Part shown: positions 1-64,000 of the stretch, one piece after another | Numbering within the stretch: the stretch's first letter is position 1 | Layout of the letters: the number at the start of each line of letters is the position of its first letter | Source of the DNA: Tissierellia bacterium | GTDB taxonomy: Bacteria; Bacillota; Clostridia; Tissierellales; Peptoniphilaceae | Assembly (NCBI GenBank): GCA_030529425.1 | Contig: JAUMWX010000004.1 | Span: 78,629-142,628 of the forward strand | DNA: 64,000 nucleotides | Direction: 5' to 3' | Notes under the pieces: model-generated | Database searches by the model: none | The model's input: the letters and a program-made list of their open reading frames with translations, nothing else | What the model was told of the DNA's origin: nothing | Made by a program: the position numbers and the translations under genes

Positions 1-1430
1 CCCAAGTGGAAAAAAGGGATTCCCTGACTGAACATCAAAATGGAAAATGCCATAACGGTCATGTCGGATATCTTGTCCTCGCTTACAAATGATTTAACCA
101 ATTTATCATAAAATATAAGATTATCGTGGGCATTAAAATAATTTATTGACTCCAATGGCGTATGAAAACTGCTATTGTTAAGCTTTTTATAATTCACTGA
201 TCCAAGTATTCCCTTAACAACATCATTTTTGTGATAATACTCTCCCTGTAAATATCCCCTTGTTCCTCCGTCATTATCTCCTTTCAGAGCATCTCTGAAA
301 AATGGATTGAAGATGGAAAAGTCCTTTCCTTTTTGAGATCCGATATTTATTTGTTTGTTATACTCCAACAAAGATCCCTGTGCCATCCAAGGTTCCCCAT
401 AAATCATAAAGTTTGGATTTATCTCCCTCAATTTTTTCTTTGCAAGCATTATGGTGTCGATATCAATTAATGCCATTAAATCAAATCTGAATCCGTCAAT
501 TTTGTACTCACTTGCCAAAAAGCATAAGGAATCAATTATAAATTTGCGTCCCATAGGCTTTTCAGATGCAAATTCATTTCCGCATCCGGATCCGTTATAA
601 AATGCCCCATTCACATTTCTATGATAATAATTCGGCATTATCTGGTTAAAATTCGAATCCAAAGTTCTGAAAGTATGATTATAAACTACATCCAATACAA
701 CCGATATTCCGTTTTCATGCATTGTTTGAACCATCTTCTTAAATTCATATATTCTTGCTTTAGGGTCAGAAGGATTTGTTGAAAAAGATCCCTCCATACA
801 ATTGTATAGCTCCTGGTCATAACCCCAATTGTAATTATTAGGATAAGAATGTAGCGGCTTGCTTTCATCAACAGTCAAATAATCCGTAAGAGGCATAAGA
901 TGTAAATGAGTTATTCCCAGATCTTTAATATGACCAATCCCCGTGGATAAACCCTTATAATTACTTTCCGACTCGGTCAATCCAAGGAAAGTTCCTCTAT
1001 TTTTTACTCCCGAATTTTCCAAGACAGTTACATCTCCCACATGAGCTTCAAGTATAATTGCTTTTTTATAGTCGTTATAGGGAATTTTATGTTCTAAAAA
1101 TCCTTCAGGATTCGTAGAATCCAAATCTATGATTGCAGACTTTAAGCTGTTTATTGAGCAAGCATACGAATATGGATCCGTAACAAGATTTCCATCTACC
1201 AGGTAACAATAAAACTTTCCGTCCAAATTCCCTTCAATCGTGTACTCATATACTCCGTTTTCATCCATTTGCATACTGTATTCTGTTCTCAGCAAGTCAT
1301 CATATTCCTCAAAAATACATAATGCAACCGCTTTCTGTAAAGGCGCCCAAACTCTAAATGTTGTGGATTCCTTTGAATAATTTACTCCCATTTTCTTATG
1401 GGAGTATTCCATTTCTTTCTTTAATTGCAT
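1..1430 (-). CDS. pulA: Type I pullulanase / glycogen debranching enzyme (GH13), partial. The N-terminus is present and the C-terminus runs off the window edge.
   Basis: Manual translation of the minus strand from an ATG near 1428-1430 with a GGAGA SD gives MQLKKEMEYSHKKMGVNYSKESTTFRVWAP. GH13 conserved regions are present: YNWGYD, GFRFDLM, GEPW and FNAHDN. It is the last gene downstream of glgP in the glg operon. It is absent from the ORF track because the ORF is open at the window edge. Confidence 0.8.
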   Translation of the reverse strand, partial: MQLKKEMEYSHKKMGVNYSKESTTFRVWAPLQKAVALCIFEEYDDLLRTEYSMQMDENGVYEYTIEGNLDGKFYCYLVDGNLVTDPYSYACSINSLKSAIIDLDSTNPEGFLEHKIPYNDYKKAIILEAHVGDVTVLENSGVKNRGTFLGLTESESNYKGLSTGIGHIKDLGITHLHLMPLTDYLTVDESKPLHSYPNNYNWGYDQELYNCMEGSFSTNPSDPKARIYEFKKMVQTMHENGISVVLDVVYNHTFRTLDSNFNQIMPNYYHRNVNGAFYNGSGCGNEFASEKPMGRKFIIDSLCFLASEYKIDGFRFDLMALIDIDTIMLAKKKLREINPNFMIYGEPWMAQGSLLEYNKQINIGSQKGKDFSIFNPFFRDALKGDNDGGTRGYLQGEYYHKNDVVKGILGSVNYKKLNNSSFHTPLESINYFNAHDNLIFYDKLVKSFVSEDKISDMTVMAFSILMFSQGIPFFHL

Positions 1431-1441
1431 CTAAATCTCCG

Positions 1442-3643
1442 TTAAAAGTAATTTTTGGTTGATGTTATACCACGAATAATATTATCCATGATTTCTTCAT
1501 TCCATTTTGATCTTTGATAATAATATTGGCAAATCCTTTCGCTCATCTCATAATGAGAAAATAAATCTCTTAAAACATTATGTGTATCGTTAAAATAAAA
1601 CAATGAATTATAAATTATGTTTACATCATAAGGAAAAAGTTCTTTTGGAAGATTTTTCAAATGGTTAAACATTTCATTTATTATCGGATGTTTTGTCAAA
1701 TAATCGTTTATATTGAAGATATAATCATCCCCTACACTCTCAAATATATATTTATTATTTATAATGTTTTTATGTTCTCTAACCAAGCTATTTTCTCCCG
1801 CCAAAATAATAGAACCGTTAATAATAAATCTAATCAGCGAAATATCAGTGTATTCCAAAGGTATATTTGAAACCTCTTCATAAACCTCCGTTGCGGGTAT
1901 AAGCAGATTCGACTTTGTCATATTGTAATTTTCTATAAATACAATTTTAATCTTGTTCTTTATGGTTAAATCATTATTAATCAATTTAGCTAATGCATTT
2001 ATAAACTTAATCATTTCTTTTGCCATATAATAGTTAGGATATGACTTTCCTCCGAAGAAGTATGTTCTTTCTGGTATATCCATATTCGCATTTTGTTTAA
2101 GCTTGTAATATAGCATCAAAATACTCAATGCTGACAAAAGTTGCCTTTTATATTCATGAAAAACACCGACTTTGGAAATAAAAATTGATTTTGGATTCAC
2201 AATTCCTTTTAAATCAAACTTTTCTATCAGGTTTTTCTTATTTTCAAATTTTATTTTGTCCAATAAATCTACATCTTTATTTTCAATGGCATTTACAAGT
2301 TTTTCATTTATTTCAGAAATATATTGTTTACCGTCAAATCCCAAAGTCACAACTTCGCACTTATCCATATAGTATGCATAATGATTTGGAAAATACTTAG
2401 TCCTAAGTATATCAATATGATCTCCCGATAAAAACTTTATCTTGCCGGATACATAATAAGCGATATTAAACAGATTGACCGATTCATTTCTAACAATTGT
2501 TAAGGTTTCTCTATTTATAAACTTTTCATCATTTAATTCCATTTTCAACTTTGCATCTATCAGTCTTATTGTATTAATTAATTGCGGACATACTTCACTT
2601 ATAAGATCCATACTCCAAACTTCAAAATTTTCAGGTAAAAATGATGTATTCATAAATATAAATACATTTCTTGCCAATTCAAACGAAGCTTCAAAACTCA
2701 ACTCATATTTTTCCATTAAAGCCTTGATAAAAACGACTATTGTCAGAGCCGGATGAATATCACAAATCTGTATTTTAACAGATTCAGAAAGCTTTGTTAT
2801 ATCATTATTCTTATATTTTTTATGTTTTTTCAGTATATCCTGAACACATGCCGAAGCAAAGAAATATTCTTGTGAAAGCCTCAATTTTCTACCGTTATGG
2901 GTGTCTTCTTTAGGGTAAAGAAATTCCACGATTGCATTTGCTTCATTTATCTCCTTATAAGCTTCCTGAATTCTTCCTTCAGAAAATTTCATAAAATCAA
3001 TGTCGTGAACAGATTCACTTTTCCACAAACGAAGTGTATTAACTCTCATTGAGTCTTTCCCTAAAATCGGAATATCATATGGAATCGCCTTAATTTTGTT
3101 ATTTTTAAAATCTACGAAATGAGAAAATTCTTTCTCATGTTCCCACGGATTATTATTCACTTTCCAATCATCAGGTTTTTCAACTTGACTTCCATTGATT
3201 ATTTCCTGCTTCAACATTCCTTTTCTATATCTTAATCCATAGGCATAAACATTTTGGTTGTTGTTAGCTAAATAATCCAAGCTGGCTCCGGTCAAAGTTC
3301 CCAAGTCTCCAAATCCTAAAGCAAACTCAAAATCATTTTTTTGAATATCTTCAAAACTTCTTCCATGTCTTTTTAAAACCGTTTTCACTTCATCAAGTAT
3401 CCCTAACTTGGCCGCATTGGTTAAAAGAATATTTCCCAATGAATATTCAAAACAAAGCAAATACAGAACACTTTCATCTCTTGATTTTTTCACAGTTTCA
3501 TTCCATATTTTACCGATTAACATTCTAATAGTTTTAGCAAGAGATGTGTAAATCTCACCATCTCTTGCTAAAGACATATCCTTGGCAAATGTTTCAAACA
3601 AATTTTCTTCTATTTTATCTTCCAAATAGAAATCTTCCCGCAT
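1442..3643 (-). CDS. glgP: GT35 alpha-glucan (glycogen/maltodextrin) phosphorylase homolog, divergent.
   Basis: 733 aa with GT35-like blocks KIVFIENY and NGSIILAGENSLV. It follows glgA in the standard glgB-glgC-glgD-glgA-glgP order. The canonical EASGTxNMKF and GLGNGGLGRLAAC motifs are not conserved (see findings). Confidence 0.75.
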   Translation of the reverse strand: MREDFYLEDKIEENLFETFAKDMSLARDGEIYTSLAKTIRMLIGKIWNETVKKSRDESVLYLLCFEYSLGNILLTNAAKLGILDEVKTVLKRHGRSFEDIQKNDFEFALGFGDLGTLTGASLDYLANNNQNVYAYGLRYRKGMLKQEIINGSQVEKPDDWKVNNNPWEHEKEFSHFVDFKNNKIKAIPYDIPILGKDSMRVNTLRLWKSESVHDIDFMKFSEGRIQEAYKEINEANAIVEFLYPKEDTHNGRKLRLSQEYFFASACVQDILKKHKKYKNNDITKLSESVKIQICDIHPALTIVVFIKALMEKYELSFEASFELARNVFIFMNTSFLPENFEVWSMDLISEVCPQLINTIRLIDAKLKMELNDEKFINRETLTIVRNESVNLFNIAYYVSGKIKFLSGDHIDILRTKYFPNHYAYYMDKCEVVTLGFDGKQYISEINEKLVNAIENKDVDLLDKIKFENKKNLIEKFDLKGIVNPKSIFISKVGVFHEYKRQLLSALSILMLYYKLKQNANMDIPERTYFFGGKSYPNYYMAKEMIKFINALAKLINNDLTIKNKIKIVFIENYNMTKSNLLIPATEVYEEVSNIPLEYTDISLIRFIINGSIILAGENSLVREHKNIINNKYIFESVGDDYIFNINDYLTKHPIINEMFNHLKNLPKELFPYDVNIIYNSLFYFNDTHNVLRDLFSHYEMSERICQYYYQRSKWNEEIMDNIIRGITSTKNYF

Positions 3644-5079
3644 TATAAACTCCTATATAATTCAATGTACTCCTTGGCAGATTTTCCCCAATCATTAATT
3701 TGAGACATCGAATTAGTGATTAATTTTGTAAATTTTTCTTTTTCATTGTAATACACATCAATCGCTTCTTTAGTTTTGAATAACAATTCATGCGCATTTA
3801 TATTGGCAAAGGTAAACCCCGTTCCTTCTCCGGTATATGTGTTAAAAGGAATCACTGTATCTTTAAGGCCGCCTGTTTCCCTTACAATCGGAATTGCACC
3901 GTATCTCATCGATATCAATTGTGAAATTCCGCACGGTTCCGCCACGGAAGGCATCATAAACAAATCACATCCTCCATAGATTAGATGAGATTCTTCATTA
4001 TTGAAGTAAATTCTTGATGCTACTTTATCAGGATATTTGTTTTGGAAATATTTAAACATTTCCTCGTACTCATAATCCCCCGTCCCAAGAAGGACAAATT
4101 GAATATCTTGCTGTATAAGTTCTTCAAAGATATATCTTACTATCTCCAAACCCTTCATCTCATTTAGCCTTGTAACCATAGCTATCATACAAACATCATC
4201 TCTCTGAGCTAAACCGAACCTTTTTTGAATTTCTCTCTTATTATATTTTCTGTCTTGATGAGAAATAATGTCGTAATTTTTTGCCAAAAACTTGTCGGTT
4301 TTCGGATCCCATTCGTCATAATCAATGCCGTTCACTATACCGAATAGTTTATGTGAATAATGATTTATTACACCTTCCAAGCCTTCACCGAAGAAAGGAT
4401 ATCTGATTTCTTCGGCATAAGTTTTTGAAACGGTATTGAACTTTGTAGAATGAACAATACCGCCTTTCATAAAGCTGATTGCATTTCTATACTCCAAGTC
4501 ATTGGCATTCATTAAATGGCCCGGTAATCCGGTCATTGAAAATACTTCTTTCCCAAACAATCCTTGATATTTCAAATTGTGTATGGTGAACAAGGTCTTT
4601 GTATCGGCATAAAAACTGTCTCCAATTTTAAAATCATTAAGATAAACAGAAACCAATCCTGAATGCCAATCATTTGAATGAATTACATCAGGTTTGAAAC
4701 CGATTCTCTTTGGAATTAGTACCGATGCTTTTGAAAAGAATATAAATCTTTCCGCATCGTCAAACTCTCCATAAATTTTTTCTCTTTTGAAATACTGTTC
4801 ATTGTCAATAAAATAAAATATTACGCCATCCAATTTCAGCTCGAACACCCCGCAATATCTATGCATCCAAGCTATATCAACATAAAACTCGTCGATTTTT
4901 TTCATCTTCTCTCTATATTTTTCATCAATAGCTGAATATAAAGGAAGTACAACTCTTACATCTTCACCTTGTTTTTTTAGCTCTTTTGGAAGTGAACCGG
5001 CAACATCAGCCAAACCGCCTGTCTTAATAAAAGGAACGGCTTCACTGGTAACGTATAAAATATTCATATTACCTCTCAA
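3643..5079 (-). CDS. glgA: Glycogen synthase (ADP-glucose type, GT5).
   Basis: 478 aa. N-terminal ILYVTSEAVPFIKTGGLADVAGSLPKEL matches the GlgA KTGGL motif. Operon context. Confidence 0.9.
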   Translation of the reverse strand: MRGNMNILYVTSEAVPFIKTGGLADVAGSLPKELKKQGEDVRVVLPLYSAIDEKYREKMKKIDEFYVDIAWMHRYCGVFELKLDGVIFYFIDNEQYFKREKIYGEFDDAERFIFFSKASVLIPKRIGFKPDVIHSNDWHSGLVSVYLNDFKIGDSFYADTKTLFTIHNLKYQGLFGKEVFSMTGLPGHLMNANDLEYRNAISFMKGGIVHSTKFNTVSKTYAEEIRYPFFGEGLEGVINHYSHKLFGIVNGIDYDEWDPKTDKFLAKNYDIISHQDRKYNKREIQKRFGLAQRDDVCMIAMVTRLNEMKGLEIVRYIFEELIQQDIQFVLLGTGDYEYEEMFKYFQNKYPDKVASRIYFNNEESHLIYGGCDLFMMPSVAEPCGISQLISMRYGAIPIVRETGGLKDTVIPFNTYTGEGTGFTFANINAHELLFKTKEAIDVYYNEKEKFTKLITNSMSQINDWGKSAKEYIELYRSL

Positions 5080-6187
5080 TCACCTTATTTTTTTCAACTA
5101 CATAAGGATTATTTTGTGTACCCTGAACAAATACTTTACTTTTAATTATTACGTTTTTATCCAATATTGAATTAACTACTATCGAATCTTCTTCTATTAC
5201 AGTATTTTCAAAAATAATTGAATTTTTTATAATAGAATTCTTTCCTACTTTTACCCCTCTGAATAAAATTGAATTTTCAACTTCACCTTCAATAATACAA
5301 CCATTTGCTATTATGGAATTCTTTGTTTGATTTCCCGGTAGGTACAATGTTGAAGGAGCATCCTTGGACTTAGTTAAAATTCCTCCTCCCGATACCAACA
5401 AATCATAATAAATTCCTATATTCAAAAGATTCATATTAGCCTTATAGAATGAAGGCAGATCCCTTATATACTCAACATGTCTGAACAGTTCCAAAGTTCC
5501 TATATTAAGAGAATCTTTTTGATTCATGATAGCTTCCGCCAATGTATAAGCATCTCCCTTTTCAACGCTCTCTTTGACAAGCTTAACGAATATTTCTTTT
5601 TTTATGAACAGATTTTCTATATACATGTTAAATATATCTTCTGTACCTAAATTTTTTCCAATATTTATTACTTTTCCATTTTCGTCAAAAATTATTTTTT
5701 TACAATTCAAATATTGACCTGAAACATCATCTTGTTTCCTGTAAAGAAACATAACATCATAATCATTTTCAAGAAAAATATTATATGCCTTAGTAATATT
5801 AATTCTTGACAAAAACATAGGATTTGCAACATAAACATCCTTTTGTTTTGATTCTTCAAAATATTTCAATGAATCATAGTATGTCGCAATTTCTGACAGT
5901 TTCGCTCCGTACTCATTTATGCCCATCGGATTAATCATCAATCCGTCGGTACGCTTATCCATCCCCCAACTTTTGCCGTTTCCAACATGATCAAGGGTTG
6001 ACCTGATATTTTTTCCCGCACACAAAAGTACCTTCGTAAGTCCGTGGAATGAAAGATTTGATAATGTAAAATCCACCAATCTATATCTCCCCGCAAAAGG
6101 AAGCATATAATCAGGTCTTGTTTTTAATAATGATTGAAAATCACTAAATTCAGTTGAAGAATTAATAATGCCTATTAATGTATTCAT
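5069..6187 (-). CDS. glgD: Glucose-1-phosphate adenylyltransferase regulatory subunit GlgD.
   Basis: 372 aa nucleotidyltransferase plus left-handed beta-helix fold. Lies between glgC and glgA as in Bacillus-type glg operons. Confidence 0.8.
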   Translation of the reverse strand: MNTLIGIINSSTEFSDFQSLLKTRPDYMLPFAGRYRLVDFTLSNLSFHGLTKVLLCAGKNIRSTLDHVGNGKSWGMDKRTDGLMINPMGINEYGAKLSEIATYYDSLKYFEESKQKDVYVANPMFLSRINITKAYNIFLENDYDVMFLYRKQDDVSGQYLNCKKIIFDENGKVINIGKNLGTEDIFNMYIENLFIKKEIFVKLVKESVEKGDAYTLAEAIMNQKDSLNIGTLELFRHVEYIRDLPSFYKANMNLLNIGIYYDLLVSGGGILTKSKDAPSTLYLPGNQTKNSIIANGCIIEGEVENSILFRGVKVGKNSIIKNSIIFENTVIEEDSIVVNSILDKNVIIKSKVFVQGTQNNPYVVEKNKVIER

Positions 6188-6195
6188 ATAGCCTC

Positions 6196-7335
6196 CTATT
6201 CAACATCTATTCCGTTTTCTGAAACAAGATACACATTTTCATCATTTTGTTTTCCGATAATTTTATTTTCTTCTATTACTTGGTTTTCGGAAACTACACA
6301 ATTATATATCTTTGCTCCCTTTTTAATTATTGCTCCCGGAAGAATAACTGATTTTTCAACCACGGCTCCTTCCTCGACAGTGACTTGGTCAAATAATACC
6401 GAGTTGGTAACCTTACCGGCAATATAACAAGCTTCATTGATTAAGGAATTTCCAACTATTCCGTCCGCGCTTATAAAATGAGGAGGCAGATTCTTTGGAG
6501 TAGTGTTAATTCTCCAAGTATTATCATATATGTTTAGAGGATTATCTCTGTCGATAAGATCGAGATTTGCCTCCCAATAAGATCTGACTGTACCAACGTC
6601 TTTCCAATACCCACTAAATCTGTAAACAACCATTTTTTGTTTAGAATTTAAAATTTTAGGAATAATGTTTTTACCAAAATCGTAATCTGAATTCTCGTCT
6701 TTATAATCTTCAATAAGTGACTTCTTAAGCGTATCCCAATTAAAAATATATATTCCCATTGACGCCAAATTACTTTTCGGATTTTCCGGCTTTTCTTCAA
6801 ATTCAACTATATTGTCCAGTTCATCAACATTCATAATCCCGAATCTTGACGCTTCTTCCCAAGGTACTTCCATAACCGCTATCGTAACCACTGCATTATT
6901 TTTTTTGTGAACGCTAAGCATTTCCTGATAATTCATTTTATATATATGATCTCCTGAAAGAATTAAAACATATTCAGGATCTAAATTTTCCAGATAATCA
7001 ATATTTTCATATATTGCGTTCGCAGTTCCTTTATACCATCTTCCACCTTCCTCTGAATAATATGGAGACAGTAATTTCAAACCGCCCTTTAATCTGTCAT
7101 AGTCCCATGCCTGTCCCAAACCTATGTGTTCATTAAGATAAAACGGTTTATATTGAGTTAGTATTCCGATATTGTCTATTCCTGAATTTGCGGCATTACT
7201 TATACCGAAATCTATAATCTTATATTTCCCTCCAAAAGGCACTGCCGGTTTAGCTGTATTTTTAGTCAACGCTTTTAATCTGCTTCCTTGTCCGCCTGCC
7301 AACAACATAGCTACCATTCCATTTTTTTGCACCAT
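6196..7335 (-). CDS. glgC: Glucose-1-phosphate adenylyltransferase (ADP-glucose pyrophosphorylase).
   Basis: 379 aa. [35 protein letters not shown] is the canonical GlgC N-terminus. Confidence 0.9.
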
Positions 7336-7344
7336 ACTCCCTCC

Positions 7345-9231
7345 TTATCTTTTATGACTCAATTTTACAAATATCGCCGCATATGGAGGTAAATCAACCC
7401 CCACTGAATATTCTCTTCCGTGATAAGGAATTTCTTCAGTATATAACGGTGTATTTCTATGAATTTCGCCACCATATTTTTTATGTGATGAATTTAGCAA
7501 AATTTTATAAATTCCTTTATTTTCAACTCCTATCCTATATTTAGGTCTGTAAACAGGAGTAAAATTAAATATACACATAATTTTATCGTTCTTACCGATT
7601 CTCTCAAAAATTATCACACTTTCATCATGATTTTGATGTTCCACCCACTCATATCCGTCATAAGAATCATCAAAGTCGGAAAATGCTCTTTCAGATGCAT
7701 ATATGTGATTCAAATCTCTTACAAAGTTTTGTAGATGAATATGATTGTCATAATTCAAAACGGACCAGGACAATTCTTTATCCTCGTTCCATTCTTCAAA
7801 AGTACCGATCTCCGATCCCATAAACATTAACTTTTTACCCGGATGTGCATATTGATAAGCATACAATGCTCTCAAGGATTTGAACTTAGTGTCATAATCT
7901 CCCTGCATCTTGTTAAGCATTGACCCCTTCAAATGTACTACTTCATCATGGGAAAACGGTAGAATATAATTTTCACTAAAACAGTAGGTAATCGAAAATG
8001 TTAATTTGTCTTGATGATATTTTCTGTAAAGAGGATCCATTTCCATGTATTTTAATGTATCGTTCATCCACCCCATATTCCATTTAAAGTCGAATCCCAA
8101 TCCACCTTTTTCCACAGGTAATGTCATATTCGGCCAAGCCGTACTTTCTTCAGCTATCATCATAACTTTAGGAAAATACTGATGAACTACATAATTCAGT
8201 TCCTTTAAGAAATCAATCGCTTCAAGGTTTTCGTATCCTCCATACATGTTGTATAGATTTTTACCGCCATAATTTAAATACAACATAGCGGCAACCGCAT
8301 CCACTCTTATTCCGTCAATATGATATTTTTTCAACCAGAACAATGCGGATGAAATCAGGAAATTCTTCACCTGTTGCTTTCCGTAATCAAAATATAAAGT
8401 TCCCCAACCGTCCGCAGAAGCTGCATACGGGTCAGTTTTTTCATACAGATAGGTCCCGTCAAACTCGATTAACCCGTGAGCATCCTTTGTAAAATGCACG
8501 GGAACCCAATCCAATATTACCCCTATCCCATAACTGTGAAATTTGTCAATCAAGGACATTAAGTCCTCCGGAGTTCCAAATCTTGATGTGGCTGCAAAAT
8601 ATCCTGTAACCTGATATCCCCATGATCCGTCAAATGGATGCTCTGTCAGCGGCATAAATTCAACATGTGTAAATCCAAGCTTTTTCACATAATCAGGAAG
8701 TCTTTCCTCAAGTTCTTTGTAGCTGTAATATCTTCCATCCGGATGTCTCATCCATGACCCCGCATGTAATTCATATATTGACATCGGTTCATGTATATGA
8801 TCCTTTTTATCCAAATCCTTTATGTATTTTTTATCTTTCCACTTATATCCGTTCAAATCATATATTTTGCTGGCTGTTTTAGGTCTGGTTTCGGAATGAA
8901 AAGCGTATGGATCCGCCTTATAAAGTACCCAATTTTGATGAGTTACTATTCTGTATTTGTATGTATCGAATTCCTTTGCATTTTCAATACAAACATTCCA
9001 AATTCCTGAACCGTTGACATTTTTTAGAGGTATATTTCCCTCGTTCCAAGAATTAAAATCTCCAACTAAATATACTTCTCTTGCGTTTGGTGCCCAAACA
9101 CAAAAGCTTGTCAAATTTTTTCTCTCAATTTTAATCTTATGAGCTCCTAAGAACTCATAAGATTCATAATTTTTACCTTCATTATATAGATATACCGACT
9201 CATCCAAATCAGTTCTATAAAATAATTTCAT
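7345..9231 (-). CDS. glgB: 1,4-alpha-glucan branching enzyme (GH13, CBM48).
   Basis: 628 aa. GH13 regions DWVPVHF, GIRVDAVAAM, EESTAWP and FSHDEV. First glg gene of the operon. Confidence 0.9.
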   Translation of the reverse strand: MKLFYRTDLDESVYLYNEGKNYESYEFLGAHKIKIERKNLTSFCVWAPNAREVYLVGDFNSWNEGNIPLKNVNGSGIWNVCIENAKEFDTYKYRIVTHQNWVLYKADPYAFHSETRPKTASKIYDLNGYKWKDKKYIKDLDKKDHIHEPMSIYELHAGSWMRHPDGRYYSYKELEERLPDYVKKLGFTHVEFMPLTEHPFDGSWGYQVTGYFAATSRFGTPEDLMSLIDKFHSYGIGVILDWVPVHFTKDAHGLIEFDGTYLYEKTDPYAASADGWGTLYFDYGKQQVKNFLISSALFWLKKYHIDGIRVDAVAAMLYLNYGGKNLYNMYGGYENLEAIDFLKELNYVVHQYFPKVMMIAEESTAWPNMTLPVEKGGLGFDFKWNMGWMNDTLKYMEMDPLYRKYHQDKLTFSITYCFSENYILPFSHDEVVHLKGSMLNKMQGDYDTKFKSLRALYAYQYAHPGKKLMFMGSEIGTFEEWNEDKELSWSVLNYDNHIHLQNFVRDLNHIYASERAFSDFDDSYDGYEWVEHQNHDESVIIFERIGKNDKIMCIFNFTPVYRPKYRIGVENKGIYKILLNSSHKKYGGEIHRNTPLYTEEIPYHGREYSVGVDLPPYAAIFVKLSHKR

Positions 9232-9243
9232 TACAGTTTTCCT

Positions 9244-10890
9244 CTATTCTTCATCTATTTTTGCAATTGCCGCAGTCACGGTAGGAATGAATTGTTTTTT
9301 TCTTGACAACAGATTATTAACCAAAAATCCTTTTTCGTTATATTCAACGCCAAACTCTTTAGCTATTGCATCTCCATACTTGCCCACAACTATAACTTTA
9401 CTCTTTTGTGCAAATATATCCGTCATAAGTAGGCAAAATATATCGTCCGAATTAAGATTTCTCATCTCATTCATCTTTTGGATTATTTTTTCTTCCATAG
9501 TTCCCAATTGATCCAAATTGGTCGTAAATGTCTGAGAAACTTTAACCTTGTTTCCTTCAATATTGAAAACCTTAGAATCCGTCAATAATATATCTTCCGG
9601 CTTTTGATCTTTCAATGATGTCCCTGCCGAAAACATCTCTACCGCATATTCTTCAGCATTAATATCTGCAATTCTCGCAAGTCTCATCAATACCTGTTTA
9701 TCAGTTTCCGTTGTAGTTGGTGATCTGAACAACAGAGTATCGGAAATTATTGCAGATGCCAACAGTCCCGCTATATTTTTACTAGGAGTCACCCCCTCTT
9801 CAAAATACATCATAGCAATTATTGTACAAGTGGAGCCCACCGGGATGTTTCTAAAGTAGATTGGCGCATTTGTCATAATATTCGCCACCCTGTGGTGATC
9901 TATTATCTCAATAATTTCTACACTTTCAAAGTCGTCTATGGATTGATTTCTCTCATTGTGATCAACCAATATTAGCTTCTTTTTTTTGTCGAATAACAAA
10001 TCATTTCTTGAAAGATTTCCAACAACTTTTCCTGTTCTGTCAAGCACAGGAAAGTTTCTGAATCTCTTGTTTTTAATTCTCTTTTCGACATCTTCAAGAT
10101 AGTCATCAGGATAAAAGAAAGTAAGATCCTCCGTACTCATCACATAAGATATAGGTATGGCTTGAGGAAGTAAACGCGCCACCATGTAAGAATTATACTT
10201 TGTTGATAAAACAACTATATTTTTAGCCTTTGCAAGCTCTAAAATTTCATCTTCCATTTTAGCACCGCTTGACAGAATTATCATACTTATATCTCTGTCA
10301 ATCGCTTCGATGTGAACCTCACTTCTATTTCCTACAATCAATATATCTCCTTTACTTAGATGCCCCTTTTCATCTACGCTTGAAGCATATACAACGATTC
10401 TGCCGTCATAGTCCTTTACTTCATTCGGATAATAAATAACATTTCCGGAAATAACATCAATTATATTATCAATTGAAGTGTTAGCTCTCCAAATAATCTT
10501 GTCATCCCAAACTTCCATATATGACTTTGTCAGGTTTGAAAGTGTTACGATCCCTATCAGTTTTTGATTGTCATCAATTACAGGTAAGGAACGCATGTCT
10601 TGATCTTGTAAAAATTTAGCAGCCTTATTAATCGATATGTCAGGACTTACACAAAACGGAACATCCAAATCAAGATCCTTGATTCTTTGCTTTAATGTTC
10701 CGACAAATATTGGGGCTTCAAATCCCCATCTGTTTAAGACCCATTTTGTTTCCGGTCCCAATTCTCCAATTCTTATTGGAATAGCTTCAACATCTCCTCT
10801 TTTGTTTTTTAGTTCAGCATATGCTATAGCAGAACAAATTGAATCCGTGTCCGGGTTTTTATGCCCGGTAATATATATTTTCTCCTTCAT
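9244..10890 (-). CDS. CBS-domain-containing family II (DHH/DHHA2) manganese-dependent inorganic pyrophosphatase.
   Basis: N-terminus KIYITGHKNPDTDSICSAIAYA is a family II PPase signature. Central CBS pair and DRTGG-like insert. DHH motifs LVDHNE and IIDHHRV. Start placed at M13 (MKEKIY) with a GGAAGG SD. Ends 12 bp from the glgB start. Confidence 0.8.
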   Translation of the reverse strand: MKEKIYITGHKNPDTDSICSAIAYAELKNKRGDVEAIPIRIGELGPETKWVLNRWGFEAPIFVGTLKQRIKDLDLDVPFCVSPDISINKAAKFLQDQDMRSLPVIDDNQKLIGIVTLSNLTKSYMEVWDDKIIWRANTSIDNIIDVISGNVIYYPNEVKDYDGRIVVYASSVDEKGHLSKGDILIVGNRSEVHIEAIDRDISMIILSSGAKMEDEILELAKAKNIVVLSTKYNSYMVARLLPQAIPISYVMSTEDLTFFYPDDYLEDVEKRIKNKRFRNFPVLDRTGKVVGNLSRNDLLFDKKKKLILVDHNERNQSIDDFESVEIIEIIDHHRVANIMTNAPIYFRNIPVGSTCTIIAMMYFEEGVTPSKNIAGLLASAIISDTLLFRSPTTTETDKQVLMRLARIADINAEEYAVEMFSAGTSLKDQKPEDILLTDSKVFNIEGNKVKVSQTFTTNLDQLGTMEEKIIQKMNEMRNLNSDDIFCLLMTDIFAQKSKVIVVGKYGDAIAKEFGVEYNEKGFLVNNLLSRKKQFIPTVTAAIAKIDEE

Positions 10891-10965
10891 AATCCTTCCT
10901 TTCTTTTCTTGATTTAATAATAACATATATCTAAAAAACTTTAAATTATACCCCGTATAAAAGTA

Positions 10966-11000
10966 TCAAAAAAGGAGCTAAAATTTTTTATTTTAGCTCC
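10966..11000 (-). terminator. Rho-independent terminator: 10-bp stem GGAGCTAAAA/TTTTAGCTCC followed by a T-run on the minus strand.
   Basis: Perfect inverted repeat with a 7-nt loop. On the minus strand it is followed by TTTTTTTGATAC. It separates the hydrogenase-like operon from the glg operon promoter (TTGATA ... TATAAT around 10945-10975). Confidence 0.6.
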
Positions 11001-11299
11001 AAGTTCGTCATTATAATCGCCCGAATATTTAACAAATAAACTTAATTTAACATGTAATCAAATATCCATACCTTACAATCATAATCCATACTAAATTTAT
11101 ACTTCAATATCCAAAATGTTTGAAGTCTATATGCAGAAATTAATTCCTAAATATATATACTTCATTACAACTCCATTTTTTTCAAAATATATAATAAATT
11201 CTGCTCATACATTGAGATGTCACAATGAATACCCACAGTAACAAAAAGATTAATACAGTTGTTATATTCCGTAGTATTCATTGATAACTGCACAAAACT

Positions 11300-12802
11300 T
11301 TATTCTTCAAATTTGTGACTTATATTATAATTTTCAGTCGGATAATACACTTCAGCCGAATCTACGAATTTCTTCAGATCCTTCAATACTCTAGGAGATG
11401 TGGACATGCATCCAGGACCGTTTACGCAACCCCCCGGACAAGCCATTCCTTCAAGAAGATATCCTTTGTATTTTCCGGCTTTTGCTACCTTCATCATCTT
11501 CATACATTCAGATAAAGCATCTGCGTGCATGATATTTATTTCTCTTGTAGGATCCAGTTTTTCCGCAGTTGCTTTTACCGCTCCCGCAACACCTGTAGCA
11601 ACCGCATAATTTCTTCCCAGTGAAGAAGAAAACTTGAAATCAGATTTAACTTCCATTTCACTAGGCTCAATTTGCTTAGCTTGGAACATTCCGGACAACT
11701 CTTCGTAAGTAATTACATAATCAATTACGCCTTTAAGATCTTCTCTCATCGCCTCAAGTTTTTTCGAAATACATGGCCCTATAAATGTTATTTTAGCTTC
11801 AGGCGCCAATTCCTTAATATACTTGGCAGTATACACCATTGGAGATGCAGAATCTGAAATATATTTAAATTCGGTCGGAAAATTCTTTTCAACCATCAAC
11901 CACCATGAATTACAACATGATGTCGCCATGTACGGAATTTCTTCAGGAACTCTGTGAAGATATTCTTTCGCCTCGTTTATAGTAGTAATATCAGCCCCCA
12001 AACTAACCTCAACAACATTTTTAAATCCAAGTTTCTTGATTGCTTCAATTATTTGTAAAGGAGTAGCTAAAGCTCCGAATTGTCCCACAAATGACGGTGC
12101 AATAATCGCATAATTAGGCTCTCCGTCGGCGATGGACTTGGATACCTGATAAATCTGCCCCTTATCAGCAATAGCTCCAAATGGACATTCAGTCATACAT
12201 CTACCACAGGAAACACATTTGTCTTCAATTATTTTAGCTCGTCCAAGATCATCGCTGGTAATAGCATTAACACCGCATACACTTGAACAAGGTCTGTCAT
12301 ACATTACAACGGCACTATATGGGCAGGCATCTTTACATCTTCCGCATTTAATGCATTTTTCCTTGTCAATATATGCTCTGTCTTTTTTTAATGTAATCGC
12401 ATTAACGGGACATACATTTACGCAAGGATGAGCCAGGCATTTCCTGCAATTGTCGGTCACATAGTAACTCTTTGTCGGACAAGCCGCGCACGCAAACGGA
12501 ATTACATTCACAAGAGGAAGCTCGAAATGAACCTCTTTCATATTATAATTTTCCATTCCGTCAGTTATTAATGAGAATTCTCCCGGTCTTCTTAAATTAA
12601 GACCCATGCTCATTCTAATTCTTTCTTCCAAAATAGCTCTTTCTTTAAAGATGCTGTCCCTATATGTTGCTACTTCCCCCGGAAGTATATCATATGACAT
12701 ATGTACTAAATCTTTTATATCCCTATTTTCAAAAGCATGCTTTGCAACCTCTGAAAACACTCTTCTTCGAAGATAAATTAAATCTGTATACGTCTCTTTC
12801 AT
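11300..12802 (-). CDS. [FeFe]-hydrogenase-like protein: N-terminal unknown domain, two 4Fe-4S ferredoxin motifs and a short H-cluster domain.
   Basis: CIKCGRCKDACP and CVSCGRCMTECP are ferredoxin motifs. The H-cluster motifs are variants: L1 TSCCNSW (canonical TSCCPxW), L2 GPCISKKLE (MPCxxKxxE) and L3 EGMACPGGCVNGPGC (ExMACxxGCxxGGGQP). Confidence 0.65.
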   Translation of the reverse strand: MKETYTDLIYLRRRVFSEVAKHAFENRDIKDLVHMSYDILPGEVATYRDSIFKERAILEERIRMSMGLNLRRPGEFSLITDGMENYNMKEVHFELPLVNVIPFACAACPTKSYYVTDNCRKCLAHPCVNVCPVNAITLKKDRAYIDKEKCIKCGRCKDACPYSAVVMYDRPCSSVCGVNAITSDDLGRAKIIEDKCVSCGRCMTECPFGAIADKGQIYQVSKSIADGEPNYAIIAPSFVGQFGALATPLQIIEAIKKLGFKNVVEVSLGADITTINEAKEYLHRVPEEIPYMATSCCNSWWLMVEKNFPTEFKYISDSASPMVYTAKYIKELAPEAKITFIGPCISKKLEAMREDLKGVIDYVITYEELSGMFQAKQIEPSEMEVKSDFKFSSSLGRNYAVATGVAGAVKATAEKLDPTREINIMHADALSECMKMMKVAKAGKYKGYLLEGMACPGGCVNGPGCMSTSPRVLKDLKKFVDSAEVYYPTENYNISHKFEE

Positions 12803-12817
12803 CTTAACTCCTTAATA

Positions 12818-13081
12818 TTAGATCTTTATCCTTTTCATTATGTTTTCCAAAACCTGACTTCTTTTCACATCCAGAAGTTCATCATCAACATAAACAACGC
12901 ACTTTTTAAAATCATCAGATTTACAAATCTTGTTACACTTTATAGCTTCGGTTTCTATGCTTTCTACACTGTACTCCTCCGGATTTGCAAGAATCAAATC
13001 ATTTAAACTGGCTATTTGATCAAACAATTCCATGGATCCGTTCATAACACAATTGGTTCCCATACAAACTTTAACTTTCAT
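12818..13081 (-). CDS. Thioredoxin-like [2Fe-2S] ferredoxin (NuoE/HydC-like), 87 aa.
   Basis: Cys pattern C6-x4-C11 ... C49-x3-C53 (CMGTNC ... CNKIC). Immediately upstream of, and co-directional with, the hydrogenase-like gene with a 15-bp gap. Confidence 0.6.
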   Translation of the reverse strand: MKVKVCMGTNCVMNGSMELFDQIASLNDLILANPEEYSVESIETEAIKCNKICKSDDFKKCVVYVDDELLDVKRSQVLENIMKRIKI

Positions 13082-13109
13082 GTTTCCTCCTAAACATAAT
13101 ACTTAATTC

Positions 13110-13137
13110 ATTATACCATAGATTTTATAAAATGTCA
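13110..13137 (-). promoter_or_regulatory. Putative sigma-A promoter of the ferredoxin/hydrogenase operon (TGACAT-16-TGgTATAAT on the minus strand).
   Basis: Read from sequence: -35 TGACAT and an extended -10 TGgTATAAT about 30 bp upstream of the fd start codon. It follows the terminator of the upstream operon. Confidence 0.4.
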
Positions 13138-13171
13138 TTATTTTCACAAAGTTAGTCTATCTTAACTTTGC

Positions 13172-13199
13172 ATAAAAAATACCCTTGAAAAACAAGGGT
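13172..13199 (-). terminator. Rho-independent terminator (stem ACCCTTG/CAAGGGT, T-run on the minus strand).
   Basis: 7-bp stem with a 5-nt loop, followed on the minus strand by ATTTTTTT. Directly downstream of the ORF ending at 13207. Confidence 0.6.
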
Positions 13200-13206
13200 C
13201 AAAAAT

Positions 13207-13521
13207 CTATTTTTTATTCAATACAAAACCCACAACATTTGAAATCAGTGCCACAACTCCGTAAAACGGGATATATAATAATGCGCTTTCATTATACATA
13301 ATAAATACTGCGGGAATGAACAACATAGCTGCCATTATCGAAAAAAGCAAATTAAATCCGCTCTTTCCGGAGTATATCAATCCACTGATAAAAACAACCA
13401 AAGGATTATACAAGATTATTTGCAATACTAAGAAGTCTTTGTTTTTAATCAAATTTGGAAATAGATAATAAAAAATCGCAATCACGACTAAATGTGGAAT
13501 CAATTTCTTGTCAAGCTTCAT
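13207..13521 (-). CDS. Small integral membrane protein (3 predicted TM helices), unknown function.
   Basis: Hydrophobic 104-aa product. Start placed at MKLDKK (ATG with a GGGAGA SD); the track's upstream M corresponds to a TTG. Last gene of a 4-gene operon. Confidence 0.5.
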   Translation of the reverse strand: MKLDKKLIPHLVVIAIFYYLFPNLIKNKDFLVLQIILYNPLVVFISGLIYSGKSGFNLLFSIMAAMLFIPAVFIMYNESALLYIPFYGVVALISNVVGFVLNKK

Positions 13522-13537
13522 ATCATTCTCCCAAGAA

Positions 13538-13882
13538 TCAACTGATTCTTTCAAATTCTAAAAACATCGTTCCTTGAAAAGTCAATTTTCCGATATCTCC
13601 CTCCGTAATCAATCCGTAGTCTTTTTCCCAAACTTCAAATTCCATTCTGTCTTTAGAGTCAAATTCAAAAGTAATATAATGGGAATAACGATCTCCCTCA
13701 CTTGTCATATTTTGAACTTCCCTTTTTGAAACTACCATTGCCGGAACCGTCAATTTCGGTGAATTAAGATTTTTAAAATATGTCCTTATAATCATGACTA
13801 AGGATCCGATAAAAATTGCTACGATAGAGATAAAAACAACTAGAAACAGCCATCTGTAAGCGCCAAACATATCTCCAAACAT
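13538..13882 (-). CDS. DUF2500-like protein (N-terminal TM helix plus a small beta-rich domain).
   Basis: MFGDMFGAYRWLFLVVFISIVAIFIG TM segment, then a soluble domain. Start placed at M22 with an AAGGAGGGG SD. DUF2500 assignment is from memory of the family and is moderately confident. Confidence 0.5.
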   Translation of the reverse strand: MFGDMFGAYRWLFLVVFISIVAIFIGSLVMIIRTYFKNLNSPKLTVPAMVVSKREVQNMTSEGDRYSHYITFEFDSKDRMEFEVWEKDYGLITEGDIGKLTFQGTMFLEFERIS

Positions 13883-13945
13883 ATTATCCCCTCCTTTATT
13901 ATAATTATAACAATATATCGTATATATTTCTATATTAAACCTCAA

Positions 13946-14281
13946 TTATAAATCATGGATATTCATTTTGTTAATATCGCTACTTCTCTGAAATTTTTTA
14001 ATTATAGCAGTTTCAATAATCAATATTATCGGTAATATGTAGACTATTAAAAATACAGGGAAAAAGCCTGTGTGAACTGCAAGATACATAACCGGCATAT
14101 ACCTTATTGTCAAATATATAAAAGACGATAAGGGCAAAATATAGTGCAAGTACTTCCTCTTACTCTTAAGCAAAAAATATTGAAGTACACCAAAAACAAC
14201 TATCATCGGAAAATGCGAAAATGTAATAATTCCAAATATTTCAATCGGAAAAATTAAATAATTAAGTACTGACATATTCAT
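13946..14281 (-). CDS. Small integral membrane protein (3 TM), unknown function.
   Basis: 111 aa, hydrophobic. ATGA start/stop overlap with the upstream DUF2089 gene (14278-14281) indicates translational coupling. Confidence 0.5.
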   Translation of the reverse strand: MNMSVLNYLIFPIEIFGIITFSHFPMIVVFGVLQYFLLKSKRKYLHYILPLSSFIYLTIRYMPVMYLAVHTGFFPVFLIVYILPIILIIETAIIKKFQRSSDINKMNIHDL

Positions 14282-14568
14282 CTCCCCTTCTTATATTCAT
14301 TAATCAATAATTTTGTAGTTTCAAAATCCAATCTGTCATCAAGTGCGAGTCTTTTTATCAATGAAATATAAGGATCTTTTTCACTACTGTCTGATATTTT
14401 GATTTTGTCAATCAATTTATCAAGTCTTAGTCTTACGGTAGGATATGTAACTCCATATTGTTTGGCAATATCTTTCAGTGAACCAGATGCCAAAATAAAA
14501 TTTTTTATAAAATTGATATCTTCAACTTCCAAATCCTTCATCCAATTTGGTATATGTTCCATACTCAT
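14278..14568 (-). CDS. DUF2089-like HTH DNA-binding protein, likely operon regulator.
   Basis: 96 aa. ASGSLKDIAKQYGVTYPTVRLRLDKLIDKI is a helix-turn-helix segment typical of DUF2089. It lacks the N-terminal zinc-ribbon cysteines. First gene of the operon, with an AGGAGG SD. Confidence 0.55.
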   Translation of the reverse strand: MSMEHIPNWMKDLEVEDINFIKNFILASGSLKDIAKQYGVTYPTVRLRLDKLIDKIKISDSSEKDPYISLIKRLALDDRLDFETTKLLINEYKKGR

Positions 14569-14590
14569 ACCTTCCTCCTAATTTAATTCT

Positions 14591-14635
14591 AACCTTTAAT
14601 AATATTAAAGTCAATCTTTAACATTATTAAAGGTT
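14591..14635. promoter_or_regulatory. Perfect 13-bp inverted repeat AACCTTTAATAAT-N19-ATTATTAAAGGTT in the 5' region of the DUF2089 operon. Candidate operator or leader hairpin.
   Basis: Seen directly in the 97-bp gap between the DUF2089 gene start (14568) and the EamA-like gene end (14666). On the minus strand the repeat is not followed by a T-run, and it overlaps -10-like TAATAT elements. Confidence 0.45.
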
Positions 14636-14665
14636 AGGTAAAAAAATAGGCAACTTGAAAGCTAC

Positions 14666-15613
14666 CTACTCAAAATATCCCAATACAGCCACCGCAATTC
14701 CTATTGCAAGAATTACAAGTTTTTGTTTAGTATTGATTTTTTCTTTTAATATAATTACTCCCAAAATTGAAGCAACTATTCCGTCAAGACTCATGATGGG
14801 AGCTGTAACCGCCCCATCTCCAGCAAGTGCAAATACATAGAAGAACTGTCCTACCGTTTCAGCCAATCCTCCAACAACAAGTGCAGGCTTGAACGGATTA
14901 AATTTTTGTTTTTTAACAAAAAATAAATAAATGAATGACATTATACCTATAAACAAAAATGTAAGTTCAAATGAAATCAAAGCCTCTTGTTCAGTCAAAA
15001 ATTCCCCCATGTAGTAATCATCCATAAATGTTGCGATAGCATCCACAACCATGTAAGTCAACGGAAAGATTAATGCGCTCGCTCCGAGTTTAACTATTTC
15101 ATTTTTACCAAGATTGCCTTCCATGCTGTCCTTATATTCAAGATAGGCAAGTCTTACCAATCCCAACCCTATGACAATTATCGCAAGCAGCTGATAGATA
15201 TTTAATTCATTCCCCAATACCAGCCACGACAATATACCTGCAATTACACCTGAAGTTGAAGCAATCGGTGAACCTATAGAAATCCTCAGATATCTGTAAC
15301 CGAAAAAATCTATCCCCATAGATAATATATACAAAAATGAAATTGGAAAATAGATATACATTGTACGGAAAGAAAATTCTTGTCCGGATGAATATAGTTT
15401 ATACAATTCATGAAAAGCTTGTAAGCCCATAAAAAAACCGATAATTATAAGTATTTTCAAGTGTGAATATCTATCCGTAGGTTTTGTGGATTTTTTAAAT
15501 GATACGTCGGAAATCCCCCAAAACAATGTTGCTATAATGGCAAAAAAATAAAATTTGTTGTCCAGAACAAAATTGTAAATATTGTTTAAAAACTGTGAAA
15601 TATACTCAAACAT
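14666..15613 (-). CDS. EamA/DMT-superfamily-like transporter (10 TM).
   Basis: Polytopic membrane protein with two roughly repeated 5-TM halves. Start placed at M23 (MFEYISQ) with an AGGAGG SD. Confidence 0.5.
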   Translation of the reverse strand: MFEYISQFLNNIYNFVLDNKFYFFAIIATLFWGISDVSFKKSTKPTDRYSHLKILIIIGFFMGLQAFHELYKLYSSGQEFSFRTMYIYFPISFLYILSMGIDFFGYRYLRISIGSPIASTSGVIAGILSWLVLGNELNIYQLLAIIVIGLGLVRLAYLEYKDSMEGNLGKNEIVKLGASALIFPLTYMVVDAIATFMDDYYMGEFLTEQEALISFELTFLFIGIMSFIYLFFVKKQKFNPFKPALVVGGLAETVGQFFYVFALAGDGAVTAPIMSLDGIVASILGVIILKEKINTKQKLVILAIGIAVAVLGYFE

Positions 15614-15692
15614 AACTCCTCCTATTTTGTTATATTCAACTAACCTAATCAGTTTCTCATTAAATAGGAGCTTAGTCAATATAAATAATAAT

Positions 15693-17009
15693 TTAACAAT
15701 CGTTCTTCAATTTTATTCTAATTACAGTATCAATATCAGTGTTTTTATTCTTTGCAGTTTCATTTTGAGGAAGATCCAAAAAAGTGATATCATAAGATTT
15801 CACCGCCCAAGATTCTGAAATATACAATTCTGAATAATCTAAAACTTTTTCTATATATTCTATATCCGACTTTTCAATATTCTCCAATGGAAGCGGTCCT
15901 ATAGGTTGGTCAAATATATGTGCATACAGGTAATCTTCACTTTGTGTGAAGTACCCCCACTCCGGCTTAGGCAGTTTCGATGCCTTACATCCATAAACAG
16001 ATTCCGAATTCAGTTTCATCCAATCTCCCATTTCACTTAAAATCTGAATACTCTCCTTTGGAAAATTTCCTCTCGCATCCGGTCCTATGTTTAACAGCAT
16101 ATTCCCGCTCTTACTCACACATTCAACCAATTTTCTTATCAAAACTTTGGACGTTTTAAAATCTTTGTCATTTGAATTATATCCCCAATGATTATTCATG
16201 GTAAGACATAGTTCCCACGGAAGCTCTTCTCCTTTTTTGTTCTTTATTCCCTGATAAGGAAGCGCCTGTTCGGGACTGACAAAATCTCCCGCATAGTAAT
16301 TTATATTTTCCGTTACAATGCTTCCAAATCCTTCTCCCGATCCCTCCAATCTGTTATCTATAATTATTTGCGGTTGATACTTCCTGACCATTTCAATCAG
16401 TTTTGTAGCTCGCCATTTTTCTCCACTCATATTTTTATATGAAAAATCAAACCAAATAATATCTATCTTACCGTAATTGCTGACAAGCTCCTCAACTTGG
16501 TTGTGCATATATTCCAAATACTTATCGAAATCAATTTCTTCGTTTCTGAATTTTTCGTTTTCTCTCATGGGATGATAAGGATCCCCATATTTCGGATAAT
16601 GTTCGTGATGCCAGTCAAGCAAACTGAAATATAGTCCTACTTTAAGACCTTCTCCCCTCACAGCTTCAACATAGCCTTTTACAATATCCTTTCCGTAAGG
16701 CGTATTTGTTGATTTATAATCGGTAAATTTAGAGTCGAACAAACAAAATCCATCATGATGTTTTGCGGTCATAACAATGTATTTCATTCCGGCGTTTTTA
16801 GCCTCCTTCGCCCATTTTTTCGGATCAAAATCAACCGGATTAAATCTCTTCATATATTTATCGTATTCTTCATTCGGAATTCTTTCTCCATTTCTCACCC
16901 ATTCCCCTCTTGAAGGTATTGAATACAGTCCCCAATGAATGAACATTCCAAATCTGTCTTTCATAAACCATTCAGTTCTTTTTCTTATATCATTCAAATT
17001 TTGATACAT
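15693..17009 (-). CDS. Alpha-L-fucosidase (GH29).
   Basis: 438 aa. GMKYIVMTAKHHDGFCLFDS and WFDFSY GH29 catalytic-region motifs. GAGGAG SD. Confidence 0.85.
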   Translation of the reverse strand: MYQNLNDIRKRTEWFMKDRFGMFIHWGLYSIPSRGEWVRNGERIPNEEYDKYMKRFNPVDFDPKKWAKEAKNAGMKYIVMTAKHHDGFCLFDSKFTDYKSTNTPYGKDIVKGYVEAVRGEGLKVGLYFSLLDWHHEHYPKYGDPYHPMRENEKFRNEEIDFDKYLEYMHNQVEELVSNYGKIDIIWFDFSYKNMSGEKWRATKLIEMVRKYQPQIIIDNRLEGSGEGFGSIVTENINYYAGDFVSPEQALPYQGIKNKKGEELPWELCLTMNNHWGYNSNDKDFKTSKVLIRKLVECVSKSGNMLLNIGPDARGNFPKESIQILSEMGDWMKLNSESVYGCKASKLPKPEWGYFTQSEDYLYAHIFDQPIGPLPLENIEKSDIEYIEKVLDYSELYISESWAVKSYDITFLDLPQNETAKNKNTDIDTVIRIKLKNDC

Positions 17010-17020
17010 ATTTTTCTCCT

Positions 17021-17878
17021 CTAATTGTCAGTTTTTAAAGCCTTAATTTCAATATTTCCACTTATTGTTTCAGCAAAAAACTTACCGTTTTTCGAATTTT
17101 TCGGAAGATTGATTTTCCCTGAAATTGATTTTGCTGAAAATTCTTTACTTGTTTTGACACTGCCTACAATATTTCCGCTTGTTGTTTTAATATGAATATA
17201 CTCCGAATCTATTTGATTAAAATTGACCGAAGAACTTATAGCCTTTATATTCATATTACTAAATTCAGAGTTTGACACTTTAATATTTCCGCTCACATTA
17301 TTTACAATGAAATTTTTGCCTCGAGAATTTTCTACATTAACGCTCCCGCTGGTGGACTTTACCTCTATATTTTCCGAATAGATGCTTAAAAACATCTCTC
17401 CGCTAATACTTTGTAAATCAACATGGTCAAATTGGTAATCTATAATTTCAATGCTTCCGGAAACATTTTTCACTTTAATCTTTCCATATTTATTATCGGG
17501 CAAGTATACAATTAAATCTCTATTTTTTGGAAATGAAAATAGTGTAAGAAAATCCCAAAACACTTTATCTTTTTTGGCCTCTATATATAGATTTCCCTCT
17601 TTAACTTCTACTGAATAATGATATATATCATTATCATAACAAACAACATGTACATTCTGATCTTTTGATTTTAAAAATTTTACATTGTCTATAGATGTGA
17701 CTATATCTATATTTTCTATTTTTTCTGATTTCACATATGTTCTTTCTGTCGATCCGTTAATGTACGGATTAAGATTTTTAATATCAAATCCGGTTATTAC
17801 AAAGACGGATATTAAAATGCTAAGACCTAACAAAATAAATGTTAAGCTAAGTCTTATAAGAAACTTACTTTTATTCAT
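17021..17878 (-). CDS. DUF4097 (LiaF C-terminal-like putative adhesin/beta-helix) protein with an N-terminal TM helix.
   Basis: N-terminal TM LIRLSLTFILLGLSILISVFVI followed by repetitive SGxI/VxV beta-strand repeats typical of DUF4097. Third gene of the PadR cassette. Confidence 0.6.
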   Translation of the reverse strand: MNKSKFLIRLSLTFILLGLSILISVFVITGFDIKNLNPYINGSTERTYVKSEKIENIDIVTSIDNVKFLKSKDQNVHVVCYDNDIYHYSVEVKEGNLYIEAKKDKVFWDFLTLFSFPKNRDLIVYLPDNKYGKIKVKNVSGSIEIIDYQFDHVDLQSISGEMFLSIYSENIEVKSTSGSVNVENSRGKNFIVNNVSGNIKVSNSEFSNMNIKAISSSVNFNQIDSEYIHIKTTSGNIVGSVKTSKEFSAKSISGKINLPKNSKNGKFFAETISGNIEIKALKTDN

Positions 17879-18467
17879 GTTGCATCTCCTTTATGAAAAA
17901 AACAGATTTAAGCCACCTAAAATATTTCGAATTAAATTTAGATACCTTTTTACTGATTTTGAAAGTAAAAATCAATAGCAAAATCGTAACACCGATTAAT
18001 ATTAAGAGCATTCCGAATAGAATAATTGCCTGCGTATAATAACTTAAAAACGCCATCCTAATACTCGAAATCAAAACTCCAATTGATGTAACTATGAAAG
18101 AAAAATTAATTATGTATATCATCAAAATTAGAACCGCAAAAATCAGATATATTGTTAATGCAACAGTAAATATAATCGGCAAGGAAATTATGGATCCGAA
18201 TATGATTAAAATATTTTTCCATATTGAAAGACTCTTGTCCGGAAATAATCTTTTTTTAATCAAGGTTTTCATAGGAGAATTCAAATACAGTTCTTCTATA
18301 ATTTCATCAATAGGACCCAAACTTTCAATAGCCGCTTGCTCAGTCATTCCGGATTCTTTTTTGTCATCGATAATTTCACTGTAATATTCAATCGCTTTAT
18401 CGACTTCTGTTTTGGGAAAATCAGACATTTTTTTGATTATAGAGTTTAGAAATTCTTTTTTACCCAT
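17871..18467 (-). CDS. DUF1700 membrane protein.
   Basis: N-terminal cytoplasmic helix domain (MGKKEFLNSIIKKMSDFPKTEVDKAIEYYSEIIDD) followed by a multi-TM C-terminus. 8-bp overlap with the PadR gene. Confidence 0.6.
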   Translation of the reverse strand: MGKKEFLNSIIKKMSDFPKTEVDKAIEYYSEIIDDKKESGMTEQAAIESLGPIDEIIEELYLNSPMKTLIKKRLFPDKSLSIWKNILIIFGSIISLPIIFTVALTIYLIFAVLILMIYIINFSFIVTSIGVLISSIRMAFLSYYTQAIILFGMLLILIGVTILLLIFTFKISKKVSKFNSKYFRWLKSVFFIKEMQHE

Positions 18468-18777
18468 ATTTTACCCCCTTGGTTATAAATTCATATATGT
18501 TTACCATTTCCTGCCATTCATCTACAAATTCTTTCAATCTTTCTCTCCCTAGATCAGTAATACTGTAGTATTTTCTTAATCTTCCATTGTGTTCCCTCGA
18601 ATAAACCGTCAATTGACCGTTAGCTTCAAGTCTCCTCAAAATTGGATATAATGTAGATTCAGATATCTCAATATAGGGCTCCAGATCTTTTATTATTTGG
18701 TATCCATATGAATCACTCCCTGAAGTAGCTGCTAAAGCACAAAGATCCAGCAACCCCCTCTTCATTTGTATATCCAC
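18460..18777 (-). CDS. PadR-family transcriptional regulator.
   Basis: GYQIIKDLEPYIEISESTLYPILRRLEANGQLTVY is the PadR winged-helix signature. Start is uncertain: GTG (V13) at 18777 with an AAGGAGG SD at 6 nt spacing, or the in-frame ATG at 18765. Confidence 0.75.
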   Translation of the reverse strand: MDIQMKRGLLDLCALAATSGSDSYGYQIIKDLEPYIEISESTLYPILRRLEANGQLTVYSREHNGRLRKYYSITDLGRERLKEFVDEWQEMVNIYEFITKGVKYG

Positions 18778-18844
18778 AATACACCTCCTTATACATAATA
18801 TTATATATTGCATAGTATAGATTGTAAAGCAGATTTAAATTAAA

Positions 18845-18870
18845 TAAAGAGAACTTTTCTGTTCTCTTAT
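18845..18870 (-). terminator. Rho-independent terminator (AGAGAAC/GTTCTCT stem, T-rich tail on the minus strand).
   Basis: 7-bp stem with a 6-nt loop, directly downstream of the ORF ending at 18912. Confidence 0.5.
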
Positions 18871-18911
18871 AAATTAATTTTCTATTTTTATCTAAAATAA
18901 AATTACATATT

Positions 18912-19556
18912 TTATTTATTACTGACGAGTTTATAACTTTCATCAACTAAATCTTTGATATTTTCAATATCCGAATTTTTATCCAAAATTACTGTTATCC
19001 AATGTCTTTTGTTCATATGATATGCAGGAAAATACATCTTAAAATCAATAAGTCTTTCTATTTTCTCAGGATTCAACTTTAAATTTATAATTTCTACGCT
19101 TCCGTTATCATTGATCCCAAGTGATTTTTTCTTTATTTCCATTATAATTCCAAACCATCTTCCATTATCCAAATTCAGTGTTATAGATTCATCATCCCAG
19201 GGAAATCTCGGATTTGTGCCATATTTAGCAGCTACATATTCAAGTATTTGTCGCATAATGTCAATCTTATCAAAACATTTATCTAAAATATCCGTTGAAA
19301 TTTCATTAATCTTTTCCCTAAGTTCAGAAATAAAACTACCTGAAAAACTCGATATTTCAAATGGAAAATACTCCTCTTTCCCGGGTTCTTCATATACTTT
19401 AACTTCAATTTTTTCATCTGAAATTCTAAATACTGCTAAAAAATTATGCTCAAATATTTCCCTTTCATATACTAAAATGTCTCCTTCAATTTTAAATCCA
19501 TATTTTAGAGCTTTTTCATTGTTGAATATATGTTTTGAATTGACGTTTAGTTTCAT
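18912..19556 (-). CDS. MmcQ/YjbR-family (DUF419) DNA-binding protein.
   Basis: C-terminal YHMNKRHWITVILD matches the MmcQ/YjbR signature. 214 aa. AGGGAG SD. Confidence 0.65.
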   Translation of the reverse strand: MKLNVNSKHIFNNEKALKYGFKIEGDILVYEREIFEHNFLAVFRISDEKIEVKVYEEPGKEEYFPFEISSFSGSFISELREKINEISTDILDKCFDKIDIMRQILEYVAAKYGTNPRFPWDDESITLNLDNGRWFGIIMEIKKKSLGINDNGSVEIINLKLNPEKIERLIDFKMYFPAYHMNKRHWITVILDKNSDIENIKDLVDESYKLVSNK

Positions 19557-19573
19557 ATTGCTCCCTTGAAGTT

Positions 19574-20045
19574 TTATATGTTATTTTTAGCTTTTTTCTC
19601 TATGTCAATATAAATTTTGTATATATCTTCCAAGTATTTGATTGGAAAAAATATATGCTGTTTGTTTTTTTTCCCTTCTGCAATTCCGAAATCTTCAAAT
19701 TCAAAATAATTAGTTCCTTTTTTATTAAAAACTTTTGCATGTGTATGTGCAATAGAATTTCTAATATGTCTTAATAAATTTTTTCCTTCTGCTTCGTTTT
19801 CCCTAGAAGTATGCATATATCTTTATTACTACACTTTTTTCCAAAATCCAATTCTTTAAAGGTTTAACTTGAAAATTTTCCTTTGTAATTTTGTCCAATT
19901 TTTTTACTCTTTTGGTAAATCGAGTAATATACTTACTAATCTCCCAATATTTTTTTGGAAATTTTTTCTCTAGAACCCAATCTAATATTTTTAATCAATT
20001 TGAAATATCATCAACACTATTCAAATCTTGAAAAAATTTGCTCAT
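19574..20045 (-). pseudogene. Disrupted HEPN-like gene (Rx4H motif RNSIAH). Three reading-frame segments are separated by an in-frame TGA and a +1 frameshift.
   Basis: Manual translation gives MSKFFQDLNSVDDISN(TGA)LKILDWVLEKKFPKKYWEISKYITRFTKRVKKLDKITKENFQVKPLKNWILEKSVVIKIYAYF(TAG), then a frame shift to MHTSRENEAEGKNLLRHIRNSIAHTHAKVF... (the track's 80-aa ORF 19574..19816). The first segment has a GAGGGGG SD 15 nt after the stop of the upstream membrane-protein gene. Confidence 0.4.
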
Positions 20046-20060
20046 TGAATTTACCCCCTC

Positions 20061-20630
20061 TCACATCAAAAACACTCTTATCAATACCATGGGCAAAAGA
20101 TAAAATATAAGTATTGAGGCTATTACTCCTCCCCATCTGAATTTTCTTTTTGGAAGGGAGTCAAAATTTGAGGCAAAAGGTGAACCTTTGTAAATATATA
20201 CTTTACATTCGGTTGTACAAACTTCTTGGGGTTTAAAGTTTATTTGAGGAGTTTCAAACTCAACTTCTTTTCCGTTTTCATCAGTATAGCGAACAACTAA
20301 AAAATACTCTTCCATCTCCGTATTTTTTGCTCTTTTTTTGTACTCCATTACATGGTCGATTACCATTGCATCAAAACTCTTTGATGATGAAGATATCTTG
20401 TCGTTCAAACTTCTCCAATAAATTGCTCTTGAAAACTGAAATATCAGTATCAGTGTAGGGATTGTACATAATGCATAAAATAACGGCATAATTTCAGAAC
20501 TGTAATTGCTTATCTTAATATAGATTGTAATTGCTATCAGAGGCAGAACTCCTCCCAAAAATACTTCTATAGGTTTTAATAAGTTTTCTCTTTCATAAAT
20601 ATATTTGATTTTAGATTTTGTTTTATCCAT
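20061..20630 (-). CDS. Membrane protein, unknown function (2 N-terminal TM, soluble beta-rich middle, C-terminal TM; DUF3592-like topology).
   Basis: 189 aa from MDKTKSK, with a GGGAGG SD. No recognisable catalytic motif. Likely co-transcribed with the downstream HEPN-like remnant. Confidence 0.45.
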   Translation of the reverse strand: MDKTKSKIKYIYERENLLKPIEVFLGGVLPLIAITIYIKISNYSSEIMPLFYALCTIPTLILIFQFSRAIYWRSLNDKISSSSKSFDAMVIDHVMEYKKRAKNTEMEEYFLVVRYTDENGKEVEFETPQINFKPQEVCTTECKVYIYKGSPFASNFDSLPKRKFRWGGVIASILIFYLLPMVLIRVFLM

Positions 20631-20861
20631 AGTATTTTGTCCTCCCACATCTTAAGACAATCATATTCCAAAATGTTTTTTTGTTAAATTTATTATATCA
20701 AAAACATATATTTTGATAAAATTTTATACATAATTAAAATCAAAAGTTCTAAAAAATCTGCCGAGAATAAACTCAATTGATATTTTAGAACTAAATCATA
20801 AACAACAATAATGTGAGAGCTGTTTTATAAGCTTTACCTACTAATTTTTATAAATAGATAA

Positions 20862-20889
20862 ATTAAAAAGACTCGCGAACGAGTCTTTA
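20862..20889 (-). terminator. Rho-independent terminator of atoE (stem AAAGACTCG/CGAGTCTTT, T-run on the minus strand).
   Basis: GACTCGCGAACGAGTC perfect hairpin 3 nt after the atoE stop, followed on the minus strand by TTTTT. Confidence 0.7.
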
Positions 20890-20892
20890 AAT

Positions 20893-22242
20893 CTAAATAA
20901 ATAACAGAGCAACTGAAATTAAGATACCTGTATACAGCAATACCATCAAACAGTATCCCATGATGTCTTTTGCACCAAGCTTAGCAACTCCTAGAGCAGG
21001 TAATGCCCAGAATGGTTGAATCATGTTTGTCCAAGCATCTCCCCAAGACAATGCAAGTGCAGTCTTAGCAGGATCAACTCCCAAAGCAACTGAAGATTTT
21101 AACATTATAGGTCCTTGAACAGCCCATTGTCCACCACCTGAAGGTACGAAGAAGTTTACGATACCGGCAGACCAGAATGTAAATAATGGGAATGTTCTTT
21201 GGCTTGAAATAGATACAAACCAGTTTGAGATTTGAATAGCTAATGAAAGTCCGTCAGCGTTCTTACCTGTCATGATACCCATAATACCTGCATAGAACGG
21301 AAACTGAATTATAATTCCTCCCGCACCTTTTACAGCATCATTTATCGCTTTAACATAATTTATAGGATTAACGTGGAAAGCAAGTCCCAATACTAAAAAT
21401 ATCAGATTAACTATATTCAAGTTTAAGTCAAATCCTTTAGTATAGAAGTGCCAAGATAAATATGCAACTCCTATTGCGACAACTATGTATGATAGAATAA
21501 ATGAATTTTCCAATTTTTCAGCCGGAGTCATTTGTTTTTTATGTTTTACAACAATTTCTTCTTCTTTCAACAATTCAGGATCTACGGCAACTACATTTTC
21601 AGGATTTGGATGCATCATTTTATTGATTATAGGTAATGTCAAGATAATCAAGAAAGATACTATCAAATTCCACGGTGAAAAAATTGTTTTTTGAACCGGA
21701 ATAAGTTCCTTAATTAATCCATCTGAAAATTTTGTTAATTGGTCCATATTTGAATTTATTTGTAGTGGAATAGAACCTGAAATACCGTTATGCCATACTA
21801 CGAATCCTGAATAAGCGGAAGCTATTAAAAGTCTGTAATCCACACCTTTTACTCTTCTAGCCAATTCTTTAGCCAATAAAGCACCTACGATAAGACCAAA
21901 TCCCCAGTTAATCCAACAAGCTATACCGGAAACAAAAGATACCAACATAATTGCTTGAGTAGGTGTTTTTGCAACAGCCGAAATAGATGTTAAAACTTTT
22001 TTAATAGGTTTTGAACTTGCCAATGCATTACCCAAAACCAATACAAGCGCCATTTGCATTGAGAAACCTAAAAGTCCCCAAACACCATTTCCCCAGTGTT
22101 GAACCATTTCCAATGGTCCTTGACCGGTTCCAATCATTGCGAATACAAATGCTACAATTGTTAAAACTACACAAAATATGAACGCATCCGGAAGTAGTCT
22201 TTCAACCATACGCACACTCGCATTTGTCATTTTTTTAAACAT
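20893..22242 (-). CDS. atoE: Short-chain fatty acid transporter (AtoE family).
   Basis: 449 aa polytopic protein. The N-terminus (MFKKMTNASVRMVERLLPDAFIF...) and length are typical of AtoE. Downstream of the CoA-transferase subunits. Confidence 0.75.
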   Translation of the reverse strand: MFKKMTNASVRMVERLLPDAFIFCVVLTIVAFVFAMIGTGQGPLEMVQHWGNGVWGLLGFSMQMALVLVLGNALASSKPIKKVLTSISAVAKTPTQAIMLVSFVSGIACWINWGFGLIVGALLAKELARRVKGVDYRLLIASAYSGFVVWHNGISGSIPLQINSNMDQLTKFSDGLIKELIPVQKTIFSPWNLIVSFLIILTLPIINKMMHPNPENVVAVDPELLKEEEIVVKHKKQMTPAEKLENSFILSYIVVAIGVAYLSWHFYTKGFDLNLNIVNLIFLVLGLAFHVNPINYVKAINDAVKGAGGIIIQFPFYAGIMGIMTGKNADGLSLAIQISNWFVSISSQRTFPLFTFWSAGIVNFFVPSGGGQWAVQGPIMLKSSVALGVDPAKTALALSWGDAWTNMIQPFWALPALGVAKLGAKDIMGYCLMVLLYTGILISVALLFI

Positions 22243-22271
22243 GACATCCTCCTTAAATAATTAAAAATAAA

Positions 22272-22958
22272 TTATAATTCTTCCATGAAATCGTATTTTT
22301 CAGGAATAATAATTACCGCTTCAGTTTGAGCTTGCAATTCTTCAACTGTTACATCCTTGTTGATAGCCTTTAATACAAGCCCTTCTTTTGTAACTTTCAA
22401 AACACATAGTTCAGTTACAATCATGTCAACACATGCTTCTCCCGTAAGAGGAAGATTACATTTTTTAAGAATCTTATGTTCACCCTTTTGAGTGTGTTCC
22501 ATTGCTACTATACATTGTCTTGCGCCGGTTACCAAGTCCATTGCTCCTCCCATTCCCGGAACTATTTTACCCGGAACCTTGTAGTTTGCAATATTTCCTT
22601 TTTCATCAACTTGAAGTGCCCCAAGAATTGTGGCATCCAAATGTCCGCCTCTAACCAAACCGAATGAAGTACATGTATCAAAGAAAGCTCCACCAGGTAA
22701 AATTGATGAAGGCATTCCGCCCGCAGTAACAACATTAGGGTTATAAATCGGATCGTTTTCGTCCTTTGGAGCAGGTCCCATTCCTACATATCCGTTTTCC
22801 GAATGTAGAATAATTTGTACTCCTTCAGGTAAAAAGTTTGGCACTTTTGTCGGTAACCCGATTCCTAAATTAACCAAACCGCCATCAAGAATTGATGCAA
22901 CATTTTTTGCAATATAATTTTGTCTTGATACCTTATCAAAATTTTCAACCTTAGCCAT
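22272..22958 (-). CDS. atoA: 3-oxoacid/acetate CoA-transferase subunit B.
   Basis: 228 aa. GGHLDATILGALQVDEKGNIAN ... GMGGAMDLV are subunit B motifs. Confidence 0.85.
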   Translation of the reverse strand: MAKVENFDKVSRQNYIAKNVASILDGGLVNLGIGLPTKVPNFLPEGVQIILHSENGYVGMGPAPKDENDPIYNPNVVTAGGMPSSILPGGAFFDTCTSFGLVRGGHLDATILGALQVDEKGNIANYKVPGKIVPGMGGAMDLVTGARQCIVAMEHTQKGEHKILKKCNLPLTGEACVDMIVTELCVLKVTKEGLVLKAINKDVTVEELQAQTEAVIIIPEKYDFMEEL

Positions 22959-23611
22959 TATTTACCTCCATCAATAATGTAATCTATCAACACTCCAGAA
23001 ACCTTTACGACATTCGGATCAATCTCTCCGATTTCAACCAATTTCTTAGCATAAACTATGTTTATCTTTGACGCACCCGCCATAGGTACATTAAAGTTTT
23101 GTGTACTGCCGTCAAATACCATATTTCCGGCCTTATCCACCAAATCTGCTTGAAGTATTGATACATCTCCGTGTAATGCTTCTTCTAATATGTATTGCTT
23201 ACCTTTAATTTCAACAACTTCTCTGCCTTCTTGAACTTCAGTTCCAAGACCTGTAGGTGTAAGAATTCCTCCCAATCCGAAAGTTGCCGCTCTAATTTTT
23301 TCCGCCAATGTTCCTTGTGGATATAAATCTACGATTAATTCCCCTGCATTCAGTTGACGGCCTGTTTCTTTATTTGTACCTATGTGAGTAACCATTGCTT
23401 TTTTGAATTGCTTAGTTACAATCATCTTTCCAACTCCCTTGTCAACAAAAGATGTATCGTTGCATACAAGTGTCAAATCTTTTTTTCCTGAATCAACCAA
23501 TGCATCAATTAAGGGCTCCGGAGTTCCTACTCCCAAGAAACCTCCCACCATTAAGACGTCTCCATCTTTTATCATGTCAACAGCTTCTTTAATGCTAATT
23601 AATTTTGACAT
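22958..23611 (-). CDS. atoD: 3-oxoacid/acetate CoA-transferase subunit A.
   Basis: 217 aa. DGDVLMVGGFLGVGTPEPLIDAL is the subunit A N-terminal glycine-rich motif. GGAGGAGG SD. Stop/start overlap with atoA. Confidence 0.85.
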   Translation of the reverse strand: MSKLISIKEAVDMIKDGDVLMVGGFLGVGTPEPLIDALVDSGKKDLTLVCNDTSFVDKGVGKMIVTKQFKKAMVTHIGTNKETGRQLNAGELIVDLYPQGTLAEKIRAATFGLGGILTPTGLGTEVQEGREVVEIKGKQYILEEALHGDVSILQADLVDKAGNMVFDGSTQNFNVPMAGASKINIVYAKKLVEIGEIDPNVVKVSGVLIDYIIDGGK

Positions 23612-23854
23612 AGCTCCTCCTCCATAAATTTATTTGTAAACATTTACATTTTGATGTTATAAAATAAACATGTATTAGTCAATAGTTTCTCATCCTTAAT
23701 ACAATTTATTTTACTATATTGTTAAAAAATATAAATACTCTATTTTAATTATTAATTATGCATAAATATTTATATCAACTTATTTGATATTTCTTAATTA
23801 TTTGTTTAAAATTTTCATGTTATACAACTTCAACAACTTGTACAATTTTCATTT

Positions 23855-23890
23855 AAAAAACCCTCAATATAAATATCGAGGGTTTCAAGA
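23855..23890. terminator. Bidirectional rho-independent terminator (CCCTCAATAT/ATATCGAGGG stem, one mismatch) flanked by A-runs and T-runs.
   Basis: AAAAAACCCTCAATATAAATATCGAGGGTTTCAAGATTTTTATTTTT. Lies 20 bp downstream of the PPIase gene end and upstream of the atoDAE promoter region. Confidence 0.6.
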
Positions 23891-23909
23891 TTTTTATTTT
23901 TCTAATATT

Positions 23910-24650
23910 TTATTCAACTATTACCTTTTCAATTTTTACATCTTCTAAAGGTCTGTCTTGGGCATTTCTTTGAACTTTAGATATTTTCAATACAACATCC
24001 ATTCCTTCAACAACATGTCCGAAAACAGTGTGTTTTCCATCCAAGTGGAATGCTCCTCCAACCTTTTCATAAAAATTGATAACTTCATCAGGATATCCAT
24101 TTTCCGCTCCGGCTTCTTTCATCTTTGAAATTATAGACGGATCGATTGAGTTGGTAGTAACTATAAAAAATTGCGAACCGTTTGTCTTAGGCCCTGCATT
24201 TGCCATTGATAAAGCTCCATAAAAATTTCTGTGATATACGCTTATTTCATCTTCAAAGGGTGCTCCATAAATACTTTCTCCTCCTCTTCCGGTACCTGTA
24301 GGATCTCCTCCTTGAATCATGAATCCTTCAATAACTCTATGAAAAATCACTCCTTCATAGTATCCGTTTTTTGCATGAGTTACAAAGTTCTCAACGGTTT
24401 TAGGTGCGGCATCCGGAAACAATATAAACTTTATATCGCCCATGGTAGTTTTCATGGTTACCTTTACATTTCCTTGTTTATATCCTTCTTCTTGGTTTAA
24501 TTTTACCATCTCTCTTTTTTCTCCTTTTTGATCTTTACCTGTTTCCTCTTTTTTATTCTCCACTTTTTTGTCTTCATCTTTTTTGTTTGGTGAACATGCA
24601 GATAAAGCAAGTGAAAAAACTAATAATAAAAATAATAATTTTCTCTTCAT
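23910..24650 (-). CDS. ppiB: Cyclophilin-type peptidyl-prolyl cis-trans isomerase, lipoprotein.
   Basis: Lipobox LALSAC after [15 protein letters not shown]-rich linker, then the cyclophilin core [26 protein letters not shown]. Start placed at M14 with a GGAGGA SD. Confidence 0.85.
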
Positions 24651-24715
24651 CGTTCCTCCAAGTTTTTTATCTCTTAATAAGAGTAACAAAAAAGAACTGA
24701 AATTCCAAATTTAAA

Positions 24716-25951
24716 TTATCTGTTTCCGTTTGGAAATATATTTATGTCCGGTATGGTTTTCGGAAATTTTGAAACATTCAAAAGAGATGCAAATGTTATT
24801 GAAGTCTCACCAAAATTTTTTCTTATACTAAATAGGGCATCATCCAAATTTTCTTTTTTTATCCTGTATGAATAATCCTCCAAGAAACATAATTGCGTAT
24901 CCGACAGATTATCAATAAGCTTGAAAGTTCTGATGCTTAAAGCTCTTACCGGCATGTTCCAAGTATATTTTCTTCTGAATAAATTAAATGCTTTCTCAGC
25001 CAAAATATTTGAGGATTGAGTAAACATATTAATATCCTCCTGAAAATTGTGATAGTTCAACCTGCTGTCTCTTATATATATTTGAATTCCTCCGGCTTTT
25101 ACCGAATGCTTTCGAAGTCTGTTTGAAATCTTGAAAGAAAGTAATCTCAAAACTGAAAACACTTCATCATTATTTATAAGATCTTCGGAACATGTACTTC
25201 CATTGCCTATACTTTTCATCGGCTCTTTATAATTTAAATCCGCAACCTCCGAATCATCCAATCCGTTAGCATAGTTCAAAAGTTTTATGCCGTTTATCCC
25301 AAACTTTCTACCTATAAAATCACGACTTGTTCTTGCCAAATCACCTATTGTGTGGATCCCATAATAATTAAATTTCTTTCCGGTTGATTTTCCAACTCCT
25401 AAAAGCTCCTCGACCTTTAATTTCCAAATCAGTTCTTTAAATTCATTTTTGGATATCTCGGTAACTGCATCCGGCTTTTTCATATCACTTCCCAGCTTGG
25501 CAAAAACTTTATTGAAACTTACCCCTATACTCACCGTAATTCCCAGCTCAGTTTTTATCCTTTTCCTTATTTTTTCGGCGATGTCAATACCGCTTCCATG
25601 CAGCTTTTGAGAACCGGAAACATCCAACCAACACTCATCAAGGCCGAATGCCTCAACTTGATTGGTATAATCGTAATATATATTTCTTGCCATTTTGGAA
25701 TATTTCAGATACTCTTGGTAATGCGGCTCAACAATAATCAGATTGGGACATTTTCTCAAGGCTTGCCATACCGTTTCTCCGGTCTGTACGCCGTAATATT
25801 TCGCCTCTTGAGATTTGGCAAGAACTATTCCGTGTCTGTTTTTAATCGATCCGCAAACCGCAATCGGTTTATTTTTTAATTTTGGATTTAATTTTGCCTC
25901 AATAGAAGCATAACAATTGTTCATATCTGCATGTAAAATCACTCTATCCAT
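24716..25951 (-). CDS. Y-family DNA polymerase (DinB/UmuC-like translesion polymerase).
   Basis: MDRVILHADMNNCYASIE ... GLDECWLDVS match the Y-family palm motifs. Start placed at M32 with a GAGGT SD. Divergent from the XRE/ImmA pair. Confidence 0.8.
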   Translation of the reverse strand: MDRVILHADMNNCYASIEAKLNPKLKNKPIAVCGSIKNRHGIVLAKSQEAKYYGVQTGETVWQALRKCPNLIIVEPHYQEYLKYSKMARNIYYDYTNQVEAFGLDECWLDVSGSQKLHGSGIDIAEKIRKRIKTELGITVSIGVSFNKVFAKLGSDMKKPDAVTEISKNEFKELIWKLKVEELLGVGKSTGKKFNYYGIHTIGDLARTSRDFIGRKFGINGIKLLNYANGLDDSEVADLNYKEPMKSIGNGSTCSEDLINNDEVFSVLRLLSFKISNRLRKHSVKAGGIQIYIRDSRLNYHNFQEDINMFTQSSNILAEKAFNLFRRKYTWNMPVRALSIRTFKLIDNLSDTQLCFLEDYSYRIKKENLDDALFSIRKNFGETSITFASLLNVSKFPKTIPDINIFPNGNR

Positions 25952-25976
25952 AATTACCTCATTGACATTACACGCA

Positions 25977-26028
25977 ATTTTAGCTAAAATATGCGTAAGA
26001 TATTTTCTATATATTATATTACGCATAT
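25977..26028. promoter_or_regulatory. Operator-like palindromes in the divergent promoter between the Y-family polymerase and the XRE regulator.
   Basis: Perfect 14-bp palindrome ATTTTAGCTAAAAT (about 25977-25990). 10-bp inverted repeat ATATGCGTAA ... TTACGCATAT (about 25989-25998 and 26019-26028). No Cheo (GAAC-N4-GTTC) box seen. Confidence 0.45.
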
Positions 26029-26087
26029 TACTTTCTATAGTCAAGCATTATTTTAAAATGCGAAACTTACTTTCTTTGGGAGGCTTT

Positions 26088-26483
26088 ATGAACTTTGGGG
26101 AAAAATTAAAAAATCTGAGAGATAAACATAATCTAACTCAACAGGATTTGGCAAAAAAACTTAATGTTTCTTTAAGGACAATTACAAATTATGAAACGGG
26201 AGGAATGAGACCTAAAAGTAGAGATATTTACTATAAAATGTCCGAAATTTTTGATATAAATGTAAACTATCTGCTTACAGAAGAAGAAGATTTTATTTTT
26301 AAAGCAAAGGATAAATTCGGAAATAAAGGAAAATCGGATGCGGAAGAGATCCTTAGAAGTGTAATAGGTCTTTTTGCGGGAGGAAAATTGGATGAAGAAG
26401 ATAAAAAAGCAGTTTTTGAAGCCATTCAGGAAGCGTACTTCATATCCAAATTAGAAAATAAAAAATATTCAAAGAAGGACTAA
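26088..26483 (+). CDS. XRE-family HTH transcriptional repressor.
   Basis: MNFGEKLKNLRDKHNLTQQDLAKKLNVSLRTITNYETG is a classic XRE/Cro HTH. GGGAGG SD. The track ORF was trimmed to M58. Confidence 0.8.
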   Translation: MNFGEKLKNLRDKHNLTQQDLAKKLNVSLRTITNYETGGMRPKSRDIYYKMSEIFDINVNYLLTEEEDFIFKAKDKFGNKGKSDAEEILRSVIGLFAGGKLDEEDKKAVFEAIQEAYFISKLENKKYSKKD

Positions 26484-26484
26484 A

Positions 26485-27000
26485 ATGAATTTTTATGACA
26501 GAATATTTAAAGATGCCCTACTTCTGAAAAAAAAATATTGCACAAATGACCCACACATGATTTTAAAAGAACGAGGAGTTAGGTTAATCCCTTTTTCCAA
26601 AAATACTAAACTTTTAGGCATGTATAAAATAATAAAAAGAAATCGTTTTGTATTCTATAATCCGTTTATAGATAAAAACATGTTAAAAATGGTCCTTGCT
26701 CATGAGTTGGGACATGATTTATATCATAGAAAAGAAGCGAAAAAAAATGATATTCCCGAATTTACTCTCTTCGACATAAATACCGATATGGAATATGAAG
26801 CAAACCTGTTTGCCGCAAATCTTTTATTGGATGAAAACGAAATTATATCTCACGCCAATATGGGATATACTTATATTCAAATCGCAAAAATTATGAATGT
26901 GAACATAAATCTGTTGTTGTTCAAGTTGAATGAAATGAAAAAAAAAGGATTGAAATTAAACCATTTTGACTATAAGATAAATATCTTTGAAAACATTTAG
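26485..27000 (+). CDS. ImmA/IrrE-family zinc metallopeptidase (DUF955, COG2856).
   Basis: HEXXH motif HELGHDLYH. Start lies 1 nt after the XRE stop, indicating translational coupling. Confidence 0.8.
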   Translation: MNFYDRIFKDALLLKKKYCTNDPHMILKERGVRLIPFSKNTKLLGMYKIIKRNRFVFYNPFIDKNMLKMVLAHELGHDLYHRKEAKKNDIPEFTLFDINTDMEYEANLFAANLLLDENEIISHANMGYTYIQIAKIMNVNINLLLFKLNEMKKKGLKLNHFDYKINIFENI

Positions 27001-27007
27001 TAATAAA

Positions 27008-27047
27008 ATATATCCCGAGATAATTTTAAAATTGTTTCGGGATATAT
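27008..27047. terminator. Bidirectional terminator (ATATATCCCGAG ... TTTCGGGATATAT hairpin).
   Basis: Hairpin between the convergent ImmA gene (plus strand) and the DagK gene (minus strand). T-rich on both sides. Confidence 0.6.
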
Positions 27048-27071
27048 TTCGTTTTGAAAGAATTTTATTTG

Positions 27072-27965
27072 TTATTCTATTGTTCCGTAGAATTCTATTT
27101 TTGATTCTATAATATTAATTTCTACAGGTAACTGAGGTCCTTCATCTCCATCAATATCGGTAGGAATTTCCCTGTGATCAAGAGACTCAATCTTTACTTT
27201 CTTTGCTCTCAAATGCTTTATATTGTCATTTTTTTCCAATTTTCCAAATACGGCATCACTTGCGGTACTGACCTTATCAAGGAAATTGGAGCTTGTTAAA
27301 ATATATATATTCGCATAGCCGTCATCCAAGTCCGAATCCACATCCGAAAACTTGAATCCTCCAAATCTGTTTGTAAGAGTAATTATCAAATGGTCAACTT
27401 CCCCTTCAAAAACTTCATCTTCAGTGGTTACTTTAACTTTGTAATCATTGCCGACCCCGATATTTTTAATTATATTAATCAAGTAAGCAAACATTCCAAA
27501 TTTCGTCTTATCTTCACTGGATACATCGTGTACCGACTCGGGAATGGCACCTATACTGAACGAAATGCTGAAACATTTGTCGGCTATCTCCGCAATATCC
27601 AATTTTTGAGTTTCATCAAAATTAATTTTTTCAATTGCATCCGTCGGATTTTGCGGAATTCCAAGCATTTTAGAAAGTATGTTTCCCGTTCCTCCCGGTA
27701 TGATGATCAACTTTGGAACATGTGTTTCATTTTTTAATCCTCTGAATATTTCATTCAGCGTCCCGTCTCCACCAACCGAACAGATTGCTTCATATTTTTC
27801 ACGACAAGCCCTTTTTGCAAATTCTACGGCGTCAAGAGCTTTTTCCGTAAAAATAATATCAACATCATCAAATTTTTGGCTTAATTTTTCTTTCAATGGC
27901 TCTTGAAGATTCTCATTATTAGAATCTCCGGAGTTAGGGTTGATAACAACCAAAACTTTACTCAT
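27072..27965 (-). CDS. Diacylglycerol kinase-family lipid kinase (DagK/YegS-like).
   Basis: LVVINPNSGDS ... CSVGGDGTLNEI ... IIPGGTGNI are the DAGK_cat glycine-rich motifs. Start placed at M5 with a GGGGG SD. Confidence 0.8.
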   Translation of the reverse strand: MSKVLVVINPNSGDSNNENLQEPLKEKLSQKFDDVDIIFTEKALDAVEFAKRACREKYEAICSVGGDGTLNEIFRGLKNETHVPKLIIIPGGTGNILSKMLGIPQNPTDAIEKINFDETQKLDIAEIADKCFSISFSIGAIPESVHDVSSEDKTKFGMFAYLINIIKNIGVGNDYKVKVTTEDEVFEGEVDHLIITLTNRFGGFKFSDVDSDLDDGYANIYILTSSNFLDKVSTASDAVFGKLEKNDNIKHLRAKKVKIESLDHREIPTDIDGDEGPQLPVEINIIESKIEFYGTIE

Positions 27966-28009
27966 ATATCCCCCCAATAATTTACTTTAATTGAATTATA
28001 GCATAAATT

Positions 28010-28054
28010 GCCCATAAATATAAAATGTGAGTATAGATCCGAATCCATACTCAC
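28010..28054 (-). terminator. Rho-independent terminator of the ABC exporter operon (GTGAGTAT/ATACTCAC stem).
   Basis: 8-bp stem with a 12-nt loop a few bp downstream of the ABC gene stop at 28061. T-rich on the minus strand. Confidence 0.5.
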
Positions 28055-28060
28055 TATTTG

Positions 28061-29896
28061 CTAATTATTTATATAATATCCTGCTTGTGCATTCCACAAT
28101 TTCTTATATTCTCCTTCAATTTTTACCAAATCTTCATGCTTTCCGGTTTGAACAATGTTTCCCTCATCAAATACGATTATTGAATCTGAAAACTTACAGC
28201 TTGATAATCTGTGAGATATAAAAATCGCCGTTCTGTCTTTGACTATTTCCGCCAGCCTTTCATATATTTCAGCTTCGGATATAGGATCTAAAGCAGCTGT
28301 CGGCTCATCAAGAATTATAAACGCAGCATCCTGATATATCGCTCTGGCTATTGCAATTTTTTGTGATTCTCCGCCTGAAACCTCTATTCCGCTCTCATCT
28401 ATATTTTTATATAAGGAAGTATCCAATCCTTTTTCCCAGCTGAGAACTTTTTCCCTAAGTCCGACATCTTCAAGAGTCTCCAAAACTCTTTTTTCATCAT
28501 AATCCACACTTCCGGCTATATTTTGAGCTATCGGGTATGAGAATAAATTGTAATCCTGAAATACCACTGAAAATATTTTTATATAATCTTTGTAATTATA
28601 TTTCCTTATATTAATTCCGTTTAATAAAATTTCTCCTTCATCCGGATCATAAAACCTTATTAACAACTTTATAAATGTACTTTTCCCCGAACCGTTTTTT
28701 CCTACAATTGCAAGCCTTTTTCCCAGCTCAAATTTTAAGTTGACATTTTGCAATACCAAATTGTCGGTATTCGGGTATTTAAAACTTACATTTCTAAATT
28801 CTACTTCATATTTTCTGTCATTTCTTTTTTCAGTTGTAAGGCTTCCTTTATACATATCGGATTCTATATCTAAATAATCCAAAACCTTTTTTGCGAAAGG
28901 TAAATTACCTATGTATGATACTATAAAATTCATTATCATTCTGAAGCCTATTATAAACTGAGATATACTTCCTATATATTGAGTTAAGTATCCCACTGAA
29001 AAAGCCCCTGCAAATGCTTTATAAGAAACAAACATGTATATAATAAGCATCTGGCCTCTGTTAAGTAATGAAGATAAGGAATTTATAACACCCGATACTT
29101 TTCTCAAATATTCGTTAAAACCGCTATTTGTTCCAAAAAAACCTTGTTTATCAAAATCCCTAAGTATTTCACTCTGATTATATATTCTATTATCTAATGC
29201 TCTTTCAGGTTGATTTATAAAACTATAAATAAAATAGCTGAAATATCTATTTGCAAATTTAAATGTATCTATCAATTCAGCCCATTTTTTCATTTCATAT
29301 TTTCTTATATAAAATATCGACAATGAAATCAATAAAACCGATAATATGAATCCTAGATTTAGCCATGCATTGTTAAGGAATTCGTATCTGTCATTATAAA
29401 TCCTTCGTGAAAAAAAAGAGCTTATCATAGAAATACTGCCTATTAACAATGTCAAAGACTCAATTAACTGAGGATAGCTATGAAGCGTATGAGTTATTCC
29501 ATAATTATTGAAGTTTTTATTTTGTTGAATATGAGATATTTCTCCAATTATTTCCGTATCTTCAGCATACTTTAAATCCAATTCATTATACTTTTTTGAC
29601 AATATATATTCTTCCTTAAAATATCGTATATTAGTTTCCTTTTCCAAAAAGTAATTTATGGCGGACATAAGAATCTGAGTGAAAAATATAGCTAGTACCG
29701 AATAAGTAGCCCATAGTTTTATACTTGTATTTTGAGAATCTACTTTTCCAATTTCATCTATAATCCTCGCGGATAAAAAAATCGTTATAAGAGGTAACAA
29801 TCCCTTTGATATACTTTGAAATGTCGAAAAAAATAACTCTTTTTTATAATTTTTATAAAGATGCTTAATTGCTCTATAGCTCACACCGTTTTTCAT
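28061..29896 (-). CDS. ABC transporter permease/ATP-binding fusion (type I exporter half-transporter).
   Basis: N-terminal 6-TM domain plus an NBD with Walker A GKNGSGKST, signature VSGGESQKIA and Walker B ILDEPT. Start placed at M13. Overlaps the upstream paralog. Confidence 0.8.
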   Translation of the reverse strand: MKNGVSYRAIKHLYKNYKKELFFSTFQSISKGLLPLITIFLSARIIDEIGKVDSQNTSIKLWATYSVLAIFFTQILMSAINYFLEKETNIRYFKEEYILSKKYNELDLKYAEDTEIIGEISHIQQNKNFNNYGITHTLHSYPQLIESLTLLIGSISMISSFFSRRIYNDRYEFLNNAWLNLGFILSVLLISLSIFYIRKYEMKKWAELIDTFKFANRYFSYFIYSFINQPERALDNRIYNQSEILRDFDKQGFFGTNSGFNEYLRKVSGVINSLSSLLNRGQMLIIYMFVSYKAFAGAFSVGYLTQYIGSISQFIIGFRMIMNFIVSYIGNLPFAKKVLDYLDIESDMYKGSLTTEKRNDRKYEVEFRNVSFKYPNTDNLVLQNVNLKFELGKRLAIVGKNGSGKSTFIKLLIRFYDPDEGEILLNGINIRKYNYKDYIKIFSVVFQDYNLFSYPIAQNIAGSVDYDEKRVLETLEDVGLREKVLSWEKGLDTSLYKNIDESGIEVSGGESQKIAIARAIYQDAAFIILDEPTAALDPISEAEIYERLAEIVKDRTAIFISHRLSSCKFSDSIIVFDEGNIVQTGKHEDLVKIEGEYKKLWNAQAGYYINN

Positions 29897-31688
29897 GGTT
29901 TTCCTCCATATAGTACCTGCTCTGAGTATCAAATAATTTTTTATAGCTTCCTCCGAGCTGCATCAATTCATCATGAGTACCTTTTTCATAAATTTTTTTG
30001 TTTTGAATCAAAATAATGTAATCACAGAATTTTGTAGAAGCTAATCTGTGAGAAATAAAAAACGACAAAGTATTTCTCGACAGTTCATTATATTTTGTAT
30101 ATATTTCTCGTTCGGCAATGGGATCTAAAGCGGCCGTAGGCTCATCCAAAATTAATATGGGACTGTTTCTGTATATAGCTCTCGCCAATAATATCTTTTG
30201 CATTTCTCCACCGGAAAATTCAGGCGCATCTTCATAAACATCCTTAACTATATTGGTATCTACTCCATTTGCCAATTTATCAACCTTTGATCTCAGTCCT
30301 GAAAGTTCAATTACTTTTTCCATTTTTTCCTTGTCATAGTAATCTATGTCATTTGCAATATTTAAAGCTAATGTCCCCGCAAATAATGAATTTTCTTGAA
30401 ATACCGCTGAAAAAATTTTGTAATAATCCTTTCGATTATATATTTTTATATTTTTTCCGTTCATTAATACTTCCCCATCTGTGGGATCCAAAAGACCGCA
30501 TATAAGCTTTATTAAAGTTGTTTTTCCAGCCCCATTCAGTCCTACCACTGCAATTTTTTCTCCAATTCTTACTTTTAAATTTATATTCTCCAAAATATAT
30601 TCGTCCGACAAAGGATATTTGTAGCTTACATTTCTCAATTCCAAATTTATATCACTATTGTTTACATCCAGTTTTTCACCGTCTTCAAATTTATATATTT
30701 CCGGATATTCAATAAATTCTCTAATAGTACTTATTTCCAAATTGGATTTATAAATATTGAATATTTCTCTCAAAAGCATTTGCATTTCAGAAGTTAACTT
30801 GGATTGAGTGGCAAAATATAGCAAAAATAATGATGTATCGAGTTTATTATTTAATACCATGCTTATCAGATAGTAATAAACAAGTGTATTTCTCAAAAGA
30901 TTCAGTAAAAGTTCCACAAAATCTGCAAAAAATATTCTAATAGCAGCCCTTTGCTCAAAATCTCTGTATAATTGTAAGGCATTTTCGTATATTTGACTTA
31001 ACCATTGTGCCAATCCGAACATTCTTATATCTTTTGCATTTTTGTGATTTAATGAAGTAGTGAAAACATATTGTAATTTATTTTGATGTTCTCCTTCTTC
31101 TTTCCTGTTCTTGTACCTCCACTCTTTCAGATTTTTACTCAAATAAAAACTTAATATTGTAGTTGATATTGTAGAAATTACCAAGAAAATTGGAAGTTTT
31201 GCTAAAATAAATATATAAAAAGCCACCAATGTAAATTTGGATATAAAGCTTACCGACTGATCCCATATCAATTCCATTCCTACATTATTTGAATACATTG
31301 AAGTCAAAGCCTTGGTTTTCAAACTTAAAACATCTTTATCCAATATAAGCGGATAACTCATACTTAAGTATTTAGTTACAACTCTTTTTAAATTCACGGT
31401 TCTAATCTCTATTTTTGCCGGTGCTATTATTGAAATATAATAAGAATATATCGTATCAAATACAAGAGATAATCCTCCAAAAAATAAAATGGTCTTTATT
31501 ATCGACTCAAAAGATTTTTCACTGATAACTTTTTCTACTATTTGTGGAATTGTATAAATTTCAACAATCCCGAGAGCCACAGATGTAAAAATAAGTATTA
31601 ATAAATACATCAAAAACATCCGTTGTACCTTCCATGCTGTAGAAATCATATACTTCAAATTGCAAAATAATGAATATTTCTTTTTCAT
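29874..31688 (-). CDS. ABC transporter permease/ATP-binding fusion, heterodimer partner.
   Basis: TMD plus NBD with Walker A GLNGAGKTT, signature FSGGEMQKIL and Walker B ILDEPTAALD. GGGAGG SD. No C39 peptidase domain. Confidence 0.8.
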   Translation of the reverse strand: MKKKYSLFCNLKYMISTAWKVQRMFLMYLLILIFTSVALGIVEIYTIPQIVEKVISEKSFESIIKTILFFGGLSLVFDTIYSYYISIIAPAKIEIRTVNLKRVVTKYLSMSYPLILDKDVLSLKTKALTSMYSNNVGMELIWDQSVSFISKFTLVAFYIFILAKLPIFLVISTISTTILSFYLSKNLKEWRYKNRKEEGEHQNKLQYVFTTSLNHKNAKDIRMFGLAQWLSQIYENALQLYRDFEQRAAIRIFFADFVELLLNLLRNTLVYYYLISMVLNNKLDTSLFLLYFATQSKLTSEMQMLLREIFNIYKSNLEISTIREFIEYPEIYKFEDGEKLDVNNSDINLELRNVSYKYPLSDEYILENINLKVRIGEKIAVVGLNGAGKTTLIKLICGLLDPTDGEVLMNGKNIKIYNRKDYYKIFSAVFQENSLFAGTLALNIANDIDYYDKEKMEKVIELSGLRSKVDKLANGVDTNIVKDVYEDAPEFSGGEMQKILLARAIYRNSPILILDEPTAALDPIAEREIYTKYNELSRNTLSFFISHRLASTKFCDYIILIQNKKIYEKGTHDELMQLGGSYKKLFDTQSRYYMEENHEKRCEL

Positions 31689-31742
31689 ATAAACCTCCCT
31701 TAATTAGAAGTATATTACTCTTTTTTTATTAATCATTTTTAT

Positions 31743-31778
31743 GGGATGAATTGTCATTTTTGAGGGATGAATTGTCAT
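31743..31778 (-). promoter_or_regulatory. Two perfect 15-bp direct repeats (GGGATGAATTGTCAT on the plus strand) with 21-bp periodicity about 55-90 bp upstream of the ABC exporter start. Candidate LytTR binding site.
   Basis: Seen in sequence: repeat copies at 31743-31757 and 31764-31778, overlapping the 3' end of the kinase gene. A TAATAT -10-like element and a GGGAGG SD follow before the ATG at 31688. Confidence 0.55.
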
Positions 31779-32440
31779 AATAGTATTTCTGTGGTAAATG
31801 CACCGTCTTCCGAGTTTCTCGAAATATATCCGTCATACTTGTCAATAATTGCATCTATGCTTATTAGACCAAGCCCCCTGTTTTTCCCCTTTGTAGATTT
31901 GAATATACTTCCTATCTTTCTTTGTTTTTTTCCGGCGGTAAAATTTGTAAAAGATATATATAATCTTTTTCCCTTCATATCCATATATAGCCTTATATAC
32001 CTCTTTTCTTCCGGCAATTCCAATGATGCCTCAATTGCATTGTCGAACAAATTTCCTATAATTGTTGCCAAATCGATCTCTTTTATATCTAAAACACTTG
32101 AAACATTTACATCCAAAACTACTTTGATATTTTGATTTCTCGCCAAACTTACTTTTGAATTAACTATGGCATCGGTCATTTTATTTCCGGTCCTTATTAC
32201 CGGAGCTATGGCATGCAGATCCTCTTCCAACTCGTTGAGATATTTTTTTATGGATTCCATATCATCACTTTCCACATATGACCTAAGGATTTGAATATGA
32301 TTTCTGTAATTATGTCTCCATTTTCTAATGTCCTGATACATATTCTCAACCTCTTCAAAATGTGTGTTTAGAATACTTTTTTGATACTCAAGAACATTTT
32401 CTTTTGCAAATTTCATTTTAATTTTTTTTATAATATTCAT
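31775..32440 (-). CDS. GHKL/HPK10-type histidine kinase catalytic core with no transmembrane sensor domain.
   Basis: H-box RKWRHNYRNHIQ, N-box GNLFDNAIEA and G-box GLGLISI. Only 221 aa, starting 8 bp after the response regulator stop. Confidence 0.7.
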   Translation of the reverse strand: MNIIKKIKMKFAKENVLEYQKSILNTHFEEVENMYQDIRKWRHNYRNHIQILRSYVESDDMESIKKYLNELEEDLHAIAPVIRTGNKMTDAIVNSKVSLARNQNIKVVLDVNVSSVLDIKEIDLATIIGNLFDNAIEASLELPEEKRYIRLYMDMKGKRLYISFTNFTAGKKQRKIGSIFKSTKGKNRGLGLISIDAIIDKYDGYISRNSEDGAFTTEILL

Positions 32441-32447
32441 AATTCAC

Positions 32448-33149
32448 CTAAAAATTTTCAATAATACGCCTATTTATTTCCTGAAATTTTCCTCTTGGGA
32501 TAAATAACTTGATTCCATTGGTCATTTCTACCGCGGTTTTACTCATTCTCTCTATGTATTCTAAATTTATTATCTCACTTCTGCTCAGCTTTAAAAATCT
32601 TTTATCCAACATTTCCTCCATGTCGGTAAGGGTGTTTCTACATCTCCACTCATCTTTAAGTCCGTATATTATTACATAATTTCTATCGGAGGCGATGTAG
32701 ACTATGTCATCTAAATATATCTTAATTTGTTCATCCTTTTCTTTTATCAATATATATTTTTTTCTCGTTTCCGACCTTTCTATTGCTCGATTTAAAACAT
32801 CAAAAAGTTTATCCTCCCTAATCGGCTTTACTAAAAAATTTAACGCTTCAACATCATATCCCTCACCTATATATTCGCTGTATCCGCTTATGAATATAAT
32901 TTGAATGTTTTTATCTTTATTTCTTATCTTTTTCGCAAGTTCAACACCATTAATTTCTTTCATCTCTATATCTAATAAAAGGATGTTGAAATTTTTATAA
33001 TCTTCATAATTAAAAATAAATTCTTCTGATGACTCAAAAAGACTGATTTTGCAACTAATATTATTCTTTTGTGCCCACTTTAAAACATATTTTTCGTATG
33101 TTTCTCTTATTATTTTTTCATCATCAATTATTGCGATTTCAATATTCAT
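32448..33149 (-). CDS. LytTR-family response regulator (receiver plus LytTR DNA-binding domain).
   Basis: Receiver IAIIDDEKII ... LLDIEMKEINGVEL. C-terminal LytTR domain (IVYIASDRNYVIIY ... LKLSRSEIINL). Start placed at M9 (MNIEIAII). Confidence 0.8.
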   Translation of the reverse strand: MNIEIAIIDDEKIIRETYEKYVLKWAQKNNISCKISLFESSEEFIFNYEDYKNFNILLLDIEMKEINGVELAKKIRNKDKNIQIIFISGYSEYIGEGYDVEALNFLVKPIREDKLFDVLNRAIERSETRKKYILIKEKDEQIKIYLDDIVYIASDRNYVIIYGLKDEWRCRNTLTDMEEMLDKRFLKLSRSEIINLEYIERMSKTAVEMTNGIKLFIPRGKFQEINRRIIENF

Positions 33150-33340
33150 AACTCCTCTTTTCCATAAGTTCAATATAGTTTATACTTAGTTTCTCATTTC
33201 AACGATATCATTATACTTATTATAAACAAAAAAACTAAAGTTTGAAAAATCTATGCGTTCTGTTTAAATAATTGCAAATTTATTTAGGTCTAAATTTGAT
33301 TTATTTATTTTTTTTGGTATAATAGATTAGTAAATGAAAT

Positions 33341-33414
33341 GGCGGTATAGCCAAGTGGTAAGGCAGAGGTCTGCAACACCTTTATCATCGGTTCAAATCC
33401 GGTTACCGCCTCCA
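33341..33414 (+). tRNA. tRNA-Cys (anticodon GCA).
   Basis: GGCGGTA acceptor stem paired with TACCGCC. D-arm GCC/GGC. Anticodon loop CTGCAAC. T-arm ATCGG-TTCAAAT-CCGGT. Encoded CCA. Upstream TATAAT at about 33317. Confidence 0.85.
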
Positions 33415-33430
33415 TTTGAGTTAACAAATA

Positions 33431-33460
33431 AAAAATCCGGAATAAATCCCGGATTTTTTA
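33431..33460 (+). terminator. Rho-independent terminator after tRNA-Cys (ATCCGG/CCGGAT stem plus T-run).
   Basis: AAAAATCCGGAATAAATCCCGGATTTTTTATTT. Confidence 0.6.
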
Positions 33461-33493
33461 TTTGTTGTATTTATTATTTACTAAAAAACAATT

Positions 33494-34009
33494 TCAATCT
33501 ATTATTTTTTTGATAATATCCAATTTGTCTTCGTCAATCTGTACTATATTTCTACTCTTTTTCGTTTCCCTGCTTTTAATTAAGTTTACTACCCTGCTTT
33601 TTTTAGTATTAAATTCCAATTCCAATTCGTTTGAAGATATTCTCGTAGCTCCCTGCCCCATAACAATAGTTTGAATAATTGCATCAGATGTCGCCACCCT
33701 AATCTCTTCATGTTTTTTGGAATTGGATACAATTCTTTCAATATAATTATCTGCTGTTTCAAACTCTTCGGTATATACAATTTCAATATTGTTTTTATAT
33801 TCAATACTTCTTTTTGCCCCCTTTTTAAGATGGGAATCAAAAACTAATATTATTTTTTCATCGGAAATAGCCTCAAATTCAGACATTATATCTATCAACT
33901 TGCCTCTAGCTTCATCAAGACTTATATTTGCAATTTCAACAAGAGATTCCCAAGAGTTAATTATATTATATCCGTCTACAACCAATATCTTTTTTTTACT
34001 TATACTCAT
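33494..34009 (-). CDS. yacP: NYN-domain ribonuclease YacP/Rae1.
   Basis: N-terminus ILVVDGYNIINSW is the NYN/PIN-like YacP motif. Conserved position after rlmB in the gltX-cysS operon. Confidence 0.75.
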   Translation of the reverse strand: MSISKKKILVVDGYNIINSWESLVEIANISLDEARGKLIDIMSEFEAISDEKIILVFDSHLKKGAKRSIEYKNNIEIVYTEEFETADNYIERIVSNSKKHEEIRVATSDAIIQTIVMGQGATRISSNELELEFNTKKSRVVNLIKSRETKKSRNIVQIDEDKLDIIKKIID

Positions 34010-34736
34010 TTCTACTTCTTATTACTTCATAAATCAATACAGCTGCGGATGTAGAGGCATTTAGAGATTCCGTCTTTCCATACATCGGTATATTAACCAA
34101 AACATCACAATTCTTTTTTACCAAACTGGAAATACCGTTACCCTCATTTCCTATAACAAGAGCTACCGGACCTTTATAATCTATTTGTGTATATGACTTA
34201 TTTGCATGTCCATCTGCACCATAAACCCAATAATTTTCGGATTTAAGTCTTTCAATTGTCTGATTTATGTTTGTAACCTTTGCGATTTTTAAAAATGTTG
34301 TTGCTCCTGCGGAAGTCTTATGCACGGTATGATTTACGGAGGCTGATCTCCTTTTAGGTATGATTAATCCGCTCGCCCCTGCAGCTTCTGCTGTTCTTAT
34401 AATGGCACCCAAATTGTGAGGATCTGTAATCTCATCCAAAATGATTATTAAAGGATCTCTTTCTGATTTTTTGCCTTCTTCCAGTATCTCATTCAATGTT
34501 GCATATTTATAGTCCGATGCCAATAAACATACCCCTTGATGATTGGAATTTTCAGTCATATCATCCAATTTCTTTTTATCCACTTCGACAATGATTAATC
34601 TTTTGTCTTTAGCCAATGCTATAATTTTTTGAATGGATCCTTTTAAATCTCCCTTTTGGATAAATAATTTTTCAGCCCCGTCTTTATTCTTAAGATATTC
34701 AATAACCGAATTTCTTCCTATAATGTAATTTGTCAT
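33996..34736 (-). CDS. rlmB: 23S rRNA (Gm2251) 2'-O-methyltransferase, TrmH/SpoU family.
   Basis: SpoU motifs LIIILDEITDPHNLGAIIRTAEAAG and LVIGNEGNGIS. Confidence 0.8.
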   Translation of the reverse strand: MTNYIIGRNSVIEYLKNKDGAEKLFIQKGDLKGSIQKIIALAKDKRLIIVEVDKKKLDDMTENSNHQGVCLLASDYKYATLNEILEEGKKSERDPLIIILDEITDPHNLGAIIRTAEAAGASGLIIPKRRSASVNHTVHKTSAGATTFLKIAKVTNINQTIERLKSENYWVYGADGHANKSYTQIDYKGPVALVIGNEGNGISSLVKKNCDVLVNIPMYGKTESLNASTSAAVLIYEVIRSRNEYK

Positions 34737-34743
34737 CTTTCAC

Positions 34744-36135
34744 CTATATTTTCTTCCAAATAACACCATTTGGAGTGTCTTTTAATTCTATTCCCTTTTC
34801 TTTCAGGACATCTCTTATTCTGTCGGCTTCTGCAAAGTTTTTATCTTTTCTTGCAATATTTCTAGCTTCTATCAGTTCTTCTACATCACTCTCCAATTGA
34901 TTGCTTTTTATTTCAAAAGGAATTCCTAAAACTTCGGTCATCTTCTCAAAAACTTCCCTTGCAAATTTAACATCGGATTTGGATGTGTTTTTATCAAGCT
35001 CTATGTTTACCAGCTTAATCAAATCAAATAAATATGACATTGCCTTGGATGTGTTAAAATCATCATCCATAGCATTTTCGAAACTTTTTAATAATTCTTC
35101 AATTCTATTTTTGAAAGAATAATCCGAATCAGTATCGGAGTTTGACATATGATCAATAATTTTTTCATATGAGTTTTGCAATCTTTCATAAGAATTTTTA
35201 ATAGCTATGATGCTTTCCTCGGAAAAATCTATCGGAGATCTGTAATGAGATGATAATAACCACATTCTCACATATTTCAAATCATATTTTGCCTCAATAT
35301 CTTTCAGCATGAAAAAATTTCCCTTTGATTTTGACATTTTTTCATGATCCACCGTAATCATTGAATTATGCATCCAATAATTTGCAAAACTTTTCCCATG
35401 AAGAGTTTCACTTTGAGCTATTTCATTTTCATGGTGAGGAAATTGTAAATCTTCTCCACCTCCGTGAATGTCAATGGTTTCACCTAATTTCTCTTTTGCC
35501 ATGACGGAGCATTCAATATGCCAACCGGGTCGCCCTTCTCCCCAAGGACTTTCCCAAGACGGTTCCGCTTCAATTTTTTTCTTTTTCCATAAAGCAAAGT
35601 CCATAGGATTTTTTTTGTTTTGACTCAAATCCACTCTTGCCCCTGCAACCAAGTCTTCTATATTTTTCTTTGACAATTTTCCATAGTCTTTTGCTTTTTC
35701 TATGGAAAAATATACACTGTCCTCGGCATCATATGCCGCTTTTTTATTTTCCAAATCTCTTATAAAGCTGATCATATGATCTACATAGTCTGTAGCCTTT
35801 GTATGAATTATTTTGTTATCATCCACATTCAATTTCTTAGCATCTTCAATAAAAGCACTAATATATTTTTCGGATATTTCCTTGAAATAAAGATTTTCTT
35901 CAATTGCCCTATTTATTATCTTGTCGTCAATATCTGTAAAATTCATGACAAAATCCACTAAATAACCTTTATATTCAAGATATCTTCTGACCGTATCAAA
36001 AAACACCAAAGGCCTTGCGTTTCCTATATGAATATAATTATAAACAGTAGGTCCGCATACATACATCTTTACTTTATTTTTTTCAATTGTTTTAAAATCT
36101 TCTTTTTTTCTTGTAAGTGTATTATATATTTTCAT
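34744..36135 (-). CDS. cysS: Cysteine--tRNA ligase.
   Basis: HIGNARP (HIGH) and KMSKSKGN (KMSKS) class I motifs. 463 aa. Confidence 0.9.
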   Translation of the reverse strand: MKIYNTLTRKKEDFKTIEKNKVKMYVCGPTVYNYIHIGNARPLVFFDTVRRYLEYKGYLVDFVMNFTDIDDKIINRAIEENLYFKEISEKYISAFIEDAKKLNVDDNKIIHTKATDYVDHMISFIRDLENKKAAYDAEDSVYFSIEKAKDYGKLSKKNIEDLVAGARVDLSQNKKNPMDFALWKKKKIEAEPSWESPWGEGRPGWHIECSVMAKEKLGETIDIHGGGEDLQFPHHENEIAQSETLHGKSFANYWMHNSMITVDHEKMSKSKGNFFMLKDIEAKYDLKYVRMWLLSSHYRSPIDFSEESIIAIKNSYERLQNSYEKIIDHMSNSDTDSDYSFKNRIEELLKSFENAMDDDFNTSKAMSYLFDLIKLVNIELDKNTSKSDVKFAREVFEKMTEVLGIPFEIKSNQLESDVEELIEARNIARKDKNFAEADRIRDVLKEKGIELKDTPNGVIWKKI

Positions 36136-36137
36136 GA

Positions 36138-37613
36138 TTAAAATTTACTTAAAACAAAATCTATTCTTTCCTTTAGTCCTTTATTTCCGAAAAGCAAGAA
36201 TAGCTCTACCATTTCAGGTCCGTGCTCTAATCCGGTAATAGCGGATCTGACAGGGAAGAATAATGATTTTCCTTTGACCCCCGTTTCCTTTTGAATTCTT
36301 TTCATAATAGTTTTGGCTAATTCTTCATTCATTTCTTCATTTTCAATGATTTCTCTGAATTTTTTAAGTACTGTTTTCGCTTCCTCAGTTTCAAAATTTC
36401 GAGTCACTTCCTCGTAATATCCGTCTTCTTTAAAGTCATTAAAAATAAAACCTACATGATTAACAATTTCAGATGATTTTTCTATTGAAGTTTTAAATAT
36501 TTTTGCCAACTCAATCATTTTTTCATCTTCTACATCTTCCGATACCAATTTTGCTTCAACAAGATACGGCTTTATATCTCTGGCAATATCTTCATCTGTC
36601 ATTTGTCTTAAATACTGACTGTTAACCCAGTCAAGCTTTTGAATATCAAATACTCCGCCCGATCTTGATACCCTGTCCAAAGTAAACTGTTCAATAAGTT
36701 CATCATGTGACAATATTTCCTGATTTGAATCCGGTGACCAACCAACAAGTGCAATATAGTTTACCAAAGCATCTCTCAAATATCCCTTTTTAACAAAATC
36801 TTCTACAGCAACATCCGCATTTCTTTTTGATAGTTTCTTTTTGTCCTTGCCAAGTACAGTCGGAAGATGCACATAATCAGGAGCATCCCATCCCAGTGCC
36901 TCATATAGATAAACATGCTTAGGTGTTGATGAAACCCATTCATCTCCCCTTATTACATGAGTTATTCCCATCAAATGATCATCTACGACAACGGCAAAGT
37001 GGTATGTCGGAAATCCGTCAGACTTTATAAGTACCTGATCATCAATATCATTTGTATTGATTGAAAGCTTTCCTTTAATGATGTCATTGAACTCTATATC
37101 TTTGTTTGCAGGAAGTTTCAATCTGACTACATGCGGTTCTCCCGCTGCAACTTTTTTCTTGGCTTCTTCAAGTGAAATTCCTCTGCAAAGTCCGTCATAC
37201 TTGGGCATTAATCCGTCAGCCTTTTGTTGTTCTCTGAGATTGTCCAATCTTTCTTGAGAACAGAAACAATAATACGCCTTTCCTTCTTCTATTAATCTGT
37301 CTATATACTTGTTGTAAATACCTTCTTTAACCCTATCAGATTGAACATAAGGACCATACTCACCTCTTTCGACAACTTTTCCGTCTTCCAAGAATAGTCC
37401 TTCATCGTATTCCAAACCGGCCCAATGCAGAACCTTAATCATGTTTTCAATCGCCCCTTCAACATATCTTGTTCTGTCCGTATCTTCAATTCTTAATATA
37501 AATTTACCACCTTTATTTCTGGCAAAAAGATAATTGTATAATGCCGTTCTCAATCCTCCTATATGAACATACCCTGTTGGACTCGGTGCAAATCTTACTC
37601 TTACTTCTTTCAT
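36138..37613 (-). CDS. gltX: Glutamate--tRNA ligase.
   Basis: PSPTGYVHIGGLRTALYNY (HIGH region) and KLSKR motif. 491 aa. Confidence 0.9.
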   Translation of the reverse strand: MKEVRVRFAPSPTGYVHIGGLRTALYNYLFARNKGGKFILRIEDTDRTRYVEGAIENMIKVLHWAGLEYDEGLFLEDGKVVERGEYGPYVQSDRVKEGIYNKYIDRLIEEGKAYYCFCSQERLDNLREQQKADGLMPKYDGLCRGISLEEAKKKVAAGEPHVVRLKLPANKDIEFNDIIKGKLSINTNDIDDQVLIKSDGFPTYHFAVVVDDHLMGITHVIRGDEWVSSTPKHVYLYEALGWDAPDYVHLPTVLGKDKKKLSKRNADVAVEDFVKKGYLRDALVNYIALVGWSPDSNQEILSHDELIEQFTLDRVSRSGGVFDIQKLDWVNSQYLRQMTDEDIARDIKPYLVEAKLVSEDVEDEKMIELAKIFKTSIEKSSEIVNHVGFIFNDFKEDGYYEEVTRNFETEEAKTVLKKFREIIENEEMNEELAKTIMKRIQKETGVKGKSLFFPVRSAITGLEHGPEMVELFLLFGNKGLKERIDFVLSKF

Positions 37614-37621
37614 AATATCTC

Positions 37622-38809
37622 CTAATCAATTGTAATACTTATTTTGTTTATATTTACTATGTCTATTTTTTTCGTTGTTTTTATTTCAGGTTCAATCCAA
37701 TGATTTCCTGATGTTAATTCCTTTAAATCCAATTTCACTATAAAATCCTTGGAAGTCAATTTATCCACTTCTTCTGCAAATCCCTTCACTTCAATATAAT
37801 ATTTAAGGTTTTGATTTGTAAATGTCTGAGAATCCTGTTTAATTACTTGAATCTCCGGTATAGGAATTTCAATCATTTTCGTTTTTTTAGACTCGATTTC
37901 TACGCTTCCGATTATTTGTATATCCGAATTTACCACGGATATATTTTCAGGTAAATCAAGTTTTACGGTTTCCTTAAAACTTCCTATAACCTTGGATAAA
38001 TCTATAAGTTTTGTATTTATAAATTCAATGGAATCAATATATTTTTTATTTCCTTTTATATAAATTTTATTGGGATTCAGTTTTATTTCCTTTAATTTGT
38101 AATCCGAATCTAAATTGTCACTAAATTTAGGTCTGATTTCGACCTCTTTTGTCTTGGATATTATAGCATTGATATTTACAAAATTTTGTCCCAATTTAAT
38201 ATTTTCTACTTGCTTTCCCTCTTTATCAACCGCGACAATATTTACATTTGTTATAATATCATCTTCTACTTCACTAAGGTTTAATATGGCTTTTACGCTT
38301 TCAACCTTCTCAACTGATGATCTTGCTCCGTTTATAGATATTTTTTCAGGAGTTGCTTTTTTAGATTCCAAAATATAATTCTCTTTAAGTTCCCCGGTTG
38401 TTTCTATATTGATTACAAAATCTTTATTTATTATTTTTTGAATATCCAGACTTATACTTCTCGGCTCGTTTACCAAAGATGTACCAACAGGCAAAGAATA
38501 TTTCAATTCAACCAAATTTACTCCCTCTCTAAGATCATATAAATCCGCCGTTACTCTAAAATGACTTGCGGTAAGGTTTATAAGTTGGTTTCTCTTTCCG
38601 CTGACCTGTAAATCCACCGTGGTTTTGTTGTAATTCATTAATTCCAATCCTGAATTAAACAAATATTCTTCGTTTTCCAATATTACAGGTACATTTGTGA
38701 ATCTGGTGGTAACTGTGGGATTTTCACTTGCTACCACAAATGACCAAAGCAATATTGCCAATATTAAGGAAATCAGCTTGATTTTCCAATTATTCTTTAA
38801 TGTTTTCAT
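37622..38809 (-). CDS. cdaR: YbbR-domain protein, diadenylate cyclase regulator CdaR.
   Basis: N-terminal TM then repeated YbbR-like beta domains. Overlaps cdaA by 20 bp. Confidence 0.75.
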   Translation of the reverse strand: MKTLKNNWKIKLISLILAILLWSFVVASENPTVTTRFTNVPVILENEEYLFNSGLELMNYNKTTVDLQVSGKRNQLINLTASHFRVTADLYDLREGVNLVELKYSLPVGTSLVNEPRSISLDIQKIINKDFVINIETTGELKENYILESKKATPEKISINGARSSVEKVESVKAILNLSEVEDDIITNVNIVAVDKEGKQVENIKLGQNFVNINAIISKTKEVEIRPKFSDNLDSDYKLKEIKLNPNKIYIKGNKKYIDSIEFINTKLIDLSKVIGSFKETVKLDLPENISVVNSDIQIIGSVEIESKKTKMIEIPIPEIQVIKQDSQTFTNQNLKYYIEVKGFAEEVDKLTSKDFIVKLDLKELTSGNHWIEPEIKTTKKIDIVNINKISITID

Positions 38810-39626
38810 CTGCTGTATCCTTTCTTGCTAGTATGGTTTCATCATTTTTTATGAATATGCTGTATAATGTTTCTCTAAGAGTTTCTTCATCAACATATCT
38901 GTTTATTCTGCCGTTAGTTGCTGTAGAAATAACTCCGGTTTCTTCAGATACGATTATTATAAAAGCATCACTTTTTTCACTCATACCTTTTGCCGCTCTA
39001 TGTCTTGTTCCGAGTTCCTTGGATACGGTTTGATCGGTACTTAGAGGTAAAAAACATCCTGCAGCGACTATTTTCTCATCTTTTATAATTACAGCCCCGT
39101 CATGTAGCGGTGTATTTGGAATGAATATATTTATCAAAAGTTCACTGGAAACAGATCCGTTAATATAAGTTCCCGTTTCTGCAATATCTGAAAGTCCGAC
39201 TTTGTTTTCAATTACTATTAAAGCTCCTATTTTTTGTCTTGCAAGTGATGCTACAGCACTCGTAATCTCTTCCGCTTTAAATTCAGTCTGCTCCCTTTTT
39301 ATCTTTACAATGGAAGTTATCCATCTATTTGTTCTTCCAAGCTTTTCAAAAGCTCTTCTAAGTTCAGGTTGAAATACAACTATTATCAAAATCATCCCCA
39401 CTGTAAAAATATTGTTAATCAACCATGTCACGGCATAAAGATTTAGCGCTTCACTAATCTTTGAAAAGAATAATATCGTAAAAATACCTTTTAATAATTG
39501 TTCCGCTCTGGTCTCTTTAACCAATAAAATAAGTTTATAAATTAAGAAAGTTATAACTATAATGTCTATGATGTCAGTAATCTTTATAGTGGATAATATT
39601 AAAAATAACTCATTCCAAAATCTCAT
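38790..39626 (-). CDS. cdaA: Diadenylate cyclase (c-di-AMP synthase) CdaA.
   Basis: 3 N-terminal TM helices, then a DAC domain with the signature motifs DGAVII and GTRHRAA. Start placed at MRFWNE. Confidence 0.85.
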   Translation of the reverse strand: MRFWNELFLILSTIKITDIIDIIVITFLIYKLILLVKETRAEQLLKGIFTILFFSKISEALNLYAVTWLINNIFTVGMILIIVVFQPELRRAFEKLGRTNRWITSIVKIKREQTEFKAEEITSAVASLARQKIGALIVIENKVGLSDIAETGTYINGSVSSELLINIFIPNTPLHDGAVIIKDEKIVAAGCFLPLSTDQTVSKELGTRHRAAKGMSEKSDAFIIIVSEETGVISTATNGRINRYVDEETLRETLYSIFIKNDETILARKDTADENIKE

Positions 39627-39805
39627 GTTTTCACCACCTTTCAACTTATATATTCTATCATATATACCGGTAAAAAAAAATCAATTTCATATGTTAATAT
39701 TTTTTAATAGTTAGTCATAACATTAGAACATTTTAATAATTGTTAGTTATTTTTAACTGAATTGTGGTGCTATAATTTAGTTAATAAAATATTGAGGAGG
39801 TTATT

Positions 39806-40387
39806 ATGTCATTAAAAGGAACAAAAACAGCAGTAAATCTGCTAGCATCATTTGCAGGTGAAAGCCAAGCAAGAATGAGATATACATATTATGCAAAAGT
39901 AGCAAAAGAGGAAGGTTATGTACAAATAAAAGATATTTTTGAAGAAACAGCAAGAAATGAAGAAGAACATGCCAAAAGATTCTATAATTTCTTGAAAGCT
40001 GACCTAAATGGAGAAGAATTGGAAATCCAAGCTGCATACCCTATTACTCTTGCAGATACCGAAACAAATCTATTGGCTGCCGCTGAAGGAGAACATGAAG
40101 AATTCGTAAAAATGTATCCTGAATTTGCTGATATAGCTCAAGAAGAAGGTTTTAATATGGTAGCTAAGGCTTTTAGAGAAATAGCAAAAGCCGAATCCGC
40201 TCATGAAAATAGATTTAGAAAATTGTTACAAAATATTAAAGAAGATAAAGTTTTCAAAAGAGATGAAAAAACTCTTTGGAAATGTGGAAACTGCGGATAT
40301 ATTTGGGAAGGAGAAGAAGCACCTCAAGTTTGTCCTGCATGCTTACATAAGAGAGAATATTTTGAATTATTTGTGGAAACCTATTAA
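39806..40387 (+). CDS. rbr: Rubrerythrin.
   Basis: Diiron four-helix ferritin-like domain (E...EEHA repeats) plus a C-terminal rubredoxin-like CGNCGY ... CPAC. GAGGAGG SD. Confidence 0.9.
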   Translation: MSLKGTKTAVNLLASFAGESQARMRYTYYAKVAKEEGYVQIKDIFEETARNEEEHAKRFYNFLKADLNGEELEIQAAYPITLADTETNLLAAAEGEHEEFVKMYPEFADIAQEEGFNMVAKAFREIAKAESAHENRFRKLLQNIKEDKVFKRDEKTLWKCGNCGYIWEGEEAPQVCPACLHKREYFELFVETY

Positions 40388-40405
40388 AATAGAATCAACG
40401 CAAAT

Positions 40406-40434
40406 AAAAACGGCTTAAATTAGCCGTTTTTATT
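40406..40434 (+). terminator. Rho-independent terminator of rbr (CGGCT/AGCCG stem plus T-run).
   Basis: AAAAACGGCTTAAATTAGCCGTTTTTATT. Confidence 0.65.
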
Positions 40435-40448
40435 ATTATGGATCAACC

Positions 40449-40494
40449 GAAAAAAGCCCCAAAAAGTTGAATTTTTGGGGTCAACTTTTTGGGG
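40449..40494 (-). terminator. Rho-independent terminator of the Cna-B surface protein gene: perfect 14-bp inverted repeat CCCCAAAAAGTTGA-N10-TCAACTTTTTGGGG.
   Basis: On the minus strand the hairpin is followed by CTTTTTTCGG. The TTTTTGGGG element occurs three times in the region. Confidence 0.6.
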
Positions 40495-40558
40495 ACAATA
40501 CCTTTGCACTATTTTCTAACAGATAAATGGATTATCGATTTACTTTTTCATATTCATA

Positions 40559-43183
40559 TTATTTATTTTTATTTCGGTTTGTTACGAAGAAAATAACTCC
40601 TAAAGCTACGACAGCAACGGCAACCACTCCAACTTGTAAATATATCTTACTGTTGTCTCCGGTGTCAGGGGTCTTATCTTTATCATCAGTTTTTTGATAA
40701 GTATTTACTATTATGAATCCTTCTTCAGAATTCCCGCTAACTTGAGTAGAATAGTTTTCTACTTGTATCTCTGATATTGTGTAAACTATTTCTTTGCCGT
40801 CTTTATATACATCCAAATCACCAAAACTGTCTTTCCACTTGTTACTTTCATTCAATACCAACTCTTTACCTGTTTTTTTTCCGTCTGCATATAATTTAAC
40901 CGTTATCTTTTCAGGACGCTTTCCATCCTTATTAAAATCATCTTTCCAAATTTTTAATACATGAATCGTTCTCTTTTCAGGATTATGTCTATTTATTATA
41001 TTATATCCGTCGACTTCAGCGGTATAGGACTCGACCGCTTCTTCTTTTATCGTATAATCTATTAACTTTCCATCTTTATATTTTGGAAGTTTTTCAAATT
41101 TCCACTTCCAACCGTCTTTTTCTGTTACTTCTTTTTTCTGTAATTCTTTTCCATTCGCAAACAACTTCACTACTATTTTTTCAGGTCTCTTTGCGTCCTG
41201 ATTATCCGCATCTTCCCAAGTCTTGGATCCCTCGATATCTATAATTTCAGGTATATGAGTATTTTTTACTACAAATCCTTTTCTTACCTTTCCTGATATC
41301 TCAGTCGTATATCCATCTATAGGTTCTTCGTATATATTATAAATCACTTTCACACAGTTAATATACTTACTTAAGTTTTCAAAAGTCCCCTTCCAATTAT
41401 TTGATTCATTCAATACCAGTTTCTTAGTAAGTCCTGAAATATTCGTTTTTAATATAATAGTTACGCTTTCAGGACGCTTTCCGTCTTGATTATTTGCATC
41501 ATCCCAAACTTTTGAAACATCAATAAATATTCTTTCCATATTATGTCTATTTATTATGTCATATCCTCTTATCTGAGTGAAGTAATGATCCACATTTTTT
41601 TCATCTATTGTATAGTTTATTAATTTTCCGTTTTGATACTTAGGCAATTTCTCAAATTTCCATTTCCAACCGTCGGATTCTTTTACTTCCTTTTTTTGTA
41701 CTTCTTTATTATTTGCAAATAACTTTACCACTATCTTTTCAGGTCTGTTTCCGTATTTATTATTTTCGTCGTCCCAAGTCTTAGCGCCCTCAATGTCAAT
41801 CGTTTCAGGTATATAAGTATTTGTTACCTTAAATCCCTCTTCGGGACTACCTGTTATTTCGGTTGTATATCCTTGAACAGTATCTTCCTTAATGGAATAT
41901 ACAATTTTTTGCCCATCATCATTATATTCTTGAAGACTTTCAAATTTACCCTTCCAATCATTTGAGTTATCTAAAATCAAAGATTTGTCTGTAGCTTTGC
42001 CGTCTGCTAAAAGATTTATCTTTACACTGTCAGGTCTTTTTCCGTCTTGGTTGTCCTTATCATTCCATTCTTTTTCTACTTCAATATCGATTATATTAAC
42101 TTTTGTAAAAGTAAAATGAACTGTGTCATCAATCTTAATTCGATATCTTGCAAACACATGAGAAGATAAAAAATTTGTAAGTACATCCTCATTCCAATGT
42201 ATAGGAAATACCGCTTCATACCTTCCCGGAGGTAATTCTTCAAAAGAACCTCCCATAAAGTTTTTATACTCCGCACGATCTGATATGAATTCTCCCTCAT
42301 CTTCAGAAGTATATCTATATATAAACAACTTATCAAAATTATTAATATCAAAGGAAGTCACTTCTCTGGTATCAAAATCATAGTATTCTACACTTTGAAT
42401 GTGTTCTTTTAATTTGGATACAATTTCCTCATCAGTCATCTTGTTATTTATTTCAACTTTTTCATTTTCGAAAACCGCTTCGGAAAGCTTTACATCTTCA
42501 ACTTCAGTTGCAAGGTACAAATGCATTGTTTCTTCAGGTTGATATTCAACACTCTTCATTCCGTGCAAACCGGAAAAAGCATTAAACGCAACATTAAAAG
42601 CTCCGCTCTCGTCATATGTACCGTACTTAACCCTTATAACCGAACTGATCAATTCTCCATTCGAGGCTATCTCATAAGGACCATACCCTTTTGCCACTAT
42701 TCTATGAAATACATCTGTAAAATATATATTACCTGTGTAAATAAAATTATTTGCAGATAAGGACCCCGGAGTCTCAGGCTTTGGAACACTTAATAAATCT
42801 ATGTAATATTTATTGTCATTTTTGTTTAAAACCGCAATTTCCGGTCTTTCATACATATCGGGATATACTACTTGAGGTCTTATTCCTTCGATAACCTCAC
42901 TGGTACTCGCATCAACGGGATACCACACAGCAGGTACTTCTACATCAATATACTTAGGCAATTCTTGGCTTTTAAGTGTATTTGAATCTTCCGTTTTTTC
43001 TGTCCCAACGCTTATTTTATCATTCTTTCTATTCTCTTCTTTGTGTTCAACAGTTTTATCAGCTTTCAAAGAACTGTCATTTTGCTCCTGTTTTTTTTCT
43101 TTTTCTTGCGCAAAAACACCTCTAGGTAAAATATTGATAACAAGAAGCAAAGCAACCAACATCGACCAAAATCTTCTCTTCAT
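40559..43183 (-). CDS. Cell-wall-anchored surface protein with six tandem Cna-B-type (prealbumin-like) domains.
   Basis: Signal peptide MKRRFWSMLVALLLVINILPRGVFA. Repeated WDDxNNxDGKRPE ... NESNxWKG units. C-terminal sorting-signal-like TPDTG, then a hydrophobic helix and RNKNK tail. Confidence 0.75.
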   Translation of the reverse strand: MKRRFWSMLVALLLVINILPRGVFAQEKEKKQEQNDSSLKADKTVEHKEENRKNDKISVGTEKTEDSNTLKSQELPKYIDVEVPAVWYPVDASTSEVIEGIRPQVVYPDMYERPEIAVLNKNDNKYYIDLLSVPKPETPGSLSANNFIYTGNIYFTDVFHRIVAKGYGPYEIASNGELISSVIRVKYGTYDESGAFNVAFNAFSGLHGMKSVEYQPEETMHLYLATEVEDVKLSEAVFENEKVEINNKMTDEEIVSKLKEHIQSVEYYDFDTREVTSFDINNFDKLFIYRYTSEDEGEFISDRAEYKNFMGGSFEELPPGRYEAVFPIHWNEDVLTNFLSSHVFARYRIKIDDTVHFTFTKVNIIDIEVEKEWNDKDNQDGKRPDSVKINLLADGKATDKSLILDNSNDWKGKFESLQEYNDDGQKIVYSIKEDTVQGYTTEITGSPEEGFKVTNTYIPETIDIEGAKTWDDENNKYGNRPEKIVVKLFANNKEVQKKEVKESDGWKWKFEKLPKYQNGKLINYTIDEKNVDHYFTQIRGYDIINRHNMERIFIDVSKVWDDANNQDGKRPESVTIILKTNISGLTKKLVLNESNNWKGTFENLSKYINCVKVIYNIYEEPIDGYTTEISGKVRKGFVVKNTHIPEIIDIEGSKTWEDADNQDAKRPEKIVVKLFANGKELQKKEVTEKDGWKWKFEKLPKYKDGKLIDYTIKEEAVESYTAEVDGYNIINRHNPEKRTIHVLKIWKDDFNKDGKRPEKITVKLYADGKKTGKELVLNESNKWKDSFGDLDVYKDGKEIVYTISEIQVENYSTQVSGNSEEGFIIVNTYQKTDDKDKTPDTGDNSKIYLQVGVVAVAVVALGVIFFVTNRNKNK
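40666..42091 (-). repeat. Intragenic tandem repeats (about 560-bp super-units of paired Cna-B domains) within the surface protein gene.
   Basis: Near-identical DNA blocks, for example TTTTCAGGTCT ... CAGGTATAT at about 41171-41262 versus about 41735-41826. The protein repeat period is about 186 aa. Confidence 0.6.
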
Positions 43184-43626
43184 TTCTCCCTCCTGAATAA
43201 TACATTCTAATCATATTATCTGATGGATTTTCTTTTAAAGTCAAAATATGAATTTCATGTCCCAACTTCAAAAATAATAAATTCATAAAATACTGATTAT
43301 ATTAATATTATATCTTTGAAAGAAAGAGTATAACGGTAGATACTTTATATTTTTTTATATTTTATTATAAATATGCTTTCAAACTTACATGTTTCATTGT
43401 TAAAAACATCCTAATTAATTAATATATTTATAAATATCCAAAAATTACTACCTTAACACCGATATTATTCATAATTATTTATAATATTTTAAAAAAGTAT
43501 AATATTCCATGATTTTAATCTAGTATTTTTTTATGGTTTTAATTATATTATCTAAAATTTTATTATCAGTTTGGTAATTTTTTTCTATAAATTTTAACAC
43601 TATCCAAAAAAAAATTTCTTAACAAT

Positions 43627-43656
43627 TAAAAAGATGAGAACCCGTATTGGGCTCTC
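43627..43656 (-). terminator. Rho-independent terminator (GAGAACCC/GGGCTCTC imperfect stem, T-run on the minus strand).
   Basis: Downstream of the membrane-protein gene ending at 43676. The minus strand reads GAGAGCCCAATACGGGTTCTCATCTTTTTAA. Confidence 0.5.
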
Positions 43657-43675
43657 ACCAAAAAATCATTTAATA

Positions 43676-44206
43676 CTATTGCTCTTTTTCTTCAGTTTTA
43701 TCTTCAACAACTTCTTTTACTTCTTCAACTTTAGCTTGTGCCTTTTCATCCGGTTTATTCTTCAGATTTTTAGCCGATTCCCCTATCTTGCCGCCAAGTC
43801 CCATTACAGTTTCAGTAATATTTGCTCCATAATTGTATCTTACCAATAATGTCCATACAACCAAAAGTGCATAAATCAACAAGAATAAAAATGAACCAAA
43901 TCCAATTCCTCCCAAAACTGATGAAAAGAATAAAACACCTGTAACTCCGTATATTCCAAAACCGAATTTTACTAAAAATTTTGTATCATCACAAACTTTT
44001 TCAAATACGGTAAGTAAAAATAACACTATTGGAACTAAAAATAAAATTAGTACCGCGATATTTGAAATAGCATCAAAAACGCTTGATTTAGCAGAATATC
44101 CCATAATAGAAATTCCAAACACGGGAATAAAATTAAAAATGAAAGCTAATCCCAATAATATCCAAGTTACAATATTCTTCTTAATGTTCTCTTGTGAAAA
44201 ATTCAT
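43676..44206 (-). CDS. Membrane protein (4 TM) with an acidic/lysine-rich C-terminal tail, unknown function.
   Basis: 176 aa. Hydrophobic core then KNLKNKPDEKAQAKVEEVKEVVEDKTEEKEQ. Lies 55 bp downstream of znuB. Confidence 0.45.
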   Translation of the reverse strand: MNFSQENIKKNIVTWILLGLAFIFNFIPVFGISIMGYSAKSSVFDAISNIAVLILFLVPIVLFLLTVFEKVCDDTKFLVKFGFGIYGVTGVLFFSSVLGGIGFGSFLFLLIYALLVVWTLLVRYNYGANITETVMGLGGKIGESAKNLKNKPDEKAQAKVEEVKEVVEDKTEEKEQ

Positions 44207-44261
44207 ACTTTCCTCCTTATATTTTGTATTATTTTTAGTATATAAGTGATACTGTCATTAG

Positions 44262-45071
44262 TCAAGTTTTTAGCATAAATTTATGATATATTGATTTTAT
44301 CGCCATAGTCAAAACCAAACCTATTACAGCAACGACAATAATTGATCCGCCGGGTTTAAGTTTCAAGTGATATGCAGCAACGAGCCCTGATATAAAATAC
44401 AAAACTCCGAATAATATTGAAAATAAAACAGTCATTTTATAGTTTTTACCTATTAGCATTGCCGTGGCAACAGGCAATATCATCAATGATGAAACTATCA
44501 AAACACCGACAATTCTGGCAGATATGGCAATAGTTATTGCAAGCATAAATGTGAACATATAGTCTATGAAATTATTTTTTACTCCTGCAAGCCTTGCCCC
44601 CAGCTTATCAACAGAAATATACAATAAACCATAGTAAAGATAGTAATAAATAAATACTACAACTATCGTAGTCAATAAAATTATTAATATATCTACATTA
44701 TTTATCGCAATTACCGATCCAAATAAAAAAGATTCAAAATTTTGGGATCCCGGAACATAGTCGGAAAGTATTGAGGCAAGTCCTATACCTAAACTTGTAA
44801 CTATAGCTGTTGCCATATCCCCATTCTTGGGAAATTTATTTCTCAAAGATTCAATAGAAAAAGCCGCTAAAATACTCATCAATACTCCTCCCAAAATTGG
44901 GTTGACTCCGATTATAAGTCCGAAAAATATACCGCCTAATGTAGTATGAGAAAGTGCATCCCCTATTGTCGATGTCTTCCTATTTACTACAATCGTCCCT
45001 ATCAACGGAATTATAATAGAGATAAAAAATCCTGCAATTAGTGCCTTACGCATAAAATCATACTGTAGCAT
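44262..45071 (-). CDS. znuB: Metal (zinc/manganese) ABC transporter permease.
   Basis: 269 aa, 8-9 TM, ABC-3 family. Stop/start overlap with the ATPase gene. Confidence 0.8.
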   Translation of the reverse strand: MLQYDFMRKALIAGFFISIIIPLIGTIVVNRKTSTIGDALSHTTLGGIFFGLIIGVNPILGGVLMSILAAFSIESLRNKFPKNGDMATAIVTSLGIGLASILSDYVPGSQNFESFLFGSVIAINNVDILIILLTTIVVVFIYYYLYYGLLYISVDKLGARLAGVKNNFIDYMFTFMLAITIAISARIVGVLIVSSLMILPVATAMLIGKNYKMTVLFSILFGVLYFISGLVAAYHLKLKPGGSIIVVAVIGLVLTMAIKSIYHKFMLKT

Positions 45072-45739
45072 TATATTTCTCTCATTTCTTTGTTTTTTAG
45101 TATAAATTTCCTAGTAAAATACCTATCGGCTATTTCAAGCTCATGAGTAACCATAATTATGGTTATATCATGGTCTTTGTTAAGATGCTTAAGCACACTA
45201 AAAAATTCTTTCTTGCTATCCTCATCAACTCCTACGGTAGGTTCATCAAAAATCAACACTTCAGGTTTATGAACCATTGCCTTTGCTATCATAACCCTTT
45301 GTTTTTGCCCGCCGCTTAGTTCATTAAAGTTTTTATTGGCAAAATTCTTAATCCCGAACATTTCCAAAACCGTGTCCACTTCCTTAAAATGCCTCTTTGA
45401 AGGTCTATTAAAAATATTAAAATCTTGGTACAAGTTTAGTAAAACCATCTCTTTAACACTTATAGGAAACGCAACAGAATTTGCTCTGTCGACTTGGGGA
45501 ACATATCCTATTTTTTTCCAATCTTTAAATCTCTTATGATTTTGATCAAAAATTTTCATTTCCCCCACATAATCTTTAAGTTCACCGATTAGTATTTTTA
45601 AAAATGTAGATTTGCCGCTACCATTGTTTCCAATGATACCGACAAAATCATTTCTGTAAATATTCAAATTAATGTTTTCTATAACTTTTGAATTGTCATA
45701 TCCAAAACTTAAATTTTCTATTTCAAGAATTTTTCTCAT
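45071..45739 (-). CDS. znuC: Metal ABC transporter ATP-binding protein.
   Basis: Walker A GNNGSGKST, signature LSGGQKQRV and Walker B LIFDEPT. Confidence 0.8.
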   Translation of the reverse strand: MRKILEIENLSFGYDNSKVIENINLNIYRNDFVGIIGNNGSGKSTFLKILIGELKDYVGEMKIFDQNHKRFKDWKKIGYVPQVDRANSVAFPISVKEMVLLNLYQDFNIFNRPSKRHFKEVDTVLEMFGIKNFANKNFNELSGGQKQRVMIAKAMVHKPEVLIFDEPTVGVDEDSKKEFFSVLKHLNKDHDITIIMVTHELEIADRYFTRKFILKNKEMREI

Positions 45740-46848
45740 TATCTTCCTTCAAATGAATCTACAATATTTTTCAAATTCATCTCCATCAAACTCAAGTACT
45801 CGAAACCTTTTTGTATATCTTCCTGTGATAATACTTCTAGAGTAGAAATTGCTTTAAAATTTCCACCTATTTGTTCAGCAATCGTCTTTGCAATTTTATC
45901 GCTTCTTCCATATTCGTAAAATACGGTTTTTGCTTTATGTTCAGTCATTTCGTCTATGATTTCTTTCATTCTGCTTACATTCGGTTCACTGTCGGAATTT
46001 ATACCTTCGATACCTTCCTGTTCAAAACCGTAATCTTTTGCCAAATAACCGAATGCCGCATGAGGTACGAATATTTCTTTTCCCTTGTGTGGCGCCAATT
46101 GTTGTGTAAATTTTTTGTCCAATTCTTCAAACTTTGCCTTGTTCTCAGCAAAATTAGCTTCATAAAAATCTTTATTTTCAGGATCTAGTTCAACTAATTT
46201 GTTTTTAACTGTTTCCAACATTTTAACGGCATTCTTTATGCTCAACCATGTATGCGGATCATACTTGCCATGTGAATGTCCGTCATGATCGTGGTCATGA
46301 AGATGTAAAACATCATCATCGTGATCATGATCGTGTTTATCATCGTGGTCATCTTTATGATCATGGTCATGTCCGTCTGATTCGATCAATTTAAGATTTG
46401 TAGATAAATCAAGTATATTCAAGCCTTTATTTGCTGATTCTATCTTTTCTATCCATCCTTCAAATCCCGCTCCGTTTATAACAAGCAAATCAGATGAAAG
46501 AATATCTTCCATTTCTTTAATTCCCGGCTCAAATCCGTGAGCTGAACCTGATTTTGTCAAATTAATAACTTCAACTTTGTCTTTTCCTATTTTTGATACA
46601 AAATCAAAGCCCGGATAAAAAGAGGTAACAATCTTTAATTTCTTAGATTCTTTAACATTATCTTTATTTTCAACTTTTGATTCTTGCTTATTTTTGTTTT
46701 CAGTTTGAGATTTTTTTTCTTCCTTATTTTCCTTAGTATCTTTATTTTCTTCGGTATTTTTATTTTGATTACTATTAGTATTTGTTTTTCCACATGCTGT
46801 TAAAACAAGCGTTAATACTAGTAGTAATGCTAAAATTTTCTTCTTCAT
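45739..46848 (-). CDS. znuA: Zinc ABC transporter substrate-binding lipoprotein (ZnuA/AdcA-like) with a His-rich loop.
   Basis: Lipobox LVLTAC. Cluster 9 SBP fold. His/Asp-rich insert DGHDHDHKDDHDDKHDHDHDDDVLHLHDHDHDGHSH. Confidence 0.85.
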   Translation of the reverse strand: MKKKILALLLVLTLVLTACGKTNTNSNQNKNTEENKDTKENKEEKKSQTENKNKQESKVENKDNVKESKKLKIVTSFYPGFDFVSKIGKDKVEVINLTKSGSAHGFEPGIKEMEDILSSDLLVINGAGFEGWIEKIESANKGLNILDLSTNLKLIESDGHDHDHKDDHDDKHDHDHDDDVLHLHDHDHDGHSHGKYDPHTWLSIKNAVKMLETVKNKLVELDPENKDFYEANFAENKAKFEELDKKFTQQLAPHKGKEIFVPHAAFGYLAKDYGFEQEGIEGINSDSEPNVSRMKEIIDEMTEHKAKTVFYEYGRSDKIAKTIAEQIGGNFKAISTLEVLSQEDIQKGFEYLSLMEMNLKNIVDSFEGR

Positions 46849-46859
46849 TTTTCCTCCTC

Positions 46860-46880
46860 TAAATGCGAATCATTCTCAAC
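46860..46880. promoter_or_regulatory. Candidate Zur box overlapping the znuA promoter (TAAATGCGAATCATTCTCAAC).
   Basis: Partial match to the Firmicutes Zur consensus AAATCGTAATNATTACGATTT, with core GAATCATTC palindromic. Lies in the 96-bp divergent zur/znuA intergenic region. The match is weak. Confidence 0.3.
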
Positions 46881-46944
46881 TAGTAATTATAATATAAAAT
46901 AGCTTTTTGTCAAGAAAGATGTATAATATATTTGAGGTGAATTT

Positions 46945-47349
46945 ATGAGTAGGAAATTATTAAAAGATAGAAACCTGAAAATTACAAAAAGCAGATTGGC
47001 AATTTTGGACCTTTTGAAAGAAAAAAGTCCGTTGACTGCCGAAGAAATAAATGATCTGTTAAAGGATGAACACTCAAATTTGTCTTCCATATATAGAAAC
47101 TTGTCGGTGTTTGTAGAAAATCACTTGCTGATTAAAACTGTAGGTCATAACAATATTGCATATTATCAACTCAATGACGATCATCATAAACATCAGTTAA
47201 TTTGTAAAAATTGCAATAAGTCGATATCTATTGAATTTTGCCCTACCCATCAATTTGAAGAGCAAATTGAAAAAGAAACCGGTTATGAGATTATGTCTCA
47301 CAATTTTGAATTTATCGGTCTTTGCCCTAATTGTAAAAATAAAAAATAA
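46945..47349 (+). CDS. zur: Fur-family metalloregulator, likely Zur.
   Basis: 134 aa Fur fold with HTH (ITKSRLAILDLL) and C-terminal CxxC ... CxxC (CKNCNK ... CPNCKN). Divergent from znuACB. Confidence 0.8.
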   Translation: MSRKLLKDRNLKITKSRLAILDLLKEKSPLTAEEINDLLKDEHSNLSSIYRNLSVFVENHLLIKTVGHNNIAYYQLNDDHHKHQLICKNCNKSISIEFCPTHQFEEQIEKETGYEIMSHNFEFIGLCPNCKNKK

Positions 47350-47353
47350 GTAT

Positions 47354-47402
47354 ATACTGATCTTAAAGTACAAATCCTTGAAAGATCAGTATTTTTATTT
47401 TT
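47354..47402 (+). terminator. Rho-independent terminator of zur (11-bp stem ATACTGATCTT/AAGATCAGTAT plus a T-run).
   Basis: Hairpin with a roughly 17-nt loop followed by TTTTTATTTTT. Confidence 0.65.
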
Positions 47403-47504
47403 AGAATATTTCTGCAAATTTTAGTGCAATATTCGCTATCAAGTCTTTTTCATTAACCGCATCCATATTTTTCTCCTATTTTTTGTTAATAATATCTCAT
47501 AAAA

Positions 47505-47556
47505 AATATAAAACAAAAACAGGGATAACTATTTAATGTAAATAGCTAGCCCTGTC
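47505..47556 (-). terminator. Rho-independent terminator after the ptsI-coupled gene (16-bp imperfect stem CAGGGATAACTATTTA/TAAATAGCTAGCCCTG).
   Basis: Two mismatches in the stem. On the minus strand it is followed by TTTTTGTTTTATATTTTTT. Confidence 0.55.
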
Positions 47557-47564
47557 CACAGTTT

Positions 47565-48185
47565 TTACTTAAACCAAGTTGGTATTTCTACGGTAAAATC
47601 TTCATAAAAATCGAATATGTGGTCAAGTCTGTTTTGATAATACTCATTACATTGTGGATATTGGTCTATCTTTACAATCAAATTCAAACAATATACCGCA
47701 GTATATAATGATAGAAGTCTAAAAAACTTACGATTGACACCACCGCTAAAATACTTACTCACTATCATTTTTGCAAGTTTCGGATGTTCTATGGCAATGA
47801 CATTAAGAGTATAGAAATCCACAACATAATCCCCATTTGTCGTCTTCGTTTTCACAATGCCGAACTTATCATCAAACACCAAGTCCATCAGTGAATGTTT
47901 TTCCAGAGTTTTAGATGTCTTTCTGTCCTTAATAATAAACTTGTTTTTTTCAATGAAATCAACTAAGATATAATCCTTTAATCCGCTTTTTTTTATCAGT
48001 CCATGATTAAAGACAGCCAAATTCATCAGTCCGATATATTCATCTTCCCAATCATTCTCAAAAACTTCCTTACTGTGAATTTCTTTCAAATAAGACACTA
48101 TATTATCTGAAATCAACTCATAATCACTCTCTTCAATTCTGCCTTGCAATGCTCTCAATTTAAATAACTGAGTCTTGTTAGCCAT
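47565..48185 (-). CDS. Hypothetical cytoplasmic protein, 206 aa, translationally coupled to ptsI.
   Basis: No motif I recognise. Its ATG lies inside the last codons of ptsI (AATCATGGCTAA), an 8-nt overlap. Confidence 0.5.
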   Translation of the reverse strand: MANKTQLFKLRALQGRIEESDYELISDNIVSYLKEIHSKEVFENDWEDEYIGLMNLAVFNHGLIKKSGLKDYILVDFIEKNKFIIKDRKTSKTLEKHSLMDLVFDDKFGIVKTKTTNGDYVVDFYTLNVIAIEHPKLAKMIVSKYFSGGVNRKFFRLLSLYTAVYCLNLIVKIDQYPQCNEYYQNRLDHIFDFYEDFTVEIPTWFK

Positions 48186-49887
48186 GATTTGCTTCCTCTA
48201 ACTTGCTTTCAATCTCTTCCAATGTACGAAGTTTAAGAACTTCTTCCGCAAAATGTTTTGCATTTTCAAAGTCGGAGCTTCTAACAATATCCTTAATTTT
48301 TCCTATTTGAGATCCAACCGATGAAAATTCATCCAATCCCATTCCAAGCAGTAAATATGTTGCCATGGTGTCAGATGCCATAGATCCGCACATTCCGGTC
48401 CATTTTCCGGCATCGTGTGATGCATCTATAACAGTCTTTATCGCCTTCAAAACAGCCGGATTAAAATGATTGTATAAGTGAGAAACTACATCATTTCCCC
48501 TATCTACCGCCAAAATATACTGAGTTAAATCATTTGTTCCGATACTAAAAAAGTCACATTCCTCAATTAAATCTCTAGCAACCAATACGGAAGCCGGTGT
48601 TTCAATCATTATTCCCACTTCAATATTCGGATCATACTTAATATTTTCCTCATCCAATTCTTGCTTAAATTTCTTAATGTACTCTTGAACCTTTGCTATT
48701 TCTTCCACTGAAATTATCATCGGTAAAAGTATTTTAACATTTCCAAAAGCACTTGCTCTTAGAATTGCTCTTAATTGCGCCTTCAAAATATCAATTTCAT
48801 CAAAAGCAATTCTTAATGCTCTCCATCCCAAAAACGGATTTTCTTCTGTCGGAAAATCAAAATAACTCAAGCCTTTATCACCGCCAATATCCAAAGTACG
48901 AATAATCAACGGTTTTCCCTCAAGTTTTTCGGCTACGGTTCTATAAGCTTGGAATTGAATTTCTTCGCTTGGGAAGTTCTCAGCCTCCATGTATAAAAAT
49001 TCCGTTCTGAATAAACCTACACCCTCAGCTCCATCTTTAAGACCTAATTCCAAATCTTCAATATTACCGATATTACAAGCTATCTCAACTTTGCGTCCGT
49101 CCTTGGTCACAGCCTTTTCAAATTTTATATTGTCCAATCTTTTTTTCTCATTTTCAAGCTCTTTTATTTTTACATTGAACTCTTCAATGATTTTTTCATC
49201 CGGGTTTACAATTACCTGTCCTTCATTTGCGTCAAGTATTAAGAAATCTCCATGTTTTATACAATCCGTAGCATTTTTTGTTCCTACAATTGCCGGAATT
49301 GACAAAGTCTGCGCAATGATGGATACATGCGAGGTCTTTCCGCCCAAGTTCATAACAAAACCAAGCACCTTTTTCTTATCCATTGTCGAAGTATCGGAAG
49401 GTGTTAATTCCTCAGATATTACGATAACTTCATCCTCCAATTTCTCCAATGTTTTGGGAATAATGTTCTTTAGTTTATACATTAATTGTTCCCCGACATC
49501 CTTATAATCACTTGCTCTTTCTTTCAAATATTCATCGTCAAGTGATTCCATCATCATTACCATCTCTGAAATTGTTTCACTCAAAGATTTTTCAACATTA
49601 TAGTTTAGAGAATCTATCTTTGAATCAACCGTATCTACCAAATAAGGATCCTGTATTAATTCAATATGTGCTTCCGCAACAGATTTTTCTGAATCATTTG
49701 AGAAATCTCTGTTTTTTAAATCATTAACATAATCAAAAATTGCAGTCCTGATTTTGCCCTTTTCTTCCTCTTTTAATTCATTGGAAACAGTCTCTTGAGA
49801 AATTTCAAATTTTACTTTTTCGAATAAATATGCTTTTCCCATTACAATTCCCTTTGAAGCACTAATACCTCTCACAATATTTTTCAT
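48178..49887 (-). CDS. ptsI: Phosphoenolpyruvate-protein phosphotransferase (PTS enzyme I).
   Basis: N-terminal GISASKGIVMGKAY. PEP-utilising histidine region GGKTSHVSIIA. C-terminal TIM barrel. Start placed at M18 with a GGGGG SD. Confidence 0.9.
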   Translation of the reverse strand: MKNIVRGISASKGIVMGKAYLFEKVKFEISQETVSNELKEEEKGKIRTAIFDYVNDLKNRDFSNDSEKSVAEAHIELIQDPYLVDTVDSKIDSLNYNVEKSLSETISEMVMMMESLDDEYLKERASDYKDVGEQLMYKLKNIIPKTLEKLEDEVIVISEELTPSDTSTMDKKKVLGFVMNLGGKTSHVSIIAQTLSIPAIVGTKNATDCIKHGDFLILDANEGQVIVNPDEKIIEEFNVKIKELENEKKRLDNIKFEKAVTKDGRKVEIACNIGNIEDLELGLKDGAEGVGLFRTEFLYMEAENFPSEEIQFQAYRTVAEKLEGKPLIIRTLDIGGDKGLSYFDFPTEENPFLGWRALRIAFDEIDILKAQLRAILRASAFGNVKILLPMIISVEEIAKVQEYIKKFKQELDEENIKYDPNIEVGIMIETPASVLVARDLIEECDFFSIGTNDLTQYILAVDRGNDVVSHLYNHFNPAVLKAIKTVIDASHDAGKWTGMCGSMASDTMATYLLLGMGLDEFSSVGSQIGKIKDIVRSSDFENAKHFAEEVLKLRTLEEIESKLEEANHG

Positions 49888-49953
49888 TTTACCCCCAAAT
49901 GTACAAATAAAGGATACTGAAAAGTACCCTTTATACAATTCTATTAACTTGAA

Positions 49954-50214
49954 TTAATCAGTCAAATTTTGAATAAACTCTACTACTTTGTCAGTGTTTT
50001 CTTCTTCATTTTCGCCGGTAACTCTAACAACAATTTCAGTACCCTTAGAAATACCTAAAGACATAACACTAAAAATACTCTTAGCATTAGCCACTTTACC
50101 TTCTTTAACAAGTTCGATTTCTCCCGGCATAGCTTTCACAAATTGAACTAAAGCTGCTGCTGGTCTTGCATGAAGTCCAGTTTCGTTCGTTACCAATACA
50201 CTCTTTTCAATCAT
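49954..50214 (-). CDS. ptsH: Phosphocarrier protein HPr.
   Basis: 86 aa. His15 region NETGLHARPAA and Ser46 region AKSIFSVMSLG. Confidence 0.9.
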   Translation of the reverse strand: MIEKSVLVTNETGLHARPAAALVQFVKAMPGEIELVKEGKVANAKSIFSVMSLGISKGTEIVVRVTGENEEENTDKVVEFIQNLTD

Positions 50215-50227
50215 TTGTTTCCTCCAT

Positions 50228-51238
50228 TTAAGTTAATTTTTTGATAGTTTCTCTTAACATTATTTCGTGATGTAAATTGATACTTTGAGAAAAATCGTCT
50301 TCTTCTTTAAGTACTTTTATTAACACTCTTACAGCCACCGCTCCAATGTCATAATTAGGCAATCTTACTGTAGTTATGCTAGGTCTTACCAAAGATGAAT
50401 ATAGGGCATTTCCAAATCCTGATATAGACAAGTCATCAGGCACTGAAATACCGTTATCATAGCAATAGTGAAGAATACCCACCGCCAACAAATCTGACGA
50501 TGCCATGATAGTAGTATATCCTTTCTTTTTAATAAGTTCTATGTTACTAGCCATGAATCTATACGCTTCATCGACAGTATCTTTATTAACATACATAATC
50601 TTTGAATTCAATCCATGCTTATTCATCTCATCCTCATATCCTCTTTGTTTCATGTCGGATGAATAATCAAATGACTTTTCTCTCACATACAATATGTTTT
50701 TATGATTTTGTTCAATAATATGCTTTGTCATTGAAGCCATTGCACTTGAATAGTGAACACTTATAGTTCTGTATTCTTCAGTGTTATAAAACTTGTCCAA
50801 CAAAATATACGGTATATCATACTCTTTTATTGAATACAAAATCTCATTATTGATTTTTTCGGAAATGACAATTATTCCTTCTACTTGTTTAGATGACAAA
50901 AACTCCACAGCCTTCTTTTGCTTTTCTAAATCTCCAAATGTAGAGTATAGCAGAATATCATATTTGTACATCTTCCCAATTTCGTCAATTCCTCTAACAT
51001 ACTGAGCCATATATTCTATTCCGATATCATCAAGAATAATTCCCAATGTATTTGATTTTTTCATAACCAATGACCTTGCAAGCTCATTAGGTTTGTAACC
51101 GAGTTTTTCAATAGCTCTATTTACAGCTAAAGTCTTGTCCGGAGAAACTTTTCTGGTTCCGTTGATAACTCTGGATACTGTTGAGATAGAAACACCTGCT
51201 AAATTCTTTACATCTTCCATTGTAGGCTTTCTAGACAT
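50228..51238 (-). CDS. LacI-family transcriptional regulator (CcpA-like).
   Basis: N-terminal HTH TMEDVKNLAGVSISTVSRVING plus a periplasmic-binding-protein-like sugar-binding core. AGGAGG SD. Directly upstream of ptsH-ptsI. Confidence 0.8.
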   Translation of the reverse strand: MSRKPTMEDVKNLAGVSISTVSRVINGTRKVSPDKTLAVNRAIEKLGYKPNELARSLVMKKSNTLGIILDDIGIEYMAQYVRGIDEIGKMYKYDILLYSTFGDLEKQKKAVEFLSSKQVEGIIVISEKINNEILYSIKEYDIPYILLDKFYNTEEYRTISVHYSSAMASMTKHIIEQNHKNILYVREKSFDYSSDMKQRGYEDEMNKHGLNSKIMYVNKDTVDEAYRFMASNIELIKKKGYTTIMASSDLLAVGILHYCYDNGISVPDDLSISGFGNALYSSLVRPSITTVRLPNYDIGAVAVRVLIKVLKEEDDFSQSINLHHEIMLRETIKKLT

Positions 51239-51335
51239 ACTATCACCTCCTATTTTATTAGATATTTACATATCAAAGAAATTATATCATAAAATGAAAA
51301 CACTCTCAATCTATTATTTTCATGTTTTTTCACGA

Positions 51336-51366
51336 TAATAAAAACCGGATCTGAAATCAGAGCCGG
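51336..51366 (-). terminator. Rho-independent terminator of topA (CCGGATCTGA/TCAGAGCCGG stem, one mismatch).
   Basis: Hairpin 12 bp after the topA stop. T-run on the minus strand (TTTTTATTATCGTG). Confidence 0.55.
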
Positions 51367-51377
51367 TAGTATAATAT

Positions 51378-53438
51378 TTAATTTCCTTCTTCACAATTCT
51401 CGTTGTTACAAAGTATTTTATCTATTTTTCTGTTTTTTCTGTGAACCATTAAATCTCCACATTTTTTACAGATTTCACCCGTAGGTTTATCCCAAGATGC
51501 CCAATCACAATCAGGATAATTACTGCACCCATAAAACAGCTTTCCCTTTTTTGAAATCTTTTCAATGATTAATCCGGAACATTTAGGACATTTAACTCCC
51601 GTAGTTTTGATGATTGCTTTTGTAAAAGTACATTCCGGAAATCCGCTGCATCCGACAAATTTTCCATTTCTCCCCTCTTTATATATCAGAGGTTTTCCAC
51701 ATTCAGGACATAGCTCTCCGGTTGGCTTTGATTCAAGTTCAAACGATTTTTTTGACTCCTTCGCCTTGTTCAAATCCTTTTCAAACTCTTTATAGAAAGC
51801 TCTAAGCATCGTTTTCCAATCTAAACTTTTTTCTTCAATTTTATCCAATTCAGTTTCCAAACTTGCAGTGAATTCCTCGTTTATGATTGTGTCAAAATAC
51901 TCGGCAAGCAAATTATTTACTGTTACCCCCAATTCCGTAGGAAATAAAGACTTATTTTCAATTGAAACATAATTTCGTCCCAAAATACTTTTTATTATTG
52001 AAGAATAGGTCGAAGGTCTTCCTATTCCGTTTTCTTCAAGGGTTTTAACCAATGAAGCTTCCGTATATCTTGCTTTCGGCTTGGTAAAATGTTGATTTTT
52101 ATCTATTGTATTAACGGAGAAAATTTCATTTTTGTTCAAGTTCGGCAAAATAACGCTATTATCTGAAACTCTCCACACTCTGCTAAAACCGTCAAATTTT
52201 ACTATAGAACCGCTAACCTTAAATATTTCTCCATTATTTTTGATATCATACCTGGTCGACAAATATTTGGTGCTTGCCATTTGAGATGCTAAAGTTCTTT
52301 CCCAAATCAAATTATAAAGTTTGAATTGATCCGGTGTTAAATACTTTCCTATTACATCAGGAGATCTGTATATTGATGAAACTCTTACCGCTTCATGTGC
52401 ATCCTGAGAATTGCTTTTTTTCTTTGAATATCTATTACCCTTTGTTAAGTATTCTTCTCCGTAATTGTTTTTTATATATTCCAATGCCTCATCAATTATG
52501 CCTTGAGATAATCTGGTAGAATCCGTTCTCATATAAGAAATAAGACCTACGGTTCCTTCATCACCTATATAGATTCCTTCATAAAGTTGTTGTGCAACTT
52601 GCATAGTTTTTGATGTCGAAAAATTAATTCTTTTTGAAGCCTCTTGTTGTAAAGTTGATGTCGTAAAAGGAGGATAAGGTTTTCTGCTCATGTTTGATGT
52701 AATCTTATCGTAAACCTCAAACTTATCCTTATCGATAATTTCCATTACTTTATCGGCTTCCAACTCATTGTTTAACTTATTTGCTACAACTTCTCCATCA
52801 ATCAGTCTTCCGTGATATTTCCCCACAAAGTCAGTTTTTGAATGATTTGCTTTGAATTCTATCGTCCAATATTCCTCAGGTATAAAACTGTTTATTTCAT
52901 TTTCTCTATCCACAATAAGCTTTAAGGCCACAGATTGAACCCTTCCGGCTGACAAACCGCTTTTGACTTTCTTCCATAGTACCGGAGACAATTCGTACCC
53001 TACAATCCTGTCCATTACTCTTCTTGCCTGTTGAGCGTCAACCAAAGACAGATCTATACTCCTCGGGTTTTTTATAGCTTCTTTTACCGTGTCCTTGGTT
53101 ATTTCATGAAATACTATTCTGTTTTTCTCCTTTAAATCCAAGTCTAAAAGATATGCTAAATGCCATGCAATTGCTTCTCCTTCTCTGTCGGGATCGGATG
53201 CTAGGAAAATATGGTCTGCCTTTTGAGCTTCTTTTTTTATATCATTAATCGTTTTGGCCTTTCCTCTCACATTGATATATTGAGGTTCAAAATCATTTTT
53301 TATATCGACACCCATCCTACTTTTGGGCAAATCTCTTAAATGCCCGACAGATGCCATAATCTTATAATTTTTGCCTAAAAACTTTCCTATTGTTTTTGCT
53401 TTTGTGGGCGATTCCACAATTATCAGATTCTTAGCCAT
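51378..53438 (-). CDS. topA: DNA topoisomerase I.
   Basis: TOPRIM N-terminus LIIVESPTKAKTIGKFLG, active-site Tyr region and three C-terminal C4 zinc ribbons (CPECG ... CPKCSG ... CKKCGD). Confidence 0.9.
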   Translation of the reverse strand: MAKNLIIVESPTKAKTIGKFLGKNYKIMASVGHLRDLPKSRMGVDIKNDFEPQYINVRGKAKTINDIKKEAQKADHIFLASDPDREGEAIAWHLAYLLDLDLKEKNRIVFHEITKDTVKEAIKNPRSIDLSLVDAQQARRVMDRIVGYELSPVLWKKVKSGLSAGRVQSVALKLIVDRENEINSFIPEEYWTIEFKANHSKTDFVGKYHGRLIDGEVVANKLNNELEADKVMEIIDKDKFEVYDKITSNMSRKPYPPFTTSTLQQEASKRINFSTSKTMQVAQQLYEGIYIGDEGTVGLISYMRTDSTRLSQGIIDEALEYIKNNYGEEYLTKGNRYSKKKSNSQDAHEAVRVSSIYRSPDVIGKYLTPDQFKLYNLIWERTLASQMASTKYLSTRYDIKNNGEIFKVSGSIVKFDGFSRVWRVSDNSVILPNLNKNEIFSVNTIDKNQHFTKPKARYTEASLVKTLEENGIGRPSTYSSIIKSILGRNYVSIENKSLFPTELGVTVNNLLAEYFDTIINEEFTASLETELDKIEEKSLDWKTMLRAFYKEFEKDLNKAKESKKSFELESKPTGELCPECGKPLIYKEGRNGKFVGCSGFPECTFTKAIIKTTGVKCPKCSGLIIEKISKKGKLFYGCSNYPDCDWASWDKPTGEICKKCGDLMVHRKNRKIDKILCNNENCEEGN

Positions 53439-53596
53439 GCTTTCTCCCTTATGATTCTAATTATCATTGAGATTATACATTTGTTTCCAATTATTGTCAA
53501 AAAACATATTTGTTTTTCATAACTATTTTTATTTATTGACCTTTTATAAATAATTAAATAAAATATCTTTGTTATCAATTATATTTGGAGAAAACT

Positions 53597-54760
53597 ATGG
53601 AAAATCCTAAAAATAAAAATCTGAAAAAAACAATAAGTCTCGAAGGAATATCATTTCTTATAATTATATTCTTCGTATTTTCTGTATTTATCTATAAAAT
53701 GGGCACTGTCAATTTTATAAATACCGTTTTTAACACTTCATTTAAATTACTTACCGAAACGGTTTTATATCTTACCGCTATTACGGTTGTTACGGGCGGT
53801 CTTATCGGAATTCTTAATGAATTTGGAATTACGGCGATATTAAACAAACTTTTTTCTCCATTCATGCGACCTCTTTTCGGAATGCCGGGAGCCGGAGTAA
53901 TTGGAGTAATAACCACCTATTTTTCAGATAATCCGGCAATTTTAGCATTGGGAAAAGATCCTAACTTTACAAGATATTTCAAAAAATATCAACTGCCCGC
54001 CATAGTTAATATGGGAACCGGATTTGGAATGGGACTTATTATTACCTTATTCATGATTGGATTAAAATCTCCCGACGGTGAAAATTTTTTTATTCCAGTT
54101 TTGATAGGAAATGTGGCAGCAATTATCGGAACAATTGTTTCTACCAGATTAATGTTGGCAAAAGCAAAAAAACTGTATGGTAAAGAAGAATGTTCAAACA
54201 ACAATGAAAACTTCGAATATGATATTTTAGAATATAGAGAAGTAAGAGAAGGAAATATATCTCAAAGATTTTTGGCAGCCATGCTTGAAGGAGGAGCATC
54301 CGGAATAGATGTAGGCGTAAGTATCATCCCCGGCGTTTTAATTACAAGCACTTTTGTCATGTTGCTTACATATGGTCCCGGTCAAAACGGGTATACAGGT
54401 GAAGCATTTCAAGGAATACAACTCTTGCCTTGGATTGGAAACAAACTTTCATTTATAATTAATCCCCTATTCGGCTTTAAATCTGCTCAAAACATAGCTG
54501 TTCCTATAACAGCTTTGGGTGCTTCAAGCGCATCCATGAGCATTATTCCAAGCTTACTTAAGCAAGGATTGCTAAAAGGAAATGACATCGCCGTATTCAC
54601 TGCAATGTGTATGTGTTTATCCGGTTACTTGAGTACTCATGTGGCAATGATGAATACAATGAATTTTAAAGAATTAACGGGGAGGGCAATATTAAGTCAT
54701 ACCATCGGTGCGATTTTTGCAGGAACCTTTGCGCATATTTTTTGCCTTTTAATACTATGA
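53597..54760 (+). CDS. Membrane protein of the nucleoside-recognition (Gate) / YjiH-YjiG-like family.
   Basis: About 10-TM protein with glycine-rich segments GMPGAGVIGVITTYFSDNPAIL. Start placed at the ATG (MENPKN) downstream of the track's TTG. Family assignment is tentative. Confidence 0.45.
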   Translation: MENPKNKNLKKTISLEGISFLIIIFFVFSVFIYKMGTVNFINTVFNTSFKLLTETVLYLTAITVVTGGLIGILNEFGITAILNKLFSPFMRPLFGMPGAGVIGVITTYFSDNPAILALGKDPNFTRYFKKYQLPAIVNMGTGFGMGLIITLFMIGLKSPDGENFFIPVLIGNVAAIIGTIVSTRLMLAKAKKLYGKEECSNNNENFEYDILEYREVREGNISQRFLAAMLEGGASGIDVGVSIIPGVLITSTFVMLLTYGPGQNGYTGEAFQGIQLLPWIGNKLSFIINPLFGFKSAQNIAVPITALGASSASMSIIPSLLKQGLLKGNDIAVFTAMCMCLSGYLSTHVAMMNTMNFKELTGRAILSHTIGAIFAGTFAHIFCLLIL

Positions 54761-54782
54761 TAAACTGATAATTTTATGTTAA

Positions 54783-54806
54783 AAAAGACGGAACAACCGT
54801 CTTTTT
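54783..54806 (+). terminator. Rho-independent terminator (AGACGG/CCGTCT stem plus T-run).
   Basis: AAAAAAGACGGAACAACCGTCTTTTTCAATT, about 20 bp after the stop of the Gate-family protein gene. Confidence 0.65.
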
Positions 54807-54896
54807 CAATTTGAAAATTTATTATATATTACTTTTATTTGCTTGCTATTTTTTTAATATTTTAAATTATATTTTCTAAAATCGTATGCACATTCA

Positions 54897-55973
54897 TTAA
54901 AATACTTTACCATAAAAATTATTTCCCAAAGATATGATTCTTCCTGACATTTCTAATTTCATTATAGATGCATAACATTCGGATATATCCATGTTTGATA
55001 GAGTAATTATCTCATTTATATTTGTATTTTTAATAGATAAAATCTCAAGTATTTTAATTTCATTCTTTGAGATTTCTCTTTCAGAAATATTTAAAACTTT
55101 TTCAACCTCTTTTATGAAAGGAAGTTCATCTACTATATCTTCGGCATTTTGTACAATTTTAGCTCCATTTTTTATCAAATTATTTGTTCCTTTTGAATAA
55201 ACGCTGTCTATTCCTCCCGGAATGGCAAATACACCCTTGTTTTGCTCAATGGCGTAGTTTGCGGTTATCAATGAGCCGCTGTTTTCAGCAGCTTCAATCA
55301 CTAAAACTCCCAGCGACAGTCCCGAAATTATTCTGTTTCTCATGACAAAATTTCTCTTTATCGGTTCGGTGGTGAACGGAAATTCACTAATTAAAATTTG
55401 ATTTTCCATATCGACATAAAGCTCAATATTTGTTTTAGGGTAAACTATGTCCAATGACGAAGCCAGTATTCCCGCCGTACATAAATCATTTTCAATCGCT
55501 TCTCTATGGGCTATATAGTCAATTCCCAACGCCATTCCTGAAATGATGCTCAAATCATATTTTTTTAATTCTTTGATTATTTTTTTTGTAACCCATCTTC
55601 CGTATTCGGTGGGTTTTCTCGTTCCTACGATCGCTATGGAATTATTGAGTTTATCTATTTTTTTTCCTTTAATGTAAATTATGCTGGGAGCATTGAATAT
55701 ATTTTTAAGATTTTGAGGATAATTAATATCTAAAATGGTTAAAAATTCATATCCTTGTTGATATAATTTATGTTTATAATTCTCAATATTTATATTCAGT
55801 TTGTATTTTAGTTTGTCTTTTTCCGCGGCTGTGAAAATCCCGATTTTATCTATAGATTTTTCGTTTAGATATAGAAGTTTATCCATTGCGCCTGAGCTGA
55901 TCAGATTTAGAATTTTCAGATTGTTGATTCTGCATATGTTTAAAAATAATATTATATCTCTGTAATTGTACAT
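54897..55973 (-). CDS. dprA: DNA processing protein DprA (Smf).
   Basis: Rossmann-like DprA core IAIVGTRKPTEYG ... ISGMALGIDYIAH ... ENSGSLITANYA. Start placed at M21 with a GAGGTG SD. Confidence 0.85.
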   Translation of the reverse strand: MYNYRDIILFLNICRINNLKILNLISSGAMDKLLYLNEKSIDKIGIFTAAEKDKLKYKLNINIENYKHKLYQQGYEFLTILDINYPQNLKNIFNAPSIIYIKGKKIDKLNNSIAIVGTRKPTEYGRWVTKKIIKELKKYDLSIISGMALGIDYIAHREAIENDLCTAGILASSLDIVYPKTNIELYVDMENQILISEFPFTTEPIKRNFVMRNRIISGLSLGVLVIEAAENSGSLITANYAIEQNKGVFAIPGGIDSVYSKGTNNLIKNGAKIVQNAEDIVDELPFIKEVEKVLNISEREISKNEIKILEILSIKNTNINEIITLSNMDISECYASIMKLEMSGRIISLGNNFYGKVF

Positions 55974-55980
55974 ATTCACC

Positions 55981-56325
55981 TCAAAAAGCGTTTTTGATAT
56001 GTCGAATCTCTTTGAGTTCCCAATAGCATTCAATTATGTCAAATCTTATATTGTATTCAAAAAGACCGTTTCTAAAAATATAGTCATTAGCAACGGTCTT
56101 AATATTTCTAATTTTTTTGTAATTAACAGATTCAGACGCAAACGCAAAGTCGTCATTTTTTCTTGTTTTAACTTCGACCACAATGATTTTTTTATCCTTA
56201 AAGGCGATAATATCTATCTCTCCTTTTGAATTGGAATAATTTCTTTCAAGTATTATATAACTATTTTTTACGAGGTAATCTACTGCGATTTGTTCTCCCA
56301 ATTTACCTATCATTTTGTTTTTCAT
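55981..56325 (-). CDS. yraN: YraN-family (UPF0102) endonuclease.
   Basis: 114 aa. GKLGEQIAVDYLVKNSYIILERNY ... GEIDIIAF ... VVEVKTR is the YraN signature. Confidence 0.75.
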   Translation of the reverse strand: MKNKMIGKLGEQIAVDYLVKNSYIILERNYSNSKGEIDIIAFKDKKIIVVEVKTRKNDDFAFASESVNYKKIRNIKTVANDYIFRNGLFEYNIRFDIIECYWELKEIRHIKNAF

Positions 56326-56956
56326 TTAATTTTTCAAAATACTTTGTCATGAAGGACTTTCTATGAATGCTTGAAATACCATGCTTCTCTATAGCTTCAT
56401 AGTGCTTTTTTGTACCATATCCTTTATGAGCTTCAAACATATATTCTGGATAAGCCTTTGAAAAACCAATCATCATATCGTCTCTAAATACCTTCGCAAG
56501 AATGGATGCGCAAGATATTTCATAAACAAGGTCGTCACCTGAAATAATTCCTATCTGATCAATATCACTGTCAATCAATTCTGCATCTATCAACAACAAA
56601 TCAGGCTCCACTTTATTTCCCGACTTGTCTCTAAGATTTTCAATTGCAGTTTTCATGGACAACAAAGTCGCTTGCCTGATATTTATTTCATCAATTACAT
56701 TATTGTCCATTATTCCGATTCCGACAGCATAGGCCTTGTCATATATGTCCTCAGCAAGTTTCCTCCTTTTCTTATCACTAAGTTTTTTAGAGTCCTTGAC
56801 ATCCTCCACCACTTCATCGCCCATTATTACGGCGCAGCTCACTACAGGTCCGGCAATCGGACCTCTCCCAACCTCATCAATACCGCATTTATATTTATAT
56901 ATGGATGACTTCTCATTTAATATGCCTAATTCATCTCTTTTTAGTTTAATTTTCAT
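56303..56956 (-). CDS. rnhB: Ribonuclease HII.
   Basis: GIDEVGRGPIAGPVV active-site motif. 217 aa. Confidence 0.9.
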   Translation of the reverse strand: MKIKLKRDELGILNEKSSIYKYKCGIDEVGRGPIAGPVVSCAVIMGDEVVEDVKDSKKLSDKKRRKLAEDIYDKAYAVGIGIMDNNVIDEINIRQATLLSMKTAIENLRDKSGNKVEPDLLLIDAELIDSDIDQIGIISGDDLVYEISCASILAKVFRDDMMIGFSKAYPEYMFEAHKGYGTKKHYEAIEKHGISSIHRKSFMTKYFEKLNEKQNDR

Positions 56957-57015
56957 AATGATTTTACCTTATTTTCAATTTAAAAAACTGTCAATATTGT
57001 TAAATATTTTTAACT

Positions 57016-57864
57016 TTATATGTTATCAACAGTTTCAAGAGTTATCCTTCCAAGTCTTAATTTTCTAAAATCATCAAATATTATATTTGAGACCTTAAAA
57101 TAATCTACCTCTCTCCCTCTTAGTATTGAACCTGTCTTATATGCGATATTGTCCATTATCGAAACAGTTTCCTCTTCGGCATTGATGCCATATCTTTCTT
57201 CCAAAGCTTTCGGATAAATTTGCTTGATAGTATTTAAAAAATCAAAACACAAATCTTCAATATTGAGTGTTTCGTCCTTGATTGCTCCCGTAAATGCCAA
57301 AGCTTTTCCGCCATCAGGAGTGTCCAATTTCGGCCATAAAACACCGGGAGTATCCAATAAAAGAAGATTTGAATCCGTATTGATCCATTGGTTTTGTTTC
57401 GTAACCCCCGGCTTATTTCCAACCTTTGTTCCCTTTCGCTTGGATATATTGTTTATGAAAGTTGATTTTCCGACATTGGGTATTCCGACTACCATCATCT
57501 TGATTGTGTCATTTATGATTCCTCTTTCTTTGTCGCGTTCAAACTTGTCCTTAAGAATTTCCCTAGCTAACGAATAAAGTTTACCCGTCTTTTTATCTTT
57601 TAGAGCATTGAATTCAATAACTTCAATATTTTGAGACTTAAAGTATTCAATCCACTTTTTCGTTTGTAACGGATTCGCCATGTCGGTTTTATTAAACAAA
57701 ATAATTCTCGGGAAATCTCCGATTATATCGTTTAATACCGGATTTCTACTGCTTATCGGAATCCTAGAATCTACAATTTCACAGACAATATCGACCGCCT
57801 TAAGACTTTCTCTAATTCTGTCCAAGGATTTTTTCATGTGCCCCGGATACCAATTTATATTCAT
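57016..57864 (-). CDS. rbgA: Ribosome biogenesis GTPase A (RbgA/YlqF).
   Basis: Circularly permuted GTPase: NWYPGHM, G4 motif FNKTDM before G1 GIPNVGKST. Start placed at M8 with a GAGGTGA SD. Confidence 0.85.
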   Translation of the reverse strand: MNINWYPGHMKKSLDRIRESLKAVDIVCEIVDSRIPISSRNPVLNDIIGDFPRIILFNKTDMANPLQTKKWIEYFKSQNIEVIEFNALKDKKTGKLYSLAREILKDKFERDKERGIINDTIKMMVVGIPNVGKSTFINNISKRKGTKVGNKPGVTKQNQWINTDSNLLLLDTPGVLWPKLDTPDGGKALAFTGAIKDETLNIEDLCFDFLNTIKQIYPKALEERYGINAEEETVSIMDNIAYKTGSILRGREVDYFKVSNIIFDDFRKLRLGRITLETVDNI

Positions 57865-57929
57865 ATTCACCTCAATTAAATCCACCGGTATTCCGATGAT
57901 TTTTTGCTCCCCAATTAATTTGACAATTT

Positions 57930-57972
57930 TTTATATATAAAAAACACAATTCATAAAGCAAGAATTGTGTTT
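57930..57972 (-). terminator. Rho-independent terminator of rplS (AACACAATTC/GAATTGTGTT stem).
   Basis: 10-bp perfect stem with a 9-nt loop, directly after the rplS stop. T-run on the minus strand (TTTTTTATATAT). Confidence 0.65.
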
Positions 57973-57980
57973 TAAACATA

Positions 57981-58328
57981 TTAATAATCTGTTTTTTCCC
58001 TAACTTTAGCAGCCTTACCTACTCTGCCTCTTAAGTAGAATAATCTTGCTCTTCTAACTTTACCTTTTTTAGTAACAGTTACATCTTCAACTCTTGGTGA
58101 GTGAAGCAAAAATGTTCTTTCAACACCTACACCGTAGCTTAATCTTCTCACAGTGAAAGCTTTTCTTACTCCTTCACCCTGAATCTTAATTACAGTTCCT
58201 TCAAACATTTGGATTCTTTCCCTGTTACCTTCTTTAATTCTATAAGCAACTTTTACGCTGTCCCCAACATTCATGCCAGGAACATTTTCTTTATATTGTT
58301 CTTTTTCAATTTGTCTAATGATATCCAT
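57981..58328 (-). CDS. rplS: 50S ribosomal protein L19.
   Basis: 115 aa. [30 protein letters not shown] matches L19. Confidence 0.95.
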
Positions 58329-58344
58329 TTTATCCTCCTGAGTA

Positions 58345-59034
58345 TTACTCTAAAGACTTTATATATTTTTCATATAAGTCCGGTCTTTTTTCTTTAGTAT
58401 TTTTTATACTACTTTCTTTTTTCCAATTTTCTATTAACTTATGATTTCCGGAAAATAATACTTCGGGTACTTCTAAACCTCTAAATTCTCTCGGTCTTGT
58501 ATAATGATTATGTTGAAGCAATATATTGTAATGAGAATCCGTTGTATATGATTCTTGATTCCCAAGTACATTGTCTACCAACCTTCCAATTGAATCGATT
58601 AATACCATGGCCGGAATTTCTCCACCGGTCAATACATAATCTCCAATCGAGATTTCCATATCCACATAATTTTCAGTAACCCTTGAATCAATGCCCTCAT
58701 AATGACCGCATAACAAGATTAAATGCTCTTGTTTTGCCAATTCATTTGCAATCTTTTGATTGAAAATCTGTCCTTGAGGACTGAGAAAAATCACCTTCGA
58801 ATTTTCCTTTTTTACGCTTTCTATACAATCAACAACAGGTTGTGGAGTCATCAGCATTCCTGCTTCTCCTCCGTATACCTCATCATCAACTTTTTTATGT
58901 TTGTTTTGAGAAAAATCTCTGATGTTGACAGTCTCAATCTCCAATATCTTTTTTTCTAAAGCCTTACCGATAACACCATAAGATCTAATATACTCAAAAG
59001 CTTCTGGAAATAATGTCAATACATCAATCTTCAT
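58345..59034 (-). CDS. trmD: tRNA (guanine37-N1)-methyltransferase.
   Basis: [11 protein letters not shown] ... SPQGQIFNQ ... [13 protein letters not shown] are TrmD SPOUT-knot motifs. Confidence 0.9.
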
Positions 59035-59534
59035 TACATACCCTCGATTAATTTTACTTTCATCTTTTTATTCTTGATGTCTACATTTAAGATGAATTCT
59101 TTAACTGCCGGTATAGATAAATTACCGTCTTTACCTTCTACAATATAGACATCGTTAGCTGAATATGAAAGCACATCTACTAATTTACCGATAAAAATTT
59201 CATCTTCATCGTACACATTCATACCTATGAGGTCATGAATATAGTAGGTTGATTCTTCCAATTCATCAAGATTTGATTTGTCAACATAAATATATTGAGA
59301 CTTGAATTCAAGTATTTGATTTATATTGTCATATTCTCTGAATTTAACAAATGCTATATCACCGGAAATTCTTGATCTTTCAATACTGACGCGATTCAAT
59401 TTATTTCCTATATAATAAGGAATATCCTTGTTGAATAACTCCTCACCGGTTCTTTGAATTTTTACTTCCCCTTTAATACCATGGGAATTAGTTATCTTAC
59501 CAACAATTATTTTTTCCATGTTATTTTGATTCAA
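59034..59534 (-). CDS. rimM: 16S rRNA processing protein RimM.
   Basis: VGKITNSHGIKGEVKI N-terminus and PRC-barrel C-terminus. Overlaps trmD. Confidence 0.85.
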   Translation of the reverse strand: MNQNNMEKIIVGKITNSHGIKGEVKIQRTGEELFNKDIPYYIGNKLNRVSIERSRISGDIAFVKFREYDNINQILEFKSQYIYVDKSNLDELEESTYYIHDLIGMNVYDEDEIFIGKLVDVLSYSANDVYIVEGKDGNLSIPAVKEFILNVDIKNKKMKVKLIEGM

Positions 59535-59754
59535 TCTCTAAGTTAACTTTCTTTTCTTCCTTGATTGCACAAGCTTTTATAATTGATCTTATTGAATTGG
59601 CAATTCTTCCTTGTTTTCCTATTACTTTTCCCATGTCTTCAGAATTTACAATCAACTTTAAATCGACAACTCCATTTGAAGAAAACTCTGTAACTTCAAC
59701 ATCGTTCGGAAAATTCACTAAAGATTTAGCGATAAATTCAACTATTTCTTTCAT
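59521..59754 (-). CDS. KH-domain RNA-binding protein (YlqC/UPF0109).
   Basis: 77 aa with a KH GxxG loop IGKQGRIANSIRSI. Conserved position between rpsP and rimM. Confidence 0.75.
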   Translation of the reverse strand: MKEIVEFIAKSLVNFPNDVEVTEFSSNGVVDLKLIVNSEDMGKVIGKQGRIANSIRSIIKACAIKEEKKVNLEIESK

Positions 59755-59767
59755 CTTAAATACCTAA

Positions 59768-60214
59768 TTATTCAGCTGATTCTTCAACAGGCGCTTCTTC
59801 TGTCGCTTCTTTTGCAGCGGCTTCAGCTGCAGCAGCTTCTTCGGCAGCTTTTGCTTCTTCAGCTTTTTTCCTTTCAGCAGCTTCCTGTTTTTTCTTTTCA
59901 ATATGTTCCAATTTTGCCTTTTTAGCCAATATAGCCTTAAGGCTCTTTTCAGCTTTAAGAACTTCTTTAGTTTCAAGAATATCAAAAGTCTTCAACAACT
60001 TAGCTACAGTTTCCGTAGGTTTCGCACCTTTTTTGATCCATTCATTCAACTTTTCTTCATCAATTTTAAATACTTTTGGAGTAACTACAGGATTGTAGTA
60101 TCCCAATTCTTCAATAAATCTTCCGTCTCTTGGAGCTCTAACATCGGATACAACGATTCTGTAGAAAGGTTTTTTCTTAGCTCCTAATCTTTTCATTCTA
60201 ATTTTTACTGCCAT
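59768..60214 (-). CDS. rpsP: 30S ribosomal protein S16 with a C-terminal Lys/Ala/Glu-rich extension.
   Basis: [42 protein letters not shown] is the S16 core. An extra roughly 60-aa low-complexity tail follows ([35 protein letters not shown]...). Confidence 0.9.
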
Positions 60215-60233
60215 ATTTTTCCTCCATTATTTT

Positions 60234-61568
60234 CTAAAAGAAAGGAAATTTAAATTTCCCTTTTTTCATTTTGTTTTTATCTAAACCACCCAATTGTTTC
60301 ATGAGTTTTTTAGTATCTTTGAATTGTTTTAATAATTTGTTTACATCAACTACAGTTGTACCTGAGCCGTTAGCAATTCTCTGTTTCCTTGTGCTGTTGA
60401 TAATATCAGGTTTTTCTCTTTCTTCCATGGTCATTGAAAGAATTATAGCTTCAATTTTGTCAACGCTCTTAGGATCAAAATTCATGCCCTTTAGAGCTTT
60501 ATTGTTTATGCCGGGGAGCATTGCCAATAAGTCCTCCAATGGTCCCATATTTCTCATTTGACTTATTTGCCCCAAGAAATCATTCAAATTGAAACTTGCA
60601 TCTCTCAACTTCTTTTCCAACTCCGCAGCTTTCTTTTTATCAATAGCTTGCTCAGCTTTTTCAATCAGTGAAAGAACATCACCCATACCTAATATTCTTG
60701 AAGATATTCTATCGGGATGAAATTGCTCCAAATCATTCATTTTCTCCCCAACCCCAATAAATTTTATCGGTTTTCGGGTTACCGCTCTTATGGATAATGC
60801 AGCTCCGCCCCTGGCATCTCCATCCAACTTGCTCAGTATAACTCCGGTTATATCAAGCTTTTCATTAAATGTTGTTGCGACATTTACGGCATCCTGTCCC
60901 GTCATGGCATCAACCACCAATAAGGTTTCGGTTATAGGAAGCTCCGCCTTTATTGCCTTTAATTCATCCATTAACTCTTCATCTATATGAAGACGCCCCG
61001 CCGTATCTATCAAGACAATGTCATGATTGTTTTTAACGGCATGATCCACGCCTTGCTTGGCAATTTCAACAGGATTTATTTTTCCTAATGAAAATACCGG
61101 AACATCTACTTGTTTTCCGACAACTTTTAACTGTTCAATTGCTGCGGGTCTGTAGATATCCGCGGCCACAAGAAGCGGTCTTTTATTCTGTTTCTTAAGA
61201 AACAGTGCCAATTTTCCGGTGTGTGTAGTTTTTCCAGCTCCTTGCAAACCGCACATCATTATTATTGTGGGTGGCTTGGATGCAATAGTTAATTTTTGAG
61301 AATCATCACTCATCAGTGAAATCAACTCTTCATTTACTATTTTAACTACCATTTGTCCCGGTGTTAAACTCTCCATTACTTCTGCACCTAGTGCTCTGTC
61401 TTTAACGGATTTAACAAAGTCTTTTACAACTTTATAATTAACATCGGCTTCCAGCAATGCCAATCTGATTTCACGCATAGCTTGATCAATATCTTTTTCA
61501 GAAAGTTTTCCCTTCCCTCTAAGATTTGCCATCAGGTTTTGTAGTCTATCAGCTAAATTTCCAAACAT
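60234..61568 (-). CDS. ffh: Signal recognition particle protein Ffh.
   Basis: NG domain GLQGAGKTT and DTAGR. M domain methionine-rich C-terminus. Confidence 0.95.
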   Translation of the reverse strand: MFGNLADRLQNLMANLRGKGKLSEKDIDQAMREIRLALLEADVNYKVVKDFVKSVKDRALGAEVMESLTPGQMVVKIVNEELISLMSDDSQKLTIASKPPTIIMMCGLQGAGKTTHTGKLALFLKKQNKRPLLVAADIYRPAAIEQLKVVGKQVDVPVFSLGKINPVEIAKQGVDHAVKNNHDIVLIDTAGRLHIDEELMDELKAIKAELPITETLLVVDAMTGQDAVNVATTFNEKLDITGVILSKLDGDARGGAALSIRAVTRKPIKFIGVGEKMNDLEQFHPDRISSRILGMGDVLSLIEKAEQAIDKKKAAELEKKLRDASFNLNDFLGQISQMRNMGPLEDLLAMLPGINNKALKGMNFDPKSVDKIEAIILSMTMEEREKPDIINSTRKQRIANGSGTTVVDVNKLLKQFKDTKKLMKQLGGLDKNKMKKGKFKFPFF

Positions 61569-61578
61569 TTTTCACTTC

Positions 61579-61917
61579 CTAATTTAGTTTTCCAAATATC
61601 TCATTAATATCTGATTCATATTTTTTGTATTCATCGCTACTCATATTTTTTTTGAGATTATTATCCAGATTTTCAAGCAAAATTTGTAAATCGGAAATCT
61701 TTTTGTAAAGTCCTAAATTTTGCTCAAATTCTAGTAGGGATTTTTCCGATCTCTTTATTGTCTCAGAAACGCTCTGCTTGGAAACTCCTTGAATTTCAGC
61801 GATTTCAGTCAATGAAAGATCTTCAAAATAATACTGTTCAATAGCCTCTGACTGTTTACTTGTTAATAACTCTCCATAGTATTCGTATAAAATACCAATC
61901 ATTACATTTTTTTCCAT
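61579..61917 (-). CDS. ylxM: YlxM/UPF0122 putative DNA-binding protein, SRP operon.
   Basis: 112 aa sigma-70 region-4-like HTH (LTEIAEIQGVSKQSVSETIKR). Immediately upstream of ffh. Confidence 0.8.
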   Translation of the reverse strand: MEKNVMIGILYEYYGELLTSKQSEAIEQYYFEDLSLTEIAEIQGVSKQSVSETIKRSEKSLLEFEQNLGLYKKISDLQILLENLDNNLKKNMSSDEYKKYESDINEIFGKLN

Positions 61918-61954
61918 TTACACCTACCTGTCAAGTTATAACATTGACAGGTAT

Positions 61955-61984
61955 ATATTACTAGAGTTTCTGCTCTTTGTCAAC
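61955..61984 (-). promoter_or_regulatory. Consensus sigma-A promoter of ylxM-ffh (TTGACA-17-TAATAT on the minus strand).
   Basis: Read from sequence. It is flanked or overlapped by the inverted repeats ACCTGTCAA-N9-TTGACAGGT (about 61926-61952) and GTCAAC-N7-GTTGAC (about 61979-62000). Confidence 0.5.
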
Positions 61985-62079
61985 TTTTTTTGTTGACACC
62001 TGTTTTTTTATCTATTCGCCAAAATTTTGGGTAAGATTTAATAAATTGAAAAGCAGCCGTTTCATTACAGCTGCTCATT

Positions 62080-63480
62080 TTATCTGAATATTGTTTTTAA
62101 CTCAATATATTCCTCAAGACCGTAAATTCCACCTTCACGCCCAAGACCGGATTGTTTAAATCCCCCGAAAGGAGCATTATGTGTCCACTTCCCGTCATTG
62201 ATGACCATCTGACCGGCATCAATAGACTTCGCTACTTCAAGTGCTTCCTCTTCAGGCCCGAAAACCATGCCGTATAACCCATACACGGTGTCATTTGCAA
62301 TCTCTATAGCTTCTTCGACATTTTCATAATATATTATGCAAAGTACGGGACCGAATATTTCCTCCTGAGCTATTTTGGCATCATTTTTAACATCCGTAAA
62401 AACTACAGGCGGAACAAAGTATCCGTTTTCTTTCAACCATTCTCCTTCAAATAATAATTTAGATTCTTTTTTTCCGGTTTCAATATATTGTAAAACTTTA
62501 TCGTAGGCTTTCTTTGATTGAAGCGGTCCAAAATGATTTTCTTTGTTAGTCGGATCCCCATATTTAAACTTTTTGCTATGTTTTACCACCAGGTCTTCTA
62601 TCGAATCTTTTAATTTTTTCGGTACCAAAAGTCTGGTAGTTGAAGAACAAGCCTGACCTGCATTTGGAAAAACTTCAAACAATGTCTTCTTAACCGCACT
62701 TTCATAATCCGCACCTTCCAAAATTATTGAAGCCGACTTTCCTCCAAGTTCCAATGATAATCTCTTTATCCCTTCAATCGCAATTTTTGAAACTTCTTTG
62801 CCTCCCGATGTAGATCCGGTAAACGAAATCATATTTATATCTTTATGTCTTGCCAATATATTTCCAACTTCCGCCCCTCTGCCGGTTACAATCTGCAACA
62901 CTCCCCCCGGAAGTTTTGCATGTTCAGCCGCATAAGCAAAATAAAAAGCTGTAAAAGGTGTGTTCTGAGACGGCTTAAGAACCACGGTATTCCCCATAAG
63001 TAATGCGGGTATAACTTTTTTTACGATTTGTCCGAAAGGAAAATTCCAAGGAGTTAGACAAGCTACAACTCCAACAGGCTCTTTGTACACATCATAGTTT
63101 TTAAAATTATCTACAAATTTCATATCTTTCGCAAGTCTTATGAAATCTTCGATATTCTCAAAATAAGAGGTTACATGCAATGGCTTGGTAACCTTACCTG
63201 CGGAACCGAGCTCCAACAATACCGTATTGCTGATATCATCGGCATTTTGCTTAAAATATTCAAGCATTTTTTCAATGTACTCTATACGGTCTTCCACTTT
63301 TTTATTTTTCCACATCTTCAGAGATTTTTTAGCTCCCTGAACTGCCATATTTACATCCTCTTCGTTGGCGGCAGCAACTCTTCCGATTATTTCTTTTGTT
63401 GCTGGATTTTCGACTTCAATTAATTCCATGGACTTTGAGTCAATCCATTCGCCATTAATGTATAATTTGTTTTTTTTCAT
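62080..63480 (-). CDS. NAD(P)+-dependent aldehyde dehydrogenase.
   Basis: ELGGKSASII (ELGGKS motif), catalytic Cys region NAGQACSSTTRLLV and an ISFTGSTSGGKEV Rossmann motif. Confidence 0.85.
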   Translation of the reverse strand: MKKNKLYINGEWIDSKSMELIEVENPATKEIIGRVAAANEEDVNMAVQGAKKSLKMWKNKKVEDRIEYIEKMLEYFKQNADDISNTVLLELGSAGKVTKPLHVTSYFENIEDFIRLAKDMKFVDNFKNYDVYKEPVGVVACLTPWNFPFGQIVKKVIPALLMGNTVVLKPSQNTPFTAFYFAYAAEHAKLPGGVLQIVTGRGAEVGNILARHKDINMISFTGSTSGGKEVSKIAIEGIKRLSLELGGKSASIILEGADYESAVKKTLFEVFPNAGQACSSTTRLLVPKKLKDSIEDLVVKHSKKFKYGDPTNKENHFGPLQSKKAYDKVLQYIETGKKESKLLFEGEWLKENGYFVPPVVFTDVKNDAKIAQEEIFGPVLCIIYYENVEEAIEIANDTVYGLYGMVFGPEEEALEVAKSIDAGQMVINDGKWTHNAPFGGFKQSGLGREGGIYGLEEYIELKTIFR

Positions 63481-63481
63481 A

Positions 63482-63982
63482 TTATCTGTAATCTTTTAAT
63501 TTTCTATAGTATATTTCGGCATTTTCTCTAATCATTTCAATTTCAGCTTCAGTTGTCTGTCTTACTATTTTGGCAGGATTTCCAACTACAAGAGAATTAT
63601 CCGGAATTTCCTTTCCCGGAGGTACAACGGCACCTGCGCCGATTATACAATTATCTCCCACTTTTGCCCCGTCAAGAATTATGGATCCCATGCCGATTAT
63701 CGTGTTATTACCTATCGTACAAGCATGTACGATTGCCCCGTGACCCAAGGTTACATAATCTCCGATAGTACAATTGTCAACTAAATTTACATGAATAACA
63801 ACGCTGTCCTGAACATTCGTATGTTTTCCTATCACAATCGGCTGATCATCTCCTCTTACGGTTGCACTAAACCAAACTCCAACTCCTTCACCAAGTGTTA
63901 CATCTCCTACAACCATTGCATTTTCAGCTACCCATGTATCTTCGTGCATAGTCGGTTTTTTTCCTAAGTAATCTCTTATCAT
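63482..63982 (-). CDS. Gamma-class carbonic anhydrase / hexapeptide-repeat (YrdA/PaaY-like) protein.
   Basis: Left-handed beta-helix hexapeptide repeats with His ligands (IHVNL ... LGHGAIVHACTIG). 166 aa. 1-bp gap to the ALDH gene. Confidence 0.75.
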   Translation of the reverse strand: MIRDYLGKKPTMHEDTWVAENAMVVGDVTLGEGVGVWFSATVRGDDQPIVIGKHTNVQDSVVIHVNLVDNCTIGDYVTLGHGAIVHACTIGNNTIIGMGSIILDGAKVGDNCIIGAGAVVPPGKEIPDNSLVVGNPAKIVRQTTEAEIEMIRENAEIYYRKLKDYR

Positions 63983-64000
63983 TTTTCTTCTCCTTATTTT

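Follow-up and report, generated by a model that had tools for sequence, protein, structure and literature searches.

The window analysed here, a stretch of 64,000 nucleotides from a Tissierellia MAG, carries a glycogen operon on the minus strand, in which a degenerate relative of glycogen phosphorylase (glgP*) lies two genes before the end.

1–1430 (minus): pulA/amy, type I pullulanase, 5′ 476 codons, crossing the window edge (99.1% collinear with L002; open frame)
1442–3643 (minus): glgP*, degenerate GT35 (glycogen phosphorylase-like) gene, 733 amino acids (open reading frame, PF00343, TIGR02093, AF2/Foldseek, omega)
3641–3662 (minus): glgA/glgP* junction, glgA stop codon and glgP* start codon overlapping in TAATG, Shine-Dalgarno site AGGAG 6 nt upstream
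3643–5079 (minus): glgA, glycogen synthase, GT5 (open reading frame; Pfam domains of orthologues)
5069–6187 (minus): glgD, non-catalytic subunit of ADP-glucose pyrophosphorylase (TIGR02092, 296 bits; cutoff 236.6)
6196–7335 (minus): glgC, ADP-glucose pyrophosphorylase (open reading frame; orthologue domains)
7345–9231 (minus): glgB, branching enzyme (open reading frame; orthologue domains)
9244–10926 (minus): CBS-domain Mn-dependent inorganic pyrophosphatase, first in the conserved cluster (NF011443, 607 bits; cutoff 335)

Region 1–1441 has no listed open reading frame and no Rfam match, but reading it as non-coding was rejected, since it is the 5′ part of pulA; the full-length L002 pullulanase scores 609 bits against TIGR02104 (cutoff 504.5). 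In the full locus pgm comes after pulA. The clade to which glgP* belongs always carries it in the order PPase-glgBCDA-P*-pulA-pgm, a slot conserved in five lineages; in H. kunzii, H. ovis and L008 the pyrophosphatase gene likewise stands first. The 1-nt overlap of glgA and glgP* recurs in H. kunzii and H. ovis, and from the layout of the junction glgP* is predicted to be translationally coupled to glgA. The canonical GlgP of Bacillota operons (GP2; glgBCDAP of B. subtilis and L. acidophilus; P0056) resembles GlgP* in fold and length class and is encoded in the same slot, between glgA and a GH13 debranching gene; the order glgBCDAP-amy-pgm has been described (PMC4282360).

Family, fold and former catalytic site of GlgP*

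GlgP* is a true GT35 homologue. It matches PF00343 with an E value of 9e-127 (424.6 bits; cutoff 27), and TIGR02093 aligns over residues 7–723 with a score of 464.5 bits, below the NCBIfam cutoff for a functional phosphorylase (552.9); by comparison, the canonical paralogue P0053 scores 1049.9. The protein does not belong to GP1, as the short GP1-like model TIGR02094 gives only 37.5 bits (cutoff 191.7). The AF2 model (pLDDT 86.8, pTM 0.87) matches 2c4m with a TM score of 0.91 and about 50 solved phosphorylases with scores of 0.88–0.93 in Foldseek, and GlgP* is accordingly modelled with the two-domain GT-B phosphorylase fold intact. Dips in pLDDT coincide with the former active-site loops, and the C-terminal FSSDRTI..YA..IW segment of canonical enzymes is lost or truncated.

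Four segments of the protein align with the catalytic and cofactor-binding motifs of canonical enzymes.

1829–1831 (minus): R605, in the Schiff-base lysine column, K/R polymorphic among alleles
1829–1855 (minus): EYTDISLIR, residues 597–605, opposite the PLP motif EASGTGNMK (alignments; coordinates checked by translation)
2141–2173 (minus): KVGVFHEYKRQ, residues 491–501, opposite IKRIHEYKRQ (alignment)
2321–2359 (minus): CEVVTLGFDGKQY, residues 429–441, opposite FNNKTNGITPRRW (alignment)
3296–3319 (minus): LGFGDLGT, residues 109–116, opposite the glycine-rich phosphate loop LGNGGLGR (alignment; coordinates checked by translation)

The preliminary description of this DNA had aligned EYTDISLIRF with EASGTGNMKF and concluded that the cofactor lysine is replaced by arginine. 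HMMER, MAFFT and regex searches agree on this, and the four peptides it quoted (KIVFIENY, NGSIILAGENSLV, EYTDISLIRF and ALGFGDLGTLTGA) are all in the GlgP* translation. Pairwise phmmer alignments with the solved phosphorylases 2c4m and 9v16 place 'eytdislirf' opposite 'easgtsnmkf', the register is identical in a MAFFT alignment of GlgP* with 78 canonical homologues, and in a mapping to E. coli MalP (query 62–615 onto chain 63–655) R605 falls on K646, the PLP lysine (PMC11046441). GlgP* thus has R605 in place of the Schiff-base lysine of EASGTxNMK (rabbit K680, MalP K646). A search for relaxed PLP-like motifs (E..G[TS]...K and similar) through the whole of GlgP* found none, and no replacement lysine is conserved near the former PLP site across the clade. 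Hence the E-A-S-G-T-x-N-M-K-like motif elsewhere in the protein, which the same description had named as evidence against its reading, is absent.

The loss extends well beyond the lysine. We scored 20 catalytic or cofactor positions by alignment, in place of regex counts that were inflated by strict patterns and truncated sequences. All of them are invariant, or close to it, among 78 canonical relatives, and canonical representatives keep 18–20 of them (the operon GlgP all 20), whereas GlgP* keeps 7. Lost are N133, G135 (now Asp), R138, N484, W491, K568, R569, S674–N678 and K680 (now Arg). The proposals that the EASGT phosphate-binding residues are gone (S674–N678) and that the glycine-rich loop is degenerate (LGFGDLGT for LGNGGLGR) were therefore correct but understated the damage, to which K568, R569, N484, W491, N133 and R138 must be added. 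Compared with the operon GlgP, GlgP* is without the PLP motif, the glycine-rich loop, K568/R569 and N484; it still has in common with that enzyme the HEYKRQ helix, the ENY strand and the blocks of the N-terminal domain.

Both phosphate sites are affected. The ligands of the PLP 5′-phosphate and of the substrate phosphate (K568, R569, K574, T676, G677 and G134/G135) correspond in GlgP* to G493, V494, K499, I601, S602, G112 and D113, such that only K574 and G134 are retained. In the former phosphate loop, where phmmer sets 'gfgdlgtltga' opposite 'gngglgrlaac', the clade conserves N133 to Phe and G135 to Asp; the backbone of G135 faces the phosphates in glycogen phosphorylase structures. Within KVGVFHEYKRQ, K568 and R569 have become G493 and V494, with Y573, K574 and R575 kept (for the roles of lysines in this segment, see PMC11046441). 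Within CEVVTLGFDGKQY, N484 is Leu, the RR pair is lost and W491 is Tyr. The glucosyl-binding residues of subsite −1 (H377, N484, Y573, E672, S674 and G675) are only half preserved: H297, Y498 and E597 are kept, and N484 is replaced by Leu, S674 by Thr and G675 by Asp. E672, S674 and G675 vary over the clade, and E672, although kept in the window allele, lies in a column of G13/E8/N8/Q6. By alignment, the bulky side chains of F111, Y441 and Y535 would fill the pyridoxal pocket, and Asp113 may form a salt bridge with Arg/Lys605.

Clade, selection and the canonical paralogue

The degenerate state is common to about 40 protein clusters from Helcococcus, Peptoniphilaceae and Tissierellia MAGs, which form a monophyletic clade in 50/50 bootstraps of a Kimura-distance neighbour-joining tree computed in numpy. 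All 42 of the closest protein clusters share it, as do the independent assemblies L002, L004 and L005, and four assemblies made independently carry the same sequence, which excludes chance and errors of assembly. Replacements found clade-wide are K568 to Gly, R569 to Val/Ile, G135 to Asp/Glu, N133 to Phe/Tyr, N484 to Ile/Leu/Phe, T676 to Ile/Leu and N678 to Leu/Ile/Val, and canonical GGKAAPGY reads GGKSYPNYY in every member. The clade retains H377, K574, R575, Y648 and, for the most part, Y573. The substitution that first drew attention to the gene is not its defining feature: the lysine column across the clade is K33/R4/E2 (n=39), so that 33 of 39 members still have Lys with the rest of the site gone, and K or R at this codon differs even between alleles that are >98% identical. 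The sister group of the clade is canonical (P0056) and occupies the same operon slot. The clade nests within the GP2-type operon GlgPs of Bacillota, a placement which indicates descent from the glycogen operon's own glgP.

glgP* is under strong purifying selection, with omega of 0.04–0.10 and allele differences of 33 synonymous to 11 non-synonymous (binomial P ~1e-15). An intact reading frame of 714–779 amino acids persists in about 40 clusters at 45–58% identity, in a genome of 32% GC. GlgP* thus has the sequence-level marks of a pseudoenzyme in an operational sense, namely loss of key catalytic residues (13/20) with purifying selection retained, here along with clade-wide synteny. Yet no gene of the operon evolves faster than glgP*: a comparison of this MAG with H. 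ovis gives 50% identity for GlgP*, 59–74% for its operon neighbours and 73% for the canonical paralogue. The relaxation is localized. Residues 571–630 have a conservation of 0.91 in canonical enzymes and 0.40–0.57 in the clade, and residues 391–450 fall from 0.82 to 0.49, whereas residues 121–270 and 481–570 hold at 0.72–0.83 in the clade and residues 511–570, around GGKSYPNYY, are conserved at or above the canonical level. The segments in which constraint has slackened are precisely the catalytic ones, the most conserved in canonical enzymes and the least in the clade.

A second, canonical GT35 gene, which the preliminary description had suggested looking for, coexists with glgP* in two relatives. 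H. ovis and SGI.131 each carry a fully canonical GT35 gene beside fba in addition to glgP*, in H. ovis on one chromosome (CP119761.1). This MAG very probably also encodes one, P0053: the accession numbers MDO4778147 and MDO4778830 differ by 683, GC matches and the gene context is identical to that of relatives, the assignment of P0053 and the window to the same assembly resting on accession adjacency and not on a contig record. Among the contig matches listed for P0053, the best two are H. bovis and a Peptoniphilaceae MAG. The P0053 peptide GNMKFMMN is universal and hence uninformative in contig matching. H. kunzii has no canonical GT35 among the best 120 matches, but its Fba is likewise missing from the Fba matches; both gaps reflect the greater divergence of this species, and it may well have a canonical copy.

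A probable non-catalytic role and its alternatives

We consider it probable that GlgP* is a non-catalytic pseudo-phosphorylase, most likely a glucan-binding subunit or regulator. The preliminary description had left the choice between a pseudo-enzyme or scaffold and an enzyme of non-canonical mechanism; its first option is favoured by the loss of 13/20 positions, the relaxed catalytic constraint, the K/R variation and the canonical paralogue. GlgP* has the whole two-domain GT35 fold, together with the part of the glucan-binding cleft that the N-terminal domain forms, and it probably still binds glucan. The pyridoxal-phosphate pocket and the cofactor-phosphate and substrate-phosphate sites are lost and would be partly filled by bulky hydrophobic residues and the conserved Asp; with these three gone, neither the classical PLP route nor a two-phosphate PLP-free route to phosphorolysis should be open to the protein. 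Phosphorolysis in these organisms would instead be carried out by the separate canonical GT35 gene, between cdd and fba-rho, leaving GlgP* to act as a GlgD-like, non-catalytic binder of alpha-1,4-glucan (chain ends) or as a regulator of glycogen synthesis and trimming. As to its precise function, a chain-end cap, a scaffold or a heterodimer partner of the canonical enzyme can be conjectured. With H377, K574, R575, Y648, most Y573 and lysine in 33/39 retained, the old active site may also still bind a ligand or have residual activity.

GlgD offers a precedent within the same operon. GlgD forms a hetero-oligomer with GlgC. Like GlgP*, it is encoded in the operon as a paralogue of a glycogen-pathway enzyme, is catalytically degenerate, and is kept by selection while changing more quickly than the catalytic counterpart (this MAG versus H. 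ovis: GlgD 59% and GlgC 74%; GlgP* 50% and canonical GT35 73%). GlgD belongs to another fold and family, however, and its partner GlgC is encoded next to it, whereas a partner of GlgP* is only hypothetical. In plants, ISA2 and BAM4/BAM9 are non-catalytic paralogues of starch metabolism. These proteins and plant Pho1 act through binding and complex formation, as proposed for GlgP* (for the Pho1 scaffold, PMC13545646; for PHS1-DPE1, PMC13342499). The plant systems are eukaryotic and plastidial and Pho1 remains a PLP enzyme, so the likeness is by analogy only.

Neofunctionalization, in which GlgP* would be a cofactor-free glucan hydrolase or transglycosylase acting through D/E113, or an allosteric receptor for sugar phosphates acting through K574/R575, strikes us as unlikely. 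Fifteen canonical-invariant positions have been swapped for another conserved residue (among them N133 to Phe, G135 to Asp/Glu, Ala to Y535, Gly to N537 and W491 to Tyr), which indicates new constraint and not decay alone, and the well-conserved GGKSYPNYY region (511–570) fits such a change. Yet the clade has gained a single conserved acidic residue, the obvious partner for which, E672, is variable, and the loops of any new site (571–630) are poorly conserved. We know of no GT35 enzyme with cofactor-free hydrolase or transglycosylase chemistry of this kind.

That GlgP* is an active phosphorylase without PLP, with free orthophosphate or another anion replacing the cofactor phosphate, we regard as improbable. 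The premise of the preliminary description, that covalently bound PLP is required by every characterised GT35 enzyme, no longer holds: the glycogen phosphorylase of Methanococcus maripaludis (MmGP) has Thr for the lysine and is fully active without any PLP, and a two-phosphate PLP-free mechanism has been proposed for it (bioRxiv 10.1101/2024.09.29.615707; PMC13324651). Akkermansia, Flavobacteria and others likewise have GP1 enzymes without the lysine. A missing lysine by itself is hence no evidence of inactivity, and 'dead' calls from sequence have already been wrong in GT35; the case has to be built on the two phosphate sites that are gone. MmGP and GlgP* both lack the Schiff-base lysine and have a bulky pocket (F26 in MmGP; F111, Y441 and Y535 in GlgP* by alignment), the clade keeps H377, K574, R575, Y648 and the HEYKRQ helix, and selection maintains glgP* in a glycogen operon ending with pgm, which consumes G1P. 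MmGP, however, is a monomeric member of the short GP1 subfamily (~550 amino acids) that keeps GGLGXL, EASGTXM and the substrate-phosphate, maltopentaose and PLP-phosphate sites (same sources), and thus changes the lysine only. GlgP*, of GP2 type, has lost both motifs along with K568, R569, N484, T676 and G677, the Asp at G135 would repel phosphate, its catalytic segments are its least constrained part and the genomes concerned also encode a canonical GT35. That glgP* is a functionless gene in decay, or an artefact of assembly or annotation, is scarcely credible and was rejected: the rapid evolution and sub-cutoff score of glgP* are what a pseudogene might show, but the intact frame in about 40 clusters, the low omega, the four independent assemblies, the conserved synteny and translational coupling and the confident AF2 fold argue against it.

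Implications for glycogen metabolism and the GT35 family

GT35 is usually treated as a monofunctional, strictly conserved family. A literature search for a pseudoenzyme GT35 or glycogen phosphorylase found nothing relevant and, as far as that search goes, GlgP* would be the first GT35 pseudo-phosphorylase on record. More speculatively, an undescribed non-catalytic class of GT35 could be made up of GlgP* and further degenerate GlgPs of glycogen operons, a wider group that counts about 20 representative clusters (50% identity) in the top matches of an exhaustive search; its members would bind glycogen chain ends or dimerise with the canonical phosphorylase, balancing synthesis and degradation. 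In a radical variant, new cofactor-free chemistry may be supported by the Asp/Glu that is conserved where the phosphate site used to be. The comparison with MmGP also marks a boundary for PLP-free catalysis, loss of the lysine alone being compatible with activity and loss of both phosphate sites probably incompatible with it.

Annotation pipelines name the clade proteins 'glycogen/starch/alpha-glucan phosphorylase', and metabolic reconstructions for Helcococcus, Peptoniphilaceae and their Tissierellia relatives associated with the gut and with animals will consequently put phosphorolysis on the wrong gene. H. kunzii and H. ovis are cultured and have complete genomes, so the function of GlgP* is directly testable. 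Were GlgP* a regulator, the old puzzle of why a single operon co-expresses synthase and phosphorylase would be solved in these lineages, catalysis having moved to a separately regulated gene. If it is indeed catalytically dead, GlgP* would be the second such paralogue, after GlgD, in the Bacillota glg operon, pointing to non-catalytic control of glycogen structure and turnover.

The phosphorylase-like operon gene and its lost PLP motif

The GT35 (glycogen phosphorylase-like) gene, here glgP*, lies in a tightly packed cluster on the minus strand:

9244-10926, minus strand, CBS-domain Mn-pyrophosphatase (PPase), first gene of the cluster
7345-9231, minus strand, glgB
6196-7335, minus strand, glgC
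5069-6187, minus strand, glgD
3643-5079, minus strand, glgA
1442-3643, minus strand, glgP*, 733-codon ORF
1430-3, minus strand, type I pullulanase (pulA; CBM48+GH13), first 476 codons, continuing past the window edge

The glgA stop overlaps the glgP* start (TAATG), with AGGAG 6 nt upstream, and window GC is ~32%. Window 1-1430 seems ORF-free because the pullulanase gene exceeds the window edge; its full-length copy in L002, a contig from another sample (99.1% identical), scores 609 bits with TIGR02104 and is followed by a phosphoglucomutase gene. This layout is that of Lactobacillus acidophilus, glgBCDAP-amy-pgm (PMC4282360). The PPase, a family II enzyme with CBS/DRTGG domains, lies directly upstream of glgB here and in the Helcococcus kunzii, H. 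ovis and P0037 (deep-branching homologue) loci; its position suggests PPi removal coupled to the GlgC reaction, with the CBS domains possibly conferring nucleotide-sensing regulation. Upstream of the cluster, window 11300-12802 (minus strand) encodes a 500-aa multi-4Fe-4S, [FeFe]-hydrogenase-like protein, and the P0037 locus (L008) has a similar 500-aa Fer4/Fe_hyd_lg_C gene at the equivalent position.

GlgP*, identical to MDO4778830.1 of a 'Tissierellia bacterium' MAG, is a genuine member of GT35 (PF00343, E 9e-127). In pairwise HMMER alignments with solved phosphorylases, EYTDISLIRF pairs with EASGTSNMKF and GFGDLGTLTGA with GNGGLGRLAAC, a register that also emerges when MAFFT aligns the protein with 78 canonical relatives. 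In aligned coordinates R605 falls on K646 of Escherichia coli MalP, the PLP lysine (Chem Rev 2024 review, PMC11046441). The preliminary description, which had read this segment as the PLP motif with its lysine replaced by Arg and the Gly-rich phosphate loop as degenerate, is thus borne out. A relaxed PLP-like motif was sought throughout the protein and none was found elsewhere; C-terminal-domain lysines conserved in the clade of degenerate relatives all match canonical lysine columns, the sole exception being position 562, away from the motif. GlgP* falls short of the curated NCBIfam TIGR02093 cutoff (464.5 against 552.9 bits; the canonical paralogue P0053 scores 1050) and reaches only 37.5 bits with TIGR02094; by sequence it is classed as GP2-type.

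Extent and history of the loss

We scored 20 positions, each invariant or nearly so across the 78 canonical sequences, in rabbit-muscle GP numbering. A constant +34 offset to MalP K534, K540 and K646 served as cross-check (PMC11046441). GlgP* keeps seven: G134, H377, Y573, K574, R575, Y648 and E672. The losses are N133 to F, G135 to D, R138 to T, N484 to L, W491 to Y, K568 to G, R569 to V, S674, G675, T676, G677 and N678 to T, D, I, S and L, and K680 to R. Throughout the clade, bulky hydrophobic residues replace N133 (F/Y, 39/39), N484 (I/L/F/V/M, 37/39), R569 (V/I, 34/39) and T676 (I/L/F/Y/V, 35/39), G135 is Asp/Glu in all 39 members and GGKAAPGY becomes GGKSYPNYY in essentially the whole clade. 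We infer that the polar cofactor and phosphate pocket is now filled and charge-compensated. GlgP* has 733 aa versus ~790 in canonical enzymes, whose invariant C-terminal columns are gapped or variable in the clade; the canonical segment FSSDRTIxEYAxxIW is absent or truncated (window ~1442-1480, minus strand).

Both motifs are absent from all 42 closest protein clusters (P0001-P0042) and present in nearly all matches from P0043 onward. The clade, whose named members are H. kunzii, H. ovis, Peptoniphilaceae bacterium SGI.131 and Tissierellia MAGs, sits on a long stem, P0001-39 and P0001-42 each being monophyletic in 50/50 NJ bootstraps. Its sister group comprises canonical 807-aa proteins, including P0056, and since P0056 occupies the equivalent operon slot (glgB-C-D-A-glgP-GH13), the degenerate clade is the orthologue of operon glgP. 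The context PPase-glgBCDA-P*-GH13-pgm is kept in H. kunzii, H. ovis and P0037, and without PPase at the P0042 locus; in L002, L004 and L005, alleles almost identical to that of the window, the glgA-P*-pulA(-pgm) portion is seen. Downstream of glgP*, the GH13 genes of P0042 (an intermediate; L006 11400-13289) and P0037 (L008 11291-12991) have only weak Pfam alpha-amylase matches and no CBM48, and the debranching partner may be diverging too in some lineages.

When 1.84 billion representatives were searched exhaustively with a profile, three clade representatives scored above 1000 bits; below these, the best matches included ~20 clusters of graded degenerate GT35s with at most 12/20 positions. 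Subject to a long-branch caveat, these mostly cluster with the clade in the NJ tree; P0182 and P0183 (12/20) look like an independent case. The graded series (P0040, P0042, P0121-P0130, P0164, P0170, P0185, P0191, P0195) has 4-11/20. Because intermediates such as P0040 and P0042 have E672, G675, T676 and K680 and are without K568, R569 and G135, the sequences suggest a stepwise loss in which the substrate-phosphate site went first.

Selection and the canonical paralogue

Four alleles of glgP* (window, L002, L004 and L005) give pairwise pN/pS of 0.04-0.10, one pair differing at 33 synonymous versus 11 non-synonymous sites (binomial P against neutrality ~1e-15); the gene is functional. It is also the fastest-evolving of the cluster: comparison of this MAG with H. 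ovis or H. kunzii gives 50% identity, against 57-76% for the remaining genes; the canonical paralogue is 73% identical between the MAG and H. ovis. The relaxation in the clade is localised, not uniform. Conservation in clade and canonical enzymes, respectively, is 0.40-0.57 and 0.91 at residues 571-630, and 0.49 and 0.82 at 391-450. It is 0.72-0.81 and 0.79-0.88 at 121-270, the N-terminal domain core with the LYPxD...LRLxQEYF region leading to the glucan groove, and 0.75-0.83 and 0.78-0.84 at 481-570, which hold HEYKRQ...GGKSYPNYY...KIVFIENY. Codon 605 (window 1829-1831, minus strand) reads Arg in two alleles (window, P0267) and Lys in three (P0266, P0268, P0269), all >98% identical and coming from separate metagenome samples (SRR33674912, SRR14741498, SRR33696108); over the clade as a whole, the counts at this column are K33/R4/E2. 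Such conservative toggling of a residue invariant in canonical enzymes is consistent with charge, rather than a Schiff base, being what selection maintains.

By tblastn, no second GT35 is encoded in the 64-kb window. P0053 (MDO4778147.1, 'MAG: Tissierellia bacterium'; 791 aa) has 20/20 positions, and its accession lies 683 numbers from that of GlgP*. From this proximity, the MAG name, gene context and GC (contig 0.336, window 0.324), P0053 and the window appear to share an assembly. A canonical copy alongside the degenerate one is seen directly in two relatives: H. ovis (CP119761.1) carries it at 341-344 kb and the degenerate copy at ~938-940 kb within the glg operon, and SGI.131 has degenerate P0003 and a canonical 793-aa GT35. 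Canonical genes also occur in H. bovis and H. sueciensis. The cdd-GT35-fba-rho loci are:

L001 3295-8465, this MAG
L089 4428-9751, H. ovis
L091 3052-8299, SGI.131

In this context the catalytic phosphorylase is linked with a glycolytic gene rather than with the operon for glycogen synthesis.

A probable pseudo-phosphorylase

The preliminary description left open a pseudo-enzyme or scaffold and a non-canonical enzyme. The loss of 13/20 positions, the selection on the gene and the canonical paralogue favour the former, and a pseudo-phosphorylase is the best-supported and a probable explanation, scaffolding being one possible role. The operon copy would have lost catalysis, and the stand-alone paralogue, whether it came before or after that loss, would supply phosphorolysis; co-translated with GlgA, the operon copy would be kept for a non-catalytic function, for which GlgD, encoded in this operon too, offers an obvious parallel. 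Glucan binds mainly on the N-terminal-domain side of the cleft (PMC11046441), and since this side is still constrained, the most economical guess is that GlgP* still binds alpha-1,4-glucan. It might act as a chain-end cap or decoy, serve as a scaffold for GlgA, GlgB or PulA, or form a heterodimer with the canonical enzyme.

Neofunctionalisation centred on three conserved residues, Asp113, Tyr535 and Asn537, is unlikely. Residual PLP-free phosphorolysis is more doubtful still. It has a precedent, which also contradicts the earlier premise that every characterised GT35 requires covalent PLP: in Methanococcus maripaludis GP (MmGP) Thr replaces the lysine and four methods detect no PLP, yet the enzyme is active, a second orthophosphate being proposed to fill the conserved PLP-phosphate site (bioRxiv 10.1101/2024.09.29.615707). 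Other short GP1-subfamily enzymes have Lys to T/G/A with GGLGXL conserved (2026; PMC13324651). However, in these Lys-less enzymes GGLGXL, EASGTXM and the two phosphate sites are intact, whereas GP2-type GlgP* has lost them all, so that, judged by its residues, the MmGP mechanism would be unavailable to it. That glgP* is a pseudogene or artefact is scarcely credible given the selection on it.

The observation is real, reproducible and broader than first described. Literature searches found no description of a GT35 pseudoenzyme. The probable pseudo-phosphorylase is a new variant in an already known family rather than a novel type of system, and the surprise is lessened by the recent Lys-less GPs and by pseudoenzymes being common; even so, the case is undescribed, conserved and embedded in an operon, and with cultured hosts available it is open to direct testing.

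Follow-up and report, generated by a model that had tools for sequence, protein, structure and literature searches.

A candidate portable inducible-mutagenesis cassette in anaerobic Bacillota: a UmuC-like polymerase under a putative ImmR/ImmA-type switch

In all systems studied to date, to our knowledge, a cleavable repressor silences error-prone polymerases, and the repressors concerned (LexA, HdiR and UmuDAb) are all S24 autoproteases. The characterised SOS-type S24 repressors undergo RecA-stimulated self-cleavage; for ImmA-type proteases, RecA dependence is known from the single case studied. HdiR, a fused HTH-S24 protein, is the regulator of umuC in Lactococcus lactis, and in Streptococcus uberis it governs a mutagenic cassette (PMC8565304). 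In ICEBs1, ImmR cleavage takes place at F95/M96, within an acidic loop (PMC6868357). DNA damage induces CapH/CapP, which regulate CBASS and further defence operons (CapH/CapP preprints); a 2022 preprint on CapH/CapP and a 2026 one on CapP make no mention of a polymerase output. A 2013 in-silico note recorded M78/DUF955 peptidase genes beside those of translesion polymerases and proposed that the peptidases might mediate an SOS-linked proteolytic step (PMC3765255). This one-line neighbourhood remark gives no repressor, operator or mechanism, and it may mean a second M78-like gene, present in some relatives 3' of the polymerase, and not the xre-immA pair discussed below. Our literature searches for an experimental account of an XRE/ImmA-controlled Y-family polymerase, or of a close relative, returned reviews and this neighbourhood note only.

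The locus described here lies in a 64,000-nucleotide stretch of DNA from an uncultured Tissierellia bacterium placed near Helcococcus; the whole stretch is called the window below. On balance, we favour the reading that its 2.3-kb unit of three genes is a self-contained, horizontally portable inducible-mutagenesis cassette, in which an ImmR/ImmA-type switch acts on a UmuC-like polymerase. The polymerase gene occupies 24716-25951 on the minus strand (stop at 24716, start ATG at 25951-25949) and encodes 411 aa. Judged by its domains and catalytic carboxylates, the product is a Y-family (UmuC/DinB superfamily) enzyme, with Pfam matches to IMS (1.8e-44 over the full-length profile), IMS_C (4.3e-15) and HhH thumb domains, and with D9 and D104-E105 aligned with the catalytic D8 and D103-E104 of E. 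coli DinB. It matches PHROG 1268 at 2.4e-79 and the NCBIfam Pol IV subfamily PRK03103 at 320 bits, under the 381-bit cutoff of that family, and carries at residues 9-11 a DMN motif that we take to be UmuC-like. The ORF-tool start of the gene, a TTG at 26044, is an over-extension into the promoter region; the real start is the ATG at 25951-25949, with a GAGG ribosome-binding site read from the sequence ahead of it (25957-25960, minus strand).

The polymerase stop is directly followed on by a cyclophilin gene. Small accessory ORFs trail the polymerase in most relatives and are absent here; a search for a Pol V-like accessory-subunit gene found no S24 gene, and no homologue of the relatives' small ORFs, anywhere in the window. 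Lacking such ORFs, the polymerase may differ in activity from a Pol V-like enzyme. Relaxed-threshold Pfam searches left the relatives' small ORFs 3' of the polymerase unassigned, except for a sub-threshold M78 match for a 243-aa ORF. In some relatives, a second M78-like gene is found downstream of the polymerase.

Divergent from the polymerase, on the plus strand, xre (26088-26483) encodes a 131-aa XRE repressor that comprises an N-terminal HTH_3 domain and a conserved C-terminal domain, and is preceded by a GGGAGG ribosome-binding site read from the sequence (26078-26083). The HTH (HTH_3, 1e-12) is the only Pfam domain found, with no S24 domain. The N-domain matches the DNA-binding domain of ICEBs1 ImmR (7t8i, 2.7e-7), which together with HTH_3 identifies the protein as ImmR-like at the sequence level; it also matches the full-length 129-aa regulator 9sf2. 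Its C-terminal half is conserved across 91 unique homologues, which almost without exception carry GL[F/M]AGG with an acidic run after it. By analogy with ImmR, the codons L95-F96-A97-G98-G99 (26370-26384) mark the predicted cleavage site, and the repressor is expected to be cut by the neighbouring peptidase near F96/A97.

That peptidase is encoded by immA (26485-27000, plus strand), the ATG of which follows the xre TAA ending at 26483 after one nucleotide. The 171-aa product is an M78 (COG2856) zinc metallopeptidase by profile, by HEXXH with a downstream Glu, and by modelled fold. It matches Pfam Peptidase_M78 (PF06114) at 3.7e-10 and 40.1 bits against a gathering cutoff of 22, over profile positions 3-122 of 123, and PHROG 87 'metallo-protease' at 8e-22; HELGH is encoded at nt 26701-26715, and 35 homologues all share H73, E74, H77 and E103. 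The AlphaFold model (pLDDT 86.7) gave as top Foldseek matches the IrrE/PprI structures 8sln and 3dte and the CapP structure 7t5t, each with probability 1.00 and over 165-176 aligned columns, and a sequence search of the PDB gave just a marginal CapP match (E = 0.034). The homologue of phage phi105 is 33% identical (2e-10). Alignment to the 240-278-residue fold targets is confined to their peptidase and helical parts; since the protein has only 171 aa and no part of it aligns to a GAF domain, it belongs to the ImmA subtype and not to the IrrE/CapP subtype. Without a GAF domain it also lacks the inter-domain groove by which IrrE and CapP sense ssDNA. By analogy, this peptidase would cleave its XRE partner. 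An earlier note, made from the letters of this DNA, had already described a Y-family polymerase divergent from an XRE-type HTH repressor across a 136-bp shared promoter region, with a 1-nt gap coupling the repressor to an HEXXH protease of the ImmA/IrrE family, and each of these readings agrees with the profiles, aligned or invariant catalytic residues, fold model and coordinates given here. A hairpin and U-run terminator (27006-27049) ends xre-immA and, on the other strand, the convergent DAG-kinase gene; the hairpin folds at -23.5 kcal/mol (z = -6.9), none of 200 shuffles folds equally well, and the terminator insulates the cassette on one side.

The 136-bp intergenic region (25952-26087) contains two predicted sigma-70 promoters that point towards each other. 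P_xre (25962-25990, plus strand) has TTGACA at 25962-25967, a 17-nt spacer and TAAAAT at 25985-25990; it is the best match of the promoter scan in the region (11/12) and reads rightward to xre. P_pol (26016-26044, minus strand) has TTGACT at 26044-26039, a 17-nt spacer and TAATAT at 26021-26016; it scores 9/12, reads leftward to the polymerase and is predicted to lie face to face with P_xre. The two transcripts are predicted to begin close to 25997 (plus strand) and 26009 (minus strand). Counted in both orientations and with up to one mismatch, AAAATGCG occurs four times in the region, and we predict four operator half-sites. Half-site 1 (ACGCAATT, 25972-25979) lies within the P_xre spacer, and half-site 2 (ATATGCGTAA, 25989-25998) is just 3' of the P_xre -10 and forms the left arm of an inverted repeat, the right arm of which is half-site 3 (TTACGCATAT, 26019-26028), overlapping the P_pol -10 and spacer. 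Half-site 4 (AAAATGCGAAA, 26055-26065) is upstream of the P_pol -35, in the xre leader, and half-sites 3 and 4 are parts of a 27-nt direct repeat. Half-site 1 shares its core with the ACGCAATT repeats of locus L030, the repressor of which has an identical recognition helix.

The clustering of ATGCGWAA, with three of the five copies in 64 kb falling within 75 bp, is a real signal of this region; TGCG/CGCA cores number 4 in the 136 bp against 162 in the whole window. A perfect 14-bp palindrome, ATTTTAGCTAAAAT (25977-25990), spans the P_xre -10 between half-sites 1 and 2 and was considered as an operator. Perfect 14-bp palindromes occur at chance frequency in DNA of 32% GC (11 in the 64 kb, where 9.0 +/- 3.1 are expected; P ~0.03 per 136-bp stretch) and this one has no counterpart in homologues; it is therefore downgraded and mostly reflects the P_xre -10 box between two half-sites. 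The inverted repeat has 10-bp arms (P ~0.01). Of the palindrome and inverted repeat that the earlier note had singled out, both are present; the palindrome is not significant, and the inverted repeat supplies two of the four half-sites. The operators appear better described as four predicted CGCAWWT half-sites. Their cores are unevenly spaced in the window (19, 30 and 37 bp), relatives have compact 15-17-bp palindromes, and the window sites may be partly degenerate.

The note had also suggested surveying related genomes for the same trio. Among 80 genome loci retrieved via the peptidase alone, the divergent polymerase-xre-immA trio is present in at least 43, in Anaerococcus, Helcococcus, Aedoeadaptatus, Thermoanaerobacteraceae, Oscillospiraceae, Lachnospiraceae, Selenomonadaceae and Faecalibacillus, with unrelated neighbourhoods; the xre-immA pairing is kept in nearly all 80, and a co-directional version of the trio resides on a Campylobacter plasmid. 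Characterised plasmids, those of Enterococcus included, were absent from a plasmid search with the polymerase at E <= 1e-40. Every homologous intergenic region has one promoter near the polymerase start directed at xre and a second near xre directed at the polymerase, with 3-7 repeats in and around both; a near-consensus promoter is found at the P_xre position in all of them, and a minus-strand TTGACA is conserved at the P_pol position. The repeats co-vary with the recognition helix of the repressor, as read from these sequences: the helix VSLRTI[T/S]NYETG pairs with an ACGCA core (the window, L030 and L086), VSLKTISRYE with AAGAC/GTCTT, and ISPRTLQNYEMG with CGAACG, and other helices have other cores. 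The polymerase side of the unit was viewed through 44 metagenomic polymerase relatives with enough upstream sequence. XRE plus ImmA accompanies 15 of the 44 and a divergent fused HTH_3-Peptidase_S24 repressor 17, and the polymerases with a divergent HTH-S24 partner are 43-59% identical to that of the window. As close polymerase relatives carry either one, the two regulator types look interchangeable on one polymerase subfamily.

The surroundings of the cassette are of a housekeeping character. Its flanks (14.6-39.6 kb of the window) encode a CoA-transferase, an SCFA transporter, a cyclophilin lipoprotein, DAG kinase, ABC exporters, a LytTR two-component system, CysS, GltX and CdaA, with no integrase, excisionase, relaxase or phage structural gene in that interval, just as the earlier note had stated for phage and ICE genes. 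Its further claim of a stand-alone chromosomal circuit is true at the locus and fails for the history of the cassette, which is a portable module of ICE/phage ancestry. Tn916-like elements carry the same regulator pair divergent from an operon that begins with the polymerase and continues through small ORFs and a sigma-like gene to xis, and those without the polymerase keep the remaining operon. ICEBs1 ImmR/ImmA has a matching position relative to xis. The regulator pair is the master switch of the Tn916-like elements, and the cassette, on sequence evidence, is mobile-element-derived and portable.

In the mechanism we propose, the ImmR-like XRE would bind the four CGCAWWT half-sites overlapping the two face-to-face sigma-70 promoters, thereby keeping the polymerase gene off and limiting its own xre-immA operon. 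The co-translated ImmA-type peptidase would be activated by a DNA-damage signal, probably via RecA or ssDNA, and would then cut the C-terminal domain of XRE near F96/A97, such that repression is lost and P_pol is released. As such, the xre-immA pair would do the job that LexA does for umuDC and HdiR for streptococcal umuC, in a module presumably descended from the ImmR/ImmA pair that serves conjugative elements and phages as their master switch, with the polymerase as its only visible output here. We infer the binding, the cleavage, the inducing signal and the mutagenic activity alike.

Several other accounts of the locus have to be weighed against this one. In Bacillota, the majority of the Y-family polymerases that have been examined are under LexA control, and the polymerase could be an ordinary member of the LexA regulon next to irrelevant regulators. 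The Cheo box (CGAACNNNNGTTCG) has no match with up to two mismatches in or near 25952-26087, in line with the earlier note, which had seen no such box in the shared promoter region; at the same threshold the 64 kb hold 4 Cheo-like sites against 9 expected, and a two-mismatch match lies upstream of only 4 of 71 polymerase relatives, no better than chance. LexA control is rejected because these searches, in the window and in the 71 relatives, gave nothing beyond chance, leaving this account extremely improbable, and it is from the missing box that we call the cassette putatively LexA-independent. Also unlikely is that the cassette is a stranded ICE or prophage immunity fragment, which may still switch on the element's signal and has no host function. 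The pair and polymerase in Tn916-like ICEs, the pair alone in other ICE/IME contexts, the phage homologues of both peptidase and polymerase, a neighbourhood that differs in each genus and the decay of the polymerase in some Anaerococcus species are all compatible with stranding. Against it, the three ORFs, both promoters and the terminator are all intact, independent samples of the species show the same gene order at 99% protein identity, and integrases, relaxases, att-like repeats and other element genes are absent within ~12 kb. The Anaerococcus trio, moreover, sits at one conserved chromosomal site across many species, which argues for long vertical retention, and an origin from an element is compatible with the proposed mechanism.

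A third account leaves the circuit as proposed except for the peptidase-like protein, which could act as an anti-repressor without proteolysis, as Rir does in phage TP-J34, or could answer to a signal other than DNA damage (for instance zinc/redox status, a quorum signal or phage infection). COG2856/XRE pairs use at least two mechanisms, Rir blocking Crh oligomerisation without cleavage (PMC6868357); ICEBs1 ImmA responds to RapI too, IrrE activity needs free zinc, and the window peptidase has no GAF domain. However, HEXXH and the downstream Glu are invariant in the 35 homologues, whereas Rir lacks the full motif (PMC6868357), the output is a lesion-bypass polymerase, and the interchangeable partner belongs to the S24 repressor class, in which RecA-stimulated self-cleavage is known from characterised SOS-type members, and we regard this account, too, as improbable. 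That xre-immA is an autonomous toxin-antitoxin-like or defence-regulator module, with no regulatory meaning in its adjacency to the polymerase, is very unlikely. Xre/COG2856 pairs are predicted to act with toxins (PMC6868357), and the window pair has weak PADLOC matches to capH, capP and RmrA and an NCBIfam match to the spr1629 repressor/antitoxin. The pair also persists without the polymerase in some genomes: A. vaginalis and A. nagyae have lost the polymerase and A. porci has it in three pieces, all with xre-immA kept, so that in these three Anaerococcus the pair is not maintained solely to control the polymerase. Co-transcription with an overlapping downstream rRNA methyltransferase is one possible reason for its retention. 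Nevertheless, the adjacency recurs across families and in two architectures, both promoters are interleaved with repeats in the shared intergenic region, and no toxin or defence gene is nearby.

If the unit is the inducible-mutagenesis cassette that we favour, it indicates that many anaerobic Bacillota use an ImmR/ImmA switch on a polymerase instead of S24, and the swapping of regulators on one polymerase extends the convergent-evolution argument for polymerase control (PMC8565304). We give an even chance to the broader proposition that gating by a repressor and zinc metalloprotease is a third independently recruited proteolytic solution, besides the LexA/UmuD-type and HdiR/UmuDAb-type S24 ones, packaged as a plug-and-play 2.3-kb cassette that is freely exchanged with an HTH-S24 version and spread among gut and skin anaerobes by Tn916-like tetracycline-resistance elements. 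If so, the damage signal that mobilises a Tn916-like element would also switch on mutagenesis. The cassette would thereby link induced mutagenesis to gut tetracycline-resistance conjugative elements without introducing a new principle: the switch type is already known, normally in mobile elements, and here it would be wired to a mutagenic polymerase, for which LexA- or HdiR-type control is usual. A three-gene, one-output system would also make a minimal model for damage sensing by GAF-less ImmA proteases.

A comparison with the described systems helps to place the locus. As in CapH/CapP, genes for an HTH repressor and an M78 peptidase precede, in the opposite orientation, the operon that they are predicted to control, and the window pair has weak PADLOC matches to capH and capP and a fold match to 7t5t; in contrast to the window peptidase, CapP combines a GAF domain with a cysteine switch, and the outputs are immune systems. 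Deinococcus DdrO/IrrE (PprI) shares the combination of XRE and M78 proteins, there inducing DNA-repair genes upon cleavage without LexA, and 8sln and 3dte are the best fold matches to the modelled window peptidase. Unlike that peptidase, IrrE has a C-terminal GAF domain and binds ssDNA in the groove between GAF and peptidase (PMC6868357), and it controls a dispersed regulon via the RDRM motif from a gene that is not adjacent to ddrO. HdiR-umuC of S. uberis and L. lactis has a dedicated cleavable phage-type HTH repressor that acts on a UmuC-like polymerase without LexA (PMC8565304), a design that we predict for the window too. The window repressor differs in having no S24 domain, with cleavage assigned, as a prediction, to a separate zinc metallopeptidase, and the locus, unlike relatives, has neither small downstream ORFs nor an SRAP gene. 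ICEBs1 differs from the window in that the latter has no mobile element, predicted face-to-face promoters, no RapI-like activator nearby and, as its only visible output, a translesion polymerase in place of xis and transfer genes. The two are alike, and like the phi105 pair, in an XRE gene followed directly by a ~170-aa GAF-less HEXXH M78 peptidase; as with ICEBs1 ImmR/ImmA, the pair is divergent from the operon that it presumably controls. The window XRE has a Phe-containing acidic loop where ImmR is cut at F95/M96 (PMC6868357), and close relatives of the window pair head Tn916-like ICEs.

The overall layout of the cassette is as the earlier note described, with a Y-family polymerase gene divergent from xre and immA. 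The polymerase gene runs on the minus strand from an ATG at 25951 to a stop at 24716; this start is set by MDRVILHADMNNCYAS with GAGG before it, which also rules out the TTG at 26044 given in an ORF listing, and leaves an intergenic region of 136 bp. The encoded protein contains IMS, IMS_C and HhH domains (Pfam) and retains the DinB catalytic Asp and Asp-Glu. Its best NCBIfam score is with the Pol IV subfamily PRK03103, yet under that model's cutoff, and the sole cutoff that it passes is that of the Pol IV equivalog PRK02406. Public automatic gene calls lengthen the polymerase to 436–442 aa via upstream TTG or ATG codons (window 25952–26044; 6231–7541 in L087, a same-species locus), thereby burying the promoter/operator region within coding sequence. 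The interval between the polymerase stop and the ATG of a cyclophilin lipoprotein gene is just 65 nt long (24650–24716) and contains no terminator-like hairpin; read-through from the polymerase promoter into that gene is possible.

On the plus strand, xre (26088–26483) encodes a 131-aa HTH_3 protein (Pfam), and immA (26485–27000), whose ATG follows the xre stop after 1 nt, a 171-aa protein that matches Peptidase_M78 above threshold (Pfam). A strong hairpin terminator (27006–27049) closes the operon. H73, E74, H77 and E103 of the peptidase show no variation across 35 homologues. The AlphaFold model is confident (pLDDT 86.7) and its best structural matches are PprI/IrrE and CapP, with all 171 residues aligning to their peptidase-plus-helical part. 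The window peptidase has no GAF domain and belongs to the GAF-less ImmA subtype. The C-terminal half of the repressor is conserved across 91 unique homologues, in which GL[F/M]AGG followed by acidic residues is nearly invariant.

The intergenic region indeed holds a perfect 14-bp palindrome (25977–25990) and an inverted repeat with 10-bp arms (25989–25998 and 26019–28), and lacks a Cheo box at ≤2 mismatches. The inverted repeat has P ~0.01. The window holds 11 perfect 14-bp palindromes against 9.0 ± 3.1 expected, making the one in the promoter region unremarkable. What does stand out is the clustering of repeats. Three of the five copies of ATGCGWAA in the 64 kb fall inside 75 bp, and four copies of the commonest intergenic 8-mer, AAAATGCG (≤1 mismatch), start at or near 25973, 25988, 26022 and 26055, their orientation alternating from one to the next. 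Two other samples of the species (L087 and L088) differ from the window in this region solely by an extra A in the A-run before half-site 4, near 26050–26060 (AAAAATGCG, against AAAATGCG in the window).

Predicted promoters point at xre (P_xre, 25962–25990, score 11/12) and at the polymerase (P_pol, 26044–26016, score 9/12). This arrangement fits that of the homologous regions, where every lineage has a near-consensus TTGACA-N17-TATAAT beside the polymerase start aimed at xre, a second promoter beside xre aimed at the polymerase, and a lineage-specific repeat in 3–7 copies in and flanking both. The predicted start sites of the facing promoters are ~12 bp apart (window 25962–26044; homologous regions such as L074, L090 and L030). 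Because the predicted pair is face-to-face rather than back-to-back, each transcript must cross the other promoter, and transcriptional interference would then come on top of repression.

The repeats are probably the operators of the repressor, and the best available evidence is co-variation of recognition helix and repeat core. VSLRTI[T/S]NYETG and an ACGCA core are common to the window, to L086 and to L030, an Aedoeadaptatus locus whose repressor is 62% identical to that of the window; Anaerococcus repressors with VSLKTISRYE are accompanied by AAGAC/GTCTT, and the remaining helices pair with different cores. Counting against this assignment, relatives have compact palindromic operators, whereas the half-sites in the window are isolated and irregularly spaced. 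In L061 and L084, repeats with a CGAACG/CGTTCG core resemble by eye a Cheo-type LexA box (e.g. ACGAATAATCGTTCGT); either an XRE repressor has perhaps come by convergence to recognise a LexA-like site, or the repeats may be bound by LexA as well.

The survey of related genomes suggested by the earlier note recovers the trio widely. Among 80 loci from a genome-collection scan using an alignment of peptidase homologues, the XRE gene adjoins the peptidase gene in nearly all (tblastn), and at least 43 carry a divergent polymerase from the same subfamily; a distant Y-family polymerase occurs in 3 further loci, and a downstream one in the same direction in 2. Anaerococcus and other Tissierellia are the sources of peptidase homologues at 50–63% identity. 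The host is an uncultured member of the Tissierellia; its CysS matches a MAG protein at 100% identity, the nearest named genus being Helcococcus (63–65%). Neighbourhoods vary from genus to genus, and synteny within the window's species is identical in independent samples. The Anaerococcus trio has one conserved position, flanked by purH and the gene for an rRNA methyltransferase (PF06962). A co-directional order of HTH, ImmA/IrrE and ~470-aa Y-family polymerase occurs in L026 and L042, whose polymerases are only 24–29% identical to that of the window, and in L093 (3578–5996), where all three are annotated in one direction on p16192 of Campylobacter sp. RM16192, a small plasmid from a different phylum with toxin-antitoxin genes around the cassette.

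Interchange with another regulator is what argues most strongly for damage-induced derepression by XRE plus ImmA. A metagenome scan with the polymerase as query yielded 78 loci, of which 44 with ≥1.3 kb upstream were counted: 15 have XRE plus ImmA, 17 a divergent HTH_3-Peptidase_S24 repressor, 1 XRE alone and 11 neither by the same test. The same polymerase thus comes with either of two cleavable-repressor systems, and no convincing Cheo box was found upstream of these relatives. The fused HTH-S24 design is that of HdiR, the regulator of umuC in Lactococcus lactis; in Streptococcus uberis, HdiR controls a mutagenic cassette (PMC8565304). The earlier observation is confirmed, and the proposed protease-type derepression is supported once operator assignment and cassette ancestry are corrected.

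As to ancestry, the circuit had been regarded as chromosomal and stand-alone. Housekeeping genes do occupy 14.6–39.6 kb throughout; the minus strand holds 42 of the 45 window ORFs ≥180 aa, xre-immA being among the very few plus-strand units. By descent, however, the pair is an ImmR/ImmA-type element switch with the polymerase as cargo under its direct control, as Tn916-like layouts with and without the polymerase indicate. Unrelated gut taxa share a block of almost identical loci (L068–L083) that lies inside a Tn916-like element with Tn916 excisionase, tetracycline ribosomal-protection, CHAP and sortase genes; here a tight operon that begins with the polymerase and runs via small ORFs and a sigma-like gene to xis diverges from xre-immA. 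The polymerase is missing from related elements, which keep the remainder, and in L090, which has the closest relative of the window peptidase, the polymerase is inserted ahead of the small-ORF/xis operon.

The polymerase is also expendable. It is absent in A. vaginalis (L011 5100–5620) and A. nagyae (L019), split into three fragments in A. porci and strain AGMB00486 (L001/L002/L007 4193–5442), and truncated in two ICE copies (L077, L079); despite this, xre-immA and P_xre are intact in all of these loci, so the regulators persist for another reason. One possibility in Anaerococcus is the rRNA methyltransferase gene, which either overlaps the immA stop or lies immediately next to it. In relatives, conserved small ORFs follow the polymerase (an 83–99-aa family ending KWF and a ~100-aa family), often succeeded by a 243-aa protein whose M78 match falls below threshold (RefSeq: ImmA/IrrE) or a SRAP (YedK-like) gene (e.g. 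L074 2726–4030; L092 3234–4285; L126 5277–6333; many of L100–L139); the window contains none of these accessory ORFs and no SRAP gene.

Literature searches turned up no experimental study of a Y-family polymerase under the control of an XRE/M78 pair; the in-silico remark of Aravind et al. that M78/DUF955 peptidases neighbour translesion polymerase genes, and might carry out a proteolytic step linked to SOS, may concern another M78-like gene, which some relatives have downstream of the polymerase. ImmA cuts ImmR between F95 and M96, within an acidic loop (PMC6868357), and by analogy F96/A97 is the obvious candidate site at which the window repressor would be cut. The output gene and the S24 alternative suggest a DNA-damage signal. 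IrrE and CapP bind single-stranded DNA through an inter-domain groove, which the window peptidase, having no GAF domain, lacks. ICEBs1 ImmA responds to RecA or RapI. The logic of the proposed circuit is that of ImmR/ImmA, DdrO/IrrE and CapH/CapP, and of HdiR-umuC.

Follow-up and report, generated by a model that had tools for sequence, protein, structure and literature searches.

Response regulators of the LytTR class recognize two 9-11-nt repeats separated by an 11-13-nt spacer (PMC4847170, PMC2766830), and share no universal consensus sequence (PMC4847170). The site of YpdB in the yhjX promoter of E. coli, GGCATTTCAT-N11-GGCATTTCAT, has a 21-bp period (PMC4847170), and the footprints of AlgR in Pseudomonas aeruginosa contain the 9-mers CCGTTCGTC and CCGTTCATC (PMC4787818). 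Operators of the AgrA, ComE, BlpR and SilA type consist of 9-10-bp direct repeats with 11-12-bp spacers, and are situated just upstream of a weak -35 element (PMC2766830). A different transporter-linked two-component system is BceRS-BceAB of Bacillus subtilis, which is encoded beside the ABC transporter under its control and has a kinase without a sensor domain (PMC12070737).

We compared these systems with a four-gene cassette located in the window, by which we mean the whole 64-kb stretch of DNA (64,000 nucleotides) that was analysed. This DNA comes from a Tissierellia MAG whose closest named relatives are Helcococcus species. All four cassette genes (response regulator, RR; histidine kinase, HK; and the transporter genes ABC1 and ABC2, in that order) are on the - strand, on which the direct repeat preceding ABC1 is also read. 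The cassette and the elements bordering it are as follows.

33422-33467, both directions: bidirectional terminator upstream of the cassette
33341-33414, + strand: tRNA-Cys
33219-33248, - strand: sigma-70-like promoter candidate for RR-HK, TTCAAA-16-TATAAT, from a consensus scan
32448-33173, - strand: LytTR response regulator (RR); Pfam Response_reg E = 4.4e-18, LytTR E = 3.4e-15
31775-32440, - strand: histidine kinase (HK), 221 aa; Pfam SPOB_a and HATPase_c_5 only
29874-31688, - strand: ABC1, a 604-aa ABCB/MsbA-type half-transporter (membrane plus ATPase domain); Pfam ABC_tran, PDB relatives ABCB1, ABCB4 and MsbA
28061-29932, - strand: ABC2, the second half-transporter, 623 aa if the ORF is read from TTG and 611 aa by the public gene call, overlapping the end of ABC1
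28027-28054, - strand: terminator-like hairpin with T-run after ABC2, at the end of the cassette

A first reading of this DNA, made from its letters and referred to here as the sequence-only reading, had placed a LytTR regulator gene upstream of the repeat, and the Response_reg and LytTR matches in RR, one gene before the kinase, agree with this placement. The RR ORF encodes 241 aa when read from TTG, and the public gene call gives 233 aa with a start at 33149. RR is the presumed binder of the repeated boxes described below; no solved relative of its LytTR domain was found, its PDB sequence matches being to the receiver domain only. HK comprises a dimerisation/phosphoacceptor domain (SPOB_a) and an ATPase domain (HATPase_c_5), contains no membrane segment (maximum 19-residue hydropathy of 1.06), and has the AgrC cytoplasmic module (6E52, 4BXI) as its sole PDB relatives. 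HK is, as predicted from these features, a cytoplasmic, AgrC-like kinase of the GHKL type. In ABC1 and ABC2, the Pfam search returned only ABC_tran-type matches; a Peptidase_C39 domain was not found in either protein, nor was there a match to ABC_membrane at E <= 0.001. In both proteins, hydrophobic segments are present on the N-terminal side and part of the membrane domain can be aligned to MsbA/ABCB1; the membrane domains appear divergent. No NCBIfam model reached its cut-off for any of the four cassette proteins, with the bacteriocin-exporter models scoring far below their cut-offs against the ABC proteins.

The cassette is like YpdA/YpdB in having a LytTR regulator, a direct repeat with a 21-bp period and, as its predicted target, a transporter gene rather than a quorum-sensing or bacteriocin operon. 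However, YpdA is a membrane LytS-type sensor kinase, whereas the HK of the window is cytoplasmic, and the YpdB target is an MFS-type transporter encoded elsewhere in the genome, whereas the predicted target of the cassette is the adjacent ABC pair. The YpdB box also resembles the tGCAATTCAT of the cassette family, whose box adds a C-rich 3' extension (TCCCC). The AlgR sites and the cassette boxes have the TTC[G/A]TC core in common, and the exact sequence CCGTTCGTCCCC or CCGTTCATCCCC is carried by four of the related loci described below (L026, L015, L033 and L047). Nevertheless, AlgR sites frequently occur singly or at irregular spacings, in contrast to the strict pair at 21 bp in the cassette, and AlgR is a proteobacterial global regulator with a membrane kinase (AlgZ/FimS), whereas a single predicted target is visible for the cassette. 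The resemblance of the family core, C[A/G][A/G]TTC[G/A]TC, to the AlgR and YpdB boxes is supportive only, given that the LytTR consensus is not universal.

AgrA/AgrC, ComE/ComD, BlpR/BlpH and SilA/SilB share with the cassette the combination of a LytTR regulator and an AgrC-type (HPK10) kinase core, and the geometry of their direct repeats is comparable. However, the Agr, Com and Blp kinases are polytopic membrane HPK10 proteins with 5-7 transmembrane segments, of which the window HK has none. These systems also possess an autoregulatory operator before their RR-HK genes, while the cassette has no box at that position, so that no autoregulatory loop is predicted for it. Furthermore, they include an exporter with a C39 peptidase and a gene for a peptide precursor, whereas the ABC proteins of the cassette lack C39 and no precursor is found among its conserved genes. 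By analogy, then, the cassette looks less like the quorum-sensing systems of the Agr/Com/Blp type and more like a detoxification-type unit.

Bce-type systems and the cassette are alike in that the two-component system is apparently constitutive and the transporter inducible, but it is the logic that is analogous and not the parts. BceS is membrane-anchored by two transmembrane helices, whereas the cassette HK is predicted to be fully cytoplasmic; BceR belongs to the OmpR family, whereas the cassette regulator is of the LytTR type; and BceAB consists of an FtsX-type permease and a separate ATPase, whereas the cassette transporter is a putative ABCB-type heterodimer. The NatK/NatR-NatAB system of Bacillus subtilis offers a further parallel, in that its response regulator, of the LytTR family, governs the ABC transporter operon next to it, as we propose for the cassette. 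Its kinase, NatK, is membrane-bound, however, and its transporter, NatAB, exports Na+ and is of the ABC-2 type, unlike the parts present here. No description of an RR-HK-ABC1-ABC2 cassette was found in the searchable literature, in which the motif string was encountered only in unrelated primer lists. C. difficile RR_1586 was rejected as a described relative as it is of the OmpR family, and Treponema AtcS/AtcR was rejected as its kinase is a membrane protein and the system is genus-specific.

The direct repeat and the candidate promoter ahead of ABC1

The end of the HK gene and the interval between HK and ABC1 contain the following elements.

31743-31757 and 31764-31778, + strand reading: the 15-mer GGGATGAATTGTCAT, two copies, 21 nt from start to start
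31763-31778, - strand: distal box (box 1), with the 15-mer ATGACAATTCATCCC at 31778-31764 and the 12-mer core CAATTCATCCCT at 31774-31763
31742-31757, - strand: proximal box (box 2), with the 15-mer ATGACAATTCATCCC at 31757-31743 and the 12-mer core CAATTCATCCCA at 31753-31742
31733-31778, - strand: tandem of 2.2 copies of the 21-nt unit ATGACAATTCATCCCnnAAAA, from a repeat finder
31709-31717, - strand: candidate -10 region, with TATACT at 31714-31709 (favoured) and TAATAT at 31717-31712, overlapping
31694-31699, - strand: Shine-Dalgarno sequence GGGAGG, 5 nt ahead of the ABC1 ATG (31688)

In the direction of the genes, the element reads ATGACAATTCATCCC-N6-ATGACAATTCATCCC, and its full - strand reading is ATGACAATTCATCCC-TCAAAA-ATGACAATTCATCCC-ATAAAA-ATGA. 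The repeat finder reported two 21-nt units that are identical at 19 of 21 positions, and a partial third copy (ATGA). The sequence-only reading had described a perfect 15-bp direct repeat with a 21-bp period, lying 55-90 bp before the first ABC gene and overlapping the stop codon of the kinase gene. We located both copies at a spacing of 21, found the distance to be correct for an ABC1 gene that begins at 31688, and found that the distal copy contains the stop codon of the kinase gene (TGA, 31777-31775), to which the overlap is limited. The GGGAGG Shine-Dalgarno sequence named in the same reading is likewise present.

Apart from the pair of 15-mers, the 64-kb window contains no perfect direct repeat of at least 14 nt whose copies are spaced by 15-40 bp. 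When the window was simulated 100 times with a first-order Markov model, repeats of at least 15 nt at such spacings appeared in only 2 of the simulations, so that a chance origin is unlikely. Within the 64 kb, there were no further exact copies of the 15-mer; the next-best match had 2 mismatches, was unpaired, and lay within a coding region. Other box pairs at 20-22 bp were also absent from the 64-kb window, which contained scattered single matches with at least 2 mismatches. As these matches are scattered and unpaired, no additional targets are visible in the window. The arrangement of the repeat corresponds to the geometry of LytTR sites, with a box of 12-15 nt occurring twice, 21 nt from start to start.

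The candidate -10 region contains two overlapping hexamers, and the one that had been singled out from the letters as -10-like, TAATAT, does occur there. However, TATACT is the more likely -10 element of the two, judging from the related loci described in the next section. A hexamer of the form TAnnnT follows the 12-mer of box 2 at a distance of 27-29 nt in 54 of 64 relatives, and in the window this distance is 27 nt for TATACT and 24 nt for TAATAT. Moreover, the -10 region of locus L202 reads GTAGTATACT, in which TAATAT has become TAGTAT and TATACT has been kept. It is because of the family spacing of 27-29 nt and this substitution that we favour TATACT. The -10 is TG-extended in 49 of the 64 relatives, and the candidate promoter of the window lacks this extension. 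No recognisable -35 element is present in the window: the hexamers 17 nt upstream of the candidate -10 sequences read AATGAT or AAAAAT, which fits an activator-dependent promoter.

Conservation of the box pair among Clostridia

The HK family is large, with more than 8000 matches at about 60% identity across Clostridia in a protein search. Over 15 diverse members, the mean column identity was 68%, and the consensus had the same length as the window HK. When species-representative genomes were searched from the alignment of these 15 members, at least 577 matches were obtained, from which 80 loci were taken for comparison. The gene order RR-HK-ABC1-ABC2 was kept in nearly all of these 80 loci, and the intergenic region between HK and ABC1 could be delimited in 72 of them. 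The cassette is present in genera of the human gut that include Roseburia, Blautia, Faecousia, Gemmiger and Finegoldia.

The best 12-nt direct repeat (at spacings of 15-30) stood at a spacing of exactly 21 in 54 of the 72 intergenic regions, and the motif was the same each time (binomial P of 1.3e-49, versus a uniform expectation over spacings 15-30). We then scanned for CAATTC[A/G]TCCCC occurring twice at a spacing of 20-22, with 3 or fewer mismatches per box. The paired consensus CAATTC[A/G]TCCCC-N9-C[A/G]ATTC[A/G]TCCCC was found in 66 of the 72 HK-to-ABC1 regions, always on the gene strand, and was found zero times elsewhere in those loci (about 700 kb, both strands). With all spacings from 12 to 40 counted, the boxes were 21 apart in 64 loci, 20 apart in 2 and 26 apart in 1. 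The 6 loci that failed the paired scan (H. kunzii, three Finegoldia, L010 and L048) have degenerate pairs, in which the 21-bp spacing and the [A/G]TCCC core are kept. Columns C0, T3, T4, C5, R6, T7, C8, C10 and C11 are near-invariant in both boxes, whereas conservation among the relatives does not extend to the 9-nt spacer or the flanks; in L202, a 98% relative of the window, both boxes are intact.

Judged by this comparison, the box pair is a classical phylogenetic footprint. The conserved position, orientation and 21-bp spacing in the relatives support the earlier interpretation of the repeat as a LytTR-type operator. The element itself must be redrawn, however: while the pair of 15-mers put forward in the sequence-only reading is real, the conserved core is the 12-mer CAATTC[A/G]TCCCC, and perfect identity over 15 nt is lineage-specific.

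The identity between the two 21-nt units is typically 10-15 of 21 positions in the family, and the 19 of 21 seen in the window is the highest among 64 members. The 21-nt operator unit is amplified in some relatives, with five tandem copies in L045 and three in L007, which suggests that operator arrays may expand and contract by slippage. The boxes of Helcococcus and Finegoldia are far less alike than the two copies of the window. Given these amplified units and dissimilar boxes, the perfect identity of the window's copies most plausibly arose when the 21-nt unit was recently duplicated or homogenised in this lineage, and it is not a functional requirement. An alternative is that the whole repeat is a functionless product of a recent 21-bp slippage duplication, for which the family-maximum likeness of its units and the expansion of the same unit elsewhere could be cited. 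We give this alternative hardly any credence, as the box pair occurs across Clostridia families whose kinases are only about 60% identical, with spacer and flanks unconserved, and as a duplication would account for the identity of the copies but not for the existence of the element.

In about 80% of the relatives (approximately 53 of 66), the 3' half of box 2 (TCGTCCCC) is also the 5' arm of a hairpin, in which it pairs with a downstream GGGGACGA that is followed by a T-run. This hairpin has a dG of -11 to -26 kcal/mol and is positioned between the operator and the -10 element of the ABC genes; its carriers include L017, L016, L019, L021, L024, L076 and about 47 more loci. By prediction, it resembles an intrinsic terminator that would end the RR-HK transcript, and the conservation of box 2 in the relatives that bear it could partly serve RNA structure. 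In the window, the hairpin is absent from positions 31700-31753 (dG 0), and the intergenic RNA folds no better than its shuffles (z = +1.43). In the absence of a hairpin or terminator, read-through into the ABC genes is possible there.

The participation of box 2 in this structure, with its pairing partner and T-run in so many relatives, would also be expected if the repeat were a remnant or part of an RNA element, such as a terminator or attenuator of the RR-HK transcript, and not a protein binding site. This explanation is very improbable for the family as a whole, however, as box 1 has no complementary partner and yet is equally conserved, and as a hairpin gives no reason for the strict 21-bp spacing of direct copies. 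Furthermore, both boxes persist, with the same sequence, where no hairpin is formed (the window, L029, L055, L049 and L012). For the window itself, an explanation by RNA structure was rejected, as its intergenic RNA folded worse than the shuffles.

Proposed control of the exporter genes

We consider it likely that an inducible ABC1/ABC2 promoter has the repeat as its operator, and that this repeat is bound by the phosphorylated LytTR regulator, which thereby activates the exporter. In the mechanism that we propose, the regulator, whose gene is the second one upstream, would be phosphorylated by the adjacent cytoplasmic AgrC-like HK and would then bind, as a dimer, the two boxes CAATTC[A/G]TCCC(C) that are 21 bp apart. 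As 21 bp corresponds to two helical turns, the boxes would lie on the same face of the DNA. With TATACT taken as the -10 element, the centres of the boxes would fall at about -46 and -67 from the predicted transcription start. The bound regulator would recruit RNA polymerase to a promoter in which a -10 element (probably TATACT) is present but a usable -35 is missing, with ABC1 as the first gene under the control of the predicted operator. The RR-HK genes would be transcribed from their own promoter, which has no box and is presumably constitutive; a box pair upstream of the RR gene was found in none of the 72 loci, nor in the window. We infer the identity of the binding protein, activation as the effect of binding, and the position of the transcription start from the sequence, and the assignment of the regulator draws on its adjacency, its co-occurrence with the motif and the geometry of the operator.

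A LytTR operator might instead mediate repression, with the bound regulator blocking transcription such as read-through from RR-HK. Some LytTR regulators both activate and repress, and the window has no terminator between HK and ABC1, so that any read-through must cross the boxes. Nevertheless, we regard repression as unlikely, because a -10 element fixed at 27-29 nt after box 2, together with the missing -35, is the architecture of an activator-dependent promoter, and because in about 80% of the relatives a strong terminator already stops read-through, which would make a roadblock at the boxes redundant there.

As a predicted activator site, the repeat is a textbook-style LytTR operator, and it leaves the understanding of this regulator class unchanged. 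What phylogenetic footprinting has defined is a predicted operator and promoter architecture for a four-gene cassette of hundreds of Clostridia species. The consensus CAATTC[A/G]TCCCC-N9-C[A/G]ATTCGTCCCC could be used directly in reporters and as a pattern with which to search for the regulon, and the cassette raises a tractable question, namely how a kinase without a sensor decides when the exporter is switched on. One answer, which we advance tentatively and which may well be wrong, treats the cassette as a very widespread and so far uncharacterised module through which gut- and host-associated Clostridia signal. In this module, the sensor-less AgrC-type kinase would read the activity of the exporter, or bind its substrate directly in the cytoplasm, and would drive the exporter promoter via the box pair. 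If this were true, the "transporter as sensor" logic of Bce-like systems would have evolved independently with LytTR/HPK10 parts, and the operator consensus would provide a handle for finding inducers and further targets.

Motif matches in metagenomes and the surroundings of the cassette

When metagenomes were scanned with the motif alone (CAATTCRTCMCC-N9-CRATTCRTCCCC), at least 120 loci were obtained. Among the 120 matches listed, 102 had an HK homologue ending just before the motif and an ABC1 homologue starting just after it, and 12 more were compatible with the cassette but cut by a contig end (114 of 120 in total). Two other motif matches, L175 and L141, represent remnants or lie at contig ends. 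The match in L110 (125-210) was rejected as a coincidence, as it belongs to an unrelated tandem array, within a long ORF, of about 4 copies of the 21-nt unit CCTGCCTCCTCAATTCATCCC. In L082, L104 and L158, a full operator, the hairpin and a -10 element precede ABC exporter genes, and RR and HK genes are not adjacent, which indicates that adjacency is not obligatory. These three may be orphan targets, that is, either extra members of the regulon or cassettes that were split by rearrangement. The downstream ABC protein of L104 is only about 27-33% identical to ABC1 and ABC2.

These three metagenome loci, with operator and ABC genes but no adjacent RR-HK, would also be compatible with the box pair being bound by a protein other than the adjacent LytTR regulator. 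We find this quite improbable. The RR-HK pair co-occurs with the motif in 113 of the 120 matches listed and in essentially all of the genome loci, and the cassette contains no second conserved regulator gene. In addition, direct repeats at 21 bp with a TTC[G/A]TC core are typical of LytTR sites. We therefore retain the LytTR regulator of the cassette as the predicted binder.

The three loci L203-L205, in which the kinase is 75% identical to that of the window, have an intact RR-HK pair but ABC genes that are cut to an ATG-ACG-TGA stub and a C-terminal remnant. In these loci the boxes have degenerated (CAATTTATACCA ... CGATTCCAAATA) and now stand 25 apart, with loss of the 21-bp register. Decay of the boxes alongside loss of the ABC genes is as expected if the boxes serve in the regulation of those genes, although this is a single lineage and carries modest weight. 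A P-type ATPase gene is found downstream of the ABC remnant in L203-L205. In L208, a 249-aa kinase homologue is followed, at about 1400-1490, by a triple direct repeat, GCCAAATCA(T/C)(A/T)AAA, with a period of about 23 nt; this repeat lies upstream of an AAA_14/DUF4143 gene, and LytTR-type boxes are absent there.

The cassette of the window interrupts the conserved neighbourhood gltX-cysS-rlmB-yacP, with the tRNA-Cys gene and then the bidirectional terminator (33341-33467) located between yacP and the cassette. The surroundings of the cassette in the relatives are quite different from those in the window. Its placement inside a conserved neighbourhood and these differing contexts suggest that the four-gene unit may be horizontally mobile. 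Beyond the cassette and a diacylglycerol-kinase-like gene, the following genes are found.

about 25900-27000, + strand (10552-11464 in L001): HTH_XRE/Peptidase_M78 (ImmA/IrrE-like) pair and Y-family polymerase gene (IMS)

This stretch may represent the border of a mobile element, or an SOS-like module.
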